A stretch of 64,000 nt of DNA from a virus: positions 1-64,000 of the IMG/VR virus record IMGVR_UViG_3300047445_000406. One strand, written 5' to 3'. Position numbers and translations under genes: made by a program. Positions 1 to 64,000 of the stretch are shown here, in pieces. The notes under the pieces are model-generated. The model was given only the letters and a program-made list of their open reading frames with translations, was not told the origin of the DNA and did no database searches. Each line of letters begins with the position of its first letter. Within the stretch, counting starts at the first letter, position 1.

Positions 1-554
1 AGAATCATTTTTGGTACGTGCCAGCCTTCTTCCACGTTGAAGGGTACGAATTTCTTCAGGGTGCCGACGGCAGCATTGCCAGTGGTGAAGATCTCACCCT
101 GCCATTCCTTCTTGGCCGGGTTCATGCAGGCCACGCGGATGCGCACCAGGCGATTGGCTTCCATGCGGATGCGCTTGCGCTTCTGGTTGTCGGTTTCGGC
201 CGGGGCAAACTTGACAGAATCGTCGTCGGTGTTCTCGATGGCGGTCACGGCGCCGGAGACGACCGGGGCCGGCTCAGCGGAACCTACCGGATTGTCTTCA
301 AAGGTCTGCTCTGCAGCCGTGGTCTGTGCAGTGGATGCAGCAGCAGCAGGCATGCCGGCCGGTTGGGTTGGATTGGCTTCTGCATTCAGGTGGGCAGTGA
401 TCTTCTCGCGCAGTTTGGGGGCGGAGATCGATGGATGGAAGGTCAGGCCCAACAGATTGGCACGCGCCTTCAGCGCTTCCAGATCATCTTCTTGGGTCAG
501 GGCAGCCGGATCCTGGTCCAGCTGGTTCAGGGTGTCATTGGTTTGGTCGCTCAT
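1..554 (-). CDS. N4 gp55-like protein (3' end truncated by window edge)
   Basis: Not in the ORF track. Reading from ATG at 554 gives MSDQTNDTLN...LKARANLLGLTFHPSISAPKLREKI...RLVRIRVACMNPAKKEWQGEIFTTGN...WHVPKMI. Lies directly downstream of the major capsid gene as in N4. Confidence 0.8.
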   Translation of the reverse strand, partial: MSDQTNDTLNQLDQDPAALTQEDDLEALKARANLLGLTFHPSISAPKLREKITAHLNAEANPTQPAGMPAAAASTAQTTAAEQTFEDNPVGSAEPAPVVSGAVTAIENTDDDSVKFAPAETDNQKRKRIRMEANRLVRIRVACMNPAKKEWQGEIFTTGNAAVGTLKKFVPFNVEEGWHVPKMI

Positions 555-592
555 TGCAGTTCTTTCTTTGGTCAGCGGTTAGGAGTTCAAGT

Positions 593-622
593 AAAAAGGA
601 GGAGGCCGGAGCCCCCTCCTTC
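593..622 (-). terminator. Intrinsic terminator after major capsid gene
   Basis: Minus strand GGAGGGGGC-TCCG-GCCTCCTCC followed by TTTTT. Confidence 0.8.
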
Positions 623-631
623 AAGCCAGGA

Positions 632-2044
632 TTACAGCTTGGCAGCGGTCAGGATCAGGCCGATACGTTCAGGACGCAGGGCCATGAAGCCGTAGTACCA
701 CTTGATCGACATGAAGCCGGTTTCACCGTAAGGATCGTTACGGTCGGCGGTTTCCTCGCCTGGCTTCTTGTTGAAGATCTTGAACTTCACGGTCTTGCCG
801 TCGGTCTGGAAACCGATGGTGGTGAACGAACCGTCACCGATGGCCAGCATCGGGAACACGTCGTAGCGGCCGTTGGTTTCATAGCAGATGGCGTCGCCCG
901 AAGCGTCGGCACCAGCACCGGCCCACTTCATCATTTCCGGCACCACGACCACACGCCAGTTGTCGACTGCACCGCGTTCACCGGTGAAGGTGTTGCCGCC
1001 TGCCGAGTACTTCTGGACCGGGATGAAAGCACGCTCGTTGTGCAGGTCTTTCATTGCCATCAGGGTCGGCACCAGCTCGGAACCGCAGTAGATCACACGG
1101 GCCGCGGAGATGGTCTTGGTGTCGACCAGACGGGTACCGGTGATCGCCGTGGTGTGCTTCGGCGTGCGGTTGTTGTCCAGGTCGATGGCCAGGTGCATCA
1201 GGTCGCTGTACGACACCAGGTCATCGGAACCGATGGAGTCCTTGGAGGTCGCATTGCCGGCGTAACGCAGCACGCCAGCGGCGGTCAGCAAGTCGATCTG
1301 CAGCGCGTCTTCAGTGATCTCCGATGCGCCGTTGATCATCTCACGCGACACGTGACGGTCCAGGTCGGCGTCGGTATCGAAGTCCAGGGATTCCTGGGTG
1401 TACTCATCGAAGAAGCCGAACTTCTCGAAGGTACCTTCCAGTTCCACACGCTTGAAACCCACGCGGTTGACACGGCCACCGGTTTCCGACAGCACAGGCA
1501 GCTTGCCGGAGATGGTACCCACGTCTTTGGACGAGCCGTACAGGTTACCGGAGCCTTGCAGCACCACGGCGCCCAGGTTCAGGGCGGTGATGGCGTTGGC
1601 CTTGGCGACGGAAGCCACCTTGAACTGAGACTTGGACAGGGTCACGGTGGCAAAGCCCACACCCGCAGAACCGTCGGCACCAGCAACTGCAGTCACGCCG
1701 TCGGCGTTGTCGGCCAGGGCGGCAGCCGCAGCAGCTTTACCGGCGTTGGCGACGGACAGCACCAGGCGCGGCATGGTGACGTAGTACTGGGCATTGGTGA
1801 TGGCCACGCCGGCAGCGTCGATACCCTGGTCGTTGATGTTGGCGTCATCCAGCAGCGGGATGTAGTGGTACTGCTTGATCTTCTTGCCGAAGTTCTTCGG
1901 CATGGAGCGCACGTCGGCGAGCTGGGTAAAGTATTGCTCTTTACGCGCCTCGATCAGTGCTTCCTTGTAGTAGTAGTGGGTCTGCAGCTGCGTGCCGATG
2001 GACGATGGATCGCCATTAGCTGGATCGTTATATTCGCGTCCCAT
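632..2044 (-). CDS. Major capsid protein (N4 gp56 family)
   Basis: Motifs [58 protein letters not shown] match the recalled N4 capsid protein. Confidence 0.96.
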
Positions 2045-2057
2045 GGTTCAGTTTCCT

Positions 2058-3398
2058 TTAGAAGTTGGGTTTGAGTTTGGCAAATTCTTCGTCAGGCAAA
2101 GACAGTGGATCGAAATCCATCTTGGCTTTGCCGGTCGGTGCGGCGCCTTTGGCCGGAGCCGCAGCACGACGCTGTTCTTCACGTTTGCTGTCATCCGCCT
2201 TCTTCGGTGATGGCTGAACGACGGTCTTCGCCACGGTAGTTTGTTGCCCACCTGCGCCCGGCTGGCCGGCCGGATTCAAGATGTGGTCAAACTTACCGTC
2301 CGCTGCCATCGCATCCCCAACTTGCCGGTATGCTTCCAGATCAGACAAACCATTCAGGCCGCCAAACAGCTTCTTGCGTTCCATTTCCGTTGCGATCAGA
2401 TCGTAGATACCGGACTCCATGTGCCCGTTAATGACCTTCAGCATTTGCGGATGTCCTGCAATCATCTGCTTGCTCTTGGCATCCCACTGGTTGCCCACCA
2501 GGTCGAGTGTCGCATCGCGCTTGGGAGAGTCTTTCATCTCATCCAGCACTTGGTCGAGTTCGACTTCGGTGTCATGCACCTTGTGGTTGCCAGGCGTGTA
2601 ACCGCCTGCCTTTTCCGCGGAGATATCCAGGGGATCGATCCCCGCGTCTTTTACCAGCTTGCTGATCGCTTCCGGGTTTTTCTTGTCCAGATCGATCAGG
2701 AAGCTCAGTTTGGTGGGATCCAGGAGAGCGTTGTTCTCCAACATCTTCAGGATCGCCAGGTGAGGCTTCATGCCGGCCATCTTCTTGTTGTAGTTGGCTC
2801 CCATCTGCATCAGGCGACGGGCTTCATCCACACTCTCAACTTTGATGTCACGGCCATTGGCTTTGAAGGGCTTCAGCAGCTCTTCATATTGCGTTTTGTA
2901 GTCCACGACTCCGGCCGCGTCCGCCTTACCCTGCGGGTCGGCGGCCTTGCCGTCGTTAGCACCTTCAGTACCCTTTCCAGCCGGGTCTTGCTCGCCGGCC
3001 TTAGTGTCCTGTTTTACAAATTTGCCATCGGGACCACGCTTGGCAGCACCGTCACCATTAGCATTCGCGTCATCCGCAGCCTTGCCAGCAGCCGGATCGG
3101 CGCCTTCCGTGCCTGCCTGTGCAGCTTGCGCTGCCGCTTCTTCTGCTGCTTTGCGGGCTGCTTCTTCATCGTCATCGCCTTCGTTGGTGGCATCGGCGTT
3201 GGCAGCTGCAGCCTGGGCAGCAGCGTCTTCAGCAGCCTTGCGCTCTTCCTCTTCACGGGCCAGACGCGCTGCCTCATCCTCATCGGAGGAGGTGCTGCTG
3301 GCAGCCGGTGCGGAGAAGGAACCGCCCTGCTTCATGAACTCCTCATCGGAGAGTTCGAGGACCGAACTTTGATCCTGGTCTTGGTTATCGCCGGCCAT
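2058..3398 (-). CDS. N4 gp57-like protein (often annotated tape measure; possibly scaffold)
   Basis: Acidic Ala-rich N-terminus plus conserved PFKANG...LMQMGANYNKKM...LSFLIDLDKKNPEAI core; immediately upstream of the capsid gene. Confidence 0.85.
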   Translation of the reverse strand: MAGDNQDQDQSSVLELSDEEFMKQGGSFSAPAASSTSSDEDEAARLAREEEERKAAEDAAAQAAAANADATNEGDDDEEAARKAAEEAAAQAAQAGTEGADPAAGKAADDANANGDGAAKRGPDGKFVKQDTKAGEQDPAGKGTEGANDGKAADPQGKADAAGVVDYKTQYEELLKPFKANGRDIKVESVDEARRLMQMGANYNKKMAGMKPHLAILKMLENNALLDPTKLSFLIDLDKKNPEAISKLVKDAGIDPLDISAEKAGGYTPGNHKVHDTEVELDQVLDEMKDSPKRDATLDLVGNQWDAKSKQMIAGHPQMLKVINGHMESGIYDLIATEMERKKLFGGLNGLSDLEAYRQVGDAMAADGKFDHILNPAGQPGAGGQQTTVAKTVVQPSPKKADDSKREEQRRAAAPAKGAAPTGKAKMDFDPLSLPDEEFAKLKPNF

Positions 3399-3745
3399 TA
3401 TTCAGCCTCCTCTTGTTCGATCTCCTGCTTCTGCGCTTCGGCATCGGCGATCGAGCGTTCCGCGTCACGGCCTTTAAAGGCCACCACGTCAAGGAAGGTC
3501 TTGAACGAACCCACACCGTCGATGTCGCGCAGGATGCCGGCCTGTTGCAGGGGCTCCTGCAGCTGGGGGTCACCGCGCAGGTGCACCAGACGGATGGCTT
3601 CGTCTTTCAGGTAGCCTTCGATGACTACCTTCTTGAAGTCCGGGTTGGTCAGCAGGCGAGCCAAGGCTTTGCCCACCTCCAGGGTTTCCTTGGCCGATTC
3701 GATCTGGCGATCCAGCGCGGCAAGTTGTTGTTCGTTGTCGGTCAT
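3398..3745 (-). CDS. N4 gp58-like protein
   Basis: L-RL--NPDFKKVV-EGYL-DEAIRLV motif; lies between portal and gp57-like genes. Confidence 0.8.
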   Translation of the reverse strand: MTDNEQQLAALDRQIESAKETLEVGKALARLLTNPDFKKVVIEGYLKDEAIRLVHLRGDPQLQEPLQQAGILRDIDGVGSFKTFLDVVAFKGRDAERSIADAEAQKQEIEQEEAE

Positions 3746-3793
3746 GGTTTTCTACTAGTGCTTTCTAAAAGGTAATAGAAGTGTTTCGTCGCT

Positions 3794-3821
3794 ACTATAG
3801 CTAAAAATCAACTTATCGCAA
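3794..3821 (-). promoter_or_regulatory. Putative sigma70-type late promoter
   Basis: Minus strand TTGCGA-N16-TATAGT in an AT-rich gap upstream of the gp58-like gene. Confidence 0.45.
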
Positions 3822-3829
3822 AGAAATAT

Positions 3830-6013
3830 TTACTTGCCCTTTGGTTTGCGCAGTTCCAGGTAGTGTTCCAGCATCTTCAGTCCGCCTTGAGCACGGGCTT
3901 GCTCTCCTTGTTTCTGGAGATCGCGCTCTTGCTTGACACCGGATTCCTGCTCAACGAAGTCCAGGTTCTGTTGGTCAGTAGCCGAATTGAGGTTTGCTGC
4001 CTTGGCACCTTCGGTAACCGTCTTGGCATCTGCCAAACCAGCTTCCTTGAGCGTTTTCTCCGCTTTGGCACGGATCTCAGCAATCTCAGCCTCGATCTTG
4101 GCGATCTCCAGCTCCTGCATCTTCTGTGCAACAGGATCTGGTTCTGGCTTGAACGACTCAATACGCTTGGCAAGGTCCGGCATTTTGCGCAATTTGGCGA
4201 TGTCGGACAGGATCATCTTGGCCAAGCCAGGATCGGCAGTGTTGCCCATGGTTTGGAGCATGAAAGCCAGCTCTGAAGCCTTGTGCTCGTCTTCCTCAGC
4301 CGTGCTGATGGACAGCTTGAGGTCGAAGTTGCCGGCCAGGTCATCGCGTTTGATGGCCACGTAGTCTTCATCGGTGACCCGGATCACCTCTTCCTCGCTC
4401 AGCCACTCGCTGTTCATGGCGATGATCTTGCGGCCGATCTCGATAATGCCGGCCGACAGGCGACGCAGGATGCCCAACTCACGCTTGGAGGCCGCATCCA
4501 GTGCACCACGCACGCCAGCCGCAACATCGCCGAGGGAGGCGCCGGAAACGCCCTGGCTGAAGCTGCGCACACCGGTCAGCGATTCCGCTTCCTGGTTCAT
4601 CAGCTGCGTCATGACAATGGCCGACTGCGGGATTTCCGGGTAGGTGTGGGTGTACACGCCCTGGCGAGGATCCACATTGCCGTTGAACTCGTAATCCAGG
4701 CCTTTCTCGAACTTGCGCTTGTTGGTCGCATCGAGCATGTCCTTGCGCATGCCGGTCTGGCTGTTGGCCGACTTGCCCATCAGGTCGATCATGCCGCGCA
4801 TCACGGCACCAAGGATCTTCTGGTTTTCTTCCAGCAGGGCGCCGTCCGGCTCGCCATAGTTAGAGTTCCGTACCGGCAGGTACTTGACGATCACATACGG
4901 CAGTTTCTTGTCCGGGAAGGGCAGCTTCTCCATGCGGATGATCTGGTTGCCCACCCAGGTGGCCAGGATCGGTTGCACGATGCCGGTGTTGTCGATGTCC
5001 CAGAAGCCAGAGAACTCATAGGCCACGAATTTGGTGCGGGGCTGGTCCTGGAAGTTGAAATTCGACACGCCCAGGCTGGCGGCATGGTCCGGTTCAGCCA
5101 GCGGGCTGTTCTGGTTGACCATGATCTTATCCAGGTTCTTGTAGCGGCCGTCCTCCTTCAGCGTTGACAGGTAGGTTTCAAAGCTGTGGATGATGAACTG
5201 GGCCTTATCGACCTTGCCCTTGGCCATCGGATCGATGACCACATTGCGGAAGTCGCAGATTTCCACGGTCGGCTTGTTGCACAAGACCTTCTTCTTCTCC
5301 GTGGTCTGCCAGTCACCATCCTGCAGGATTTCCGGACGCACCGGTGTGCCCTGTTCCGCCGTCATGCGCAGGGCTTCCTTCATTTCATCGGGGACTTCAT
5401 CACGGAAACGGCGTGGATCCTGCACCTTCATCTGCATCAAGGCCTGGATGGCCGGCGCAAATTCAGGATCCAGCACGTACTGCACCGGCGGGGCTTGTTC
5501 CTGAGAGACTTCGGCCCGGTATTCCCAGCCGAGTTTAACGATGATCGTGCCCTCATCGACGCCGGTACGCACGTATTCATCAATGAATTCCTGCTTGTCG
5601 AAACAGGTATTGAACTGGTGATTGAGCACCAGCTGGTTCTGCTGGGCTGCACCGCGATCGGCCCAGGTCACTGGCGCCACGTTGTACACATCCTCGGTGC
5701 TGAGGAAAGGCTCGGACAGGGCGGCATACCGCCACTCGGCCTGTTTGCGGATCAGCTTGGGCTGGACCGAGGAGCTGCCCTTCACTGGTTTGATGGCGGC
5801 CTTGCCTTGCACATGCAGGTTATCCAGCCAACTCTCGATCTTGCTCTTCTGCACCTGGTGCAGGTCGCGGGAATCCTCCAGATGCTGCTTGAGCTGCATC
5901 AAGGTGGGCTCGTTTGCCCAATCGGTGAGCTTGGTGACGCTGTTCTCTTCCCTTTTCGGGGAATCATCCGTCACCTCTGCTTCATCGTTGGTATTGATCT
6001 CAGCTTCAGCCAT
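3830..6013 (-). CDS. Portal protein (N4 gp59 family)
   Basis: 727 aa; KLTDWANEPTL, SSVQPKLIRKQAEWRYAALSEPFL, LDAASKRELGILRRL, LDFVEQESGVKQER motifs. Confidence 0.95.
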   Translation of the reverse strand: MAEAEINTNDEAEVTDDSPKREENSVTKLTDWANEPTLMQLKQHLEDSRDLHQVQKSKIESWLDNLHVQGKAAIKPVKGSSSVQPKLIRKQAEWRYAALSEPFLSTEDVYNVAPVTWADRGAAQQNQLVLNHQFNTCFDKQEFIDEYVRTGVDEGTIIVKLGWEYRAEVSQEQAPPVQYVLDPEFAPAIQALMQMKVQDPRRFRDEVPDEMKEALRMTAEQGTPVRPEILQDGDWQTTEKKKVLCNKPTVEICDFRNVVIDPMAKGKVDKAQFIIHSFETYLSTLKEDGRYKNLDKIMVNQNSPLAEPDHAASLGVSNFNFQDQPRTKFVAYEFSGFWDIDNTGIVQPILATWVGNQIIRMEKLPFPDKKLPYVIVKYLPVRNSNYGEPDGALLEENQKILGAVMRGMIDLMGKSANSQTGMRKDMLDATNKRKFEKGLDYEFNGNVDPRQGVYTHTYPEIPQSAIVMTQLMNQEAESLTGVRSFSQGVSGASLGDVAAGVRGALDAASKRELGILRRLSAGIIEIGRKIIAMNSEWLSEEEVIRVTDEDYVAIKRDDLAGNFDLKLSISTAEEDEHKASELAFMLQTMGNTADPGLAKMILSDIAKLRKMPDLAKRIESFKPEPDPVAQKMQELEIAKIEAEIAEIRAKAEKTLKEAGLADAKTVTEGAKAANLNSATDQQNLDFVEQESGVKQERDLQKQGEQARAQGGLKMLEHYLELRKPKGK

Positions 6014-6032
6014 GGTTGTCCTGGGGTTAAGT

Positions 6033-6061
6033 TTGAATTACACGTTAGCAAGCATTATCAT
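6033..6061 (+). promoter_or_regulatory. Putative sigma70-type promoter for dUTPase
   Basis: TTGAAT-N17-TATCAT upstream of RBS AAGGA and ATG 6094. Confidence 0.5.
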
Positions 6062-6093
6062 ATACAACATTTCTCCCTGTAAAGGAACTTCCA

Positions 6094-6516
6094 ATGAACA
6101 TTCTCCCGCTGCACTCCCGTTTCGAGATGCCTACCCGTGGTTCCGACCACGCTGCCGGCTATGACATCGCCATGCCGAATGACGGTTTCGTGCTGCATGG
6201 CGTAGCCCAGAAAGTGGCCCTGGGCTTTGCGGCCGAGGTACCCGAAGGCTATATGGCCATGCTGCTGCCACGCTCCGGGATTGGCTTCAAGAAGGGGGTC
6301 GAGCTGCACAATACGGCCGGCATCATTGATGCGGACTACCGCGGCGAGTGGTTCGCCAGCCTGCACATCAAGACCGGCATCCGTTTCGACTGGCTGGCCG
6401 GCGAGAAGCTGCTGCAGTTTATCCTGGTTCCGATTCACACTCCGATTCTGGAGCGTGTAGACTCCATTTCCGATACCCTACGTGGTGCCGGGGGTCTGGG
6501 TTCTACCGGTAAATAA
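6094..6516 (+). CDS. dut: Trimeric dUTPase
   Basis: All five motifs present: AAGYDI, PRSG, GIIDADYRGE, LQ, RGAGGLGSTG. Confidence 0.95.
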   Translation: MNILPLHSRFEMPTRGSDHAAGYDIAMPNDGFVLHGVAQKVALGFAAEVPEGYMAMLLPRSGIGFKKGVELHNTAGIIDADYRGEWFASLHIKTGIRFDWLAGEKLLQFILVPIHTPILERVDSISDTLRGAGGLGSTGK

Positions 6517-6536
6517 CTGTTTTTAAAGGAGAAACC

Positions 6537-6779
6537 ATGTCTGACAAGCGTACCCTGGTGTTTGCCTACACTGCTCCCTTTGCCATGTACCCGGAATTCG
6601 TCAATGTCTCCGGCCAGGACAATGGTTCGACCATCATGACCGTCCGTACCCAGGGTGATCAGATCCCCAGCAAGATCAACCTGCCGCCCGACCAGTGCCT
6701 GTTGCTGGGCCAGGCCTTGATCCAGCGTGCGGAAGAAGTACTGGGCGTGACCAGAGACACAAAGGACACCGCAGGTTAG
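6537..6779 (+). CDS. Hypothetical protein
   Basis: Strong RBS AAGGAG, phage-like codon usage. Confidence 0.7.
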   Translation: MSDKRTLVFAYTAPFAMYPEFVNVSGQDNGSTIMTVRTQGDQIPSKINLPPDQCLLLGQALIQRAEEVLGVTRDTKDTAG

Positions 6780-6799
6780 TGTTCACTAACTTATCACCC

Positions 6800-6838
6800 A
6801 AAAAGAAGCCCCCAAGGTGTTATCCGAGGGGGCTTTTC
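6800..6838. terminator. Bidirectional intrinsic terminator
   Basis: AAAAAGAAGCCCCC...GGGGGCTTTTC between convergent transcription units. Confidence 0.75.
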
Positions 6839-6872
6839 AAGAGGGATGTCAACTTTACAGAGAGGAATCTTT

Positions 6873-6900
6873 AATATAAACCAAGATTCCTGCTTGTCAA
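6873..6900 (-). promoter_or_regulatory. Sigma70-like promoter overlapped by a 9-bp inverted repeat
   Basis: Minus strand TTGACA-N16-TATATT; AGGAATCTT/AAGATTCCT inverted repeat at 6863-6891. Confidence 0.45.
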
Positions 6901-6916
6901 GATTGATTCAAACGAA

Positions 6917-7690
6917 TCACACGAAGCCCCGTTCTTCAAACTTGCCCTCCGCCCCCCGCTGCTGCACTTCCATGCCATCCATCTTCAGGCGAGCACACTC
7001 GTTCTCGTACTTGGCGGCGTAGGTATTGCCGGCATTGAACTCCTGTCCCAGACCCACCGGATTGTTGGCTCGGCTGGCCACGTAGTACAGCAGCGCCGTC
7101 AGGTGCGAGTAGGGCAGTTCGATCTCCAGGCGATCGGGATCGAAGGCACCCACGTTAGGGTCAATCAGCGCGTGATTGGCCCGGTACACCACACTCAAGC
7201 CAGAGGTGAGCAACTGGGTGGGCAGGGACGGGTTTTGCGTCACGATCGACAGCGGCACCTCCAACCGGTTCATGGCCGAAGTCAGCAGCGAATGCGGCTG
7301 GTCCAGGCGGTTGAGCGGCAGCTCATAGTCGCCATCGGTGTACACCCGCGTGATCAGCAGCACGTCATCGCGGAAAGGATCGGCCAGCGAATCCAGAATG
7401 TAAGGCATGGGTGCTGCAGGAGCGGGTGGGATGGTGGGCTTGTACTTGGTCACTGCCCGTTTACTGGTCAGCAGGTAGCTGGTGGTGGGGCCATCCGGGT
7501 CCAGATCCAGCACCAGGCGTTTGACCCGCAGCTCGAAGCGCGTAAACAAGTCCGTCAGGCCCAGGTTCACGTGCGACAGCACCTTGTCGATGGCGTCGTC
7601 GGTGTCAATAATCCCCTGGCCGGCGCCGAAGTTCAGCTGGCTGAACTCGGCCGCCTTCAGGTGGTTGAAAATCTCTTGTAGTTTCATCAT
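6917..7690 (-). CDS. N4 gp67-like virion (head-tail adaptor) protein
   Basis: MKLQEIF-HL--AEFSQL, N-GLTDLFTRF, VVYRANH, LLYYVASRA, KF--RGFV; downstream of the terminase gene. Confidence 0.85.
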   Translation of the reverse strand: MMKLQEIFNHLKAAEFSQLNFGAGQGIIDTDDAIDKVLSHVNLGLTDLFTRFELRVKRLVLDLDPDGPTTSYLLTSKRAVTKYKPTIPPAPAAPMPYILDSLADPFRDDVLLITRVYTDGDYELPLNRLDQPHSLLTSAMNRLEVPLSIVTQNPSLPTQLLTSGLSVVYRANHALIDPNVGAFDPDRLEIELPYSHLTALLYYVASRANNPVGLGQEFNAGNTYAAKYENECARLKMDGMEVQQRGAEGKFEERGFV

Positions 7691-7696
7691 CTTCCT

Positions 7697-9412
7697 TTAA
7701 ACGATGTAGTTGCTGATGCGATTGACTGGTTCTTCGTGGTCTTCCAGTTCCCATACCTCGCCGTCGGAGGTCTGTACCGTAGCTTCCTCAGAAGGGCGCC
7801 AGGCATTGAGCAACGGCAATTGCGAAATAGTATCAATAAAGTCATCGTGTTTCGACTTGAAACCAGATTGCGAAGCCAGGGAAAGCTCGGTCACGGCCTC
7901 GACCATGATGTGCCCGGTCTTCATCTCCTGGGGGAAATACATCTTGCCCAGCTTGAACAGGGGCAGGGCCACGTTGAAGCGCTGCAGCTTGTTGGTCGTG
8001 GGCCGGATACCGGGCTCGTTCTTGTTGCCCTCGGAGGCGAAGGTGAAGTAGACGTTGCGTTCCAGCTGCTGCTCCTGAATCCAGGGAATGAAGCCGGCCT
8101 GCTGCCCGGTGACCTCGATGCCCACCGAAGACGGCTTGTAGATCTGGCACAGGCGGAACAGGTCGTTCATGGTTTTACCCATGTCCTGGCGGGCGCAGAT
8201 GCCATCCACCCAGAACCAGTCGCCGGCATGGTTCAGTGCCCATACCGAAATCACGCTGTAATCGGAACTCTGCTTGGCCGAGGTGGCGAAGTCGGTGGTG
8301 ATGTAGAAATTGAAGCGGCCCTTGTGGGCCAGCACATGCTCCCGCTTGTACCACTTGATTTCCGAGTCCAGCACCAGGCGGTCTTCCTCGCTCATGATGC
8401 GCAGCATCAGCTCCTGGTTGAAGGTGTCCACCTTGCCCAGCTTGACTGCCGTGTCGTACTGGGTCTTCACGTAGTCATAGGTGAAACGGTCGGGCCAGCT
8501 GCCACGAAATTCCTCCCGTGTGCACGGGTACTGCTCGCACACCGGGAATACATTCACGGCCCAGGCGCCGGACTCCACTGCCTTGTACAAGGGATCCTTG
8601 GCGTTGAACGGAGTACCGGACCAGATGATCATGTTCTGCTTCGGATGCAGCGCATAGTTGACCGCCTTGTACACGGTGTCCTCTACCGCGGCAATCACCG
8701 TCGCCGAGCGTGCATCCTCATCGCTGATCAAGTCATCCAGTATGGCCAGTTGCGGACGCTGGCCCAGTTCCTTGGCACCGCGGACACCGGTCTTGGCACC
8801 ATAGCCTTTGACGATGAATACATTGCCGGACAGGTTCTTAAACTCCCAGCGGATGTCGGTGAACTTGGCTTCCGGGATGTACTGGCGCAGGAAGTCGGAA
8901 TTCTCATAGCGGAACTCCAGGTTCTTGCGCATGTTCTTGACGCCGTTCTCGATCGAGTCTGACACATACAGGGCCAGGTTCACCTTGCCGAAACCAGGAA
9001 TCTCACCATACACGCCGATGAACAGGCACAGGTACTCACCCATCACAGTGGTCTTGGCAATACCCCGGTGGCACAGGTTCAGAACACGGGCGCCCCGGTG
9101 CGTCAGGGTGTCCAGCATCTTGTAGTGGACGATCGGGGTCTTGTTCTCCTCCCCATCGACACCATTCACCAGCTTGATGAAGTTGACGAACTCCAGAGCA
9201 AACAGGGACGGGACATAGTTCAAGTCCACCTTGTAGTCGGTGGCATTGAGGTAATCCTCCACCTTCCACGGTGTGTCATCGGCATGGAAGCCGTACCTGG
9301 CTTTACTGATGGCCTTGTGCGCAGCGGCGGCCGCCAGGCCAGACGCAAGCACGGCAGACACCGGGTCGGTGGGATTGGTTTCCGGGTAAATGGAATGTAG
9401 GTTCCTGCTCAT
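7697..9412 (-). CDS. terL: Terminase large subunit (N4 gp68 family)
   Basis: Walker A-like HRGIAKTT, Walker B LAILDDL, nuclease motifs ITTDFATS and KHDDFIDTIS. Confidence 0.95.
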   Translation of the reverse strand: MSRNLHSIYPETNPTDPVSAVLASGLAAAAAHKAISKARYGFHADDTPWKVEDYLNATDYKVDLNYVPSLFALEFVNFIKLVNGVDGEENKTPIVHYKMLDTLTHRGARVLNLCHRGIAKTTVMGEYLCLFIGVYGEIPGFGKVNLALYVSDSIENGVKNMRKNLEFRYENSDFLRQYIPEAKFTDIRWEFKNLSGNVFIVKGYGAKTGVRGAKELGQRPQLAILDDLISDEDARSATVIAAVEDTVYKAVNYALHPKQNMIIWSGTPFNAKDPLYKAVESGAWAVNVFPVCEQYPCTREEFRGSWPDRFTYDYVKTQYDTAVKLGKVDTFNQELMLRIMSEEDRLVLDSEIKWYKREHVLAHKGRFNFYITTDFATSAKQSSDYSVISVWALNHAGDWFWVDGICARQDMGKTMNDLFRLCQIYKPSSVGIEVTGQQAGFIPWIQEQQLERNVYFTFASEGNKNEPGIRPTTNKLQRFNVALPLFKLGKMYFPQEMKTGHIMVEAVTELSLASQSGFKSKHDDFIDTISQLPLLNAWRPSEEATVQTSDGEVWELEDHEEPVNRISNYIV

Positions 9413-9594
9413 TATCGGCAGCCCTTTCCAAAGCAGATGTCCAGGCCCAGGCCAAACATGGCACCGCCCACAATCAAGGCCAGCACCCAGTTGAAATCGG
9501 AAGCCAGAAAAACAAACATGCCAACTACCAGGGCCGGTACCAGGGAAAACAGGATGCCGGCCAGGATGGCTTCGGTACGCCGACTCAGCTTCAT
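9412..9594 (-). CDS. Small two-TM membrane protein
   Basis: Two hydrophobic segments; translationally coupled to both neighbours. Confidence 0.6.
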   Translation of the reverse strand: MKLSRRTEAILAGILFSLVPALVVGMFVFLASDFNWVLALIVGGAMFGLGLDICFGKGCR

Positions 9595-10439
9595 GCCCGG
9601 CCTCCTACAATCTCCGCTTCACCCATCTCAATCACCAGGCGCTGCTCGGCTGCATGCTGGGCATTGATGGCGCCGGAAGCGATCGCTTTACGCTGGGCCT
9701 CGGCCAGTTCCATCGTGGTTTCCCGCAGTGCCTTAATGGCATCGTTCTCCTTGACGGCAATATCCATCTCGATCTTCTTGACTTCCGGAGGACGGAGTTG
9801 GGTGAGCACGGAATTTAAGGCATCGGCCCGGACCTTCTCCGATTGAGCGGAGAGCCCCAATTCAAACTGGGCATTCAAGGCTCGCTGGTACATGTCCTGG
9901 TTCAGGACGTGCACCGGGATCAGGGTCTGTTCAAAGATCAGGTTGACCAGCTTGCCCTTGTTGTACGCCGACACATAGGAGGCAATGTCCTTGGGGGATA
10001 CCCCAGCTGCCACAAAGCCCTGGTACTTGTCCGGGAAGGTCTTCATGTAGGCCTCGATATTGGAGGAGCCCATCAGCTTGTGGCTGACGTACTTCACTGC
10101 ATCGAGGTACTGCTCGATCTTGAACTTCCCATCCTGCATGACACGGGTATAGGACAGCAGGTTGTCACGGTAATGCTCGAACTCCCCAGGGTTGGAGAGC
10201 GTGGCATTGATCTGGTCCACCAGCTGCTGGTTCAGGGACTTCTTCACCTTGTCAGGCAAGACTGCCCGGAACTGTTCCAGACTCAGTGAGAGTGGATTGG
10301 CAGGGGATACGGTAACGACTGCAGGAACAGTGACGCTTGCTGCTGGTTCAACCACATGAGCATCAGCCACGGTTGGATTGGAAGCAGTAGGAGCTGTAAC
10401 TGTTGCTCTATTATTTGGGTGGTCATCGAAGATGGACAT
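9591..10439 (-). CDS. N4 gp69-like protein (putative terminase small subunit)
   Basis: YRDNLLSYTRV--DGKFKI-QYLDAVKYVSHKLMG, YNKGKLVNLIFEQTLIP, SEKVR-DA motifs; start moved to ATG 10439 (AAGG upstream). Confidence 0.85.
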   Translation of the reverse strand: MSIFDDHPNNRATVTAPTASNPTVADAHVVEPAASVTVPAVVTVSPANPLSLSLEQFRAVLPDKVKKSLNQQLVDQINATLSNPGEFEHYRDNLLSYTRVMQDGKFKIEQYLDAVKYVSHKLMGSSNIEAYMKTFPDKYQGFVAAGVSPKDIASYVSAYNKGKLVNLIFEQTLIPVHVLNQDMYQRALNAQFELGLSAQSEKVRADALNSVLTQLRPPEVKKIEMDIAVKENDAIKALRETTMELAEAQRKAIASGAINAQHAAEQRLVIEMGEAEIVGGRA

Positions 10440-10475
10440 GGCATGACTTACCTTATTGAAGGTTGACCTTATGGC

Positions 10476-10512
10476 GCTGCTTCGCAGCACCTATACCAAC
10501 TGCGTTGGTATA
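10476..10512. repeat. Tandem triloop hairpins near the predicted genome end
   Basis: GCTGC-TTC-GCAGC and TATACCAAC-TGC-GTTGGTATA; both read C-GNA-G on the bottom strand. Confidence 0.6.
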
Positions 10513-10725
10513 TCGGGTGTATATGGTTGCCATGGTACCTGAATGTCTGAAAACAATGTTGACAAAAAACATGTTGTCAGAAAGAAACGAAGGGTTGGTA
10601 CAAATATTGCTAGAAAATAAACGGAAGGGTCTGGCAGATTTTCTTACCTGGGTACAGGTGCAGTACTGACAGCTTGAGGACAAAAAACAAAACTACCCCC
10701 CCCCTACTTCAACTACCTACCCCAC

Positions 10726-10746
10726 TGGCCTACGGCCATGCACTGG
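10726..10746 (+). promoter_or_regulatory. Virion-RNAP hairpin promoter (early, P1)
   Basis: TGGCC-TAC-GGCCA-TGCAC-TGG; template strand forms a 5-bp stem with a C-GTA-G triloop like N4 vRNAP promoters. Confidence 0.8.
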
Positions 10747-10795
10747 ATGGATTGATCATCCATTCTTCATTCATCTCTAACGTTAGGAGTTCACC

Positions 10796-11020
10796 ATGTT
10801 CACTGCCATTGGTTCTGCCATCATTCAATTCTGTGCTGCTGTCTCTACCCTGTTTGCTGCTGCGGAGAAGGGTGCTAAAGCCCTCGATCACCTCGCTGGC
10901 TGGAGTGAAGAGACTGCTGGTGCTTTCGCTGATGAAGCCCGTATCACCCGTCGCGCTAAGCTCAATGCCCTGCGTTCCCAGACTGGTGTGACTGAAGCTG
11001 AAGTGGCTATCCCTCAGTAA
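10796..11020 (+). CDS. First early gene, helical hypothetical protein
   Basis: RBS AGGAG; lies between hairpin promoter P1 and a terminator. Confidence 0.8.
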   Translation: MFTAIGSAIIQFCAAVSTLFAAAEKGAKALDHLAGWSEETAGAFADEARITRRAKLNALRSQTGVTEAEVAIPQ

Positions 11021-11027
11021 TCCCTTG

Positions 11028-11059
11028 GCCATCACCCTCACCGGTGGTGGCTTTGCTTT
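11028..11059 (+). terminator. Intrinsic terminator
   Basis: GCCATCACC-loop-GGTGGTGGC-TTTGCTTT. Confidence 0.7.
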
Positions 11060-11123
11060 CTACACAACACACTTCTACACACGGAGACAGTGCCATCCAA
11101 TGCCCATGCCATCGACTACTCAT

Positions 11124-11144
11124 TGCCCTTCGGGCATGGAGTGG
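11124..11144 (+). promoter_or_regulatory. Virion-RNAP hairpin promoter (early, P2)
   Basis: TGCCC-TTC-GGGCA-TGGAG-TGG; template loop C-GAA-G; G lies 11 nt from loop centre (11141). Confidence 0.85.
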
Positions 11145-11194
11145 AATACAGTTGATCCTGTATTAATTTCAAATGAATAACATTGGAGAACAGC

Positions 11195-11470
11195 ATGATC
11201 ATTTCCCGTACTGAACGTAAGTGGACCATCGTGATGGCAGTGCTGATGTTGCTGGCAGCTGTCTCTTACCTGATCGTCATCGATGTTCAAGTGCTGCCTG
11301 AAAGTGGCATTACGTGGAGTCAGCTGAAACTGGGAGATCTGATCTTCCTGCTGATTCCGGCACTGATGCTGGTCATCTATGCCACTGCACTGTTGCTATT
11401 CTATAAACAACGTGGCTGGCATCACCTGAACAGCAAGTGCTACCAAGGCAGTAAATTCCCTTGGCTATAA
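11195..11470 (+). CDS. Early membrane protein (2 TM)
   Basis: GGAG RBS before ATG 11195; two hydrophobic helices. Confidence 0.65.
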   Translation: MIISRTERKWTIVMAVLMLLAAVSYLIVIDVQVLPESGITWSQLKLGDLIFLLIPALMLVIYATALLLFYKQRGWHHLNSKCYQGSKFPWL

Positions 11471-11660
11471 CGAGGATGAGGTAATGAAAATGATTACCTC
11501 TATATAGCTAAAAGTAGTAAGGGATGGGCCAAAACAGTGTTTCTGGTACATTTCCATCTCTTTCCCTACTACAACTATTTCCTCCCCTAAACCGATACTC
11601 ACCCGTGGTACTAACGGTGTAAGTACTCACACCCTCATAACACTTATCATTTATACATCT

Positions 11661-11777
11661 ATGACTACTAAACTCACCCTGATCGAAAAGATCAAGATCA
11701 CCATCCTGATCGTTGCAGCATCCATTGCCATTGGCAGCCTGTATGCGGCTGTGCACTTCATCATCAAGTTCTGGTGA
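11661..11777 (+). CDS. 38-aa single-TM peptide
   Basis: MTTKLTLIEKIKITILIVAASIAIGSLYAAVHFIIKFW*, below the ORF-track cutoff; abuts next gene. Confidence 0.5.
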   Translation: MTTKLTLIEKIKITILIVAASIAIGSLYAAVHFIIKFW

Positions 11778-11779
11778 CT

Positions 11780-12079
11780 ATGACTGCTCACACCATCTAC
11801 GTACACGACTCAGACACTGCTCGTGCTCTGTTTGTTGCAGCGACCATCGCACTCATCAAACAGGGCAAGGTCATCGTCATCGACAGCCTGACCTCCTATC
11901 TCAAAGAGATCGAGGACATGACCTTTCCTGTGCTGATTGATGATGCTTTCTATGATCGTCCTACGCAGCGTGTACGCGACCATGGCAGGCCTCCGGCCAA
12001 GCATAGGTACAAATCCTCATCCCTCAATTTAAATCGTCCTGTGGTGCGTGCTATGCGCTCCGTGAACCGCAATCGTTAA
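11780..12079 (+). CDS. Hypothetical early protein
   Basis: ORF in early operon with basic C-terminus. Confidence 0.65.
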   Translation: MTAHTIYVHDSDTARALFVAATIALIKQGKVIVIDSLTSYLKEIEDMTFPVLIDDAFYDRPTQRVRDHGRPPAKHRYKSSSLNLNRPVVRAMRSVNRNR

Positions 12080-12089
12080 AGGAATCATC

Positions 12090-12287
12090 ATGCAATCTCG
12101 TAACCAGCTCCAAGGCCGTTACACCGGTGCTTTCCGTGGGCACCATACCCGTGACCATTTCAAGACTGGTCGTCATCTGCGCAGTGTCAGTACCTTTAAC
12201 GCCAATCACACGCAGCGTAAGCAGTGGATGATGATCATGCGTAATCTCAAATCCAAACCACCTGTAGTGGATCCCATCCCTTTCTAA
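12090..12287 (+). CDS. Small basic (Arg/His-rich) hypothetical protein
   Basis: RBS AAGGA. Confidence 0.6.
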   Translation: MQSRNQLQGRYTGAFRGHHTRDHFKTGRHLRSVSTFNANHTQRKQWMMIMRNLKSKPPVVDPIPF

Positions 12288-12296
12288 GGAATCCTC

Positions 12297-12578
12297 ATGT
12301 GCCAATTCTGTGAACAAAAACAAGCAGTACAGGATGTCTGTGAATCCCTTGGTGCTGCCATGACCGGGCTTACGGATATCTCTATGGTCCTTGTGGTCGG
12401 GGATGACCAGTCCGAGCCCATGGCTGAAGTACAGCAACGCTCACACCTGATCTGTGGTGCCCTGAAGCTCATGGGCTTCACGGTGCATCCGCATCGCGGC
12501 AATTTCAAACCACAGCACTTCATCACCGTGCTGTTCCAAACCAATCCGGGATCCAATCCATCCCACTATCGTCACTAG
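12297..12578 (+). CDS. Hypothetical protein
   Basis: RBS AAGGA; N-terminal CxxC. Confidence 0.6.
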   Translation: MCQFCEQKQAVQDVCESLGAAMTGLTDISMVLVVGDDQSEPMAEVQQRSHLICGALKLMGFTVHPHRGNFKPQHFITVLFQTNPGSNPSHYRH

Positions 12579-12606
12579 TTCATTCATTAATCTAAGGAGC
12601 TACATC

Positions 12607-12789
12607 ATGTCCATGATCCGCACCCTCATCTGCCTGCCACTCATGGTAATCATGTGGCTCTTGCAGACCTTGTTCCAAGTTGCATCCATCCTTGTCATGC
12701 TCCCAGTGGGCGTGGCAATCGCTATCGCTGTGGGCTGCCTGCATGCCTACGAACACTTCACCAAACCAAAGAAGCAGGAGATCAAATAA
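12607..12789 (+). CDS. Small membrane protein
   Basis: RBS AAGGAG; long hydrophobic stretch with basic tail. Confidence 0.65.
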   Translation: MSMIRTLICLPLMVIMWLLQTLFQVASILVMLPVGVAIAIAVGCLHAYEHFTKPKKQEIK

Positions 12790-13052
12790 TGCGCCTATCC
12801 TTTCTCGCACCCAGTGCAAAAGTAGCTAAGCCTGTGCTTACCACAGCACTGGTCAACATCGTTAAGCTGGCCAGCACCATCGGTACTCTGTGCACCAGCA
12901 ACCTGATCATGGATCTGGCTGTAGGCAATCACTACAGCTATCCTGATTACCAGATGCTGTGCAAGTGCCTTGACCGTATCCCTGAAACCGAGAAGGCCTA
13001 TGCTAACAAGGTGCAGGAACATTCCCAACTTTCCCTGATGGAGATCTACTGA
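12789..13052 (+). CDS. Hypothetical protein
   Basis: AGGAG RBS and TAATG overlap with the upstream stop; begins MRLSFLAPS. Confidence 0.55.
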   Translation: MRLSFLAPSAKVAKPVLTTALVNIVKLASTIGTLCTSNLIMDLAVGNHYSYPDYQMLCKCLDRIPETEKAYANKVQEHSQLSLMEIY

Positions 13053-13054
13053 TT

Positions 13055-13345
13055 ATGTGCGACCCAGTCCCAAACCATGATCCGAATGACTATGTCATCA
13101 CTGCCTATGACAAACGTTGGATCAGTGCAATGAACCTCAAGTTCACCTCATTAGAAGAACTGCTGGACTACAGCTGGGCACGTGATCTGGAATATCCACA
13201 CGTGAAGTATTATGCCCAGGCCAACGGTCTGGTACTGACTGACCATGATTTCTTCCAAGGCTACAGCGATCGCCAAGCCAAGATGGAAGAACACTTCCGC
13301 ACCGCTGCCGCCGTACAAGGTGGCATCCTGTCCGAGCATTTCTAA
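13055..13345 (+). CDS. Hypothetical protein
   Basis: GGAG RBS; contiguous with operon. Confidence 0.6.
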   Translation: MCDPVPNHDPNDYVITAYDKRWISAMNLKFTSLEELLDYSWARDLEYPHVKYYAQANGLVLTDHDFFQGYSDRQAKMEEHFRTAAAVQGGILSEHF

Positions 13346-13374
13346 GCCGGTACCATCTCTGTCCTCTCTGCTCT

Positions 13375-13396
13375 ATGGGCTTCGCCCATGGGGTGG
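13375..13396 (+). promoter_or_regulatory. Virion-RNAP hairpin promoter (early, P3)
   Basis: ATGGGC-TTC-GCCCAT-GGGG-TGG; template loop C-GAA-G; same downstream CATG-NNN-TGG as P1/P2. Confidence 0.85.
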
Positions 13397-13535
13397 ATGG
13401 TGTGCCATGTCCCCAATGCCTGCTCGCGCTGTGTGAGCCTTCCTGCCTCCTCTGGTTGCGGGTTGGTGTTGTTGGCACACCTTCTCTCTTTCATCTCCTA
13501 TCTCTATCATCTCTATTCACTGTAAAGGAACCATC

Positions 13536-13865
13536 ATGGCCTTCGATACCAACAACGGCAGCACCGTAACCCGCAATGGCAATAGCAATGCCGGTGCCCA
13601 ATCCTCTGGCAACGACAACTGGAAGGCTGAATCCTTCCTCAACATCTACCTGCCGTCGGCGGGTGGTGGCCGTGTCAAGCTGGGTGCCATCCCGCTGAAG
13701 AAGGACAAGCCACGCGAGAAGCAGCTGTCCGACTGGCTGCGTGAAGACTCCGAAGACAAGGTACGCCTGAACAAGCTGCTGCTGTCCCTGATCATCGAGT
13801 TCAATCCGGCCGAGCAAACCGACGCCAACAACTTCGCGCTGTTCGGCGAAGATCCGGCTGTATAA
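13536..13865 (+). CDS. ssDNA-binding RNAP II cofactor (Drc / N4 gp2 functional type)
   Basis: Asn/Ser-rich N-terminus then FLNIYLPS--GGRVKLGAIPL...LSDWL...LIIEFNP, resembling recalled LUZ7 Drc; own early promoter and terminator. Confidence 0.7.
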   Translation: MAFDTNNGSTVTRNGNSNAGAQSSGNDNWKAESFLNIYLPSAGGGRVKLGAIPLKKDKPREKQLSDWLREDSEDKVRLNKLLLSLIIEFNPAEQTDANNFALFGEDPAV

Positions 13866-13968
13866 GCCTTACCATCATCATCGCCTCAGTAGGGCTGCCC
13901 TCTACCGCATCGGGCGCGTCGGCAGCCTCATACCAAAACCACCATGCAGATAGCATGGGGTTTATGAC

Positions 13969-14013
13969 ACCACCATTCCCTTGCGAATCAAGGGGTGGTG
14001 GCTCTTTTTTATT
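13969..14013 (+). terminator. Intrinsic terminator
   Basis: CACCATTCCCTTG-CGAAT-CAAGGGGTGGTG-GCTCTTTTTT. Confidence 0.85.
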
Positions 14014-14043
14014 TGACCACAGTAGACAGTTGAGTTACAGCAT

Positions 14044-14064
14044 GGGCCTCCGGCCATGGTGTGG
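14044..14064 (+). promoter_or_regulatory. Virion-RNAP hairpin promoter (early, P4) driving the RNAP II cluster
   Basis: GGCC-TCC-GGCC-ATGGTG-TGG; template loop C-GGA-G; G at predicted +1 (14061). Confidence 0.75.
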
Positions 14065-14100
14065 TGTAGCTGGACTCACATTTAAACCAAGGAGTAAATC

Positions 14101-14481
14101 ATGATCTTCGTATTCGGCAGCAATCTCGCAGGTGTCCACGGTGCTGGCGCCGCACGCTATGCACTGGAACATGAAGGTGCAGAGTGGGGCTATGGTGTTG
14201 GCCAGATCGGCAACAGCTATGCCATCCCAACCAAGGATTACAAGATCAACAGTCTGCCCTTGGATATCATCAAGTTTCACGTACAGGTCTTCATCAGCTA
14301 TGCCGATCTACATCCTGAACTGGAATTCAAGGTGACACGCATCGGCTGTGGACTGGCTGGCTTCACCGATGAACAGATCGCACCACTGTTCGAGCGTGCA
14401 CCCAACAACTGCCTGTTTGACACCGCATGGCAGGACTATCTGGATTGCCGTCATTCCCGCAAATACTGGGGCCATCAGTAA
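14101..14481 (+). CDS. N4 gp14-like protein (macrodomain-related 'IFVFGSN' family)
   Basis: IFVFGSNLAGVHGAGAA...SYAIPT...F-VTRIGCGLAG--EQIAPLF signature. Confidence 0.75.
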   Translation: MIFVFGSNLAGVHGAGAARYALEHEGAEWGYGVGQIGNSYAIPTKDYKINSLPLDIIKFHVQVFISYADLHPELEFKVTRIGCGLAGFTDEQIAPLFERAPNNCLFDTAWQDYLDCRHSRKYWGHQ

Positions 14482-14493
14482 GTAGGAGCCATC

Positions 14494-14724
14494 ATGTCTA
14501 CTTCTTACTTGTTTCATCCTCAGCGACTTCCACAAATACTGACTGATAAAAAGATACTTCCCAGATTGACACGGGAAGATGACCTACTGTATGCGGACTG
14601 CTACCTGCACACTGAAAACAACGGTCTGTGGTGGAGATACTGGACACAGGGGCATCAGTGGAAGGGTGTCGAATACAAAGATGTACCGGGCGAATTCAAA
14701 GCCCAGCTTTTACTTATCAAATAA
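14494..14724 (+). CDS. Small protein, C-terminal PxExKAxxLL family member 1
   Basis: RBS AGGAG; ends DVPGEFKAQLLLIK. Confidence 0.7.
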   Translation: MSTSYLFHPQRLPQILTDKKILPRLTREDDLLYADCYLHTENNGLWWRYWTQGHQWKGVEYKDVPGEFKAQLLLIK

Positions 14725-14735
14725 GGAGTTTCACC

Positions 14736-15686
14736 ATGCCCAATATGGATCTTTTGAACCAAGAGTTCAACGAGAAACGGTACAACCGCAAGTACATCGA
14801 CGGTTATATCCGCAAAGAGATCTTGGCTAATCCAGACATGGTGGCCAAGATGCAGGATGGCGTATCCCGGTTAATCCAGTGGATGCAGGGCAGTTACTAC
14901 CCTTCCAAGGACAACCGCATTGCCCAGCTGCGAGGACTGGATCTGCAGGCACTAGTACTGGATGTGTTTGTCGGTGTGGCCTACTGCCAGACGCCGGAGC
15001 TATTCACGTCAGTGACCGCACAGCTGGCGGGCAGGCTGGGTTTCAGCGACAAGACGGCCGCCATTACCACGGTGGCCGAGATCACCGCCATCCTGTGCTA
15101 CACCGATGCCTTCGACATCCGCAAGGCCAGCAAGATGGCCAGCCTTGAGGTAGTTTCCTGCATCCCACTTAGTGTCGGCTTGGTGGACTTCGTCATCAAC
15201 TCCCAGTACCTGCCGCCGATGGTGTGCGAGCCACAGCACCTGAAGCACAACTTCAGCAGTGGCTACCTGACGCACAACGATTCATTGATCCTTGGCGGGC
15301 CGATCAACCACCACGATGGGGACATCTGTCTGGACGTGCTCAACACCATGAACAAGGTGGCACTGAAGCTGGATCTGGACTTCCTGTGCACCGTGGAGGA
15401 AGAGCCCACGTTTGCCTTGGACACCGAAGACAAACGCATGCAGTGGGAGAATTTCAAGAAGCAGTCATATCGCTTCTACGACCTGATACAAAGCCAAGGT
15501 AACCGCTTCTACCTGACGCACAAGGTGGACAAGCGGGGCCGCATCTATGCCCAGGGCTACCACATCACCACGCAGGGTACTGCGTTCAAGAAGGCCATGC
15601 TGGAACTGGCAGAGCCTGAATATATCGAAGGAGTGCCATGTCCAACATGTCCAAGCGCATCTACTACTTCCACGACAAACAGCTGA
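14736..15686 (+). CDS. RNA polymerase II subunit 1 (N4 gp15; T7-like RNAP N-terminal half)
   Basis: QYLPPMVCEP, NHHDGDICLDVLN, FYLTHKVDKRGRIYAQGYHITTQG; start ATG 14736 with AAGGAG. Confidence 0.92.
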   Translation: MPNMDLLNQEFNEKRYNRKYIDGYIRKEILANPDMVAKMQDGVSRLIQWMQGSYYPSKDNRIAQLRGLDLQALVLDVFVGVAYCQTPELFTSVTAQLAGRLGFSDKTAAITTVAEITAILCYTDAFDIRKASKMASLEVVSCIPLSVGLVDFVINSQYLPPMVCEPQHLKHNFSSGYLTHNDSLILGGPINHHDGDICLDVLNTMNKVALKLDLDFLCTVEEEPTFALDTEDKRMQWENFKKQSYRFYDLIQSQGNRFYLTHKVDKRGRIYAQGYHITTQGTAFKKAMLELAEPEYIEGVPCPTCPSASTTSTTNS

Positions 15687-15856
15687 TTCCCAAACCAGTA
15701 GAAGGGCAGGAAGCTCATGGATCCTACTGCTTCCGCCCTGATCTGGAACCGGAATGGCTGATCCGAATCACCTATGGTGGCACACCTATGTGGGTATCGG
15801 CCAATGCCTTCGGTATCCCGCCAGAGGTCAAGGCCATGGCCCTCTTACTCAAATAA
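15638..15856 (+). CDS. Small protein, family member 2
   Basis: RBS AAGGAG; ends GIPPEVKAMALLLK; overlaps the last 49 nt of RNAP1. Confidence 0.7.
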   Translation: MSNMSKRIYYFHDKQLIPKPVEGQEAHGSYCFRPDLEPEWLIRITYGGTPMWVSANAFGIPPEVKAMALLLK

Positions 15857-15866
15857 AGGAACCAAC

Positions 15867-16076
15867 ATGTCCCTGAAAGTTCAAGCCTTTTACGGTGCCC
15901 AGTACTTGGGCAACGAAACCACGATCGATGATATCGACCGCATGCCGGACGATACCTACCTGCTGATGAATGGTCACTGGTACCAGAAGGTGAACAGTGC
16001 CACGGCACGCATCGCCAAGGTGGATCTGCCAGCGGAGATCAAAGCGCAGCTGGCCCTGTTGGGGATTGCGCCATGA
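15867..16076 (+). CDS. Small protein, family member 3
   Basis: RBS AAGGA, ATG 15867; ends DLPAEIKAQLALLGIAP. Confidence 0.7.
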   Translation: MSLKVQAFYGAQYLGNETTIDDIDRMPDDTYLLMNGHWYQKVNSATARIAKVDLPAEIKAQLALLGIAP

Positions 16077-16357
16077 ATATCAACAGCAACGGTGAGATCA
16101 GCTTCGCCAATGGAGGCCCGGTCAAGGACTACCACGTGTTCATGGGTACCGAGTATCTGGGTACCTTGGATATGGTCTGGCTGAAAATCTATAACAGTGC
16201 TTTGCTGGTGGATATGAACAAGTACTACCAGACTGCCTTCATCTACCACCACACCAACCGACCAGTGCATTTCAAATGGTGGCGGCCTGATGGGACACCG
16301 CGGAGCAGTGGCGATGTGCCGAAAGCATTCATCGTCATGGCCACGCTGGTGACATGA
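16073..16357 (+). CDS. Small protein, family member 4
   Basis: ATGA overlap; FMGTEYLG; ends DVPKAFIVMATLVT. Confidence 0.65.
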   Translation: MNINSNGEISFANGGPVKDYHVFMGTEYLGTLDMVWLKIYNSALLVDMNKYYQTAFIYHHTNRPVHFKWWRPDGTPRSSGDVPKAFIVMATLVT

Positions 16358-16722
16358 TGAACCGATCCAACATCCGATGGAGGACATGGATGAACCCAGA
16401 AGACAACAGCATCACAATCAATATGACTTTTGATGACGGAGCAAGCTGCAAATGGTACCTGTTCGTCAACAACAAGTTCATTGGCAGCAGTGATGGCGAC
16501 GGTACCTTGACGGTCAAGGAACTACCACCATACGTAATCCATGTGTGTTATCAGGATCCGAACTTCGGCTACGTCTGGAAGAACCAGTCAAACCAGCCAG
16601 TGAAGCTGAAGGCCTTGCACCCGGAACTTCAGGCAGCAGCTCTACTGCTTGGCTTGAATGATGCGATGGATGCTGCCGTCAATACTGGTGGTGTCAACTG
16701 GCTGAAGAAGAGGCAACCATGA
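16354..16722 (+). CDS. Small protein, family member 5
   Basis: ATGA overlap; FVNNKFIG; LHPELQAAALLLG near the C-terminus. Confidence 0.65.
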   Translation: MMNRSNIRWRTWMNPEDNSITINMTFDDGASCKWYLFVNNKFIGSSDGDGTLTVKELPPYVIHVCYQDPNFGYVWKNQSNQPVKLKALHPELQAAALLLGLNDAMDAAVNTGGVNWLKKRQP

Positions 16723-16991
16723 ACAAGTTCATCATCATCACCATGTTCGACCACGAGATCCACGAGTACCCGGAGCATCTCCCCATGCCACTGCCTACCC
16801 ATCTCAGTGTCACCGATGCCTATGGCTACATGGTGAATACCGGGCAGTGGTATCGACTGTGGAAAGGGCTGGAAACCAGCCGTATGTACACTGGCGGCCG
16901 CACCAATTTCATCATGTCCCGCAAATGGGCCGAGCGTCCTCCGGACAAAATACCAGGCCGCATCAAAGCCCAAGTCACCCTACTCGCTTAA
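16719..16991 (+). CDS. Small protein, family member 6
   Basis: ATGA overlap; ends KIPGRIKAQVTLLA. Confidence 0.7.
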   Translation: MNKFIIITMFDHEIHEYPEHLPMPLPTHLSVTDAYGYMVNTGQWYRLWKGLETSRMYTGGRTNFIMSRKWAERPPDKIPGRIKAQVTLLA

Positions 16992-17014
16992 ACACTTAAA
17001 CCAAGGAACCAATC

Positions 17015-18259
17015 ATGGAACAATTCACCGGCTGGCAGTACATGCTGATCGATCTGGCCAACCATTTTGGTCATGACAAGCTGCTCTTCAGTGAGCGCAT
17101 CAAGTGGGCCGAGGACAACCTCACCCAGTTGGAACAACTCGCTGACCAAGCGGAGAACAAACCGCTGTACCACAAGGCAGTGCAGGCCATACGCAAGGTA
17201 CAGGCTGGTGAGCCCACCGGCCACATGGTCGGTTTCGATGCCTGCTGCTCCGGCATTCAGGTCATGAGTGCGCTCACCGGCTGTATTGCAGGTGCCACCA
17301 ACACCGGGCTGGTGGATCCGAATGTGCGGGCCGATGCCTATGGCCAGCTCACCTCGGTCATGCAAAACCTGCTGGGTTCTGGCTTCGGTGTCTCCCGCGG
17401 CGATGCCAAGCAGGCACTGATGACTTCGTTCTACGGCTCGAAACAGGAGCCGATCAACATCTTCGGTGCCGATACTCCGGAACTGTCGGCCTTCTATCAG
17501 GCCGCAGCAACGATCGCACCGGGTGCATGGGAACTGCTGCAGGATCTCTTGGCTTCATGGCAGCCGTATGCACTGGAGCACCGCTGGAAGCTGCCAGATG
17601 GTTTCGATGCCCGCGTCAAGGTGATGGAGAAACTGGACTCCCGCATCGAAGTCGATGAACTGGACCACGCCACCTTTACCTACGAGTTCTATGAGAACAA
17701 GGGCACCAAGACTGGCCTGTCCAATGTCGCCAACGTGGTGCACAGCGTGGATGCCTACGTGCTGCGCTGCATCCACCGTCGCTGCAACTATGACCGTGAG
17801 ATGGTAGAACAGGCTCACAAGCTGATTTCTTACACCTTGGGCCAGCGGGGCATGCTGCGCTGTGGCCACACCGGTAGCACGGGGGAACACTCCAAGGTGG
17901 ACTACTACGTGGGGCAGATGGATCGCTCTGGCATGGTTGATGTGGTGATCCTGCCCCATCTCACTGAATCCAGTATCCGGACGGTGCCTACGCTGTACCT
18001 ACGTCAGCTGGAAGCCATTTGCCTTACCATGCTGGCTCACAATCCCTTCAACGTAGTCACTATCCACGATGAGTTCAAGTGTGGTCCCAACCACATGAAC
18101 CACCTGCGCCAGCACTACATCAACATCTTCAGTGAACTGGCCGAGAGCCGTCTGCTGGACGATATCCTGTCGCAGCTGCATGGCGTACCGGGCACCTTCC
18201 ACAAGCTGTCCAACACCCTGCCACAACTGATCAAAGGATCCAACTATGCTCTCTCCTGA
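17015..18259 (+). CDS. RNA polymerase II subunit 2 (N4 gp16; catalytic half)
   Basis: Motif A FDACCSGIQ, motif B R-DAKQALMTSFYGS, ANVVHSVDA, motif C IHDEF, C-terminal SNYALS. Confidence 0.95.
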   Translation: MEQFTGWQYMLIDLANHFGHDKLLFSERIKWAEDNLTQLEQLADQAENKPLYHKAVQAIRKVQAGEPTGHMVGFDACCSGIQVMSALTGCIAGATNTGLVDPNVRADAYGQLTSVMQNLLGSGFGVSRGDAKQALMTSFYGSKQEPINIFGADTPELSAFYQAAATIAPGAWELLQDLLASWQPYALEHRWKLPDGFDARVKVMEKLDSRIEVDELDHATFTYEFYENKGTKTGLSNVANVVHSVDAYVLRCIHRRCNYDREMVEQAHKLISYTLGQRGMLRCGHTGSTGEHSKVDYYVGQMDRSGMVDVVILPHLTESSIRTVPTLYLRQLEAICLTMLAHNPFNVVTIHDEFKCGPNHMNHLRQHYINIFSELAESRLLDDILSQLHGVPGTFHKLSNTLPQLIKGSNYALS

Positions 18260-18437
18260 AATAGAGAAATACCGGGTAGCTGAACGTGAGCGCTGGCTTA
18301 GCAGCATGACTCCTGCAGATCGGGATCTATGTAACGCATGGCGAGACACCATCATCCAAGTAGGATGGGAAGTGTCTAGGCCTTACCTTGACCAGTTCAT
18401 CATATACATCAGCAACAAATACCTGCTACCTCAGTAA
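18246..18437 (+). CDS. Hypothetical protein
   Basis: AAGGA RBS; ends just before a terminator. Confidence 0.5.
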   Translation: MLSPEIEKYRVAERERWLSSMTPADRDLCNAWRDTIIQVGWEVSRPYLDQFIIYISNKYLLPQ

Positions 18438-18469
18438 AACAGCGGGCCGTCCCGGCCCTTCTACGATCC

Positions 18470-18507
18470 GTCCCCCTCACTGGAAACAGTGGAGGGGACT
18501 ATTTTTT
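18470..18507 (+). terminator. Intrinsic terminator ending the early region
   Basis: GTCCCCCTCACTG-GAAA-CAGTGGAGGGGAC-TATTTTTT. Confidence 0.85.
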
Positions 18508-18541
18508 AAACCAGCACATTAGAGATCCAAGGAGACAGTCC

Positions 18542-19186
18542 ATGGTCCATGGCAAAGCCCTGATCATCCTGCGCAACGAAGGCCGTGACAGCTATCTGTA
18601 CGGCGACTGCCATATCCAGACCTGCAACTCCAACGGCAAGCCAGGTAATGAGGATGCCTGGCAGTATGCCGACGAAATGCTGAACTGCGATCTGTCCCTG
18701 GCTTTACCAAACAAGGTGAGCCTGGAAGCGGGCGACGCCATCTGGTTGCAGGTAACCTACGAGATCCACTACGTCCGCGGCGATGGCTGGACCACCGATG
18801 ACGATGTGGACGTGTACTTCAACAAGGTGCGGGTGCTGAAGAAGCGCATCGCCAAAGAGAACCGACCGGAGAAGCTGTTGCTGGCCAAGACCCTGCTGAA
18901 CAAGATTGTGGACTACTGCCACACCTTCCCAGGCGACTGGGCCGTCAAAGACCTGGCCAAATTGGCCGGCATGGTTGGCATGCAGGTGGAGCCCTTCCTG
19001 CGCAGCACGCTGGACATGACTTCCCAGGAGCACATCGAAGCCATCCGGAAGAAGCTGCCGGAGGCTTTCCCACGGCCGATCCGAACAGGTCCGATCAAGG
19101 TCGAGACGAACATCCATGGCGCCTGGCGGGTGGTCCCAGATACCACCAAAAAGATGCCAGACAAACAAGAAGTGCCTTATCTGTAG
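18542..19186 (+). CDS. Hypothetical protein
   Basis: RBS AAGGAG; 214 aa. Confidence 0.7.
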   Translation: MVHGKALIILRNEGRDSYLYGDCHIQTCNSNGKPGNEDAWQYADEMLNCDLSLALPNKVSLEAGDAIWLQVTYEIHYVRGDGWTTDDDVDVYFNKVRVLKKRIAKENRPEKLLLAKTLLNKIVDYCHTFPGDWAVKDLAKLAGMVGMQVEPFLRSTLDMTSQEHIEAIRKKLPEAFPRPIRTGPIKVETNIHGAWRVVPDTTKKMPDKQEVPYL

Positions 19187-19309
19187 AAGTTTTGACAACT
19201 TCCGAGGGTGACGCCCAAAACACCCGAACCGATAAGCTAACTTCGCAAAAAATCGATTTTCCTACCATAGACAGCCGATATACTATCGGCCTTTCTCAGG
19301 AGCATAAAA

Positions 19310-20002
19310 ATGGCAGTAGACAACAGTACCAGGAGCCTGGTTTGTGATATTTATGACAAGCGTCGCACTACCATGACAGTCAAGGCCATGGCCCATATGG
19401 CCGGCGTCAGTACCCGTACCTTCAACCGAATCCTGGTGGCCACCGGCCGGGCGACCAAGCACAACCTGGCACTGGATGAAGCCAGGAAGTTCACCAAGGT
19501 GTTGAACAAGTACAACATGCTGGAGCCCAAGGCCTTGGACCAGGCACTGAAGGAATGGTCGGATGGACAAGGTAGACTGTTTAACAACGTCAAGCCCCAT
19601 GTCATGGCGCCGGTGACCGACGGCACTGAATTTTGCCTGGCCGTGTGCTATGCCTTTGACCACCTCTCCGCTGTGGTTTCGCATCAGGAAGGGGACAAGG
19701 TCATCGTGGATCATGAAGCCACGATTAAAGCTACAGAAGCCTCCAGCTTCTTCAAGCTAAAGCTCAAGCCAGCCGAAATCATCAGCGCCATCACCAAGGA
19801 ACAAGTCCAGGCCTACCTGAACAAAGCCAGTGTGGGTGAACTGGCCGGCCTGTTCTATGCCAGTGGCCTGCTGAAGATCGCAGAGATTCACAACACGTCG
19901 GTCATGGCCGGCACCCTCAAACATCAACAGGCTGCCAGGGACGCGGCCCAACCACCAGTGAAGGTGAGCTATGCAGCCCAACCAGTCTACAAAAACGCCT
20001 GA
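19310..20002 (+). CDS. Putative helix-turn-helix DNA-binding protein
   Basis: TVKAMAHMAGVSTRTFNRIL is an HTH-like signature; RBS AGGAG. Confidence 0.65.
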   Translation: MAVDNSTRSLVCDIYDKRRTTMTVKAMAHMAGVSTRTFNRILVATGRATKHNLALDEARKFTKVLNKYNMLEPKALDQALKEWSDGQGRLFNNVKPHVMAPVTDGTEFCLAVCYAFDHLSAVVSHQEGDKVIVDHEATIKATEASSFFKLKLKPAEIISAITKEQVQAYLNKASVGELAGLFYASGLLKIAEIHNTSVMAGTLKHQQAARDAAQPPVKVSYAAQPVYKNA

Positions 20003-20183
20003 TACCAAGGCTGAACCGAACATCAAGCCCGTTCCCATGCCAGTCTACCCGACCATGGAATCACTGGGCTCGGTCATTGACCTGGCTTACTCCCAGTTGC
20101 CGGATGTTCCACAGAACAAAGTCATGGCTCTGTTCATGACTTACCACAATACCCTGCTGAAGAAATTGGAGGAATCCCAGTGA
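19971..20183 (+). CDS. Conserved N4-like small protein
   Basis: PVYPTMESL-SVIDLA-SQLP...MTYHNTLLK motif. Confidence 0.65.
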   Translation: MQPNQSTKTPDTKAEPNIKPVPMPVYPTMESLGSVIDLAYSQLPDVPQNKVMALFMTYHNTLLKKLEESQ

Positions 20184-20395
20184 GCAACTGTGATCATCGT
20201 AAGAAGAACAAGTCTAAGCATGTTCTATGGGAAGCAATGACCACTGAAGAACTACTCAACATGCTGGGTAAGAAAGGCCGTGCCAAGTCAATCCGCTCTA
20301 TCCTGCGTAAACGAATCCAAGCAGCCAACATCTTGCTGCCTGAAGACAAGAAGATTCCGCTTGGACCGATCAACAAAGGACTTCAACTGTACTAA
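20180..20395 (+). CDS. Small basic hypothetical protein
   Basis: GGAGG RBS, GTG start overlapping the previous stop. Confidence 0.55.
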   Translation: MSNCDHRKKNKSKHVLWEAMTTEELLNMLGKKGRAKSIRSILRKRIQAANILLPEDKKIPLGPINKGLQLY

Positions 20396-20403
20396 GAGAG
20401 ATC

Positions 20404-20631
20404 ATGGAAGAAGAGCCAGTGATCATTCAGATGGCTCGATTCATCGTTAAACGCGCCATTGTCAATCTGAAAGTGCCAGACAGACCTACTGGAGAAACCA
20501 AGATCTGCACGTGTTGCAAGCGTAGGTATGATGCAGCCTCGTTTACCTTGAATCCATCTGGATTCCCCCACACTGAAGATTGCTTGTATAAGAAAGCACA
20601 AGCGATCGTCTTACTCGCACCGGAGAAATAA
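20404..20631 (+). CDS. Small putative Zn-binding protein
   Basis: CTCC...H-EDC. Confidence 0.55.
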   Translation: MEEEPVIIQMARFIVKRAIVNLKVPDRPTGETKICTCCKRRYDAASFTLNPSGFPHTEDCLYKKAQAIVLLAPEK

Positions 20632-20912
20632 TGGAACTCAAACCAGAAGACCTGGTGATCGAGCCCTGGAGAAGTCGCGGTATCCGTATTACCCACACGC
20701 CCACCAGTGCCATGGTGATGTGTGATACCGAAGACAACATCAATCGTAACCGCGGCCTGGCGCTGGAAATGCTCCATGCCAAGCTGAAGCACATCGTCGC
20801 ACACCGACCGGAAGGCGCCGTGCAGCTGTGGCTAGACCATGAGACAGGCTTGCTGACCGAGTCCACCACTGGCCGCGGTAGCTGGTACATCCCCTACACC
20901 CCGAAAGGTTAA
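20631..20912 (+). CDS. Peptide chain release factor (RF-1/ArfB-type) domain-like protein lacking GGQ
   Basis: LKPEDLVIE...GIRITHTPTSAMVMCDTEDNINRNRGLALEMLHAKL parallels the RF consensus DLRID...[22 protein letters not shown]+--A---L-A+L. Confidence 0.65.
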   Translation: MELKPEDLVIEPWRSRGIRITHTPTSAMVMCDTEDNINRNRGLALEMLHAKLKHIVAHRPEGAVQLWLDHETGLLTESTTGRGSWYIPYTPKG

Positions 20913-20916
20913 GCCA

Positions 20917-21411
20917 ATGAATGAACCTCGCAAGCCTATTGTCATCCTGTGCACCGAAGCCCAGGCCAAGCAGTATGGCAAGCTGCTGCAGCACTTCTAC
21001 CAGCTGCCACGCATCCGCCACAACTGGTTTGGTACCCTGGACCTGCCGACCTACGACTCCCTGTACCTGACCCAGAGTAAGGACGTGTTCAAGTCCGTCA
21101 GGGAAATCGACGTAATCCGTACCCTGACCTTCGAGGAAGCAGCCAAGGATTACAACCTGGCCATTCCGCTGACCCGCTTCCGCTTTGGCCGGCCACGTCG
21201 CCCAGGTGAATACCAAACACCAGCCAGTGATCGCAGTCAGGGTGGACGGCGCTGGTGGAATGGTAAGTACTGGTCCAAAGAATACAACCTGCTGTCTCCA
21301 TCCTCGGCAAGGAATAAGCTGGCCGGTGAACGCTCACCAGTGGCCACGCCCAAGAACACCATGTTCCGTGGTCTGATGCAGGCACCAATTTACCTGGATT
21401 CAGTGGGGTAA
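20917..21411 (+). CDS. Hypothetical protein
   Basis: 164 aa; C-terminal P-RPGEYQ...RWWNGKYWS motif. Confidence 0.65.
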   Translation: MNEPRKPIVILCTEAQAKQYGKLLQHFYQLPRIRHNWFGTLDLPTYDSLYLTQSKDVFKSVREIDVIRTLTFEEAAKDYNLAIPLTRFRFGRPRRPGEYQTPASDRSQGGRRWWNGKYWSKEYNLLSPSSARNKLAGERSPVATPKNTMFRGLMQAPIYLDSVG

Positions 21412-21413
21412 TC

Positions 21414-21620
21414 ATGAGCCTGCGTAATGAAGCCATTTCGATCATCCAGGAACTTTCAACCTACCTACGTGCCCATATTCCGGATCGGAATTGCAGCTGT
21501 CACCTGAGCCCGCCATGCAGTGATTGCATAGACTACGGTGCCCAAAGGTCACTGGCTTCCGATGCCGAAGATCTGGTCAGAAAACTGAAGGCTGCTGAAC
21601 TGATTGATCCTGAAGGTTGA
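21414..21620 (+). CDS. Small Cys-rich protein
   Basis: NCSCHLSPPCSDC motif. Confidence 0.65.
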   Translation: MSLRNEAISIIQELSTYLRAHIPDRNCSCHLSPPCSDCIDYGAQRSLASDAEDLVRKLKAAELIDPEG

Positions 21621-21700
21621 TCTTCATTGCGTCCTCCGGACGCTTCTACGTAGCTTTCCCTTCATCCAACAAACCCATCCAAACCATCATAGGAGCCGTC

Positions 21701-22762
21701 ATGGCCACTGTACTGAAACTCACCCCTTCCCAGGCCCGTAGCGCGATCGTGAAGGCCATCCAGGCCCATCTGGTACCCATGCTGCATGGCAGCCCGGCCA
21801 TCGGTAAATCCTCCATCGTGCACAGCATCGCCGAGGAATTCAACCTGAAGCTGATCGACCTGCGCCTGTCCCAGTGCGACCCGACTGACCTGCTTGGCTT
21901 CCCCACGGTGGTGAGCGGCCGAGCCACCTACACACCGATGGACACCTTCCCGATCGCCGGCGACAACCTGCCGGAGATCCTGGATGCCGACGGCAAGGGG
22001 ACCGGCAAGCACTATGCAGGCTGGCTGCTGTTCCTGGACGAGCTGCCCACTGCTCCCCCTGCAGTACAGGCAGCGGCCTACAAGCTGATCCTGGACCGCA
22101 TGGTGGGCAATCACATGCTGCACAAGAAACTGGCCATCGTCGGCGCCGGCAACCTGGAATCGGACAATGCCCTGGTGAGCCCGATGTCCACTGCCCTGCA
22201 GTCGCGCATGGTGCACCTGCAGCTGCGCATGGATGTGGCCGAATGGCTGGACTGGGCACGCAGCAACAATATCGACTTCCGCATCACCTCGTATGTGGAC
22301 TTCAAGAAGGAAGTGCTGTACACCTTCCAGCCGGACCACACCGACCACACCTATGCCTCGCCCCGCACCTGGCACTTCGCCGACGCCATCATCAAGGTGA
22401 TCAAGACCGTGGAAGACACCGATGCGCAATCGCTGCTGGGCGGCTGCCTGAGCGAAGGCGTGGCTTCGGAGTTCATCGAATTCTGCCGCATCGAATCCGA
22501 GATCCCGAAGATGCGCGACATCATCGCCGATCCGGGCAATGTACGGGTGCCGAGCGAAGCCTCGTTCCTGTACCTGCTGTGCGGCTCGATCGGTGCCAAT
22601 GCGACCAAGGACCACCTGGATGCTGTCGCCACCTACGTGAAACGCTTCCCGGCCGAGTTCCAGGTCATCGGCCTGAAGAACATCGTCAAGCGTGACAACA
22701 CGGCCATGGCCCACCCAGCGATCCAGAAGTGGATTGCCACCTCCGGCGCCAAGCTGTTCTAA
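21701..22762 (+). CDS. MoxR-like AAA+ ATPase (N4 gp24)
   Basis: Walker A GSPAIGKS, LIDLRLSQCDPTDLLGFP, Walker B LFLDE, AGN, ALQSRM, SPRTW; ATG 21701 with AGGAG. Confidence 0.9.
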   Translation: MATVLKLTPSQARSAIVKAIQAHLVPMLHGSPAIGKSSIVHSIAEEFNLKLIDLRLSQCDPTDLLGFPTVVSGRATYTPMDTFPIAGDNLPEILDADGKGTGKHYAGWLLFLDELPTAPPAVQAAAYKLILDRMVGNHMLHKKLAIVGAGNLESDNALVSPMSTALQSRMVHLQLRMDVAEWLDWARSNNIDFRITSYVDFKKEVLYTFQPDHTDHTYASPRTWHFADAIIKVIKTVEDTDAQSLLGGCLSEGVASEFIEFCRIESEIPKMRDIIADPGNVRVPSEASFLYLLCGSIGANATKDHLDAVATYVKRFPAEFQVIGLKNIVKRDNTAMAHPAIQKWIATSGAKLF

Positions 22763-22896
22763 GGCAAAGACCGTGGGTGCGCATTACAAGAACGGGGTGC
22801 CTGTGCCCATCACACGCTGGGAGGGATCCTGGGCGTGGGAGCAGCAACAGGCACGTGAAGCCAAGAAAGAACAAGCCAGAAAGGAGCAGGAACGCT

Positions 22897-23133
22897 ATGA
22901 GAATCACCCAAGGCTTCGTAGCCGTCACCCCTGACGGTGAATATGTACAGTGGTGGCAACGCAGCACCCATACCGGTTACCGTACCGAGTTTGGCACCAC
23001 CACCAAGATTGATGAGGCGACAGTGAATCCTTATCCCAAGCTGCGTCAGGCAGACGGCATGCCGCAGCACACCTGGGTACCGGTAGAGCTGCGCGTGGAA
23101 GTCGTCTTAAAAGGCTACGGAGTCAAACCATGA
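22897..23133 (+). CDS. Hypothetical protein
   Basis: AGGA RBS; begins MRITQGFVAV. Confidence 0.55.
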   Translation: MRITQGFVAVTPDGEYVQWWQRSTHTGYRTEFGTTTKIDEATVNPYPKLRQADGMPQHTWVPVELRVEVVLKGYGVKP

Positions 23134-23456
23134 TTACCCAAGCCGACATCGACGCCACCGAGCGCGGTGAAACCATCTGGGGCACCACCCGGTGCCTGCC
23201 GGAGGTATGGGACATCCCGCCTCACTTCCTGATCGACATCTACAACGGCACGTCGTATGGCAGGATGATCATCGCCTGGTATACCGGTGACCCGATCCCT
23301 GACGTACAGGTCACCTTCAATCCTGGCTTCAAAGCCGATGGGCAGGGATTGAAGCAATTCATCATGGCCCACCTGAAGACCATGATCCCCAATCACGATC
23401 ACAAGATCGGGGGTTGTGCCTATCTGCTGTCCCAGGTAATCACCATCAAGGAGTAG
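23130..23456 (+). CDS. Hypothetical protein
   Basis: GGAG RBS, ATGA coupling. Confidence 0.6.
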   Translation: MITQADIDATERGETIWGTTRCLPEVWDIPPHFLIDIYNGTSYGRMIIAWYTGDPIPDVQVTFNPGFKADGQGLKQFIMAHLKTMIPNHDHKIGGCAYLLSQVITIKE

Positions 23457-23459
23457 CAC

Positions 23460-23648
23460 ATGGAAGTCGACAACGTACATCAGCACTTCACCATCCTGAA
23501 ACTGACGGATGAAGAAGCCAACTGGCTGAACGGCGTCATGCAGAATTCCTTGCATGGCGAAGATGAAATCAAGGCAGACCAGGACATGCGTGAGAAATTC
23601 TTCAACGCAACCCGTGCTGTAGCACTCGACTACCGTAGCCCTCGCTAA
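23460..23648 (+). CDS. Hypothetical protein
   Basis: AAGGAG RBS; LKLTDEEANWLNGVMQN. Confidence 0.65.
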   Translation: MEVDNVHQHFTILKLTDEEANWLNGVMQNSLHGEDEIKADQDMREKFFNATRAVALDYRSPR

Positions 23649-23760
23649 AACAACATTGTGGTGTCGCATTGTTGCTTGCGTGCTTGAACCCTCAGAAGTT
23701 GTGTACTACTGTGAGATTGTCACACGACACTTTCAACATACAACTTTTCCAGGAGTCAAC

Positions 23761-24066
23761 ATGGGCAATGTCTCTGGCACCCCAACTGCGACGCTCCGAC
23801 AGGCGCTGTACGACCTGCTCGAAGGGGGTAGTTTCCGTTTTGATGTCAAAACCCGTAGTCTCATCAGTGAAGCAGAGAAGGCGCTGCGTGCCACCAAGCC
23901 GATCGCCGTGCATGAACGGGCCGTCGGCCTGTTCTGCTACGACAAAGATGAGCATGCCTTCCTGCCGGTACCAGAAGAGCTGGGGCTGGATGAGTGTGGC
24001 AAGCCGAAACCAGGATGCGAATACCTGTTCCGGCAGCCGGCATCCCTGGTGCAGCTCACTGCATAG
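23761..24066 (+). CDS. Hypothetical protein
   Basis: AGGAG RBS before ATG 23761. Confidence 0.6.
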   Translation: MGNVSGTPTATLRQALYDLLEGGSFRFDVKTRSLISEAEKALRATKPIAVHERAVGLFCYDKDEHAFLPVPEELGLDECGKPKPGCEYLFRQPASLVQLTA

Positions 24067-24088
24067 CTGAAACACCAACCCAGTATAG

Positions 24089-24112
24089 AAGCCACCTTCG
24101 GGTGGCTTTTTT
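24089..24112 (+). terminator. Intrinsic terminator
   Basis: AAGCCACC-TTCG-GGTGGCTT-TTTT (cUUCGg tetraloop). Confidence 0.9.
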
Positions 24113-24128
24113 CATTTCAGGAGAAACA

Positions 24129-24371
24129 ATGTTTGCATTTATTCGCAAGATGGAGAGCTGGATGGAGCCTCCTAAAACCACCGCATTGGAAGATGCCATT
24201 GCTGGCTTGGCTGATGCCGAGAAGCAAGCACTAACCGAACAAACCATGGCAGAATACGCCGCTGCTGAGGTCATCTGCCACAGGGCAATGGCCGAGTTCC
24301 AGCAGAAACGTGCTGCCCGCCTGCAAGCTTACGTCCACGACAAGACTAATGGCAAGCCGGCACCCGATTAA
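24129..24371 (+). CDS. Coiled-coil hypothetical protein
   Basis: AGGAG RBS before ATG 24129. Confidence 0.6.
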   Translation: MFAFIRKMESWMEPPKTTALEDAIAGLADAEKQALTEQTMAEYAAAEVICHRAMAEFQQKRAARLQAYVHDKTNGKPAPD

Positions 24372-24380
24372 GGAATCGCC

Positions 24381-24860
24381 ATGTCGAACGAACGCACCAT
24401 CACCCTGACCATCCTGGCTTCCCAGAAAGAGCTGGCCCAGAAAATTCTGGAACCTAATCTGGGAAAGCCGGACGATGAAAATGACTTCATCGTCAATGCT
24501 GATCCGGCGCTGCACTATATGCAGTACTACGAAGCCAAGGATGCCCATTTCACCAAACCCCTGGTGGAACTGAAGAATGCCGGCATTGCCTGGGACTATG
24601 AATACAGTCGTGGTGAAGACATGGACAGTCAGCCGGGTGAAGACCATCTGCGCTTTACCGACACCGGTGAAGCCATCATCACCGGCTGGCTGGAAGAGGA
24701 CCAGTACATCTCAGTGCGTGATCTGATGGAAGCCCTGGACCATCCGAGATTGCTGCGTGCACGCATCCTGGAAGCAGACGCCAAGCTGCAGGTGATGTCC
24801 TGGACAGACCAGGAAGAATATGGCAAACGCCACAAGGCAGCGATGTACCTGTCATCGTAG
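24381..24860 (+). CDS. Hypothetical protein
   Basis: AAGGA RBS; 159 aa, acidic. Confidence 0.7.
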   Translation: MSNERTITLTILASQKELAQKILEPNLGKPDDENDFIVNADPALHYMQYYEAKDAHFTKPLVELKNAGIAWDYEYSRGEDMDSQPGEDHLRFTDTGEAIITGWLEEDQYISVRDLMEALDHPRLLRARILEADAKLQVMSWTDQEEYGKRHKAAMYLSS

Positions 24861-24935
24861 CCAGTACCACCCGTAACATCTCCTTGAGAGGCGTGCCTCC
24901 GGCCGCCCTGATGACTTTCCCCTACCGAGGACACC

Positions 24936-26123
24936 ATGCAAATGAACGATCTCCAGACTGCCCTGGACCGCGCCAAGATTGGCCTGATGCAGACCCGTGA
25001 CAGCGCCTTCTTTACCACCATCGCCTTCAGCCTGAAGCATATCTGGGACGACACCCAGCGCACTGCCTATGTTGATGGCGTACACATGGGCTGGAATCCG
25101 GAGTTCTTCATGAAGATGACCCCGGATGAACGCATCGGTGTGATGGTGCATGAGGCCTGCCACATGGCCTTCGACCACATCGGCCTGCAGCTACTGCACC
25201 CGGACTGGTGCCCGGACCTGTTGAACCAGGCGGCCGACCACGTTATCAACCTGATGCTGAAGGAACGTGGTTTCCAGCTGCCGCATCCGCACCTGGCTGA
25301 GGACCGTTTCAAGGGCATGCACACCGAACAGATCTACAAGATCCTGGCCGATGAAGCGGCCCAGGGCAAGCCCATGCCACAACTGCCGATGGCCGACCTG
25401 CGGCCACCAAAGCCAGGCGATGAACCGGGCGCCGGCAGCGGTCCCAATCCGGGTACCGGCATGACGCCGGAACAGCTGACCAAGCACATCCAGGGCATCA
25501 TCGTGCGTGCCTCGCTCCAGTCGAAAATGGCCGGTGACAAGCCGGGCACCATTCCTGGCGAGATTGAGCTGTACCTGGACAACCTGTTCAATCCCAAGCT
25601 GCCGTGGACCACGCTGCTGCGCCGCTTTCTGACCGAATTCAGCAAGAACGACTACAGCTGGAAGAAGCCGAATCGCCGTTTCTTCCCGGATCATTATCTG
25701 CCATCGCTGTACAGCATGAACCTGACCGAGCTGGACTTCTACGTCGACATCTCCGGATCGGTGGAAGACTACCAGTTCCAAATCTTCGTCTCTGAGATTG
25801 CCGGCGTGATGAAGTTCATGAAGCCAAAGAAGCTGACCATCATCCAGTTCGATACCCGTATCCAGCACGTCAACGAGGTGCGTTCGATCCAGGAACTGAT
25901 GCAGGTCAAATTCCATGGCCGTGGTGGCACCAGTGTGCGCGAGGTCATGGAGCGCATCAGCAAGGAAAAGAAGGCCTTGTCGCTGATCTTCACCGATGGC
26001 GAATTCCACTGGCCCAAGAACCCACCCAAACAACGCATTCTGTGGCTGATCAACGATAACCCCAGACTGCAACCCACCTTCGGCCATACGGTGCACTTCA
26101 GCACCAAGGACTACACCAAATGA
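24936..26123 (+). CDS. Metallopeptidase-vWA protein (DUF2201-type; N4 gp25)
   Basis: HExxH (VHEACH), N-AADHVINL, MIDAS DISGS, GRGGT, FTDG. Confidence 0.9.
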   Translation: MQMNDLQTALDRAKIGLMQTRDSAFFTTIAFSLKHIWDDTQRTAYVDGVHMGWNPEFFMKMTPDERIGVMVHEACHMAFDHIGLQLLHPDWCPDLLNQAADHVINLMLKERGFQLPHPHLAEDRFKGMHTEQIYKILADEAAQGKPMPQLPMADLRPPKPGDEPGAGSGPNPGTGMTPEQLTKHIQGIIVRASLQSKMAGDKPGTIPGEIELYLDNLFNPKLPWTTLLRRFLTEFSKNDYSWKKPNRRFFPDHYLPSLYSMNLTELDFYVDISGSVEDYQFQIFVSEIAGVMKFMKPKKLTIIQFDTRIQHVNEVRSIQELMQVKFHGRGGTSVREVMERISKEKKALSLIFTDGEFHWPKNPPKQRILWLINDNPRLQPTFGHTVHFSTKDYTK

Positions 26124-27409
26124 CTTCTACCCTCAACCTAGATACCCTGGTCCTGAATGAGGACCAGGACAGCGCCCTGAACAAGTTCGTGGGTTTCCTG
26201 TGCGACCCGGCCAAGCAGGTATTCCTGTTGGAAGGTTATTCCGGCACCGGCAAGACCACACTGATCCGCAAGCTGATGGACAACCTGCCGCGCTACATCC
26301 GCTCGGTCAAGGCCATCTGGCCGGATTACCCGGAGTATGAAGTGCAGCTGACCGCCACCACCAACAAGGCGGCCGATACCTTCAGCCGTGTTACCGGTAT
26401 GGATGTGCGGACCATCCACAGCTTTCTGGAGCTGCGCATCCATAACGACTTCAAGACAGGCCAGAAGGTACTGGTACCGAAGCGCGAGAACGACTTCAAG
26501 TACAACTACCTGTTGTTCATCGATGAAGCCAGTTACATCAACAGTGAGCTGCTGGGCCTGATCTTCAGCCAGACCAAGGGCTGCAAGATCGTGCTGATGG
26601 GCGATCGCGCCCAGCTGCTGGCACCGAAGTCGCTGGCAGCCCCGGTCTTCCTGGCGGGCTTTGAAGGCGCCATGCTGGAGAAGCCCATGCGCCAGATGGT
26701 GAACGGCGTGCCACAAGCCAACCCGATCACCGACATCGCCACCCTGTTCCGCCACACGGTCAATGGCAGTGACTGGCCCAAGTTCAAGCCCGATGGCCAG
26801 TACGTGCAATATCTGGACCGGGCCGATTTCGAGAGCGAGATCATTGCCGAATTCACCCGGCCTGACTGGCAGTACCACGATTCCAAGGTGCTGGCTTACA
26901 CCAACAACTGCGTGATCGCCTACAACAACGCCATCCGTAACCAAGTGGCCGGCGACCCGCAACTGCAGCCCGGTGACTATGCCGAGAACAACAGCTTCAT
27001 CTCGGTGGGTCACAAGGGCAATATGGCGTCGATCAAGACTGACCAGCTGGTGTACATCAGCGAAATCGAATCCGACTCGCATCACCATGACGTGCTGGGC
27101 AACTGGGTGACCGTGGACGGGCAGATCCGCGTGTTCCACCCGAAGTCGCGCAAGGACAAACAGAAGTACATCAATGAGCAGCGTGCACTGGGCCACTACA
27201 GCCATGTGCGGGAAGCCGAGAACTGGATCGACCTGCGGGCAGTCTTTGCCCAGACGGTCAACAAGGCCCAGGGATCGACTTACGGCACGGTGTTCATCGA
27301 CCTCGACAACATCAAGACCTGCACCAGTGGCAACCAGATAGCCCGCATGATGTATGTGGGCATCTCGCGTGCCACCACCCGCGTGGTCCTTACCGGAGAT
27401 CTGGTATGA
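26120..27409 (+). CDS. Dda-like SF1B DNA helicase (N4 gp37)
   Basis: GYSGTGKTT, TATTNKAA, TIHSFL, IDEAS, GDRAQL, TVNKAQGSTY, YVGISRA. Confidence 0.92.
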   Translation: MTSTLNLDTLVLNEDQDSALNKFVGFLCDPAKQVFLLEGYSGTGKTTLIRKLMDNLPRYIRSVKAIWPDYPEYEVQLTATTNKAADTFSRVTGMDVRTIHSFLELRIHNDFKTGQKVLVPKRENDFKYNYLLFIDEASYINSELLGLIFSQTKGCKIVLMGDRAQLLAPKSLAAPVFLAGFEGAMLEKPMRQMVNGVPQANPITDIATLFRHTVNGSDWPKFKPDGQYVQYLDRADFESEIIAEFTRPDWQYHDSKVLAYTNNCVIAYNNAIRNQVAGDPQLQPGDYAENNSFISVGHKGNMASIKTDQLVYISEIESDSHHHDVLGNWVTVDGQIRVFHPKSRKDKQKYINEQRALGHYSHVREAENWIDLRAVFAQTVNKAQGSTYGTVFIDLDNIKTCTSGNQIARMMYVGISRATTRVVLTGDLV

Positions 27410-27777
27410 AAAAGAGCGAAATCCTGCAGCAAGCCAGGAACATGCTGGCACGGGGGACACGGCAAAACATCTGCCATGCCATCAGTGGCGTGGCCTTGTT
27501 GACGCCGGGCGCCCTGAGTCAATGCCTGGAACTGCGTAGCTGGATCAAGGACATGCTGGAAGGCCATGATTACTACCCGATCTGGCTGCGTGTTAAACAT
27601 CCGGATTTCCTGGGTGCCCAGTTCATCAAAGACAACGATGCCGAGCAGATTTTCCTGACCGGCCGTCTGGCTTGGATGGACTGGATGATCCAGTCCTGGA
27701 AGCAGTGGGAGGCAGAGGACGAGCAGCATGCTCCCCGTGGCTGGCCCGAACCCATCAAGAAATTAATTCCTTTTTAG
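27406..27777 (+). CDS. Hypothetical protein
   Basis: ATGA overlap; ICHAI...RLAWMDWMI motif. Confidence 0.65.
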   Translation: MKKSEILQQARNMLARGTRQNICHAISGVALLTPGALSQCLELRSWIKDMLEGHDYYPIWLRVKHPDFLGAQFIKDNDAEQIFLTGRLAWMDWMIQSWKQWEAEDEQHAPRGWPEPIKKLIPF

Positions 27778-27786
27778 GAGCACCCC

Positions 27787-28107
27787 ATGAAAAAGATGAT
27801 CCTGGTGTCGTTGACCGACGCCGACGGCGATGCCCATGTCAAGCTGTGCAATGCCTGCGCACTGGAATGGTTCAACTCGCCTTACCCGAGAACAGGTGAG
27901 GAAGTAATACCGGCCGATGTGCTGTTTGGCTTTGAAGAAGCCGTTGATGACGACAGCTTGATGGTGCGTGTTACCTCTGGTTCCGGCGATAACGACCGTG
28001 CCCTGGCTTGCCCAGGCGATGCCATGTCCAGCGTCACCGCAGCTTTCAAATACGCCAAGGCCAACCACATCGACATCGTGGACGAATACCATGGCATGGT
28101 GTACTGA
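27787..28107 (+). CDS. Acidic hypothetical protein
   Basis: AGGAG RBS; VTSGSGDNDRAL. Confidence 0.65.
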   Translation: MKKMILVSLTDADGDAHVKLCNACALEWFNSPYPRTGEEVIPADVLFGFEEAVDDDSLMVRVTSGSGDNDRALACPGDAMSSVTAAFKYAKANHIDIVDEYHGMVY

Positions 28108-28122
28108 GGATCGGGTGCTGTC

Positions 28123-28632
28123 ATGGCCATACAAGATCCCCGGCTGAAAGCCAACATGAAGGGGTGGATGTCGCACATCCTGTACGGCCCCTACCACACC
28201 CGCAGAGGAAACCAGTTGGATAACCTGATTGCCCGCAACATGCGGCTGCAAGGCGTCCAATACCAGTGCTTTACCTACCGCGGGGATTACTTCGGCGTGA
28301 TGTATACAGGAGCATTTCTCCGGCCGAAGCTGCATGCAGAGCTGCACCACGAGATGGACGTGTACCTGGCCGAGGAGAATGAGCGCCTGGCCAACGAAAC
28401 ACCCTATGTCGACAACTACATCGTGCGCGTGCTTAACGCCAGCGAGTCCTTTAAAGACTGGCTGAAGTTGCTGCCCGATTCGATGAAGGGGCCGGTGTAC
28501 CAGCTGCTGCAAAGCTTCCAGAGCGACCCGGAAACGCTAACACCTGACCAGGTGGATGCGTTACTGGCGGAAGGTGCCGCCTCGATCCAGAAGATGAAGG
28601 AACGTATGGCGCGCAACCTGCTGCAGTCGTAA
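28123..28632 (+). CDS. N4 gp38-like protein
   Basis: Lies between helicase and DNA polymerase; FTYRG-YF, LHAELH, LLPD motifs. Confidence 0.65.
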   Translation: MAIQDPRLKANMKGWMSHILYGPYHTRRGNQLDNLIARNMRLQGVQYQCFTYRGDYFGVMYTGAFLRPKLHAELHHEMDVYLAEENERLANETPYVDNYIVRVLNASESFKDWLKLLPDSMKGPVYQLLQSFQSDPETLTPDQVDALLAEGAASIQKMKERMARNLLQS

Positions 28633-28675
28633 CAAAGCAAATTACCAAATCAAGAAACCAAGAAAGGAAACGCCC

Positions 28676-31390
28676 ATGCGGCATCTCATCTTCGAGGAAT
28701 CCCCAACCCACACCTACCCGGTGGCGTTGCTGACCAAGCCCAGTGCCTTCGTCAAAAAGGATCTGGGCTTGCATTATCTGGATCCCTGGAAAACCATGGG
28801 CATCTCCCGCAAGGAGGTGATTGGCTTCACGTTGGAAGTCGATAGCAAGAAGGTGTCCACCACCTTCGCCAAGACTTACCTGAACGACCTGATGCCGGTG
28901 CTAAAGGAGCAGGGCGTGCAGTATCTGTACTGCACCGACTCGACCTACTTCAAGCTGCTGACCAAGCAGGGCAAGGCTGATGTGCACCAGGGCTACGTCC
29001 TACCCTGCAAGCTGGCCGGCTATGAACACATGCACGTGGTGCTGGGCCTGAATCACCAGCAGCTGATCTACAACCCGGACCTGGTGCAGAAGCTGGACCA
29101 GTCCCTGTATGCCCTGGCTTCGCACCTGCAGGGTACCTACGTGGCACCGGGCTCCGGCATCATCCACAAGGGACTGTATCCGAAGACGCTGCAGGAGATC
29201 CGTGACACGCTGGAAGCCCTGAAGAGCTATCCCGAAGTCACCATGGACATCGAGGCGTTCTCCCTGCGCCACTGGAAGGCCGGCATCGGCACCGTGGCCA
29301 TCGCCATCGATGAACACCATGGCGTGACCTTCCCCTGTGATTACGCACCGTATGACGCACCAGTCGAGGTGACGGAAGACGATGAGAAAGGCAAGCCAGT
29401 CAAGAAACTGCTGCACGGCCGCTACGTGAAAAACGATGCGGTGCGGGATCTGCTGCGTGACTTTATCCTGACCTATCCCGGCAAGATCACCTGGCACAAC
29501 GCCACCTATGACGTGAAGGTCTGCATCTTCACCCTGTTCATGGACAGCCTGATGGACACCAAGGGGCTGCTGGATGGTCTGGACGTGATGACGGCCCGCA
29601 TGGATGACACCAAGATCATCGCCTACCTGGCCACCAATTCCTGCGCCGGCAATGTGCTGGGCCTGAAGCCTCTGGCCCATGAGTTCGCCGGCAACTGGGC
29701 CAAGGATGACATCAAGGACATCCGCTTGATCCCGCTGCCGGACCTGCTGCAGTACAACCTGGTCGATGCCTTGTCCACCTGGTTTGTGAAGAAGAAGTAC
29801 ACCCCGATCATGGTGGCCGACCAGCAGGACGATCTGTACCGTTCCCTGTTCATGCCCAGCCTGAAGCTCATCATTCAGATGGAGCTGACCGGCATGCCCA
29901 TGTCGAAAAAGAAAATCGCCGAGGGCAAGGCACAGCTGGAAGCCATCCGCGACAAGCATCTGGCCACCATCGTCCACAACAAGACGATCCAGGCCATGAA
30001 TCTGCTGGTACAGGAGAAGGCCTGGAACCAGGATTACGAGACACGCCTGGCCAAGTCCAAGACCGGCAAGATCAAGGTCAAGTCGCAGGCGGACTTTGCC
30101 CACAAGCAGTTCAATCCGAATTCCGGACCACAGCTGCAGGTGCTGCTGTACGAGCTGATGGGGCTGCCGGTCATCGATCTGACGGACACCAAGCAGCCGG
30201 CCACCGGTGGGGAAACGATCGAGAAACTGATCAACCACACCAATGAGCCCGCCTACAAGGAAATCCTGCAGGCGCTGATCGAATACAGTGCCGTCGTCAA
30301 GATCCTCAACACCTTCATCCCGGCCTTTGAAGGCGCCATCAACCATGACCCGTCTAAACCAGATGAGGTATGGCTGCACGGCTCCTTCAACCTCGGGGGT
30401 GCGGTGTCCGGGCGCCTGTCGTCTTCCGACCCGAACCTGCAGAACATTCCGGCCGGTTCGACCTATGGCAAGCTGATCAAGACCTTCTTTGGCTGGCTGC
30501 AGGGCTGGATCTTTGCCGGGGCTGACTTCAATTCCTTGGAGGATTACATCTCGGCCCTGACCACCAAGGATCCCAATAAGCTGGACGTGTACATCAAGGG
30601 ATTCGATGGTCACAGCCTGCGCGCCGCCTACTACTTCCGTGACCAGCTGATCGCCGAAGGCCTCAACATCGACATCACCGATCCCAAGTCGGTGAACGTG
30701 CTGAAGAAGACCGATCACCCGCTGCGCCAGGAATCGAAGGCACCGACCTTTGCGTTGACCTACCAGGGTACCTACCGCACCCTGATGACCAACCTGGGCT
30801 GGAGTGAAGAGAAGGCCAAGATGATCGAAGCCAACTACCACGTGCTGTACCAGGTATCGGACGAGTACATCGACCGGCGCCTGGCCCAGGCCTGCAAGGA
30901 TGGCTATGTGGAAGTGGCTTTCGGTCTGCGGCTGCGCACACCGATGCTGGCTCAGGTCATCTGGGGATCGTCCCGCATGCCGTCGGAAGCTGCGGCAGAA
31001 GGCCGTACAGCCGGTAACGCCATGGGCCAGTCCTATGGCCAGTTGAATAACCGTGCCGCGGTGGAATTCTGGCAAAAGGTCTGGGCCTCGAAGTACAAGT
31101 ACGACATCCTGCCCTGTGCCCTGATCCATGACGCCATCTACAGCGTCATCAGGGAAGACCTGGAAATCGTCACCTGGGCCAACAAGGAGCTGATCGACTC
31201 CATGCGCTGGCAACAGCTGCCGGAGATCCAGCACCCGACCGTCAAGCTGGGTGCGGCACTCGACCTGTTCTGGCCTGCCTGGCACAACAAAATCACCCTG
31301 CCAAACGATGCCGACCAAGCCACCATTGGCCAGATGTGCAAAGAAGCGTGTGAAGAGTATCTCAATCCAAAAGAAAAGGGAGCAGTGTAA
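28676..31390 (+). CDS. DNA polymerase, family A (N4 gp39)
   Basis: Exo I DIEAF, Exo II HNATYD, Exo III YNLVD, SGRLSSSDPNLQN, motif A GADFNSLE, motif B RQESKAPTFALTYQG, motif C IHDA. Confidence 0.97.
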   Translation: MRHLIFEESPTHTYPVALLTKPSAFVKKDLGLHYLDPWKTMGISRKEVIGFTLEVDSKKVSTTFAKTYLNDLMPVLKEQGVQYLYCTDSTYFKLLTKQGKADVHQGYVLPCKLAGYEHMHVVLGLNHQQLIYNPDLVQKLDQSLYALASHLQGTYVAPGSGIIHKGLYPKTLQEIRDTLEALKSYPEVTMDIEAFSLRHWKAGIGTVAIAIDEHHGVTFPCDYAPYDAPVEVTEDDEKGKPVKKLLHGRYVKNDAVRDLLRDFILTYPGKITWHNATYDVKVCIFTLFMDSLMDTKGLLDGLDVMTARMDDTKIIAYLATNSCAGNVLGLKPLAHEFAGNWAKDDIKDIRLIPLPDLLQYNLVDALSTWFVKKKYTPIMVADQQDDLYRSLFMPSLKLIIQMELTGMPMSKKKIAEGKAQLEAIRDKHLATIVHNKTIQAMNLLVQEKAWNQDYETRLAKSKTGKIKVKSQADFAHKQFNPNSGPQLQVLLYELMGLPVIDLTDTKQPATGGETIEKLINHTNEPAYKEILQALIEYSAVVKILNTFIPAFEGAINHDPSKPDEVWLHGSFNLGGAVSGRLSSSDPNLQNIPAGSTYGKLIKTFFGWLQGWIFAGADFNSLEDYISALTTKDPNKLDVYIKGFDGHSLRAAYYFRDQLIAEGLNIDITDPKSVNVLKKTDHPLRQESKAPTFALTYQGTYRTLMTNLGWSEEKAKMIEANYHVLYQVSDEYIDRRLAQACKDGYVEVAFGLRLRTPMLAQVIWGSSRMPSEAAAEGRTAGNAMGQSYGQLNNRAAVEFWQKVWASKYKYDILPCALIHDAIYSVIREDLEIVTWANKELIDSMRWQQLPEIQHPTVKLGAALDLFWPAWHNKITLPNDADQATIGQMCKEACEEYLNPKEKGAV

Positions 31391-31629
31391 TGGGCGAATT
31401 ACTTTTATGTCTGGTCTTCTTTGTGGGCGGCCTTGGTATTGGCATCGGCTGCACCTCACGGGACATCACCAAACCAGCTATCACTTCTGCCATCACGCAG
31501 TGTGCACCCAATGCAAGCCTGGTTGGACTCACCACCAGCGGGACAGGTACCACTGTTACTGCAAAGTGTGGTAACGGGGCAAGCTTTGAAATCGACAATC
31601 GTTATGTACAACAAAAGGAAAAATCGTGA
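31390..31629 (+). CDS. Small exported/lipoprotein-like protein
   Basis: Hydrophobic N-terminus ending IGIGC; two further Cys. Confidence 0.55.
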   Translation: MGELLLCLVFFVGGLGIGIGCTSRDITKPAITSAITQCAPNASLVGLTTSGTGTTVTAKCGNGASFEIDNRYVQQKEKS

Positions 31630-31859
31630 CCGCTATTACCAACAAACCGCCGACCATGAACCTGTCCAATGTTCCTGAAAACTTCGTGCCATTGACCGAG
31701 CATGAATTCACCAAGGCCTACATCGCTGCCAGAACCGCCGCTGGCGACCACTGGAGCACGCTCGATGTGGTGCGCAGCTGGGCCGCCTACCAGCATGATC
31801 CTGCCGGCCACTTCCTGTCCAAGCCAGAGGTGACCACCACTGGTTTGATCCCGGTGTAG
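31626..31859 (+). CDS. Hypothetical protein
   Basis: AAGGA RBS, GTG start. Confidence 0.55.
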   Translation: MTAITNKPPTMNLSNVPENFVPLTEHEFTKAYIAARTAAGDHWSTLDVVRSWAAYQHDPAGHFLSKPEVTTTGLIPV

Positions 31860-31861
31860 TC

Positions 31862-32050
31862 ATGGGCCACGGTCATAGCCCGGCTGCCAAGCGCATCGCA
31901 CAACGGCAGATGGTCCGCAGCGTACCCTGCCCCAAGTGCAGTGCCAAGGCAGGTCAGAAGTGTATTGGCGTGCGGGTGAAAGCCCGTGCTGCCAGCCATC
32001 AGGAACGGTGGGATGCCTACCGTGAGCAGCAAACGAATCAAACCAACTAA
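31862..32050 (+). CDS. Small zinc-finger protein
   Basis: CPKCSAKAGQKC...SHQER. Confidence 0.65.
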   Translation: MGHGHSPAAKRIAQRQMVRSVPCPKCSAKAGQKCIGVRVKARAASHQERWDAYREQQTNQTN

Positions 32051-32077
32051 ACCAACAACAGAAACGAAGGAGTCATC

Positions 32078-32416
32078 ATGTCCGAAACGCTGCACAAAAA
32101 GGCCGTCGACAAGGCCATCAAATTCCTGCAGGCTGCAGGTGCCAATTACATGATCGAATTCGGCGGTGAGAAATTCACCAACCGCAAGAGCCGTCCCGAT
32201 TACAAGAGCGTCTACGGCCCGCTGCTGGACCAGGCCGAGAAAGATGGCCAGACCACGGTCACCATCCAGGTACCGGCTGAATTCGAGCTGGAAGCCTTCC
32301 GCTCCGCCGTGGCCGGCACGCTGTCGCAACGCTTTGGTCCGGACAGCTCGATGTCCGAAATCAACAAGGAAGCCCACACCGTCACGGTGCTGTGGATTCA
32401 GGATAACCAAGGTTAA
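32078..32416 (+). CDS. Hypothetical protein
   Basis: AAGGAG RBS. Confidence 0.7.
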   Translation: MSETLHKKAVDKAIKFLQAAGANYMIEFGGEKFTNRKSRPDYKSVYGPLLDQAEKDGQTTVTIQVPAEFELEAFRSAVAGTLSQRFGPDSSMSEINKEAHTVTVLWIQDNQG

Positions 32417-32419
32417 ACC

Positions 32420-32707
32420 ATGAACATTACACCAGAGTCTCCGGTGATTTTCCACTCGGAAGTCGATGGCACCAAATGCCAGATCAAAGTGACCTGGTAC
32501 ATCCCCGCAGTACCGGCCACCGGATTGAGTGGACCCATGGAAGATGCCTGTCCGATGGAGACTTCGGAATTCGAGTTCGAGGTGATCGGGGAACACCGGT
32601 TGGAAACCGATCATTTGAACGGCGTCGTCACGCGTGCTGATGAAGACCGTATCTTCAATGAATTCGAGGCCTACCTCCTCGCCCTCAAACACGACAAGGA
32701 TTTCTGA
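32420..32707 (+). CDS. Hypothetical protein
   Basis: AAGG RBS; acidic. Confidence 0.6.
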   Translation: MNITPESPVIFHSEVDGTKCQIKVTWYIPAVPATGLSGPMEDACPMETSEFEFEVIGEHRLETDHLNGVVTRADEDRIFNEFEAYLLALKHDKDF

Positions 32708-32709
32708 CC

Positions 32710-35154
32710 ATGCAAGTCACCCACGTAAACGACCATGTTACCCACGCCGTGATTGGCGGCGCCCAGACCATCGACTTCGGCATCAGCAACAGTGCCGAGT
32801 TCTTCAACATTCTGTCCTCCACCCTGTACAAGGACCAGAAACTGGCGGTGATCCGCGAAGGCCTGTGCAATGCGTGGGACGCCCATATCGAAGCCGGCTG
32901 CACCCATCTGCCGATTGAAGTCATCGTGGATGACACCAAGCTGGTGATCAAGGACTTTGGCCGCGGCATCCACCGTGATGACATCGGCCTGATCTACGGC
33001 ACCTATGGCAACTCGACCAAGAAGAACGATGGCAAGCAGACCGGTGGCTTCGGCCTGGGCTGCAAATCGCCGTTTGCCTACACCGACCACTTCGAGGTTA
33101 TCAGCTGCAATGCCGGCGTGAAGACCATCTACAATATGAGCAAGTCGTCGGCCCAGGTGCAAGGCAAGCCAGGGATCATCCCGATCGCCTCCTTCCCGAC
33201 CGAAGAAAACGGCCTGCAGGTGACTATTCACCTGAAGACACCCGGCGACAGCATTGCCTTCAAGAACCTGATCCAGCGTATCGCCCGCAACGGCGACATG
33301 AACGTCAAGCTCAATGGCGAGCTGCTGGAGAAGCTGGAATTCGATACCAGCAAAGCCAACTACATGATTACCTCGGAAAGTAATCTGGTAGGCATTTCCT
33401 CGCACCGCATCATGGTCCGTTACGGCAACGTGATCTACCCGGTGGAGAAAGCCGGTGAGATCGGCCAGGGGTATGAGAAAGTGATGCAACACCTGGATGA
33501 TCTGCGTGGCTACCATCAGTACAACATCGTGTTCCAGGCACCGCCGAACAGCATCTCGGTGCAGCCTTCCCGTGAAGGCCTGTCGATGCAGGAACACACC
33601 ATCAAGACGCTCAATTCCCTGTTCAATGGCTTCCTGTCCATGCTGAAAAAGGAATTCCAGGGCGAGTGCCACCAGTACGCCGAGAACGTGGTGATCGAAG
33701 CGGTACAGCAACGCCGTGTCGCCGACCTGTTGAAACGTCAAGCCGTGCTGCCGGCCAAGGAATCCACCTTCTATCCAGCCCTGATCAACGATCTGGGTAC
33801 CATGGCCAAACGCTATATGCAGCAGCACTATCCGGCCGGAGCAGACTTCCGCCGCAAGGACATCACCTTCCGCTTAAACCAGATGGTGCAAGCCAGTCTC
33901 CTGGACCGTGGCCTGGTGCAATCCTTCCTGCGCGAGATGCAGGAACTGGACGATAAGCTGCTGTTGTCCAAGACCCGTACCAGCTGGCTGCAGAAGCGGG
34001 TAATCGCGCCGATCCTGGTCAAGATGATGAAGGCCGGCATTGACCATCATCGTCTGTTTGCCCTGGACAGTGATGACTTCAACGCCCCGGATACCTGGCG
34101 CCGCAGTGCTACCCAACCCCTGGTGCGTGCCGATGCCATCAGTCCTCCTGGCTTGCTGGGTTGCCTGCCTTATCTGCGCAACATGGTGGTGGTCACTCAC
34201 AAGCTGAGCAACCTGAATGAACGGGTGGGACGGCATGACACCTACAAGTCCATGGGCGGCTATGGTGGCTACCTGCTGTATAACACTTCCCTGAAACAGG
34301 TCGACAAGGACAAGGCACTGGCCTTCTTCAAAGGCCTGGGCATGACCGTCATCGACCTGACGCAGCGCCAGTCCTGGGAACCGGAGCCGGTGGTCAACAC
34401 TGCGCCGCGCAAGCCACCGAAGGTGGGCTTGCCGGTGCTGTCGTGCATCCAGGATGAGAAGACTGGCCATGTCGATACCAACTGGTCCAAGCTGGAAGAC
34501 GCCAAGCGCATTACTGCGCCGGAGTTCGTGGTCCAGCTGTCGATCCGCAAGGACACCATGTCTGACCGCTTCGAGCCCTTCAACGACAAGGATGTGCTCA
34601 ACATCCTCAAGCTGTATGGCGACAAGGGTGGCATCGTGCACAACAGCACGTTGCATGCCAAGTGGATCAAACAGGGTGCCAAGGACTTCCGGGCATACGT
34701 CGAGGAACAACTGGCCGGCGTGATGATGAACAGTCCGCGCATTGCGGAATACATGCGCTTCAACCGCCATGTGGTGCTGGACAATTCACCGTGGTACAGC
34801 AGCAATTCCAACTACCAACTGGTCAGCCTGGTTTACCGGACCAAGGAATTGCGTGACCTGTTCGGCCTGGTGAACAACCTGACCGAAACGGAACAGATGC
34901 AGGTGAATCTGTATCACCGCATCCTGCATCTGGACCGTCATCGCCTGTCCGTCAAAATGCAGGACTGCGTCAAGCACTTCAAGTCGGTCAAACTGGATCC
35001 GAAGAACCAGGCCATGCTGGATAAGATCGCCCGCAATCCGCTGATCGAGATCATCGACGTGGAAAAGCTGCGCGATACCTTCAAGCCTGATCAAATCCAA
35101 ACCCCGGCAGCCCAGACAGCATTGAAAGTGCTGCTGACAGTGCTGTCCCATTAA
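32710..35154 (+). CDS. rIIA: rIIA-like protein (N-terminal GHKL ATPase)
   Basis: LY-DQKLAVIRE-LCNAWDAH, IKDFGRGI, GNSTK, GGFGLGCKSPFAYTD, PSREGLS. Confidence 0.92.
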   Translation: MQVTHVNDHVTHAVIGGAQTIDFGISNSAEFFNILSSTLYKDQKLAVIREGLCNAWDAHIEAGCTHLPIEVIVDDTKLVIKDFGRGIHRDDIGLIYGTYGNSTKKNDGKQTGGFGLGCKSPFAYTDHFEVISCNAGVKTIYNMSKSSAQVQGKPGIIPIASFPTEENGLQVTIHLKTPGDSIAFKNLIQRIARNGDMNVKLNGELLEKLEFDTSKANYMITSESNLVGISSHRIMVRYGNVIYPVEKAGEIGQGYEKVMQHLDDLRGYHQYNIVFQAPPNSISVQPSREGLSMQEHTIKTLNSLFNGFLSMLKKEFQGECHQYAENVVIEAVQQRRVADLLKRQAVLPAKESTFYPALINDLGTMAKRYMQQHYPAGADFRRKDITFRLNQMVQASLLDRGLVQSFLREMQELDDKLLLSKTRTSWLQKRVIAPILVKMMKAGIDHHRLFALDSDDFNAPDTWRRSATQPLVRADAISPPGLLGCLPYLRNMVVVTHKLSNLNERVGRHDTYKSMGGYGGYLLYNTSLKQVDKDKALAFFKGLGMTVIDLTQRQSWEPEPVVNTAPRKPPKVGLPVLSCIQDEKTGHVDTNWSKLEDAKRITAPEFVVQLSIRKDTMSDRFEPFNDKDVLNILKLYGDKGGIVHNSTLHAKWIKQGAKDFRAYVEEQLAGVMMNSPRIAEYMRFNRHVVLDNSPWYSSNSNYQLVSLVYRTKELRDLFGLVNNLTETEQMQVNLYHRILHLDRHRLSVKMQDCVKHFKSVKLDPKNQAMLDKIARNPLIEIIDVEKLRDTFKPDQIQTPAAQTALKVLLTVLSH

Positions 35155-35180
35155 ATTAAACCACCTCCTGAAAGCACATC

Positions 35181-37313
35181 ATGAGCAAACCAACGACCCG
35201 CATTGTTGCGGCCGTAGTGGATACCCGCAACCTGAAGCTGTACACCGCACTGGGCGAAACCATCCTGATCGAGCAAGGCGATCCCCGCCTGCGTAAGATC
35301 CTGGAAGCGGCCACCCCCCAGCTGGTGAAACAAGGCTACGCCGATGTCGTCATTGAAGAGGGCGAGAACAGCTACGCCGAGTTCGAGCAGCAGGGATCCG
35401 GCGCCGTCCGCTTTTTTCGCATCGCCAAAGACAAGCTGAGCAAGTTCTTCAGCGACAAGGCAGCACAGGTACCGGACACCAGCCCGGTCATGGAAATGTC
35501 GATTGGTAAGGTGCCTGTCCCGGCACCACGCCATCCGTCAGACACCGGCATCATCATGGGTACCACGGCAGAATTGCCAGTGGAACCCAGCCAGGCAATT
35601 CCTGCCCAGTTGATTGCTGATGCTGCCGAAGCCATCGAGCGATTCGGTGATGACGAGCTGGAACGTTTCCGCGATCAGCAGGAAGCTGCTGAAGCCACTG
35701 AGCTGTCCCAGGAACTGTCGACGCTGGAAACGGAAGCAGAGCAGGTGGCCGAGCTGAACAAGGTGGAAGCGGATGCCGACACGGCTCGTGCCATGGCCGC
35801 GGTCAACGAGATCCTGGCCCATGCCACGCCGGTGTCGTCGGCCGAGTTCCATGAACGCGGTATCGCCAAGCAGGGCAATATCCGTGACACCAACGGCCAG
35901 ACGGACAAGCAGCGTGACGATGCCGAGAAGGACAACGCGCCTTCGACCATCATCGCGGTGGTGGACGGTACCACCATCATCCCCGGCATGGAACGCATCA
36001 AGACCCAGTTCGGCCGGGCCGCCAAGATGGGCTCGACCCAGGGTGCAGAAAACTTCCTGCGACGCCTGGGTTCGGTCATCGAACAACGCAGCCACAGTGT
36101 GGAAGACCTGCTGAAGTTCATGGAGCGTGCCGATACACCGATCGCTGATGATGGCTCGATCATCATCTACAAGGTGCTCAAGCGTAAGGGTGGCCGTGAC
36201 AGCGGCAAGTTTGTCGACTGCCATACCAAGCTGGTGGAACAGTGGACCGGTGCCTATGTGTGCATGGATCCATCGCTGGTGGACCACGTGCGCAGCAATG
36301 AGTGCTCGAACGGCCTGCATGTGGCCCGTCGTGGCTACCTGCGTGAGTTCAGTGGTGATGTCTGCGTGCTGGCCAAGCTGGCGCCGGAAGACGTGATCAC
36401 CGTTCCGTCCTATGACGCCAACAAGATGCGGGTCTGTGGCTACCACATCCTGGTGGAACTGTCGGACAAGCAATATCAACTGGTGCGCAACAACAGGCCG
36501 CTCACCGATGACGAAGAAGGCAAGCGTCTGTTGGCAGCGGTCATCGCCGGCAAGCATGTGCGCCGCACCCACGAAGTCCGTATTGGCGGCCATCAAGGCA
36601 CCAACGTCACGGTCAAGGAGCTGTCCGAACAGGAAGCACCGAAACCAGTAAAGACAGCCGATGCGCCAAAGGAAGTGGTGGCCCTGGAAGATCCGCAGAA
36701 AGAGGCGGAAGATAAGCCAGTGGATCCCAAGGCCGTGGTCAAGCAGGTCGACGCCGTGTCCAGGAAAGACCAAGCAGCCAAGTTGTACCTGGAATGGAAG
36801 GCAACTTTGGGTACTGACTTCCATGCTAGTACGGCTGACCGCTTGCGCCAGTTCAAACGTGAGTCCAAAGTCAGCTGGGAGAAGCTGGGCATCACCGATC
36901 CGGAGTTCACCGGCAAAGTGAAACCTGAGCAACTGCTGAAAGGTAAGAACTACGCCAAGAAAAAAGCCAAGATTGAGAAGATCGCAAAAGCTGTGGCGAA
37001 AAAGGCTGCTAAAGTCACAATCCCAACCAACACCAAGGAGAAGACTGTGAACATCGAAACCGCTGACACCCCTGCTTCTATCTCTACCACTGTCTCGCAA
37101 CCGGCCAAGTTCCCAACCATCACCGAAATCACCGTGTCCACCGAATCGGCCCGTGTCCGCATCAGTCAACTGCGTGCCATTGGCCTGGCTTCCACCGGTG
37201 TGCCGGAAGCGATCTACAAGATCAAGCAGCAATCGAAGAAGTCCTGGTCCACCCTGGGCGTCTCCGAAGCAGAAGCTGCTGACATCATGCAGCGGGCCGG
37301 CGTCACCAAGTAA
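35181..37313 (+). CDS. rIIB: rIIB-like protein
   Basis: LLKFME--D-PI-DDG-IIIYK, DCHT, ECSNGLHVA, PEDVI-VP-YD-NKMRVC-Y; follows rIIA. Confidence 0.9.
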   Translation: MSKPTTRIVAAVVDTRNLKLYTALGETILIEQGDPRLRKILEAATPQLVKQGYADVVIEEGENSYAEFEQQGSGAVRFFRIAKDKLSKFFSDKAAQVPDTSPVMEMSIGKVPVPAPRHPSDTGIIMGTTAELPVEPSQAIPAQLIADAAEAIERFGDDELERFRDQQEAAEATELSQELSTLETEAEQVAELNKVEADADTARAMAAVNEILAHATPVSSAEFHERGIAKQGNIRDTNGQTDKQRDDAEKDNAPSTIIAVVDGTTIIPGMERIKTQFGRAAKMGSTQGAENFLRRLGSVIEQRSHSVEDLLKFMERADTPIADDGSIIIYKVLKRKGGRDSGKFVDCHTKLVEQWTGAYVCMDPSLVDHVRSNECSNGLHVARRGYLREFSGDVCVLAKLAPEDVITVPSYDANKMRVCGYHILVELSDKQYQLVRNNRPLTDDEEGKRLLAAVIAGKHVRRTHEVRIGGHQGTNVTVKELSEQEAPKPVKTADAPKEVVALEDPQKEAEDKPVDPKAVVKQVDAVSRKDQAAKLYLEWKATLGTDFHASTADRLRQFKRESKVSWEKLGITDPEFTGKVKPEQLLKGKNYAKKKAKIEKIAKAVAKKAAKVTIPTNTKEKTVNIETADTPASISTTVSQPAKFPTITEITVSTESARVRISQLRAIGLASTGVPEAIYKIKQQSKKSWSTLGVSEAEAADIMQRAGVTK

Positions 37314-37336
37314 TCCCACCGTAAAGGAATTTCTTT

Positions 37337-37879
37337 ATGTCTGACCTCAGTGAACTGAATCAGCTCAAACGCCGTCTGGAAGAGGGCGTCATTGTCGTCC
37401 CCTTCTGCACGTGCTGGCTGTTCACCGAGGCAGGCAGGGAAAACCGCAACGGTTACAGCCGGCTGTGGTGGAAGGGCAAGGAACGGATGGCGCACATCCT
37501 GTCCTATGAAGCGCATGTCGGCCCGGTACCCTCTGGCTTGCTGGTGGACCACCGCTGCCGCATGCGCTGCTGTATCAACCCCGACCACCTGGAGCCCGTG
37601 ACGCCACGGGTCAACACCCTGCGCGGTGAAACCCTGTTGTTCGGTCACGGGCGCTGCCCCGTCACCGGCCAAGCCAAGGAGAAAATCCATGTCCTCCCCC
37701 ATACTACACATCCACGCGCCCAAGGCCTCCTACATTGGGCAGGTCCGCAAGAAGGGCTTCAAGCTGTGGAAGACCGTGACACCTTCCATGACCTCATCCG
37801 AATCGGCTTTGAGGCGCCTGGCCACGAAGCTGGGCAACTACGACTACGGCCGTATCGTTATGAGCCAGGAGTTCTATGA
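37337..37879 (+). CDS. HNH endonuclease
   Basis: CWLFT...GYSR...AHILSYE-HVGP-P--LLVDHRC----CINPDHLEPVT--VN. Confidence 0.85.
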   Translation: MSDLSELNQLKRRLEEGVIVVPFCTCWLFTEAGRENRNGYSRLWWKGKERMAHILSYEAHVGPVPSGLLVDHRCRMRCCINPDHLEPVTPRVNTLRGETLLFGHGRCPVTGQAKEKIHVLPHTTHPRAQGLLHWAGPQEGLQAVEDRDTFHDLIRIGFEAPGHEAGQLRLRPYRYEPGVL

Positions 37880-37913
37880 TCCGGTGGTGGTCTGGGAACT
37901 GAAGAAACCCTGA
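37689..37913 (+). CDS. Hypothetical protein overlapped by the HNH tail
   Basis: AAGGAG RBS before ATG 37689; phage-typical codon usage in this frame. Confidence 0.6.
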   Translation: MSSPILHIHAPKASYIGQVRKKGFKLWKTVTPSMTSSESALRRLATKLGNYDYGRIVMSQEFYDPVVVWELKKP

Positions 37914-37923
37914 AAGGATAATT

Positions 37924-38910
37924 ATGCCCACTACCGAAAACCAGACTACCCAAGGCAAAGCAGAGAGTATTGATACTGTCGATTTCCGTGCACTATTAGC
38001 AGATGTTGTGGAGCATTACTATTACCCGAAGGGTAAAGAAGTAACGAATGCTCTCATCACCCGCATCGAAGCCTGGGGAGAACAGCAGCATGCCATTGGC
38101 CTTGTAGAAGGACAGATGCTGGCCAGGAAAGATGTGGCGCACTATCACGCAGTGGCCCAGAAAGCCAAAGACGGATTGGCGAATTGGGAGCGGATTATTG
38201 AAACAGCTATGGCGCTGGACTACGCCAATCGAGCCATGAAAGCTGAAGCCGAACTCAAGGCCATCGCCGAAAGGCAAGCAGATAGGCTGTCGAAGCTGCA
38301 GCGTTACATTCAGTCGCCGATGCTGAATATACGAGCAGAAACAGAAGGCCCGCTGGTGTTTTTCTCCGATGTTCAGGCCATTCTCTCGCCCGCACAGCAA
38401 GAGCCAGCAAAGTTCCCGCCCTTGGAATTCTCGCACGATGTGTTGGGCAACAAGGTAGCGGCCAGCGCCACCGATGCAGGGCAAGATGAAAGGTCAGCGA
38501 TGCTGGCGCAGATGGAAAAGGATTCGGCATTTATCGACGAAGCGCACCATGGCATCACCAACGGCATTTCTATGCCCGACAAGTACCGCGAGCGCGCCAC
38601 CCCAGCGCAAGCCACGCCAGATGGTGGGCATCCATCCGTTACCAAGCTGTGGAAGAAGTGGATGGTTAAGGAAGGGTTTATCGAAAATCAGCTTGACTCT
38701 GACACTGGCTTCGACTCATCCATCCAGCAAATGCGTCAATGCTATTTGGATGCCTATGCAGCTGGAGCGGCGAGTCTGCAACGCGCTAACCATGCGATAA
38801 GCGATGAGCTGGCCACCTACAAGGCGATGATCGATCTGTATGGTACGCAGCAGTTGGAAGATGCGATCGCTGCTGCCCTTGAAGCAAACCAGCAGGCAAA
38901 GAAACCTTGA
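37924..38910 (+). CDS. Mosaic hypothetical protein
   Basis: AAGGA RBS; 328 aa; codon usage visibly different from neighbours. Confidence 0.65.
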   Translation: MPTTENQTTQGKAESIDTVDFRALLADVVEHYYYPKGKEVTNALITRIEAWGEQQHAIGLVEGQMLARKDVAHYHAVAQKAKDGLANWERIIETAMALDYANRAMKAEAELKAIAERQADRLSKLQRYIQSPMLNIRAETEGPLVFFSDVQAILSPAQQEPAKFPPLEFSHDVLGNKVAASATDAGQDERSAMLAQMEKDSAFIDEAHHGITNGISMPDKYRERATPAQATPDGGHPSVTKLWKKWMVKEGFIENQLDSDTGFDSSIQQMRQCYLDAYAAGAASLQRANHAISDELATYKAMIDLYGTQQLEDAIAAALEANQQAKKP

Positions 38911-38920
38911 AAGGAGTGTC

Positions 38921-39436
38921 ATGGATCTCTCACGTGATACCTATGTGCGTTACGTGTGCCCGGACTGCGGCACTGGGGGTTCCCACCCCCAGGCCTTGCC
39001 GGCCCCACTTTGCCACCTGTGCAACTACAAGGTGACGATGGTACGGGAACAAGTTACCATCGGGACTTTCTCACCACCCCGAAAGGAAACGCGCATGATC
39101 TCTCCCACTCCTGGCCGTGTCGTCTGGGTCTACCATGCTGGTGGCTCATCCTTTGTCCTGCCGGATGATGGCCAGCCATGTGCCGGCATCGTGGCCCGTG
39201 TCTGGCATGACCGCATGGTCAACCTGGCCGTATTCGATGCCAATGGCCAGTCCTTCCCCATGACCTCGGTGATCCTGGTACAAGAAGGCGACACCGCCCC
39301 TGAACACGGGGTCTACGCCACCTGGATGCCATACCAGGTTGGACAAGCCAAGAAACACGCTGCAGAAGACGCTGTAAAAATCCTGGGCAGTGCTGATGGT
39401 GTGGTGAAAGCCGACCAGACCGGCATCTACAAATAG
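38921..39436 (+). CDS. Zn-ribbon fused to a conserved phage domain (second in-frame start at 39095)
   Basis: CPDC...CHLC then ISPTPGRVVW...A-IVARVW-D-MVNLAVFDANG...WMPYQVGQA; RBS at both starts. Confidence 0.65.
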   Translation: MDLSRDTYVRYVCPDCGTGGSHPQALPAPLCHLCNYKVTMVREQVTIGTFSPPRKETRMISPTPGRVVWVYHAGGSSFVLPDDGQPCAGIVARVWHDRMVNLAVFDANGQSFPMTSVILVQEGDTAPEHGVYATWMPYQVGQAKKHAAEDAVKILGSADGVVKADQTGIYK

Positions 39437-39507
39437 CTTTAAACACCCTCCAAACGCTCCAGCTAGGCTTTTCTCCTCATGGCTGGAGCTTTCCCCCTCC
39501 CCATAAC

Positions 39508-39530
39508 AAAAAACGCCCCGTAGGGCGTCT
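39508..39530 (-). terminator. Intrinsic terminator of the lysis cassette
   Basis: Minus strand GACGCCC-TACG-GGGCGTT-TTTT. Confidence 0.8.
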
Positions 39531-39553
39531 CCTGTAGATCCGATCACCCCCTT

Positions 39554-40111
39554 TCAACTGGCCGGCGGCGTGTATGTCTTTACTGGCCCGATGTAGCCGT
39601 GCTCAACGGCCCATTGCTGGACGGCGCGGAGGATTTCAAGGTAGCCGTCGGCTTCGTCGGCGGAATCTTGAAGGTCTTCATCAACCTGTTGCGGAAGTGC
39701 GATCGTGGCGGCAAGGGTGTCGCCAGATCGGCCGGTGCCTGTGGCGTCGGCTTCTGCGGCAAGGTTACTACGTCCGGCACAGGCGGCGGCGTCGATGCGC
39801 AGCCCGCCATTAGCAGTGATAAGACGACGATTATCAGCGCGGGCAGTAGCAAGTTCTGCCTTGGCGGTAACAAGTGCTTCATTGGCTTTCCTTTCGATTT
39901 CATTGTCCTGCTTGACGACGGCGACCACTTCGCCGGTGTGGGCAATGGCCGTCCTGGCCACATTGGAGACACGCTGGTTTTCACGGGTCTGCCAACGGCC
40001 CTTCTCCAGGTCGGACCCCACCTGCTCGCCATAGGCATAGCAGCCCAGGCAAACCAGGATGAAGGCGATGATGCCGCCCAAGGCAGCAATCAGCTTGGCT
40101 TGAATGCTCAT
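39554..40111 (-). CDS. Rz-like inner-membrane spanin
   Basis: N-terminal TM, coiled coil, GLRIDAAAC, C-terminal ADEAD--L--LRAVQQW; start ATG 40111. Confidence 0.85.
   Translation of the reverse strand: MSIQAKLIAALGGIIAFILVCLGCYAYGEQVGSDLEKGRWQTRENQRVSNVARTAIAHTGEVVAVVKQDNEIERKANEALVTAKAELATARADNRRLITANGGLRIDAAACAGRSNLAAEADATGTGRSGDTLAATIALPQQVDEDLQDSADEADGYLEILRAVQQWAVEHGYIGPVKTYTPPAS
39580..39882 (-). CDS. Rz1-like outer-membrane lipoprotein spanin (embedded in Rz)
   Basis: Alternate frame inside Rz; signal peptide with lipobox LMAG-C and Pro-rich mature part. Confidence 0.8.
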   Translation of the reverse strand: MKHLLPPRQNLLLPALIIVVLSLLMAGCASTPPPVPDVVTLPQKPTPQAPADLATPLPPRSHFRNRLMKTFKIPPTKPTATLKSSAPSSNGPLSTATSGQ

Positions 40112-40749
40112 GCTTGGAAGACCTCCCTGCACAGTTTGGTTTTGGCGACACGCTTGGCAAAGCCTTCAGCGTCCCCCTGCTTCTTGGTTTGGCGGCCGAT
40201 GTTGACCATGTCGCTGATGGCATCGATGTTGCCGAAGTCCGCCAGGCGGTTGCCGCCGTGCTTCCACCAGAACCAGCAAGCCGATTCAGCCGCCCCTTCC
40301 GGGGTGGCCAGGTAATCACCGATGCCCTCCAGTGGGCGGTCCACCGCATCGGCAAAGGCAGCCTGGTTATCCCGCCCGGTAAGCTGAATCCAGCCGGCAC
40401 CGCGGTGCAGCCAGCCATCATCGGTACCCTGGCCGCGGTTGCCCATGCGGTCGCCATACACATAGTTGGCCAGCTTTTGCGGCTGCCGTTCGTACTGGCG
40501 GGCGATCTCTATGGAGGGGAAGCGGAAAGGCCAGACTTGCAGCAGGCGCTCGGCCCGGTAGTTCATGCCTTCGCGGAAGGCGGTCAGGTCATCGGACTCC
40601 ACCAGCAGCTGGCCCATGAAACAAGCCAGACGGGTAGGGGTGTCGATGCCATACAGGTCCAGGTAGCGGTTCAGGATGGTTGCGTAAGACGCAGCCTTGT
40701 TGCCAACCAGAGGAGCAATCCTGCTTAAGGCTTCAGGAGTGACGTTCAA
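40108..40749 (-). CDS. Endolysin, glycoside hydrolase family 19
   Basis: RLACFMGQLLVES, REGMNY, ANYVYG-RMGN, DGWLHRGAGWIQLTGRDN, SACWFW; TTG start. Confidence 0.9.
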   Translation of the reverse strand: MNVTPEALSRIAPLVGNKAASYATILNRYLDLYGIDTPTRLACFMGQLLVESDDLTAFREGMNYRAERLLQVWPFRFPSIEIARQYERQPQKLANYVYGDRMGNRGQGTDDGWLHRGAGWIQLTGRDNQAAFADAVDRPLEGIGDYLATPEGAAESACWFWWKHGGNRLADFGNIDAISDMVNIGRQTKKQGDAEGFAKRVAKTKLCREVFQA

Positions 40750-41051
40750 CGTGACCTCCGTTCGTTGGGGATGTTGGTGTGGATGCGCAGGATGGTGCCA
40801 ATACGGCGTTCAGCCAGCAGCAGCAAAGCCAAGCCAGCCAAGGTAATCAGGATGGTGGCCGGTGGCACGTAGCCACGCAGGATGGCCACATTCAAGCTGG
40901 CGGTGCCGACCACCATCAACCAGAAAGCCAGTCGGATTGGCAGGATGCACTGGTGCGACATCAGGTTGAGGACCGACTCGGCACGCCAGAAGATGGTCCC
41001 TGCCAGGGTAAAGCCCAGTACCTGCAGGATCAGGTTTAAGGTAAGGCTCAT
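40746..41051 (-). CDS. Three-TM membrane protein (holin/antiholin candidate)
   Basis: Three hydrophobic helices, basic C-terminus, adjacent to endolysin. Confidence 0.65.
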   Translation of the reverse strand: MSLTLNLILQVLGFTLAGTIFWRAESVLNLMSHQCILPIRLAFWLMVVGTASLNVAILRGYVPPATILITLAGLALLLLAERRIGTILRIHTNIPNERRSR

Positions 41052-41416
41052 TTGGTGTATTCCTCCACTTTCTTGGCAGCGAACTTCATGACGGCCGGAC
41101 CCAGTACACGGTGCGAGGTCAGGCCGACCAATACAGCGATTGGGAGTTGCAGTGCAGAGAAAGTGATGACGCCGCGTACCGTCGAAGAGGTAGCGGCAAT
41201 GGCCGTGGCCAAGGGAGCCAGGTAACCCGCCAGCAAGGCTGCCAGGGCGATCAGGGCCAGACGGCGCCAGATCGATGCAGGCGGGTTATAACTCTGCGCC
41301 CATAAGCCCCCGGCGACGCCGGCAATCAGGACAGCGGGATCCAGTCCTGTCGACACGCCGAAGAGGGTGAGTCCTGCAGCGAGTGCGGTACCGGCAGTGA
41401 CGCTCGGTTCAGCCAT
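41048..41416 (-). CDS. Putative holin
   Basis: MAEP start, multiple TM segments, first gene of lysis cassette. Confidence 0.7.
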   Translation of the reverse strand: MAEPSVTAGTALAAGLTLFGVSTGLDPAVLIAGVAGGLWAQSYNPPASIWRRLALIALAALLAGYLAPLATAIAATSSTVRGVITFSALQLPIAVLVGLTSHRVLGPAVMKFAAKKVEEYTK

Positions 41417-41527
41417 AATGTTTACCCCTTGTTGTTTGAAATTAACAAGTATGGTACCAGAGTAATCTTTCTCTATACAGCAATATGTCTATCAAACCAT
41501 ATTACTCTGTGGTACTAAAAAGTGCTG

Positions 41528-41555
41528 AAAAAATGGCCCCGCAGGACCATTCTTT
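41528..41555 (-). terminator. Intrinsic terminator after the tail module
   Basis: Minus strand AATGGTCC-TGCG-GGGCCATT-TTT. Confidence 0.65.
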
Positions 41556-41582
41556 GAACACTTACAGACTTGGTGAAGCCAG

Positions 41583-42035
41583 TTAAGCGGCCAGCAGGAT
41601 CGGACGCTCCAGCATCCACAGGTGCTGCGGCGTGATGCGCTTGGCGCCGATGCGGAACAGGTCACAGCCACCCTGCTCCAGTGCCCAGGCCACCAGCTCG
41701 CTGCAGAACCAGGACGTGTCATCCGACCAGTCGCGGTGGAAGCCGACGCCGGCCACGCCCAGCCAGTCATAGGGCTTGCCGATCTGGCTGCGCGCTGCTT
41801 CACAGGTACGCCGTTCGTCGGACTCGAACTCCACGATGGCCCAGCGCGAGGAGTCTTTCTTGAATTGATCAAGGCGGGTGTACAGCACCTCGCTCTTGCC
41901 GAACGGATGGGCCACAGCCTGGATCACATAGTCGCCATCGATGATCCCGCAATGGGACCAGGGCGACCACATGGCTGTCCGCAAGGCCACGGAGCCCAGG
42001 TTACGACGACGGGAGAAGATGACGCGGACAGTCAT
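41583..42035 (-). CDS. Permuted papain-like NlpC/P60 (YiiX/YebB-type) protein
   Basis: WSHCGI (His first), GKPYDW, WFCSELVAWAL (Cys second). Confidence 0.85.
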   Translation of the reverse strand: MTVRVIFSRRRNLGSVALRTAMWSPWSHCGIIDGDYVIQAVAHPFGKSEVLYTRLDQFKKDSSRWAIVEFESDERRTCEAARSQIGKPYDWLGVAGVGFHRDWSDDTSWFCSELVAWALEQGGCDLFRIGAKRITPQHLWMLERPILLAA

Positions 42036-42053
42036 GGGTCGCTCCTTAGTTCT

Positions 42054-42731
42054 TTAGTTAATGTTGATGCCGTACCGTTCCGGCCAGCCGGTCATGATGT
42101 TGTAGGCTTCCGGCGTGTCGGAGGCATTGAGCATGGCCCGGTGCTGCTCGGCCCGGATGAACAGGGAAGCGTCCAGTTCCTTGGTGGCCTGCACCACGTC
42201 ATAAGCCAGTTGCACCGTGACCGGAGCGAAGGTACCGCCCATGGTTTTCCACATCACCTGCTGGCCACCGAGCTTGATCGCTTCGTGCATGGGCTTGCCG
42301 TCGGCCAGCAGATCACGCGCCGAATCCTTCAGGCCCAGCCACTTGGTACGCGAAGCACCATCGGTATGAAACCAGGCACCACCCACCTTGACGCCACCAT
42401 CAACACGCGGACCATCCCGTTCCGCCTTGATGGCTTCCCATTTCTGAACCTTGGCGGCCGCACGGGAAGCGGCGATCTGCTCCTGTGGGATGTCCTGCAC
42501 TTCCCACTGCTGCACCCAGTTGCCCAGGGCATCCTGCTGCACGCCGATGCGCACCACCACCTGGTTGATGCCGGGAGTGGGCTGCGGTGATGGCAGCACC
42601 GGATCGGCTGCCAACTCATCCAGCATGGATTGGCTCAGGATGGCCGGCAGCATCTTGGTCGGATGGATGGTATTGCGGAAGTCCTGGTCGGTGACAATGG
42701 CGCCATTGACGCGCAGACGGTATTCGTTCAT
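42054..42731 (-). CDS. Tail-fibre-associated / assembly protein (DUF4376-like C-terminus)
   Basis: W-QQWEV, WEAIKAERD---GGVKV-G-WFHTD--SR, WKTM-GTF, GWP. Confidence 0.7.
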   Translation of the reverse strand: MNEYRLRVNGAIVTDQDFRNTIHPTKMLPAILSQSMLDELAADPVLPSPQPTPGINQVVVRIGVQQDALGNWVQQWEVQDIPQEQIAASRAAAKVQKWEAIKAERDGPRVDGGVKVGGAWFHTDGASRTKWLGLKDSARDLLADGKPMHEAIKLGGQQVMWKTMGGTFAPVTVQLAYDVVQATKELDASLFIRAEQHRAMLNASDTPEAYNIMTGWPERYGININ

Positions 42732-42743
42732 GGGTAGTCCTTA

Positions 42744-44723
42744 TTAAGCGATGGCCAGGTAAATGTAGTTGGCCGCATTCACGTTGAGGTTGGTGGCCGC
42801 CAGTTGGTTGATGATGAAGCCAGAGGCATCTGGATCGATGCTGTCATCGGTGGTGACTTCGGCTGCAGTTCCATTAAGACTGAGATGAGGGTCGTTACCA
42901 GCTACGATGCCACGCACGGTGTCCCACACAAACCAGTCCCCCGTGCTATCGGTACGTTTAATCAGTACAAAGCGAGCACCTGCGGTGAAGCCACAGTTAA
43001 TCGTCTGCGAACTGCCATTACCCACATAGGAACTCACTTTACTAACACCTGCCAGTGTCGCAAATAAATAAGCAACAAAGTTAACACCATTGCCATTGAC
43101 TTCCGGGGCATTACTAACAGTGAATACGCTGGATGTCATACCATCTGTTTTACAGATAGCAGAGTTTTGTACCGCATAGTTCAAGTCGAGATACAGTCCT
43201 TTACTGCTATTACCAGAGTAAGCACCCAAAGAAGCACAGAATACTTGCCAATGATATGTACTATTCCGTGACTTAAAAATGATCATCTCTGGGGGTACAG
43301 CAAGACCATGAGATATTGCCCTTGAAGCATTGCTATTACCTGTATAGCAAACTTCATCCATAAATCCTGGAGCACGTTTGAAGAAGTGATTTATGTACGT
43401 TTGAGCATTCGCATTGACAGAACCGCCAGCCCCATTGATGGTGTATCCATCTGGATTCAGTGTGGAAAGTTGTCCAGTTTCTCCAGTGGTTTCCGCATCG
43501 ATGGTATCGAATTTGAGGCGCGGCGAACCGGTAATATTGGGTAATACCCCACGTAGACGGTCAAAGGTATGCCAATCCGAATCAGAGCCACGGGCACGCT
43601 GTGAACTCCACAACCAGTCCGGAGAAAAGCCTACTCCGGTCACCGTTGCAGCAGCTCCTGTCCCAGTCCTGGCAATGGCGTTATATACCTGGGTGCCGCT
43701 AGTGGGTGGTTTGTTCGGGCGGCGAATCGCTACGTAAATAAACGTAGCACCGGATCCCGACCAAGAAGCGCCGACATTAAATCCAAAAGGCCGTGGACCA
43801 AGACCGTATCCATCGCTCCAGGTGCCTTCTGTGTCAGGTAAGTTTGGAACTATGACCTTGTCACCGCCATCAGCAGGTAAACCCCTGGCGTTATCCAGAA
43901 TAAACCAATTACTGGTATAGCCGGCCGCTTTGCAAAAAACCATTTGTGGTTCCCAGCCCAGCGTCACATCCTGTGCAGTGGATGCGTTGTAATCAAATGA
44001 TCCGCATTGAATCAGACCATCCGCACTGGGATCATGAGCAAACAGATAGGCGACGTAATTGATGCCGTTCGCATTGACGGCAGTAATGTCTACACCACCA
44101 GCATAGACCGTGAATGCGGATGCACTGGTAATGCCGGCGTAACCATTATTAATCGCGGCGGCGCTATTTTCTGCACCGGTGGTGTTAAGGGTCACCGCAT
44201 GGAAAGTGGAGCCATTGCTGTTCCTGCCACGAAGGGTCCAATTGGAGGTGGAATTGAATGCCTTGATGACCACGACCCCGGTACCAATCCCCAGGTTGTG
44301 TGGGATCTGCCTGCCGGAGGTACCGTCACCTGTGTAAGTCACAATGTCAAAAAACTTCGGCGCCTTGCGGAACGTCCAGGAGACATAAGTATTGCCGTTG
44401 ACGTTGATCTTTGCGTAGCTTCCCATCGAGAAGCCATTGCTGTTGAAGGCATTGATGGAAGTGCTGTCGGTAATTTCTGCACCAGTGGTATCCGACCGTA
44501 TCTGTTTATTCACACCCCTGGCCGTATCCACCCAATTATGTTCGGTAGCAATGTCACGGCCTTTAATCCAGACTAGACCACCCTTGCCAGCCAGGTCGAT
44601 GCCATTGTTGATCGACTGGCTGCTACCATTGCCGGTGTAGGTATAAGTCGAGAACACGTCTTCAGCATAAAGCTTAGGACCAGGATTGCCGCTGGAGCCC
44701 AGCACTGCAGCAAGTTTGCTCAT
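42744..44723 (-). CDS. Tail fibre / receptor-binding protein with internal repeats
   Basis: About six ~110-aa modules (YTGNG...LVWIK/FVLIK...W..D..RG...N.NG..YVAYLFA). Confidence 0.8.
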   Translation of the reverse strand: MSKLAAVLGSSGNPGPKLYAEDVFSTYTYTGNGSSQSINNGIDLAGKGGLVWIKGRDIATEHNWVDTARGVNKQIRSDTTGAEITDSTSINAFNSNGFSMGSYAKINVNGNTYVSWTFRKAPKFFDIVTYTGDGTSGRQIPHNLGIGTGVVVIKAFNSTSNWTLRGRNSNGSTFHAVTLNTTGAENSAAAINNGYAGITSASAFTVYAGGVDITAVNANGINYVAYLFAHDPSADGLIQCGSFDYNASTAQDVTLGWEPQMVFCKAAGYTSNWFILDNARGLPADGGDKVIVPNLPDTEGTWSDGYGLGPRPFGFNVGASWSGSGATFIYVAIRRPNKPPTSGTQVYNAIARTGTGAAATVTGVGFSPDWLWSSQRARGSDSDWHTFDRLRGVLPNITGSPRLKFDTIDAETTGETGQLSTLNPDGYTINGAGGSVNANAQTYINHFFKRAPGFMDEVCYTGNSNASRAISHGLAVPPEMIIFKSRNSTYHWQVFCASLGAYSGNSSKGLYLDLNYAVQNSAICKTDGMTSSVFTVSNAPEVNGNGVNFVAYLFATLAGVSKVSSYVGNGSSQTINCGFTAGARFVLIKRTDSTGDWFVWDTVRGIVAGNDPHLSLNGTAAEVTTDDSIDPDASGFIINQLAATNLNVNAANYIYLAIA

Positions 44724-46024
44724 ACCAGTTTCCCATACAGAGTAGCGCCTGCATCATCGGACCAGATCAGGGCGAAGTCGGTACCGGCCGATTGCAGGGC
44801 CGGACGGTTAATGGAAGTCAGATAGGTGGCGAAGGTTGTGGTCTGCGTACCATCCGGCTTGATCCAGTTGATGGTGGGTAGGGTCACTACTGCCGAGCCG
44901 GCATTCACCAGCTTGAGCTTGATGGCGGTGTCGATGCCGGAGGCAGGCCAATTGGAGAAGGCGATGGTCAGGGCACCGGATACCTGCAGGCGCTGTTCAA
45001 ACGCTGCCTGCACATCAAAGGTAACGGTACCGGTACCGATCGTGCCCTTGTCGATGCGGCTGTGAGTCAGGTTGCCGGTCATATTGCTACCGGCCCGGTT
45101 GACGGTACCGGCTGCCGGATCGACGGTCAGCATGAACTGGGTGGTGGTGATGGCGCGAATGTTGACCTTGTCATTGGCCGCCAGCGTCACCGTGCTACCA
45201 GAGGACACGCCATCGATGATCAGGTTGGCACCAGCGGTGAAAGATGCTGCAGCAGCACAAATCAGGGTACGACGGGCACCGGCCTGCGGTGCTGCCGGGA
45301 AGGCCGTGGTGGTGGCGGTACCGGTCCAGTCGATGTCATTGCCGGCTGCGCCCCAGATGTCAGCGGTGGTTGCGTGCGACGCCACCGTAGCACGGGCCAG
45401 GTTCAGCGCACCGGTCATGGAGCCACCAGCCTTGGCCAGCTTGGTGGCGATGGAATTGGTCACCGTGGTAGCGAAGGCCGGGTCATTGCCCAGTGCTGCC
45501 GCCAGTTCATTCAGCGTATCCAGTGCCGCACCGGCACCATTGATCAGGTTGTTGATCTGCGTGGTGACGTAGGTGATGTCAGCCTTCAGGGCCAATGCCG
45601 CATTGACCGTGGAAGTGGTAGGACGGGCCGCCACATCGGTGGTCAGCGTGTTCAGAGCTGCCGTGGTACCCGCTGCATCAGCCTTGGTGGCCAGTGCCGC
45701 AGTGGTATCGGCCGCATTGGCCTTGTCCATCATCGACAGGGCAGTCACCCTGGCTTCCACCACAGCACCGGTCAGGAACTGGGTACCGACCGCACCTTCG
45801 ATATCGCGCACCACCGTACACTGGTTGCCGGTGTAGGAAGTCACCTTGACCACGGTATGGCCGGACTCGGCGACACCGGACAGGTTGAACACAGTCAGGT
45901 AAATGAATTCGGCACCCGCCAAGGCCGGCAAGCCAGCAGTACTGGCCAGCTGCAGCGTGGTGTCAGTGGTACCAAAGGTGGCAGCCACCGTGGTACGGAA
46001 ATTGTTGACGAACTTTTGCGTCAT
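44720..46024 (-). CDS. Tail fibre proximal protein
   Basis: FVNNF-TT N-terminus, LDTLNELAAALGNDP-FATTV, KAGGSMTGAL motifs; start ATG 46024. Confidence 0.8.
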   Translation of the reverse strand: MTQKFVNNFRTTVAATFGTTDTTLQLASTAGLPALAGAEFIYLTVFNLSGVAESGHTVVKVTSYTGNQCTVVRDIEGAVGTQFLTGAVVEARVTALSMMDKANAADTTAALATKADAAGTTAALNTLTTDVAARPTTSTVNAALALKADITYVTTQINNLINGAGAALDTLNELAAALGNDPAFATTVTNSIATKLAKAGGSMTGALNLARATVASHATTADIWGAAGNDIDWTGTATTTAFPAAPQAGARRTLICAAAASFTAGANLIIDGVSSGSTVTLAANDKVNIRAITTTQFMLTVDPAAGTVNRAGSNMTGNLTHSRIDKGTIGTGTVTFDVQAAFEQRLQVSGALTIAFSNWPASGIDTAIKLKLVNAGSAVVTLPTINWIKPDGTQTTTFATYLTSINRPALQSAGTDFALIWSDDAGATLYGKLV

Positions 46025-46350
46025 TACGCCACCTTGAGAGTGAACGGCGGCCAACGCACGCCGAGCGTGTTAATCGGGTCGTAAGTCACCAGGTAAGCCT
46101 TGTAGCGGCCTTTCTGGTCTGCGGTGAGGTCATCACCGATGGTGATTTCCACGATCCCGTTTTCCTTTTCCAGGAACAGGCCGGCATTGCTGTTGGCCAC
46201 ATCGAGATCGGTGAAGCGGATGTCCGGATCACCCTCGGACAGCACCAGCTCATAGCCAGTGACCGAGAGCAGATTGATCGGCTCCCCTGCACGCACCAGT
46301 TGCAGGGAGAACGTGTTGTTCCGGCCTGCGAAAATCGTTTCAGTAATCAT
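46024..46350 (-). CDS. Tail/baseplate-type structural protein (BppU-like beta domain)
   Basis: Beta-rich; G-PINL---TGYEL; within tail operon. Confidence 0.55.
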   Translation of the reverse strand: MITETIFAGRNNTFSLQLVRAGEPINLLSVTGYELVLSEGDPDIRFTDLDVANSNAGLFLEKENGIVEITIGDDLTADQKGRYKAYLVTYDPINTLGVRWPPFTLKVA

Positions 46351-46388
46351 GAGGGGAGCCTCCTGCCAGTTGCTTAGGGGTTTAGTGA

Positions 46389-46811
46389 TTAGTCGTTGAT
46401 CTGGAAGAACAGGTCATCGACGGTCACGTTCGCGCCGACACCGGTCACGGTCTTGCCGGTACCGTAGTCACGCGCCATCAGGATGGTGCCACCCAAGCCA
46501 GACGAGTTGGAGATCACTGCCCAGCGCAGCGTGTTCCAGTTGTCGGCAGTGGTGGTCCAGGTCTGGTCGGCCAGTCGAACACGGATGCCACCGGTACCGG
46601 GTTCCACCGTCCAGTCGGCTGGTGCCAGGGTCTTCACCGCGTAGCCGGAACCCGCTTGCACCTGGGCTGCGATGTCGGCCATGGTGGTCGCTTCGGTGAT
46701 GTTGGCCTCATCCTTGAACAGGTGCAGATACAGGTTGGTGGGTGCGGCGCCGCCGCTGAAGTAGGCCGCCAGGACGGCGGTGCGCATTTCTTGGGATACC
46801 AGGTTTGCCAT
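46389..46811 (-). CDS. Tail structural protein
   Basis: LYLHLF...GSGYAVKTL---W pattern typical of small tail proteins. Confidence 0.6.
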   Translation of the reverse strand: MANLVSQEMRTAVLAAYFSGGAAPTNLYLHLFKDEANITEATTMADIAAQVQAGSGYAVKTLAPADWTVEPGTGGIRVRLADQTWTTTADNWNTLRWAVISNSSGLGGTILMARDYGTGKTVTGVGANVTVDDLFFQIND

Positions 46812-46835
46812 AATGATTTTCCTTTGGAAGAGAGA

Positions 46836-47957
46836 TTAAATATCCGAGGTCGGATGCTTGATATCGAGCAGCACGGTCGCGGATCGGATTTCCAGCGCCC
46901 AGGTATTGAGCAGCGGATCTTGGAAGCCCTGCACCATCTCACCGTGCAGCGTGCCGGATGCTGCGATACCGCCTTGCAGCAGTGCCTGGGACTTGAGTTG
47001 GCCACCGAGAATCGGGGCAGCGACCGTCACGCCATCGCGCAAGACTTGCGAGGCCGTGATGCCCTTGCCACCCAATACGCAATTGCTGCTGATGCCTTGT
47101 TGCAGCTTGGCTGTGATCTTGAAACCAGCCCCCATGGAGGGATCCTTACCGACCCCGCCGTTGGCGGCCGGCGACAGCAGCTGACCGGCACCGAAGGTCC
47201 AGGAAGTCTGGATGCCGCCATTGCCGACCGGCGAGATCAACAGGCCGCCGCCCATGTCGCAGATGGACAGGATGCCGTGCTGCAGCCTGGCTTCGCAGTC
47301 GAGTTCCTTGCCCAGTTCCCAGGTGCCGAGGATGCCGCCGCGCAGATAGGCCGGATATTTCAAGGAGCCGCCCACCGTGTTACCGGAAACCAGACCACCG
47401 GACAGTGCCCGGCCCAGCTTCATGGCATTGCTGCCGACCTGGCAGGTGGCCTTGACGCCATCGGAAACCAGGACCGTCGAGCCGCGGATGCCACCACCGA
47501 CATAGGCAGTACTGCAAACGCCGCCATTGACGGTGGTGTTGGCTTTGATGGTGCCACCCAGCTGGGTATGCTTGCCCAATTGTGGCGTCTGCAGCAGTAC
47601 ATGGGTGACCAGCTGGCCGCCCACTTCGGATGGACACTTGATGCCCGACTTCAGGGCCGGATCGAAGGACAGCGGCAGGCTATCCAGGGTGTACGAGCTG
47701 TGGATGCCCTGCTGCAGGTTGGCGGTCATGAACAGCTTGCCGCCCATGCCCACCGCTGCGACAGTGCCTCCGCGCAGCTGCGCTGCGACCCGGCCCTGCG
47801 CATCGGACACCGAGAACAGGCCACCCGTCAGGATGGCGCCAGTAATCAGGGCCGAGGAAACCAGGGAAGCACAGGCAATCCCGCCAGACAGCACGGCATT
47901 GTGGCCAGTGTCGGCAGGTCCGTTCAGGTTCGAGGCATTGACGGCAGCATTATTCAT
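46836..47957 (-). CDS. Gly-rich repetitive virion protein
   Basis: ~20-22-aa periodic L-GG...GG-L repeats; N-terminal NNAAVNASNLN; alternative TTG start at 47978. Confidence 0.65.
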   Translation of the reverse strand: MNNAAVNASNLNGPADTGHNAVLSGGIACASLVSSALITGAILTGGLFSVSDAQGRVAAQLRGGTVAAVGMGGKLFMTANLQQGIHSSYTLDSLPLSFDPALKSGIKCPSEVGGQLVTHVLLQTPQLGKHTQLGGTIKANTTVNGGVCSTAYVGGGIRGSTVLVSDGVKATCQVGSNAMKLGRALSGGLVSGNTVGGSLKYPAYLRGGILGTWELGKELDCEARLQHGILSICDMGGGLLISPVGNGGIQTSWTFGAGQLLSPAANGGVGKDPSMGAGFKITAKLQQGISSNCVLGGKGITASQVLRDGVTVAAPILGGQLKSQALLQGGIAASGTLHGEMVQGFQDPLLNTWALEIRSATVLLDIKHPTSDI

Positions 47958-48005
47958 TTCGCTATTGTCTCCTAACAACAGAGTTTAATCAAAGTAATCT
48001 TGCAA

Positions 48006-48470
48006 TCAAGCCACGTTTGGCTTAGGAATATTTTCCTTGACCGCCCGGCAGGCTGCCAGATAGTCCTGCAAGGGTTGCTCATTGCCCATTGATTGGTGGA
48101 CCAGTGCATCAGCCAGGTCCGACAGCGGAGGATAGGCCCGTACCCGGTCGATCCGGCATTGTGTAACCGCATCGGCCTGCTTTTCCGTGGGAGAACGCAG
48201 GTCCAGGGCTTTACGTTGGGGCATGCACCAGGTCCAGCCGACAGGACAGTTGTCCTTGGCCACCTGTTCCAGGGCTGTGTAGGTCCGCAGTTCCCTGGTT
48301 TCCAGGTAGATGTACTGGGTCTGGGCATTGGCCTCACCCACATACAGGTAGTCATCCTGCTGATGCTTGAGCATGAACTCTGGCATCTCGCCGATAAACT
48401 GGATCTGACCATCGACGCCATACTTGGCGAACTTCACCATGGTGCTGTTCATATTGTTCGTGCTGTTCAT
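48006..48470 (-). CDS. Tail fibre assembly-type protein
   Basis: C-terminal R-RAYPPL-DLADAL...Y-AAC-AVK--PKP motif. Confidence 0.7.
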   Translation of the reverse strand: MNSTNNMNSTMVKFAKYGVDGQIQFIGEMPEFMLKHQQDDYLYVGEANAQTQYIYLETRELRTYTALEQVAKDNCPVGWTWCMPQRKALDLRSPTEKQADAVTQCRIDRVRAYPPLSDLADALVHQSMGNEQPLQDYLAACRAVKENIPKPNVA

Positions 48471-50053
48471 CGCATCACTCCCAGAACAAGGACGCTCCAG
48501 CGGGCCAGATCCCAGTCACCGAAGGACCAGGTATTGCCCACATAGACGCTGAAGGTATAGGTGCCGGCCGACAGCCGGGTCTTGGAACCAGCCGAATGCG
48601 AGGACGAGATCCCGTTCGGTACCGAGTCATTCCAGAACAGCACTTGCTGGCCATTGGCTTCCACCGTGATGGAGCATTCGCCGGCATGCGACCGGGGATC
48701 CATCGATTGCCAGTTGGCCAGGATGGCCACATCGGTGTCGTAGGGATAGACCACCGTGAAGTTGGCAATGTTTTTCTTGCTGCCCGGCGTGATGAAGGTG
48801 GCCCCACCATAGCCGGAAGTGAAGACCGGAATGGTCACCGCATTACCGGCGATCTTCAGGGTGTCGATGTCGGCGGTGCGGATACGCGCCTTGTCGATAT
48901 ACACGATGCCGGAGTCGATGATGAAGGGTTTGACCTTGTCCGGCCCGGTGCGTCCCACCCAGAAGCGATCGACATCGAAGCCAGCCTCCACCGTGCGGCC
49001 ATCGTTGTAGACGCCGAAGCCACCGATCAGATCATTGACCTGGACCTTGGCCGTGTACAGGGCGCCGATCGAGGTGACCTTGCCATCCAGGGCCGTGACC
49101 TTGGTAGAGAGGCCAATCTGGCCGGTGGCCACATTCCCGTACAGGGACGACTCTACCCCGGTGGTGCGGGAAGCCAGGGCAGTATCGGCATTGGCTCGCA
49201 CCGTCTGCTCATCGCGGATGGTCGCTTCCGCCGATCCGACGCGGGAAGTCAGGGTACTGATCTGGGACGCCATGGCCGAATCGTTGGTCGATCGAACCTG
49301 GGCCTCATTCTGGATGGCAGCCTGGTTGGCACCGGTCTGCACAAACAGGGTGCTGATCTGGCTTGCCTGGGCACTATCACTGGTGACCACGGCTTGCAGC
49401 TGCTGCAGGATCACGGCGAGATTGTTCTCATTGGCTGCTGCCAGGTTGTTCACCATGGTCACAATGGCGGAATCGCCCTCCGTGCGCTGGGTGATCTCCT
49501 GCTGCACAAAGGTCATGGCTTGCTCAGCTCCGGATTGCACCAGAGCGATAGCAGCAGCCAAGGCTTCATTGGAATTGATCCGGTTCTGAATTTCTGCCAG
49601 CAATTGCTGACCTTGCAGGTTGATGCCTGCAATGGATTCCTTCAGGGATTGGGCCAGCACACCGTGATCGATCAAGCCAGTCAAGGACTCCAGTGTCTGC
49701 TCACCGCGTGGGCGAGCAATGGCTGATACCGGGCCGATGGCATCATTCAAGGTACCGTTGACGGTACGAACACGGATCCAGTACCAGTATTCCGTGTCGG
49801 CCGTAGGGTTGAGTGCATCGAAGTAGATGTTGCCACCCACCCGTGCTTGCTCTACCGCTTGCTCAAAAACATTGTTGGTGCCACGATACAGAATCGTGTG
49901 GGCCACTGCTTGCGGATTGACTGTCGGGAAACTCCACGACACGTTAATACCGCCATACACCGAGTTCGCACGCAGCGTCAAGGCGTTGTCCGGATCCCCT
50001 GGTTTGGGACCGGTCCATCCGCCAGTGCCGCAGACGTTGTCTTCGCAGGACAT
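48467..50053 (-). CDS. Tail fibre / host-specificity protein (J-like C-terminal, DUF1983-type)
   Basis: N-terminal CGTGGWTGPKPGDPD and FN3-like domain, coiled coil, YTAKVQVN--IGGFG...PFII-SG-VYIDKARI--ADID-LKIAG; start ATG 50053 with AAGGAG. Confidence 0.82.
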   Translation of the reverse strand: MSCEDNVCGTGGWTGPKPGDPDNALTLRANSVYGGINVSWSFPTVNPQAVAHTILYRGTNNVFEQAVEQARVGGNIYFDALNPTADTEYWYWIRVRTVNGTLNDAIGPVSAIARPRGEQTLESLTGLIDHGVLAQSLKESIAGINLQGQQLLAEIQNRINSNEALAAAIALVQSGAEQAMTFVQQEITQRTEGDSAIVTMVNNLAAANENNLAVILQQLQAVVTSDSAQASQISTLFVQTGANQAAIQNEAQVRSTNDSAMASQISTLTSRVGSAEATIRDEQTVRANADTALASRTTGVESSLYGNVATGQIGLSTKVTALDGKVTSIGALYTAKVQVNDLIGGFGVYNDGRTVEAGFDVDRFWVGRTGPDKVKPFIIDSGIVYIDKARIRTADIDTLKIAGNAVTIPVFTSGYGGATFITPGSKKNIANFTVVYPYDTDVAILANWQSMDPRSHAGECSITVEANGQQVLFWNDSVPNGISSSHSAGSKTRLSAGTYTFSVYVGNTWSFGDWDLARWSVLVLGVMR

Positions 50054-50137
50054 AGAGATCACTCCTTCAGATGAGGTGAGTGCTCACTTTGTAACATCAC
50101 CCATAAAATTGCCCTCTATCATAAAGGATTTACCCCC

Positions 50138-50902
50138 ATGAAAGTTGAATATCAGAATCATTATCTCACTGATATGGACGTTGCGAACTTTGCACGTTTG
50201 TCCTTCGCCAAGCTGGCGGAGAACTTCACCGAAGCCCAGAACCACTCACTGATCAAGTTCCTGGCCCGTGGCATGACCTCCGGCGACTGGGAAGGTCTGA
50301 TCAACCGTATGCTGAGCCTGAACCTGGACAGTGCCAATGCGGAAGAGGCCTTCAAGAAAGCCAAAGACCTGGCCGTCTACCTGCGTAAAATTCCGGAACA
50401 CTGGGTGCCATTCGGCCACCCACATATCAGCCTGCGCATGGAAGCCCCGATCGCCATCGCCCGCCAGCTGTTCAAGCACAAGATCGGCATGGTGGAATCG
50501 GAAGAGAGCCGTCGCTACATCAAGTCCGAGCCGATCATCTTCATCCCGGAGCACTTCCGTGCCGCTCCTGAAGGCAGCATCAAGCAGGGTTCGGCCGGCG
50601 TCCATATCCGCAGTGATGAATGGAAGAAGGTGTACACCGAGGTCACCGCGCATGTGGTGAGCATCTACCTGGACATGATTGCAGACGGTGTGGCGCCCGA
50701 AATGGCCCGCCTGGTGCTGCCACAGGGTGCCGAGGTGCACTGGGCCTTGACCGGTTCGCTGTATGCCTTCGCCAACATGTACAACCAGCGTGCCGACGGC
50801 CATGCGCAGAAGGAAAGCCAGGAGATCGCACGCCAGATTGATGCAATCATCGCCCCGTTGTACCCGGTGTCGTGGGCCGCTCTGACCCGCGGTGACTATT
50901 AA
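50138..50902 (+). CDS. thyX: FAD-dependent thymidylate synthase
   Basis: VANFARLSF, HWVPFGH, APIAIARQLFKH....SEESRRY, GVAPEMARLVLPQ, HAQKE. Confidence 0.92.
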   Translation: MKVEYQNHYLTDMDVANFARLSFAKLAENFTEAQNHSLIKFLARGMTSGDWEGLINRMLSLNLDSANAEEAFKKAKDLAVYLRKIPEHWVPFGHPHISLRMEAPIAIARQLFKHKIGMVESEESRRYIKSEPIIFIPEHFRAAPEGSIKQGSAGVHIRSDEWKKVYTEVTAHVVSIYLDMIADGVAPEMARLVLPQGAEVHWALTGSLYAFANMYNQRADGHAQKESQEIARQIDAIIAPLYPVSWAALTRGDY

Positions 50903-51030
50903 ATACGCAGCATGACTTGTAGTCGTTAATGAAATAATAACGACCAGAAATATTTGTCATGAGCAATGGTTTTTTCCTGTAGGATTAAAGCCTCACCGTC
51001 TAGTGCTGCCATGCTCGTGACGGATTTCCC

Positions 51031-51067
51031 CGGAGCCTCTGTACCTCGTGCATTGGCTCCTTTTTTT
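51031..51067 (+). terminator. Intrinsic terminator between thyX and the RNR gene
   Basis: GGAGCC-TC-TGTAC-CTC-GTGCA-TT-GGCTCC-TTTTTTT. Confidence 0.75.
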
Positions 51068-51094
51068 CCTCCACTGCAATAAGAGAAAGAAACC

Positions 51095-53623
51095 ATGCAA
51101 ACAACCTCCCCGCGCAATTCCTACCGTACTCCAGCCAGGAGCTACGATCCAGGAATGGGTGAGGCGGTCGCCAATCGCACCGTGAACCGGAAGATCACCA
51201 AGTCTTCCATCCGGCTCGAAGAGATCGACCTGCCTCGTCGTGATGACATTGCCCTCGATGATGAGGTGGCTGCCTACTGTAAGTCGGCCCACATCAAGAT
51301 CGATGGCTACACAGTGGACAAGGGGGATGGTGAGCGGGTCAAGATTACCCTGAACGTGATCGGTGACGTGGTCATCGAAGGCTGGGCCGATGTGGCAGAA
51401 CGTGTTGCCATCGGTAATAGCCTGCTCGAACCACGGCCGGACTTCCGTCAACAGGAATTCGACGCCATGCACCACCACCTGCGTCAAGCCTCCCTCCTGA
51501 TGTCGGGTCGCCATCTGCAGCACGGCGACGCCACCCAACCCACCCGCAACATGGAAGTGTTCACCAACTGCTCCACTTCCGCCATGACCTTCCTGGAGTT
51601 CTACCTGCTGCTCAATGGCTCCGGCGTCGGCCGCTGCTATGACGACGCCATGATGCAGGTGGACTGGCGCCTGATGCCCATCGTGGTCTGCACCATCGAC
51701 GGCTTCCACAAGGATGTCGGCTCCGGCGAGATCAAGCCGTATGCCCGGCGCGATGCCGAGCACATGTATGCCGGCCGCACTCTGCACGTATTCGACGTAC
51801 CGGACAGCCGTGAAGGCTGGGCACAGGCCTTCGAGAAGATCGAAACCATGACCTTTGCCGGCTGCTTCAAGAACGACGTGCTGATCCTGGACTTCTCCAA
51901 TGTCCGTCCACGCGGTGCACCGATCGGCGGCATGCAGGGCCGTCCAGCCTCCGGACCTGGGCCGATGATGGAAGCCATCCGCAAGATGGCAGTCCTGCGC
52001 GATGCCGGCATGGCACCCTGGCGGGCCACCATGTATGCCGACCACTATGCTGCCGAGTGCGTGCTCGTCGGCGGTGCCCGCCGAGCGGCACGCATGGCCA
52101 CGAAGATTTACACCGACCCCTCCATCTTTGGCTTCATCGAGCTGAAGCGCGGCGGCTTCCTATGGTCCTCCAACAATTCGGTGATGGTCGACCTGGCTTT
52201 CTGGGATGCGGTGAAGAAGGTAGCGGAAGCCATGCAGGCCCACTCCTACCAGCTGACCGACAAGGGCATGTTCCATCAACTGGTGGGCAAGGGCCATTTC
52301 ACGCCGGAAGAAGTGCATGCGTGGAAAGTGTTTTCCGCCAGCTGCGAGGCAGCCTACTTCGATGGTACCGGTGAACCTGGTTTCATCACGGTGGAACGCC
52401 TGACCTGGAACGAAGAAGGTGCCGACTTCCTGCTCGATGGTGAGTTCGCCGAAAGCCAGAAGTACCAGCTGACCCAGGAAGGCAAGCAGCTGGCCCGTGT
52501 CCTGGCCCAGGTGTGGTCGCGCATGAAGTACAAGGTGATCACCAATCCGTGCGGTGAGATCGTGCTGAACCTGCTGGGTGCCTACTGCGTCATCGCTGAC
52601 GTGGTGCCCTTCCATGCCGTCAAAGCTCCTCGCCAAGGTACCAAGATGGTTGGCAGTAAGTTGATTCAATACTTGGAGCACAGTGATAGCGATAATGACG
52701 CAGAAGATGCTTTCCGTGTCGCTACTCGTGCCCTGATCCGCACCAACCTGATGGACTCCATGTACGGCAAGGAAGTCAAGCGCACCAACCGCATTGGCGT
52801 CGGCATGACCGGCCTGCATGAATATGCCTGGGCACGTTTCGGCTTCGGCTGGAAAGACCTGGTCAATGAAGCCAAGTCACTGCCGTTCTGGCAGATGCTG
52901 AGCCGTTTCAAGCGTGCCGTACAGGACGAAGCCAAGGCCTATGCTACCGCACTGGGTGTGGCGATACCGCATACCGACACCACCATGAAGCCAGCTGGTA
53001 CCACCTCCAAGCTGTTCGGCCTGACCGAGGGTGCCCACCTGCCTTCCATGCGGGAGTTCCTGCGCTGGGTGCAGTTCCGCAACGATGACCCGCTGATCGC
53101 CACCTACGAAAAGCAGGGTTATCCGGTGAAGAAGCTGCAGTCCTACTCCGGGACCACAGTAGTGGGCTTCCCCACTGTGCCGGCCATCTGCACCCTGGGT
53201 ATGGGCGATGCGCTGGTCACTGCGGCCGAAGCGACGCCAGAAGAGCAGTACGAGTACCTGCGTCTGATGGAGAAGTGGTGGATCACCGGTGTCGCCGAAG
53301 ATGGTGCAACGCCATTGCGCGAAACCGGCAACCAGGTCAGCTACACCCTGAAGTACAACCCGAAAGTGGTGGACTATCGTGCCTTCCTGACCACCCTGCT
53401 GCACGGTCAGTCTTCCATCCGCTGCTGTTCGGTCATGCCGCAGTCCGACACCTCCGCCTACGAGTACCTGCCCGAAGAGCCTGTCACCAAGGCGGTCTTC
53501 GATCAGATCTCGGCTGCCATCCTGCGTGATACCCATGTGCAGGAAGATGTGGGCCAGGAGCACGTGGACTGCAGTACCGGTGCTTGCCCGATCAGTTTCG
53601 GTGCCAACGTCGCCACGGCATGA
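51095..53623 (+). CDS. nrdJ: Class II (adenosylcobalamin-dependent) ribonucleotide reductase
   Basis: SGRHL, FTNC, LLNGSGVG, PDSREGW, LDFS-VRPRG, ASGP-P, VGG-RRAA, TNPCGEI, RIGVG-TG, KPAGTTS, C-terminal DC-TGACPI; no NrdB partner. Confidence 0.9.
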   Translation: MQTTSPRNSYRTPARSYDPGMGEAVANRTVNRKITKSSIRLEEIDLPRRDDIALDDEVAAYCKSAHIKIDGYTVDKGDGERVKITLNVIGDVVIEGWADVAERVAIGNSLLEPRPDFRQQEFDAMHHHLRQASLLMSGRHLQHGDATQPTRNMEVFTNCSTSAMTFLEFYLLLNGSGVGRCYDDAMMQVDWRLMPIVVCTIDGFHKDVGSGEIKPYARRDAEHMYAGRTLHVFDVPDSREGWAQAFEKIETMTFAGCFKNDVLILDFSNVRPRGAPIGGMQGRPASGPGPMMEAIRKMAVLRDAGMAPWRATMYADHYAAECVLVGGARRAARMATKIYTDPSIFGFIELKRGGFLWSSNNSVMVDLAFWDAVKKVAEAMQAHSYQLTDKGMFHQLVGKGHFTPEEVHAWKVFSASCEAAYFDGTGEPGFITVERLTWNEEGADFLLDGEFAESQKYQLTQEGKQLARVLAQVWSRMKYKVITNPCGEIVLNLLGAYCVIADVVPFHAVKAPRQGTKMVGSKLIQYLEHSDSDNDAEDAFRVATRALIRTNLMDSMYGKEVKRTNRIGVGMTGLHEYAWARFGFGWKDLVNEAKSLPFWQMLSRFKRAVQDEAKAYATALGVAIPHTDTTMKPAGTTSKLFGLTEGAHLPSMREFLRWVQFRNDDPLIATYEKQGYPVKKLQSYSGTTVVGFPTVPAICTLGMGDALVTAAEATPEEQYEYLRLMEKWWITGVAEDGATPLRETGNQVSYTLKYNPKVVDYRAFLTTLLHGQSSIRCCSVMPQSDTSAYEYLPEEPVTKAVFDQISAAILRDTHVQEDVGQEHVDCSTGACPISFGANVATA

Positions 53624-53744
53624 AAGCTGGAATGGCCTGACCTCAAGGTTGGGCCGGTAAACCTGTGGAGTATTTCCTCTAACAGGTAAGCCAGGGGCTG
53701 GTACCATGCCAGCCCCACTTATTCCCATCCTGAAAGGACATCAG

Positions 53745-54188
53745 ATGAATGACCGCATTCCCTCGCCGTGCCAGACTAAATCCTGTATCAACATGGCGGC
53801 CCATGCCAGCCCATTTTGCGAAACCTGCATGGTGGTCGGAGGCTACAAGATCAAGCCCGGCCCTGCAACCAGCCCTACCCATCAAGCCCTGACCGAAACC
53901 CTGAACAATTCCAATAACCACCGGAGGCGTACTGACATGACCATGGCTGAAAAATATCCGCAGTACTACAAAGCCATCCCGAACGGCATCACCGAAGCCG
54001 ATACCTACGTCGTGAACAAGATGTTCCCGATCCAGGCCGGTGATGACCCGACCGGTACCGTGCTGCACGCCCGCAAGAAGCTGCTGGTGCCTGGTTGCCG
54101 CACCGGTGGCAAATCGTTCTACGATGACATCAAGGAAGCCCGCGACACGCTGACGCGTTTCCTGGAGCTGATGAAGCCAGAACAGTAA
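53745..54188 (+). CDS. Hypothetical protein (Cys-rich N-terminus, conserved phage C-domain)
   Basis: AAGGA RBS; HARKKLLVPG-RTGGKS---DIKEARDTL; possible internal start near 53937 (GGAGG). Confidence 0.65.
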   Translation: MNDRIPSPCQTKSCINMAAHASPFCETCMVVGGYKIKPGPATSPTHQALTETLNNSNNHRRRTDMTMAEKYPQYYKAIPNGITEADTYVVNKMFPIQAGDDPTGTVLHARKKLLVPGCRTGGKSFYDDIKEARDTLTRFLELMKPEQ

Positions 54189-54251
54189 GCAGAGCACAGT
54201 AACAAGGCGCCTTCCCGGCGCTCTTCCGATCAACTATCCATCGAGGTAACC

Positions 54252-55289
54252 ATGCAACCACGTTACACCAACACATCGGATCTGCCGCTGGCCCTGGCTG
54301 TGTTCCTGGCTTCGGACAGCTACGACTACGACCCCACCCCCAACACCATCTCAGCCACCACGCTGATGAAACCCCTGCGCCAGATCATCCTGTCCGATCG
54401 CCTGGCCAAACTGCCCCCCGGTGAAGTCATCCTGCCGGACATCATGGAACGTGCGGCCAACCGCATGGGCGCCTCCATCCACGACAGCATCGAACGCGTC
54501 TGGAAGGATGAACTGAGCCGCAAGATGGCCCTGCTGGCGCTGGGTATCCCGGCCCAGGTCGGTAACCGTGTCGTGGTTAACCCGACCGACGATTACGTGC
54601 TGAGCCATCCGGACTGCATCCCGGTCTATATGGAGCAGCGTCTGCGTCGCAAGGTCGGCAAATGGACCGTCACCGGCAAGTTTGACTTCGCCGCCGAACA
54701 GCAGGTGCAGGACTTCAAGACCGCCAATGTGCTGTCCTACAAGCAGCAACGCAATGCCGACAAGCAGATCATGCAGGGTTCCCTGTATCGCTGGCTGGAT
54801 GCCAACCCGGAACATGCGGTGCGCAAGATCACGAAGGACGACATGATCATCATGCACATCTTCATGGACTGGATGCGCGCCATGGCCAAGGCCGATCCGA
54901 GCTACCCACAGCACCGCATGCTCAAGCAGGTACTGCGCCTGAAGTCGGAACGCGAAACCGACGCCTGGGTCAAGCACAAGCTGGACCTGCTGGACCAGTA
55001 CTGGGATGCACCGGAAGGTGATATTCCGGAATGCGCCGGCGATGACCTGTGGCGTTCGGATCCGGTCTTCAAGTACTACAAGAACGGCGACATCACGGCC
55101 AAGCGCAGCACCAAGAACTTTGACACCCGTACCCAGGCGTACACCTACATGGCCGTCGATATGGCTGGCCAGGGTGCCGTGAAAGAGGTGCCGGGCATGG
55201 TCAAGGCCTGCGGCTACTGCAATGCCTACGATGGCTGCACCCAGAAGGATCGCCTGATCCTGAACGGAGAGTTCGACCCCAACAACTAA
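54252..55289 (+). CDS. PD-(D/E)xK nuclease (N4 gp42-like)
   Basis: ISATTL-KPLRQ, G-SIHDSIE, EQR, GKFDF...DFKT, Q-SLYRWL, C-YC cluster. Confidence 0.85.
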   Translation: MQPRYTNTSDLPLALAVFLASDSYDYDPTPNTISATTLMKPLRQIILSDRLAKLPPGEVILPDIMERAANRMGASIHDSIERVWKDELSRKMALLALGIPAQVGNRVVVNPTDDYVLSHPDCIPVYMEQRLRRKVGKWTVTGKFDFAAEQQVQDFKTANVLSYKQQRNADKQIMQGSLYRWLDANPEHAVRKITKDDMIIMHIFMDWMRAMAKADPSYPQHRMLKQVLRLKSERETDAWVKHKLDLLDQYWDAPEGDIPECAGDDLWRSDPVFKYYKNGDITAKRSTKNFDTRTQAYTYMAVDMAGQGAVKEVPGMVKACGYCNAYDGCTQKDRLILNGEFDPNN

Positions 55290-55326
55290 ACTCCCTCATC
55301 GCAACCTCCTGAAACCAAGGAAGACC

Positions 55327-57483
55327 ATGAAAACCTTTGACGAAATGACCTACCATCCAACGGCTGAACAGTTGGTGAGTATCCTGTGCCAGAAGACACA
55401 GAACTCCAACCCGCTGTTCTTCCGTGTGCTGGTGGGATACTACTTCAGCCTGGTGGCATCCATGATGCGCGCCAGCATTGTCACCCATGACCGGGGTGAT
55501 GTCCCCATTAACCTGTATGCACTGAATCTGGGCACATCCGGATCGGGTAAGGGCTTCTCCACCAACATCGTGGAGAACGAGGTGATCAACCGCTTCCGCA
55601 TGAAGTTCCTGGAAGAGACATTCCCGCTGCTGTCGGAAGACAACCTGCCCAAGCTGTCGCTGAAACGTGCCAACCGCAAGGGGACCGATCCGGACGAAGA
55701 GCTGGTGCGGGTGCAGAAGGAATTCGATTCCCTCGGCTCGCTGGTATTCAGTTTTGATTCCGGCACCAGTCCGGCCGTCAAGCAGCTGCGCCACAAGCTG
55801 CTGATGGCCATGGCCGGCTCGATGAATCTGCAGATCGATGAGATCGGCTCCAACCTGCTGTCCAATGTGGAAGTGCTCAACACCTTCCTGGAACTGTACG
55901 ATGTCGGCCGCGTGAAAACCAAGCTGGTGATGAACACCAGTGAACGTGCCCGCGGTGAAGAGATCGTCGGTAGTACACCCACCAACATGCTGCTGTTCGG
56001 TACACCTTCCAAGCTGCTCGATGGCAGCAAGACGGAAGAAGAACTGTTCTCCATGCTGGAAACCGGTTATGCCCGTCGCTGCTTCTTCGGCTGGAGCCGG
56101 GTGGTCAACGAGCAGCACGAGCTGACTCCGGAACAAGTGTACGACATGATGACGAACAAGCAGACCAACATCTTTCTCGATCAGCTGTCCGATCGCTTGG
56201 AGAATCTGGCCGGCATGATCAACGTCAACAAGCGCCTGGTCATGTCCAAGGACACTGCCCTGCTGGTCATCGAGTACCGCCAGAAGTGCGAGAAGATCGC
56301 ACGGGATCTGCCGGAGCATGAAGAGATCAAGAAGGCGGAAATCAGCCACCGCTACTTCAAGGCACTGAAGCTGGCCGGCGCCTACGCCTTCATTGATGAG
56401 TCGCCGGAAGTCACCACCGACCATTTCTACAATGCCGTCAAGCTGGCGGAAGAATCCGGTGATGCCTTTAACCAGCTGCTGACACGCGACCGTCCTTACG
56501 TCAAGCTGGCCAAGTACATTGCAACGTGCCGGCGTGACGTGACCCAGGCCGACCTGGTGGAAGACCTGCCGTTCTACCGTGGCGCGACCAGCCAGAAGCA
56601 GGAGATGATGACTCTGGCCATCGCCTACGGCTACAAGAACAACATCATCATCAAGAAGGCCTTTGCCGACGGCATCGAGTTCTTCCGTGGTGAGACGCTG
56701 GAGATCACCGACCTGAACAAGATGGTGGTGGCCTACAGCCAGGACTTGGCCGAAGGCTACCAGGGCGAGCAGGCACCGTGGGACAAGCTGCACCGCCTGA
56801 CCCAGGCGCCCGGCCTGCACTGGATCAACCACCATGTCGTCAACGGCCACCGCAGCGAAGACAATGCCATTCCTGGCTTCAATCTGCTGGTGATCGATGT
56901 CGATGACACCTGCAATCTGTCGACGGCCAAGGCGCTGCTGACCGGCTACAAGGCGCTGTTCTACACCACCAAGCGGCACCAGGTGGACGGCAATGGCGAT
57001 CGCTTCCGCATCATCCTGCCGATGAACTACACCTTGAAGCTGGACGCCAAGGACTACAAGGAGTTCATGAAGAACATCTACGAGTGGCTGCCGTTCGAGG
57101 TCGATGACCAGACCGGTCAGCGTGCCCGCAAGTGGATGTCGCATGATGGTCACTACGAGTATCTCGATGGTGATCTGCTGGATGTACTGCCCTTCATTCC
57201 GAAAACCAGTAAGAACGAAGAGCGCAAGGCCCGCCTGCAGGACCAGCAATCGATGGACAATCTGGAACGCTGGGTCATCAACAACATCGGTGACGGCAAC
57301 CGCAACAACATGCTGCTGCGCTACGCCATGATCCTGGTCGATGGTGAATTCACCCTGGAGCAGATCCAGAACGCCGTGGTCAACCTGAACGACAAGCTGC
57401 CTGACAAGCTGGACGAGTCGGAGATCTTCAGCACGATCATGATCAGCGTGACCAAGGCCATCGCCAAGCGTGGTACCCCATAA
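55327..57483 (+). CDS. Primase/helicase-type replication protein (N4 gp43, dns)
   Basis: SGSGKGFS, FDSGT-PAVKQ, DEIGSNL, GYARRC, IDVD, YTTKRH, RFRI-LP, GNRNN-LLRYA. Confidence 0.9.
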   Translation: MKTFDEMTYHPTAEQLVSILCQKTQNSNPLFFRVLVGYYFSLVASMMRASIVTHDRGDVPINLYALNLGTSGSGKGFSTNIVENEVINRFRMKFLEETFPLLSEDNLPKLSLKRANRKGTDPDEELVRVQKEFDSLGSLVFSFDSGTSPAVKQLRHKLLMAMAGSMNLQIDEIGSNLLSNVEVLNTFLELYDVGRVKTKLVMNTSERARGEEIVGSTPTNMLLFGTPSKLLDGSKTEEELFSMLETGYARRCFFGWSRVVNEQHELTPEQVYDMMTNKQTNIFLDQLSDRLENLAGMINVNKRLVMSKDTALLVIEYRQKCEKIARDLPEHEEIKKAEISHRYFKALKLAGAYAFIDESPEVTTDHFYNAVKLAEESGDAFNQLLTRDRPYVKLAKYIATCRRDVTQADLVEDLPFYRGATSQKQEMMTLAIAYGYKNNIIIKKAFADGIEFFRGETLEITDLNKMVVAYSQDLAEGYQGEQAPWDKLHRLTQAPGLHWINHHVVNGHRSEDNAIPGFNLLVIDVDDTCNLSTAKALLTGYKALFYTTKRHQVDGNGDRFRIILPMNYTLKLDAKDYKEFMKNIYEWLPFEVDDQTGQRARKWMSHDGHYEYLDGDLLDVLPFIPKTSKNEERKARLQDQQSMDNLERWVINNIGDGNRNNMLLRYAMILVDGEFTLEQIQNAVVNLNDKLPDKLDESEIFSTIMISVTKAIAKRGTP

Positions 57484-57542
57484 ATCCAAACCAGTGAAGC
57501 AGGCGCCTCCGGGCGCTTCTTCGATTCCTACAAAGGAAAGTC

Positions 57543-57827
57543 ATGAGCACAGAAAAACGCAAGTACCCCTATAACGCCTGGATGCTGCAGCCCTCCTTTA
57601 AACCAGTGGAAGTACGGGTGGTGAAGCGTGCATATCTGCACAGCTACCACGAGTACGACGAACTGGAATCCGGCAAAACAGTCCACATCAACAACCTGTA
57701 CCCAACCAAAGCAGCCGCCATTGCCTACGGCCGGCAGCAGGTGGAAAAGACCGAAGCCGATCTGGTCAAGCGCCGCGAGAATCTGAACAAGAAAATCGCT
57801 GCCCTCAACAAAGCAGAAGGAAAGTAA
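57543..57827 (+). CDS. Hypothetical protein
   Basis: AAGGA RBS; YNAW-LQPSFKPVEV, C-terminal coiled coil. Confidence 0.7.
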   Translation: MSTEKRKYPYNAWMLQPSFKPVEVRVVKRAYLHSYHEYDELESGKTVHINNLYPTKAAAIAYGRQQVEKTEADLVKRRENLNKKIAALNKAEGK

Positions 57828-57830
57828 ATC

Positions 57831-58556
57831 ATGTCCCAAGTGAATGACAACCTGATCCTGATCGTAGGCAAATCGGCTGGCGGCAAATCCGCATCGCTGA
57901 TGGGCCTGAAGGATCCGCAGGGTGTGCTGTACCTGAACTGCGAATCCGGCAAGAAGCTGCCCTTCAAGTCCAAGTTCATCGAGAAGACGGTGACCGATCC
58001 GCTGCAGGTCTATGAAGCGTTCGACTGGGTCGAAGGCCAGCCGCACATCCACACCGTGGTGATCGATACCCAGACCTACCTGATGGACATGTTCGAGTCG
58101 CTGTACGTTATCGGCTCGGCCAATACCCAATCGGCCTGGGGCCAGTACGCCCAGTACTTCAAGAACCTGATGCAGCAGTACGTGGCCAAGTGCTCCAAGA
58201 ACGTGATCTTCCTGGCCCACTCGGCCGACGAGCTGAACAAAGATGACATGGTGATGGAAACCAAGGTACCGGTGAAAGGTAGCCTGAAGAACAACGGCAT
58301 CGAATCCTTCTTCAGCCAGGTCATCTCGGCCAAGAAGGTGCCGATCAAGGTGCTCAAGGATTACCCGAACGCCTTGCTCAACATCTCGGCAGAAGACGAA
58401 GCCCTGGGCTACAAGCACTGCTTCCAAACCAGGCTGACCAAGGACACCGTGGGCGAACGCCTGCGGGGGCCGATGGGCATGTGGATGGTGACGGAAACCT
58501 TCATCGACAACAATGCCCAGCAGGTACTGGACCGTCTGCACCAGTACTACGCATAA
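57831..58556 (+). CDS. AAA/Sak4-like ATPase (N4 gp44)
   Basis: GKSAGGKSASL, YLNCESGK-LPF, VIDT-TYLMDMFES, VPVKGSLKNNGIE. Confidence 0.88.
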   Translation: MSQVNDNLILIVGKSAGGKSASLMGLKDPQGVLYLNCESGKKLPFKSKFIEKTVTDPLQVYEAFDWVEGQPHIHTVVIDTQTYLMDMFESLYVIGSANTQSAWGQYAQYFKNLMQQYVAKCSKNVIFLAHSADELNKDDMVMETKVPVKGSLKNNGIESFFSQVISAKKVPIKVLKDYPNALLNISAEDEALGYKHCFQTRLTKDTVGERLRGPMGMWMVTETFIDNNAQQVLDRLHQYYA

Positions 58557-58677
58557 AGATTTACCAGCAGCAAATCCTGCAGTACACTGCCTGTCTCTGC
58601 TTCGAGCGGGCAGATACCCCCGGCCACGTTAGTAGCCACTCACATCGAAACAAACCCTGAAAATTAAAGGAAATACC

Positions 58678-59436
58678 ATGAGCCTGCTCAAAAATCTGAA
58701 AACCGACGCTTCCATCGCTGGTGAAAAAGACTCCCTCGGCGGTGGCCGCCTGTTTGAATCCGGCCTGCTGAACATGGCCGTCACCATGGCCTACCTGAAG
58801 GAATCCGACAGCGGCGCCCTGGGCGTGTTCGTCACCCTGAAGAACAAGGCCGACAACCAGGAACTGCGCGTCAGCCAGTACGTCACCTCCGGCAAAGCCA
58901 AAGGCCAGAAGAACACTTACACTGACAAGGACGGCAATGAGCAATACCTGCCTGGCTTCCTGATCATGAACGGCCTGGCCGAGCTGACCACGGGCGTGCA
59001 ACTGTCCGACCTGGAAACCGAAGACAAGCTGGTCAACATCTACAGCGCGGCTGCCAAGGCCGAAGTACCAACCAAGGTACCAGTGCTGACCCAGCTGATC
59101 GGTCAGGAGATCAATGTCGGCGTGGTCAAGCAACGCGTCAACAAGCAGATCAAGAACGATGCCGGCGTATACGTCGACACCAACGACGAGCGTTTCATCA
59201 ACGAAGTCGACAAGTTCTTCTGCGCCAAGGACAAGTTCCTGAACATGACCGTGGCCGAGATCAAGGGCAAAGCGGATGAAGCCAAGTTCTACAAGGACTG
59301 GGCCGAGAAGAACACCGGAAAGCTGATCGACCGCTTCAAGCCAGTCGGTAACGGCACGGCAGGCGCCCCAGCCCGTACAGGTGCCGCTGCAGCCACCGGT
59401 GGCACTGCCAAGCCAGCCTCCTCGCTGTTCGGCTAA
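58678..59436 (+). CDS. ssb: Single-stranded DNA-binding protein (N4 gp45)
   Basis: EKDSLGGG, TSGKAKG-KNTY-DKDG--QYLPGF, NEVDKFF, C-terminal SLFG. Confidence 0.9.
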   Translation: MSLLKNLKTDASIAGEKDSLGGGRLFESGLLNMAVTMAYLKESDSGALGVFVTLKNKADNQELRVSQYVTSGKAKGQKNTYTDKDGNEQYLPGFLIMNGLAELTTGVQLSDLETEDKLVNIYSAAAKAEVPTKVPVLTQLIGQEINVGVVKQRVNKQIKNDAGVYVDTNDERFINEVDKFFCAKDKFLNMTVAEIKGKADEAKFYKDWAEKNTGKLIDRFKPVGNGTAGAPARTGAAAATGGTAKPASSLFG

Positions 59437-59511
59437 TCCCCGAACAACCCCATCACCGGATCACCAGCCTCCGGACCCCCAATAGCTGGACCCGCTACAC
59501 CGTAGTAAACG

Positions 59512-59541
59512 AGCCCCCATGTCCCCTCATGGGGGTTTTTT
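59512..59541 (+). terminator. Intrinsic terminator after SSB
   Basis: AGCCCCCATG-TCCCCT-CATGGGGGTT-TTTT. Confidence 0.85.
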
Positions 59542-59561
59542 AACCCTCTCTGAAAGAGAAC

Positions 59562-60191
59562 ATGGAAACCAACAACATTCCTCGTGTTACTCCGCCGCAG
59601 ATTCAGGCCTTGATCGACCGTACCGAGTTCCGCTTCCAGGTGGTACCCGGTACCACCACCACGCTGTGCCTGGCACTGCTGGATGGTAAGTTCAACCTGG
59701 CCATTGGCAAGTCGGCCTGTGTCGATGCCCGCCTGTTCGACCAGAAAAAGGGCGAAGAGCTGGCCCACAGGGACTGCTATGCCCAGGCTGTCAACCGTCT
59801 GTGGGAGCTGGAAGGCTACCGTCTGTACCAGCGTCTGCGTGACGAGCCGGAACTGATTGCGGAAATCTGCCACGAAGCCAACCGTGCCTATTGCCAGGCC
59901 ATGGGAGATGAATCCCAGCCCGCCTGGACCGATGCCCCGGAATGGCAGCGTGTATCGGCCCGTAATGGCGTCGAAGCTCACCTGTCCACCGAGATGTCGC
60001 CGGCTGAATCGCATGCCGCCTGGATGACCGAAAAGCTGGCCAACGGCTGGCAGTACGGTGAAGTCAAGGATCCGGTGGCCAAAACCCATCCGTGCATGGT
60101 GCCCTACAGCGATCTGCCGGCCGCACAGCAAGCCAAGGACTTCATCTTCCGCGGCATTGTCAACGCCTTCAAGAAAGGCGGTGCAGCATGA
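59562..60191 (+). CDS. Phage gp49/66-family domain fused to an RyR-like domain
   Basis: N-half TTTLC...G-SACVD---FD--KGEELA...LWELEGY; C-half IAEICHEANRAYC...HAAW--EK-ANGW-YG-VKD---KTHPCMVPY-DLP--QQAKD. Confidence 0.8.
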   Translation: METNNIPRVTPPQIQALIDRTEFRFQVVPGTTTTLCLALLDGKFNLAIGKSACVDARLFDQKKGEELAHRDCYAQAVNRLWELEGYRLYQRLRDEPELIAEICHEANRAYCQAMGDESQPAWTDAPEWQRVSARNGVEAHLSTEMSPAESHAAWMTEKLANGWQYGEVKDPVAKTHPCMVPYSDLPAAQQAKDFIFRGIVNAFKKGGAA

Positions 60192-60805
60192 GCGACCAAC
60201 ACGCCCCGGAAGTCTTCGTGGACAAGACGCCCGACCTGCCCTATGAGTTTGAAGACTTCGGCATGAGCAGCGCTGAGCTGCAGGCCAAGTACTTCGACAG
60301 CAACGAGCACGACTACTACACCACGCCCATGTGGGTGGAAGCCCACAAGGACCAGGCTACGGCCATGCCGTACTGGGACTGGGTGGTGCAGCAGATCGCC
60401 AAGGACGATGCAGCAACCCCTGGCAACGAAGACCTGGACAAGGAATTGACCATCGGCGATACGGCGGCAGCCACCGATCCCAAGCAGGAACTGGTCAGCA
60501 TCGGCAGTATCGATGAATTCGCTGGCTTCCTGGTCAACTGGCATGGCCGTCAGCGTGCCCAGGCGGAACACCTGTTCCAGGTACCTGCGGGTATCGAGAT
60601 CGAAGTGCAGATCGGCCACAACGACACCCCCACCAAGGTGGTGTTGGAAGGCGACAAGCTGCGTGCCTTCCAGGGTGGTGTCTCGGCAGCCCTGAGCCTG
60701 TTCGCTACCCTGCCCTTCGCCTTCATGGCGGTGGACCTGGCAGCACCGGCCGGTGATCAGACTGCTGAAACCGCTGTCGATGGTGAAGGCAGCGATGTCG
60801 GTTAA
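60188..60805 (+). CDS. Hypothetical acidic protein with conserved N4-like C-domain
   Basis: ATGA overlap; FAGFL-NWH...VLEGD-L-AF--G---AL--F--LPF. Confidence 0.7.
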   Translation: MSDQHAPEVFVDKTPDLPYEFEDFGMSSAELQAKYFDSNEHDYYTTPMWVEAHKDQATAMPYWDWVVQQIAKDDAATPGNEDLDKELTIGDTAAATDPKQELVSIGSIDEFAGFLVNWHGRQRAQAEHLFQVPAGIEIEVQIGHNDTPTKVVLEGDKLRAFQGGVSAALSLFATLPFAFMAVDLAAPAGDQTAETAVDGEGSDVG

Positions 60806-61400
60806 GGAGCTGATCGTCGTCGGTTTCGACCCGTCGATGAACAACTGGGGCGTCAGCCGGGGCATCATCTCGGTTGACCCTGCCAACCTGCGTAATTCCT
60901 CCCTGCGTGTGTCTGGCTTATCGGTCATCAATCCGGTCAAGCCAGACAGCAAGCAGGTGCGGACCAACAGCAAAGACCTGCTGGCAGCGGAACAGCTGGC
61001 TAGGGGTGCGCTGGAGGCCGCAGCAGGCGCCCAGGCGATCTTTGTCGAAGTCCCGGTCGGTTCCCAGTCCGCCCGCGCGATGGCCTCCTATGGCATCTGC
61101 GTGGGTGTGCTGGGTGCCTTGCGTGCCATGGGCATCCCCTTCTTCGAGGTGACTCCCACCGAGGTGAAGATGGCGTCCGTCGGCAAGAAGACCGCGACCA
61201 AACAGGACATGATCGCCTGGGCACAGGCCCAGCATCCCGAAGCCCCCTGGCCAACCTACAAGGAAAAGGGCATCGAGTACGTGTCTGAAGCCAAGGCCGA
61301 ACACATGGCCGATGCGACCGCAGCAATTTATGCCGGCGTGCGCACGACCACTTTCCAATCCCTGCTACCGATGCTGGTGTCCCAGCTGAAGGTGGCGTAG
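60795..61400 (+). CDS. RuvC-like Holliday junction resolvase (N4 gp46)
   Basis: VGFDPSM-NWG, FVEVPVGSQS, V-PTEVK...ATKQDMI, EHMADA. Confidence 0.88.
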   Translation: MSVKELIVVGFDPSMNNWGVSRGIISVDPANLRNSSLRVSGLSVINPVKPDSKQVRTNSKDLLAAEQLARGALEAAAGAQAIFVEVPVGSQSARAMASYGICVGVLGALRAMGIPFFEVTPTEVKMASVGKKTATKQDMIAWAQAQHPEAPWPTYKEKGIEYVSEAKAEHMADATAAIYAGVRTTTFQSLLPMLVSQLKVA

Positions 61401-61426
61401 CATTATCTTTAAACCAAGGAAACAAC

Positions 61427-61885
61427 ATGAAACTCCAACTCGAACAAGCAGAAATCGAAAAGGCCGTGCAGGAATACGTGGCCAACCAGGGCATCAAGGT
61501 CGAGGGTAAAACCCTGACCGTGAAGTTCTCCATGACCCGTGGTGAACAAGGCCTGATCGCCGACCTGACCATCGATGAAGTGAAGGCAGATATCAAGCCT
61601 GTCACCCGTGCACCGCGTGCCGGTACGGTGGGTGCCGCCATCGCCAACCAGTCGGCCGGTCAGTCGGGCAAACAGGAAGCCAAACCAGCCCCGACTACCG
61701 CCAAGGAAGCGATCGAGCAAGCCACGGCGGCAGCAGCTGAAGCGGCGGCGGCCCGTACCGAGCAAACTACCGCGGTGGAAACCGAGGAAGCCTCCCAGGC
61801 TGCAGCGGAAGAGACTGCCGGCGAAGCCAAGGAAGAAACCGTATCTGCTCCGGCTGCGGCGCCTGCCAAATCCCTGTTCGGCTAA
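61427..61885 (+). CDS. N4 gp47-like protein
   Basis: L-QAEIEKAVQEYV--QGI, F-MTRG--GL-A, Ala/Glu-rich linker, C-terminal KSLFG. Confidence 0.75.
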   Translation: MKLQLEQAEIEKAVQEYVANQGIKVEGKTLTVKFSMTRGEQGLIADLTIDEVKADIKPVTRAPRAGTVGAAIANQSAGQSGKQEAKPAPTTAKEAIEQATAAAAEAAAARTEQTTAVETEEASQAAAEETAGEAKEETVSAPAAAPAKSLFG

Positions 61886-61900
61886 GCCACAGGCCAGCAC

Positions 61901-62095
61901 ATGAAAATCCGAGCTATCCTTAAGGGAATCGGCATTGGTGTGCTGGCCATACTCGCCATTGTCGTGGCGATCGTAGGCTTTGTGCTGTCGGCCGTCATGG
62001 GAATTGCAGTATCGCTGGCCGCCATTGGTGCACCGTTCTGCCTGGCCATTGTCATGGCAGTGCACGACTGGGTAACCAGGAAGAAAGAGAAGTAA
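61901..62095 (+). CDS. Small membrane protein
   Basis: Long hydrophobic stretch and basic tail; last middle gene. Confidence 0.65.
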   Translation: MKIRAILKGIGIGVLAILAIVVAIVGFVLSAVMGIAVSLAAIGAPFCLAIVMAVHDWVTRKKEK

Positions 62096-62102
62096 CCGTA
62101 AA

Positions 62103-62500
62103 GCCCTTGCCGCGGTAAAGAGCAGGGGCAACAAGAAAGCCAACTCCACGCCCAAACATCAGGTAGCAAGCTGAGGGAGCAATCCCATATATGCGCTACG
62201 GGGAGGGTGGACCAGCGGTAGCCGCGGTCATAGGAGTTGGCCTCCTTGTTTATCGAATTGCGGGTGTACTTCACCTGCTCCAGAAAGGTGGCCACAATTA
62301 CGGACTACCCAGCACCTGTGCTGCGCGTACACACCGTTGGAAACAAGCCTTTTGTGCCAGATGACAGGCCTAAACACATCGTCAGGTGAGAGACGCAAAC
62401 ACCTATATGACACAATAGAGTGTCGCCCCGGCAGAGACAACTGCCAGAGGATAACTTCAGAGCATCGAAACTCAAAACAAACACGTCTCGCTGGTCGAGT
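62103..62500 (+). ncRNA. Candidate large structured non-coding RNA
   Basis: About 13 nested or adjacent helices forming three multi-stem domains, GNRA loops (GCAA, GAAA), G-U wobbles only on the + strand, no credible ORF. Confidence 0.55.
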
Positions 62501-62502
62501 TG

Positions 62503-62540
62503 AGAGAGGGGGTGGATCGAAAGACCCACTCCCTTTTCTT
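62503..62540. terminator. Terminator between the middle unit and convergent vRNAP gene
   Basis: AGAGAGGGGGTGG-ATC-GAAA-GAC-CCACTCCCTTTTCT. Confidence 0.8.
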
Positions 62541-64000
62541 ATTTGAACGGCGACATCAGCGCATTCACCGTGCCCAGTTCATCCAGGGTGGTCACGTACT
62601 TCAGTGCCCCGGTGCTGAACGGATTGCCCAGACGGTGCACGGCAGCTGAGTCCATCAAGGTCGGTACCGCATCGAAGAAGTGCGATCCAATCAGCAGCAT
62701 CAGGGCACGGGCCGGGTTCTCCCGGTACAGGTGCATGATGATCTTCTGGATGCGCAGGTAGTACTTCGAGAAGTACACAAAGCCCATGTCGTTGGCGTAT
62801 TGCAGCAGACGGTGCGATGGCACGTCGTAGTTGATGAACGCATCCGACACCAGCTGGATTGCCTGCTCAGTGCCCATCGGGTTGCGTGCACGGTTGGTCA
62901 TGTGCTGGTACAGCGTGTATCGGGCCACGAAGTCCGACAGCTGGGTACCATACGACAGCGCCTTGTACAGCGGCGTGTCATGCGCAATGACCAGTGTCTT
63001 GGCCGTGTCCACCACATGTGGATTCAGCTTGTCAGTGAACTCGTCCACCTTGCGGGTGAAGCGTCCCTTGAAGCTGTACATGTCATCGTCCGCCGCCACA
63101 TCCTCCACGATGGTTGGCATCAAGCCCGCATCGATCAGCTGGCGTACCGGATTACGCGCCAGGGCATCCTCCAAGATCACCTTCTGGCGTTCCAGCTCAC
63201 GCTGGTTGCCGGCCGGCAGATACTTGGTGGACAGCTGCAGATTGATCCGTTCCAGTGCCTCACTGTCCTTACGGTACGCCAGGGCGCCTTTCATGGCCAC
63301 CCGGTGGTGGCGCAGGATGTCCGGCAACGGTACACCAAACCACAGCAGCTCGGTCATGTTCGAGCTGATATTCCCCATCAGGGTGACCCCTGACTTCACC
63401 ACCATCGTGTCCTTGGCTTCACGCACGAAGGCCTGCCAAATATCCTCCCCCTGACGCAGTCGCAGATTCGCCTTGTCCCCAAAGAAGAACGTCGCCATTT
63501 CCGCCAGCACCCGTGCCACGGCACTGTGCTGCTGCACATCCTTGTCCAGCACATCCGCGATCGACAGCTTGCGGTAACCGAAGTTGATGTCGAGCAGATC
63601 GACCCGCACCATCATGTTGTTGCCACCCCAGATATCCCGCACCGATTGCTTGGTGCTCTCCGGCAGCAGGCGCCAGATCTCACGCAGCTCCGGATCCGTG
63701 CTGTTGGCCCCCACCCGCAGATAGCTGTGGTGACGGGTAGCATATTCCGCATCGTACTGGTCCTTCAAGGCCTGCACCGCCGTGGCATTCTGCTCCTTGG
63801 TCATTTCCTTGTCGAAGATATTGCCCGCCATTTTGCCCAGCAGTTGCTCGAAACGGTTGTCCCGTTCCAGCAAGGTGTCCTTGGTGTTCTCGTTCATCAT
63901 GTAGCGGTAATTCACTACATCACCCTGGGCATTGAGTACCGGTGCCAGGAAGGCACCGCCCACCTTGCGCGGATCGAAGTTCGGATCGGCATTGAACATG
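62539..64000 (-). CDS. Virion-encapsidated RNA polymerase (N4 gp50), C-terminal part
   Basis: DINFGYRK-S, AKD-MVVKSG, NPV--LI-AGL-PTI-ED, Q-SDFVARY-LY, FINYD-P, YF-KY-LRIQK; convergent with middle genes as in N4; runs off the window. Confidence 0.88.
   Translation of the reverse strand, partial: MFNADPNFDPRKVGGAFLAPVLNAQGDVVNYRYMMNENTKDTLLERDNRFEQLLGKMAGNIFDKEMTKEQNATAVQALKDQYDAEYATRHHSYLRVGANSTDPELREIWRLLPESTKQSVRDIWGGNNMMVRVDLLDINFGYRKLSIADVLDKDVQQHSAVARVLAEMATFFFGDKANLRLRQGEDIWQAFVREAKDTMVVKSGVTLMGNISSNMTELLWFGVPLPDILRHHRVAMKGALAYRKDSEALERINLQLSTKYLPAGNQRELERQKVILEDALARNPVRQLIDAGLMPTIVEDVAADDDMYSFKGRFTRKVDEFTDKLNPHVVDTAKTLVIAHDTPLYKALSYGTQLSDFVARYTLYQHMTNRARNPMGTEQAIQLVSDAFINYDVPSHRLLQYANDMGFVYFSKYYLRIQKIIMHLYRENPARALMLLIGSHFFDAVPTLMDSAAVHRLGNPFSTGALKYVTTLDELGTVNALMSPFK

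Follow-up and report, generated by a model that had tools for sequence, protein, structure and literature searches.

A new three-way-junction RNA family beside the relic of a tRNA-Arg gene in the last middle-operon gap of an IMG/VR phage

In the phage studied here, the gene-free gap that closes the middle transcription unit on its 3' side is a composite of separate elements, one of which is a ~100-nt RNA, hereafter the junction RNA, which represents a new, undescribed family. This RNA folds on the + strand into a three-way junction with one near-invariant hairpin, and it is followed by the relic of a tRNA-Arg(UCU) gene, a variable trailer and an intrinsic terminator. We analyzed a window of 64,000 nt (positions 1 to 64,000 of the 77,895-bp IMG/VR virus record IMGVR_UViG_3300047445_000406; Table 1). 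A first-pass annotation had read the gap as a single RNA of ~430 nt with several domains, perhaps a scaffold, decoy, ribozyme or virion RNA, a description that we abandon because parts of the gap differ in history.

Results

The gap is non-coding and matches no known RNA family

The gap is closed on its far side by the stop codon (62539-62541) of a 3391-aa virion RNA polymerase (vRNAP) ORF on the - strand. At its C-terminus the vRNAP shares 46% identity with the corresponding enzymes of LUZ7 and other Schitoviridae, which places the phage, judged by this protein, among the N4-like phages yet distant from every cultured relative. Relatives were retrieved from IMG/VR with the vRNAP C-terminus as query; the eleven nearest in the protein search (P0002-P0012) share 58-83% identity over the C-terminal 542 residues, and the closest relative compared, L003 (81% vRNAP identity), has a syntenic gap of 472 nt. 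Aligned across the gap, the window and L003 differ by indels of 1-2 nt, and the gap is for this reason taken to be non-coding. That it is the largest gene-free gap in the window, as had been proposed, is plausible, since the rival 430-nt gap at 40316-40745 is spanned by a 213-aa ORF on the - strand and has a folding z-score of +0.8.

The Rfam check that the first-pass annotation had suggested bore out its view that no known family matches the gap: Rfam 15 at the gathering score gave 0 matches in the whole window, and at E ≤ 10 over 61800-62800 it gave nothing credible, the best match being a terminator look-alike (19 bits vs an 80-bit threshold). Across the window and 30 related loci, Rfam at gathering and E-value thresholds returned tRNAs and tmRNAs only. 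Neither the window nor the rest of the genome gave an ARAGORN call for a tRNA or tmRNA, and a scan for sigma-70-like promoters found none inside the gap or upstream of the junction RNA in the window.

Table 1. Features of the gap and the ORFs preceding it (window coordinates).
Feature	Position	Strand	Details
ORF	61427-61885	+	152 aa; matches PHROGs of unknown function
Last ORF before the gap	61901-62095	+	64 aa; stop at 62095
Gene-free gap	62096-62540		445 nt; 3' end of the middle transcription unit, before the vRNAP stop
5' hairpin GCCCUUGC/GCAGGGGC	62103-62129	+	Directly after the stop of the 64-aa ORF; z -2.3
Junction RNA with outer stem P1 (AACAAG/CUUGUU)	62130-62250	+	z -4.4
Three-way-junction core	62139-62241	+	P2 (62139-62147 with 62233-62241), linker A, arm P3 bearing GNRA hairpin H1 (62175-62186)
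Hairpin H2	62210-62230	+	GACC-A-GCGG-UAG-CCGC-GGUC, near-invariant; followed by junction A
tRNA-Arg(UCU) relic	62260-62282	+	Acceptor 5' strand 62260-62266, loop UACUU, acceptor 3' strand 62272-62278, U73, CCA 62280-62282
3' trailer	62283-62500	+	Blocks in common with L003: 62283-62304, 62335-62352, hairpin 62409-62424
GAAA-capped intrinsic terminator	62503-62541	both strands fold	Between the converging middle unit (+) and vRNAP gene (-)

The folding signal is unevenly spread over the gap

The first-pass annotation had noted how foldable the gap is. Scored as a whole against shuffled sequences, it does fold beyond chance (z = -4.19 on the + strand, -2.41 on the - strand), and each hairpin named in that annotation was located where it had been placed. 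When the three domains drawn by that annotation were scored separately, 'domain 1' (62130-62250) gave z -4.4 on the + strand and -4.7 on the opposite strand, 'domain 2' (62251-62340) gave -0.9, which is within chance, and 'domain 3' (62341-62490) gave -3.2 on the + strand and -2.3 on the opposite strand. The predicted GAAA-capped terminator is sound (z -3.4). Domain 1, the terminator and part of domain 3 thus account for the folding signal of the gap, to which domain 2 contributes nothing.

The domains fared differently in other respects as well. Domain 1 stands through its folding on the + strand and its covariation (see below), apart from an inner TCAG/CTGA pairing that is lost in L003. The GCGG-GTGTAC stem said to close domain 2 is unsupported because GCGGGTG, on its 5' side, once served as the acceptor strand of a tRNA that has been deleted. 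Within domain 3 only the hairpin GACAC/GTGTC (62409-62424) is kept, and the GAGACG/CGTCTC and GCCAG/CTGGT closing stems need an insert that is absent in L003. The claim of an undescribed, structured phage RNA on the + strand lacking an Rfam match thus survives for domain 1 (~100-120 nt) and fails for the rest of the gap.

Domain 1 and the 5' hairpin are ~85-90% identical between the window and L003 in alignment. The 5' hairpin was found in these two phages only, and a C-to-U change in L003 turns one of its pairs into G·U, which fits the + strand only.

The junction RNA recurs in eight phages

Over 62130-62250, RNAalifold returned a consensus with 3 compensatory pairs, from a single pairwise comparison. 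The outer stem P1 occurs in the window and L003 only, and what defines the family is the core inside it, with the order P2, one A, the variable arm P3/H1, H2 directly abutting, one A, and the 3' strand of P2. Single-sequence minimum free energy folding of each member alone gave the same shape (92-103 nt, P2 of 5-9 bp), with the interior of the P3 arm differing between subfamilies. Sequence is free to vary in P2, P3 and H1 while pairing is retained. H2 is almost invariant among members (consensus GAyyA-GnnG-UAG-CnnC-GrUC-A): the two basal pairs, the bulged A and the G-UAG-C top do not vary, the inner pairs covary as CG/UA/GC, and the UAG loop is present in every member except L041 (UAU). Both junction adenines are likewise invariant. 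An invariant H2 and invariant adenines set on variable stems fit the pattern of a scaffold, in which the stems would present one recognition surface.

H2-type hairpins with covarying inner pairs recur in L003, L011, L015 (identical to L061) and L042, and an exact scan of IMG/VR for the H2 pattern returned 5 contigs, all with the family architecture, with <1 match expected by chance. A covariance model built from L011 and L015 only (R2; 544 kb searched) recovered the window copy at full length (27.8 bits, E 2e-4) and also gave full-length matches in L042 (47 bits), L041 (42.6), L003 (32.4) and L089 (30.6), with E-values from 7.5e-10 to 2e-4 and the expected P2 in all. A further model, R3, scored the window copy at 39.2 bits and added one member, L159 (30.2 bits); on other Schitoviridae loci it found no further copy. 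The family as counted comprises eight members, from six Schitoviridae lineages and two unrelated phages. By kinship, the window and L003 form one close pair and L041 and L042 another, and L011 and L015 share long identical stretches. The GC content of the phages spans 49-60%, and vRNAP identity among members falls to about 47%. Of about 75 Schitoviridae loci examined, 6 carry the element, which is therefore dispensable.

Outside the Schitoviridae, L089 is an unrelated high-GC phage in which the element has a terminase-like ORF on one side and a DUF4055 ORF, probably encoding the portal, on the other, with a terminator behind it. L159 is an 87-kb phage contig. An array of 16 tRNA genes lies 2.8 kb upstream of its element, and a further hairpin and an intrinsic terminator come after the element. 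In both phages the element is thus intergenic with its own intrinsic terminator behind it, an arrangement that speaks for a free-standing RNA. At L159:11107-11139, a TATAAT box stands 6 nt ahead of where the junction RNA starts; the -35 region is poor and the consensus scan made no call, and the box hints that the junction RNA may have its own promoter there. The elements of L015 and L042 lie 0.7-1.2 kb upstream of the operon end.

The junction RNA was found in no cultured phage: blastn of the window gap, the L042 element and the L015 element against 50,697 cultured phage records gave no match. Exact 18-19-mers from the window matched, in IMG/VR, L003's contig only, plus one chance coding-region match (L006), and an additional 19-mer scan gave no new members. 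The H2 pattern also matched 11 sites in metagenome and GTDB genome contigs, mostly inside coding sequences or lacking the family architecture and in keeping with the number expected by chance; among these, L097 is a possible member and L098 a doubtful one. A looser H2 pattern picked up ~42 near-identical AT-rich contigs of different architecture, which we left out of the member count.

These last contigs carry an observation in their own right. In L116 (1480-1600), L103, L108 and about 40 other IMG/VR contigs of AT-rich large phages, a highly conserved non-coding stretch lies ~450 nt upstream of a phage tmRNA gene and has no Rfam match. It contains a covarying hairpin (variants of UUUACUGC...GCAGUAAA), and an H2-like hairpin GAUCAGAGGUAGCUUCGAUCA sits inside CAUCGCA/UGCGAUG; the likeness to the junction family may be due to chance, as the architecture differs.

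Covariation supports the fold on the + strand

Covariation was scored on the junction RNA members in a nine-row alignment (A9) that includes the uncertain L097 and L098. Another alignment of the members, made with MAFFT (A6), placed the helix ends wrongly and was excluded from the counts. Covariation is strong: in A9, 23 of the 31 pairs differ on both sides. The covariation score was 0.632 vs 0.176 in shuffled alignments, and fell to ≤0.112 when the partner was slid by 1-3 columns. As many as 92.9% of cells were paired vs 63.5% in shuffles, a fraction inflated by the fitting of A9 to the model structure, and 0/500 shuffles equalled the observed values.

Folding energy of domain 1 does not separate the strands (z -4.4 vs -4.7). 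About 15 G·U cells of A9 would read A·C on the opposite strand, and every Schitoviridae copy has the orientation of the middle genes and tRNAs around it; both observations point to the + strand.

A tRNA-Arg(UCU) gene has been reduced to its acceptor stem

At the position of window 62260-62282, L003 has 54 additional bases that complete an intact tRNA-Arg(tct) (called by ARAGORN; Rfam tRNA, 61.7 bits). The window retains bases 1-9 and 63-76 of this tRNA (GCGGGUG-UA / CUU-CACCUGC-U-CCA), which form a 7-bp acceptor microhelix with UCCA in which 7/7 pairs are kept, one of them as G·U. Relative to L003 there are two substitutions, G67 to A and C70 to U, and pairing is preserved in both, the latter creating G3·U70. 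On this comparison, 62260-62282 represents a tRNA-Arg(UCU) gene that has lost 54 internal nt, a relic and not a member of the tRNA family, and the phage has lost its only tRNA. The alternative that the intact tRNA of L003 arose by insertion, rather than being the ancestral state, is unlikely because both halves of the acceptor stem persist in the window. The relic has no cloverleaf (D, anticodon and T arms), with 0 genes called by ARAGORN and no Rfam tRNA at E ≤ 10; the first-pass statement that the gap resembles no tRNA is accordingly right for detection programs and wrong for this tRNA stump.

Acceptor microhelices and minihelices of tRNAs are minimal substrates for RNase P, the CCA-adding enzyme and some synthetases. 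With its 7-bp acceptor stem, 5-nt loop and single-stranded UCCA, the relic resembles such a microhelix; it differs in having arisen by gene deletion and in lacking a T arm. A G3·U70 identity pair lets alanyl-tRNA synthetase charge microhelices. The relic combines G3·U70 with NCCA and has U as its discriminator instead of A. The stump is most likely a neutral remnant, possibly still a cleavage signal.

The acceptor 3' strand (window 62272-62290) can also pair with the trailer, as CACCU/AGGUG in the window and CGCC/GGCG in L003. One compensatory change suggests that this alternative acceptor/trailer hairpin is conserved, and it would hide the CCA end.

The trailer evolves fast and the terminator differs between relatives

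With blastn and nhmmer, the trailer is matched in L003 over short stretches only. The hairpin at 62409-62424 is kept in L003 with two compensatory changes, and is followed by a window-specific insert of ~75-90 nt (about 62425 to 62500) that is absent in L003 and holds the 3' partners of the domain 3 closing stems. The U-tail of the terminator overlaps the vRNAP stop codon, and a terminator of its own stands at this position in each of L003, L004, L009, L011 and L012. The trailer is fast-evolving; it, the tRNA-Arg stump and the terminator are the ordinary, explained parts of the gap.

Related loci carry tRNA genes and other structured sequences at the same site

From about 75 related loci we took the 2.4 kb before the vRNAP stop. 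Several carry tRNA genes on the strand of the middle genes, namely Arg-UCU in L003, L041, L042 and L057, Arg-CCU, Tyr and Gln in L010, Arg-CCU and Tyr in L074, Ile in L045 and Leu in L086. The intact tRNA (L003) or relic (window) lies 13-18 nt downstream of the junction RNA, and tRNA genes occur within 0.2-2.8 kb of the element in L015, L041, L042 and L159, so that a link between the junction RNA and tRNA genes is suggestive.

Further observations concern syntenic gaps in other lineages. In L009 (71% vRNAP identity; 3952-4022, - strand) the gap consists of a terminator plus a tRNA-Arg(GCG), with no space between the tRNA and the vRNAP stop. Orphan T-arm-like motifs (GGUUCGAnUCC), 33-46 nt apart, occur in L011 (3980-4200, - strand) and in the syntenic gaps of L013, L019 and L067; their spacing is too short for whole tRNAs, they drew no ARAGORN or Rfam call, and they could represent either tRNA stumps or small RNAs with a T arm, as in T4 rnaC. 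The syntenic gap of L004, a relative of 49% identity (5489-5843, - strand), holds unrelated sequence with z -6.7 and a 19-bp stem, and other lineages may have other small RNAs at sites of this type. L003 (5899-5926, - strand) and L012 share a hairpin, CCCACUUnCCAGAUAGGnCUGGGG, right after the stop of the last middle ORF (in L012 a small membrane ORF), which does not occur in the window.

Discussion

We consider it reasonably probable that the gap, behind the last middle gene, forms a bay for small RNA genes of a kind that this branch of the Schitoviridae fills with tRNA genes and other small RNAs, holding the ~100-nt junction RNA, a dead tRNA-Arg(UCU), a trailer and a terminator, and that the junction RNA is processed, stable and partner-binding. 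The gap unit would be transcribed by read-through from the middle genes, and host tRNA-processing enzymes (RNase P at the tRNA or stump, RNase E and 3' exonucleases) would then free the junction RNA, which could persist as a stable small RNA; co-transcription followed by release through this machinery appears to be the most economical model. H2 and the two junction adenines may bind a protein or RNA partner, probably of the host. No neighboring protein is conserved among the members, which suggests a host partner, and a search for an antisense target of the invariant 17-mer of L011 and L015 in their own two genomes found none. Our best guess is that the junction RNA is a stable, processed small RNA with a binding partner.

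The nearest parallel is phage T4. Ever since T4 species 1 and 2, phages have been known to encode small stable RNAs next to their tRNA genes, and these are still without a function. Like the junction RNA, T4 rnaC (species 1, 139 nt) and rnaD (species 2, 119 nt) are structured and of unknown function, and as tRNA-Arg(tct), rnaD and rnaC are adjacent on one strand, so the junction RNA lies beside tRNA-Arg(UCU). The T4 RNAs, which we take to be released by tRNA-processing enzymes, are 3' of their tRNA, whereas the junction RNA is 5' of its own; rnaC has a T-arm-like hairpin, its 3' part folding as CCGGGUUCGAAUCCCGG, and the junction RNA has none. Model R3, run with filters off on the T4 locus, gave ≤5.2 bits over rnaC and rnaD and no match. 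The parallel is one of kind, not of homology.

To our knowledge, LUZ7 is the only member of the Schitoviridae with a long-read transcriptome. Its orf69-orf70 spacer yields abundant non-coding RNAs of <250 nt (sRNA1-3), one apparently by processing (PMC9163698). This spacer (L008) is near the end of the middle region, separated from the vRNAP stop by three small ORFs; it has no sequence likeness to the window and no H2 hairpin, at 46% vRNAP identity. Theta ribozymes, which are minimal HDV-like ribozymes, flank phage tRNAs and have been proposed to aid tRNA end maturation (PMC10879173). The likeness lies in a structured RNA directly beside phage tRNA genes, but the junction RNA is 5' of the tRNA, and our own descriptor for an HDV-like/theta nested P1/P2/P3 fold after the CCA found 0 solutions in the window and L003 (5/200 shuffles give one).

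Other readings must be weighed against a processed, partner-binding RNA. That the whole 430-nt gap is one multi-domain RNA (a scaffold, decoy or ribozyme) gains from the folding of the gap as a whole (z -4.2), from its having one 5' hairpin, one terminator and no internal sigma-70-like promoter, and from the strong folding of the gaps of L003 and L004 (z -4.9 and -6.7). We nevertheless judge it very unlikely: L003 has an ordinary tRNA gene in the middle, domain 2 folds within chance, the closing stems of domain 3 depend on the window-specific insert, the junction RNA stands alone in L015, L042, L089 and L159, and L009 has a terminator and a tRNA only. Still harder to sustain is the proposal that the gap, junction RNA included, is functionless, decaying debris of a former tRNA island. 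The tRNA-Arg has clearly decayed in a phage without any tRNA, and the orphan T-arm-like motifs of related gaps suggest frequent decay, but debris is not expected to covary; compensatory changes maintain four helices down to ~47% vRNAP identity and in unrelated phages, and H2 is nearly invariant, which leaves this proposal extremely improbable.

Two readings concern the junction RNA itself. It may act in cis in the 3' UTR of the middle operon, as an exonuclease block, a processing signal or a buffer for converging transcription, which would suit an element that is always downstream of same-strand genes, with no upstream promoter found in the window. In the window a weak alternative hairpin, AGGAG/CUCCU, with a U-rich tail overlaps the 3' strand of P2, and terminators follow the element in L089 and L159. 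A simple stabilizer, however, needs no invariant 21-nt hairpin across unrelated phages with GC contents of 49-60%; no terminator/antiterminator arrangement is consistent across members (an overlap of H2 with a terminator in L098 is probably a chance match), and the elements of L015 and L042 are well upstream of the operon end, so that we hold a role in cis to be unlikely, if worth keeping in mind. A self-cleaving ribozyme, or a selfish mobile RNA spreading between phages, would account for the patchy distribution (6 of about 75 Schitoviridae loci plus 2 unrelated phages) and for conserved nucleotides at or beside the junction, with tRNA genes near, as for theta ribozymes (PMC10879173). Such an identity is very unlikely indeed, given that there is no Rfam ribozyme match and no HDV-like nested fold after the tRNA or stump, that the single-A linkers leave little space for a known catalytic core, and that no nuclease gene or flanking repeats were noticed around the copies. 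A bolder and rather improbable idea is that the junction RNA is a functional RNA class moving horizontally between unrelated phages with tRNA islands, which might serve as a new ribozyme or, towards a host factor of tRNA processing or tRNA-targeting defence, as a decoy or guide, with the stump possibly an alanine-accepting microhelix.

For annotation, the lesson is that one big foldable gap may be shared by several elements with no relation to each other, and that a stem in such a gap can be what is left of a tRNA. The covarying fold and near-invariant 21-nt hairpin of the junction RNA, present in two otherwise unrelated phage groups, offer a defined target for pull-down, deletion and structure work. 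For the N4-like phages, the end of the middle operon emerges as a fast-turnover small-RNA site, at which tRNA genes are gained, swapped and deleted to a stump.
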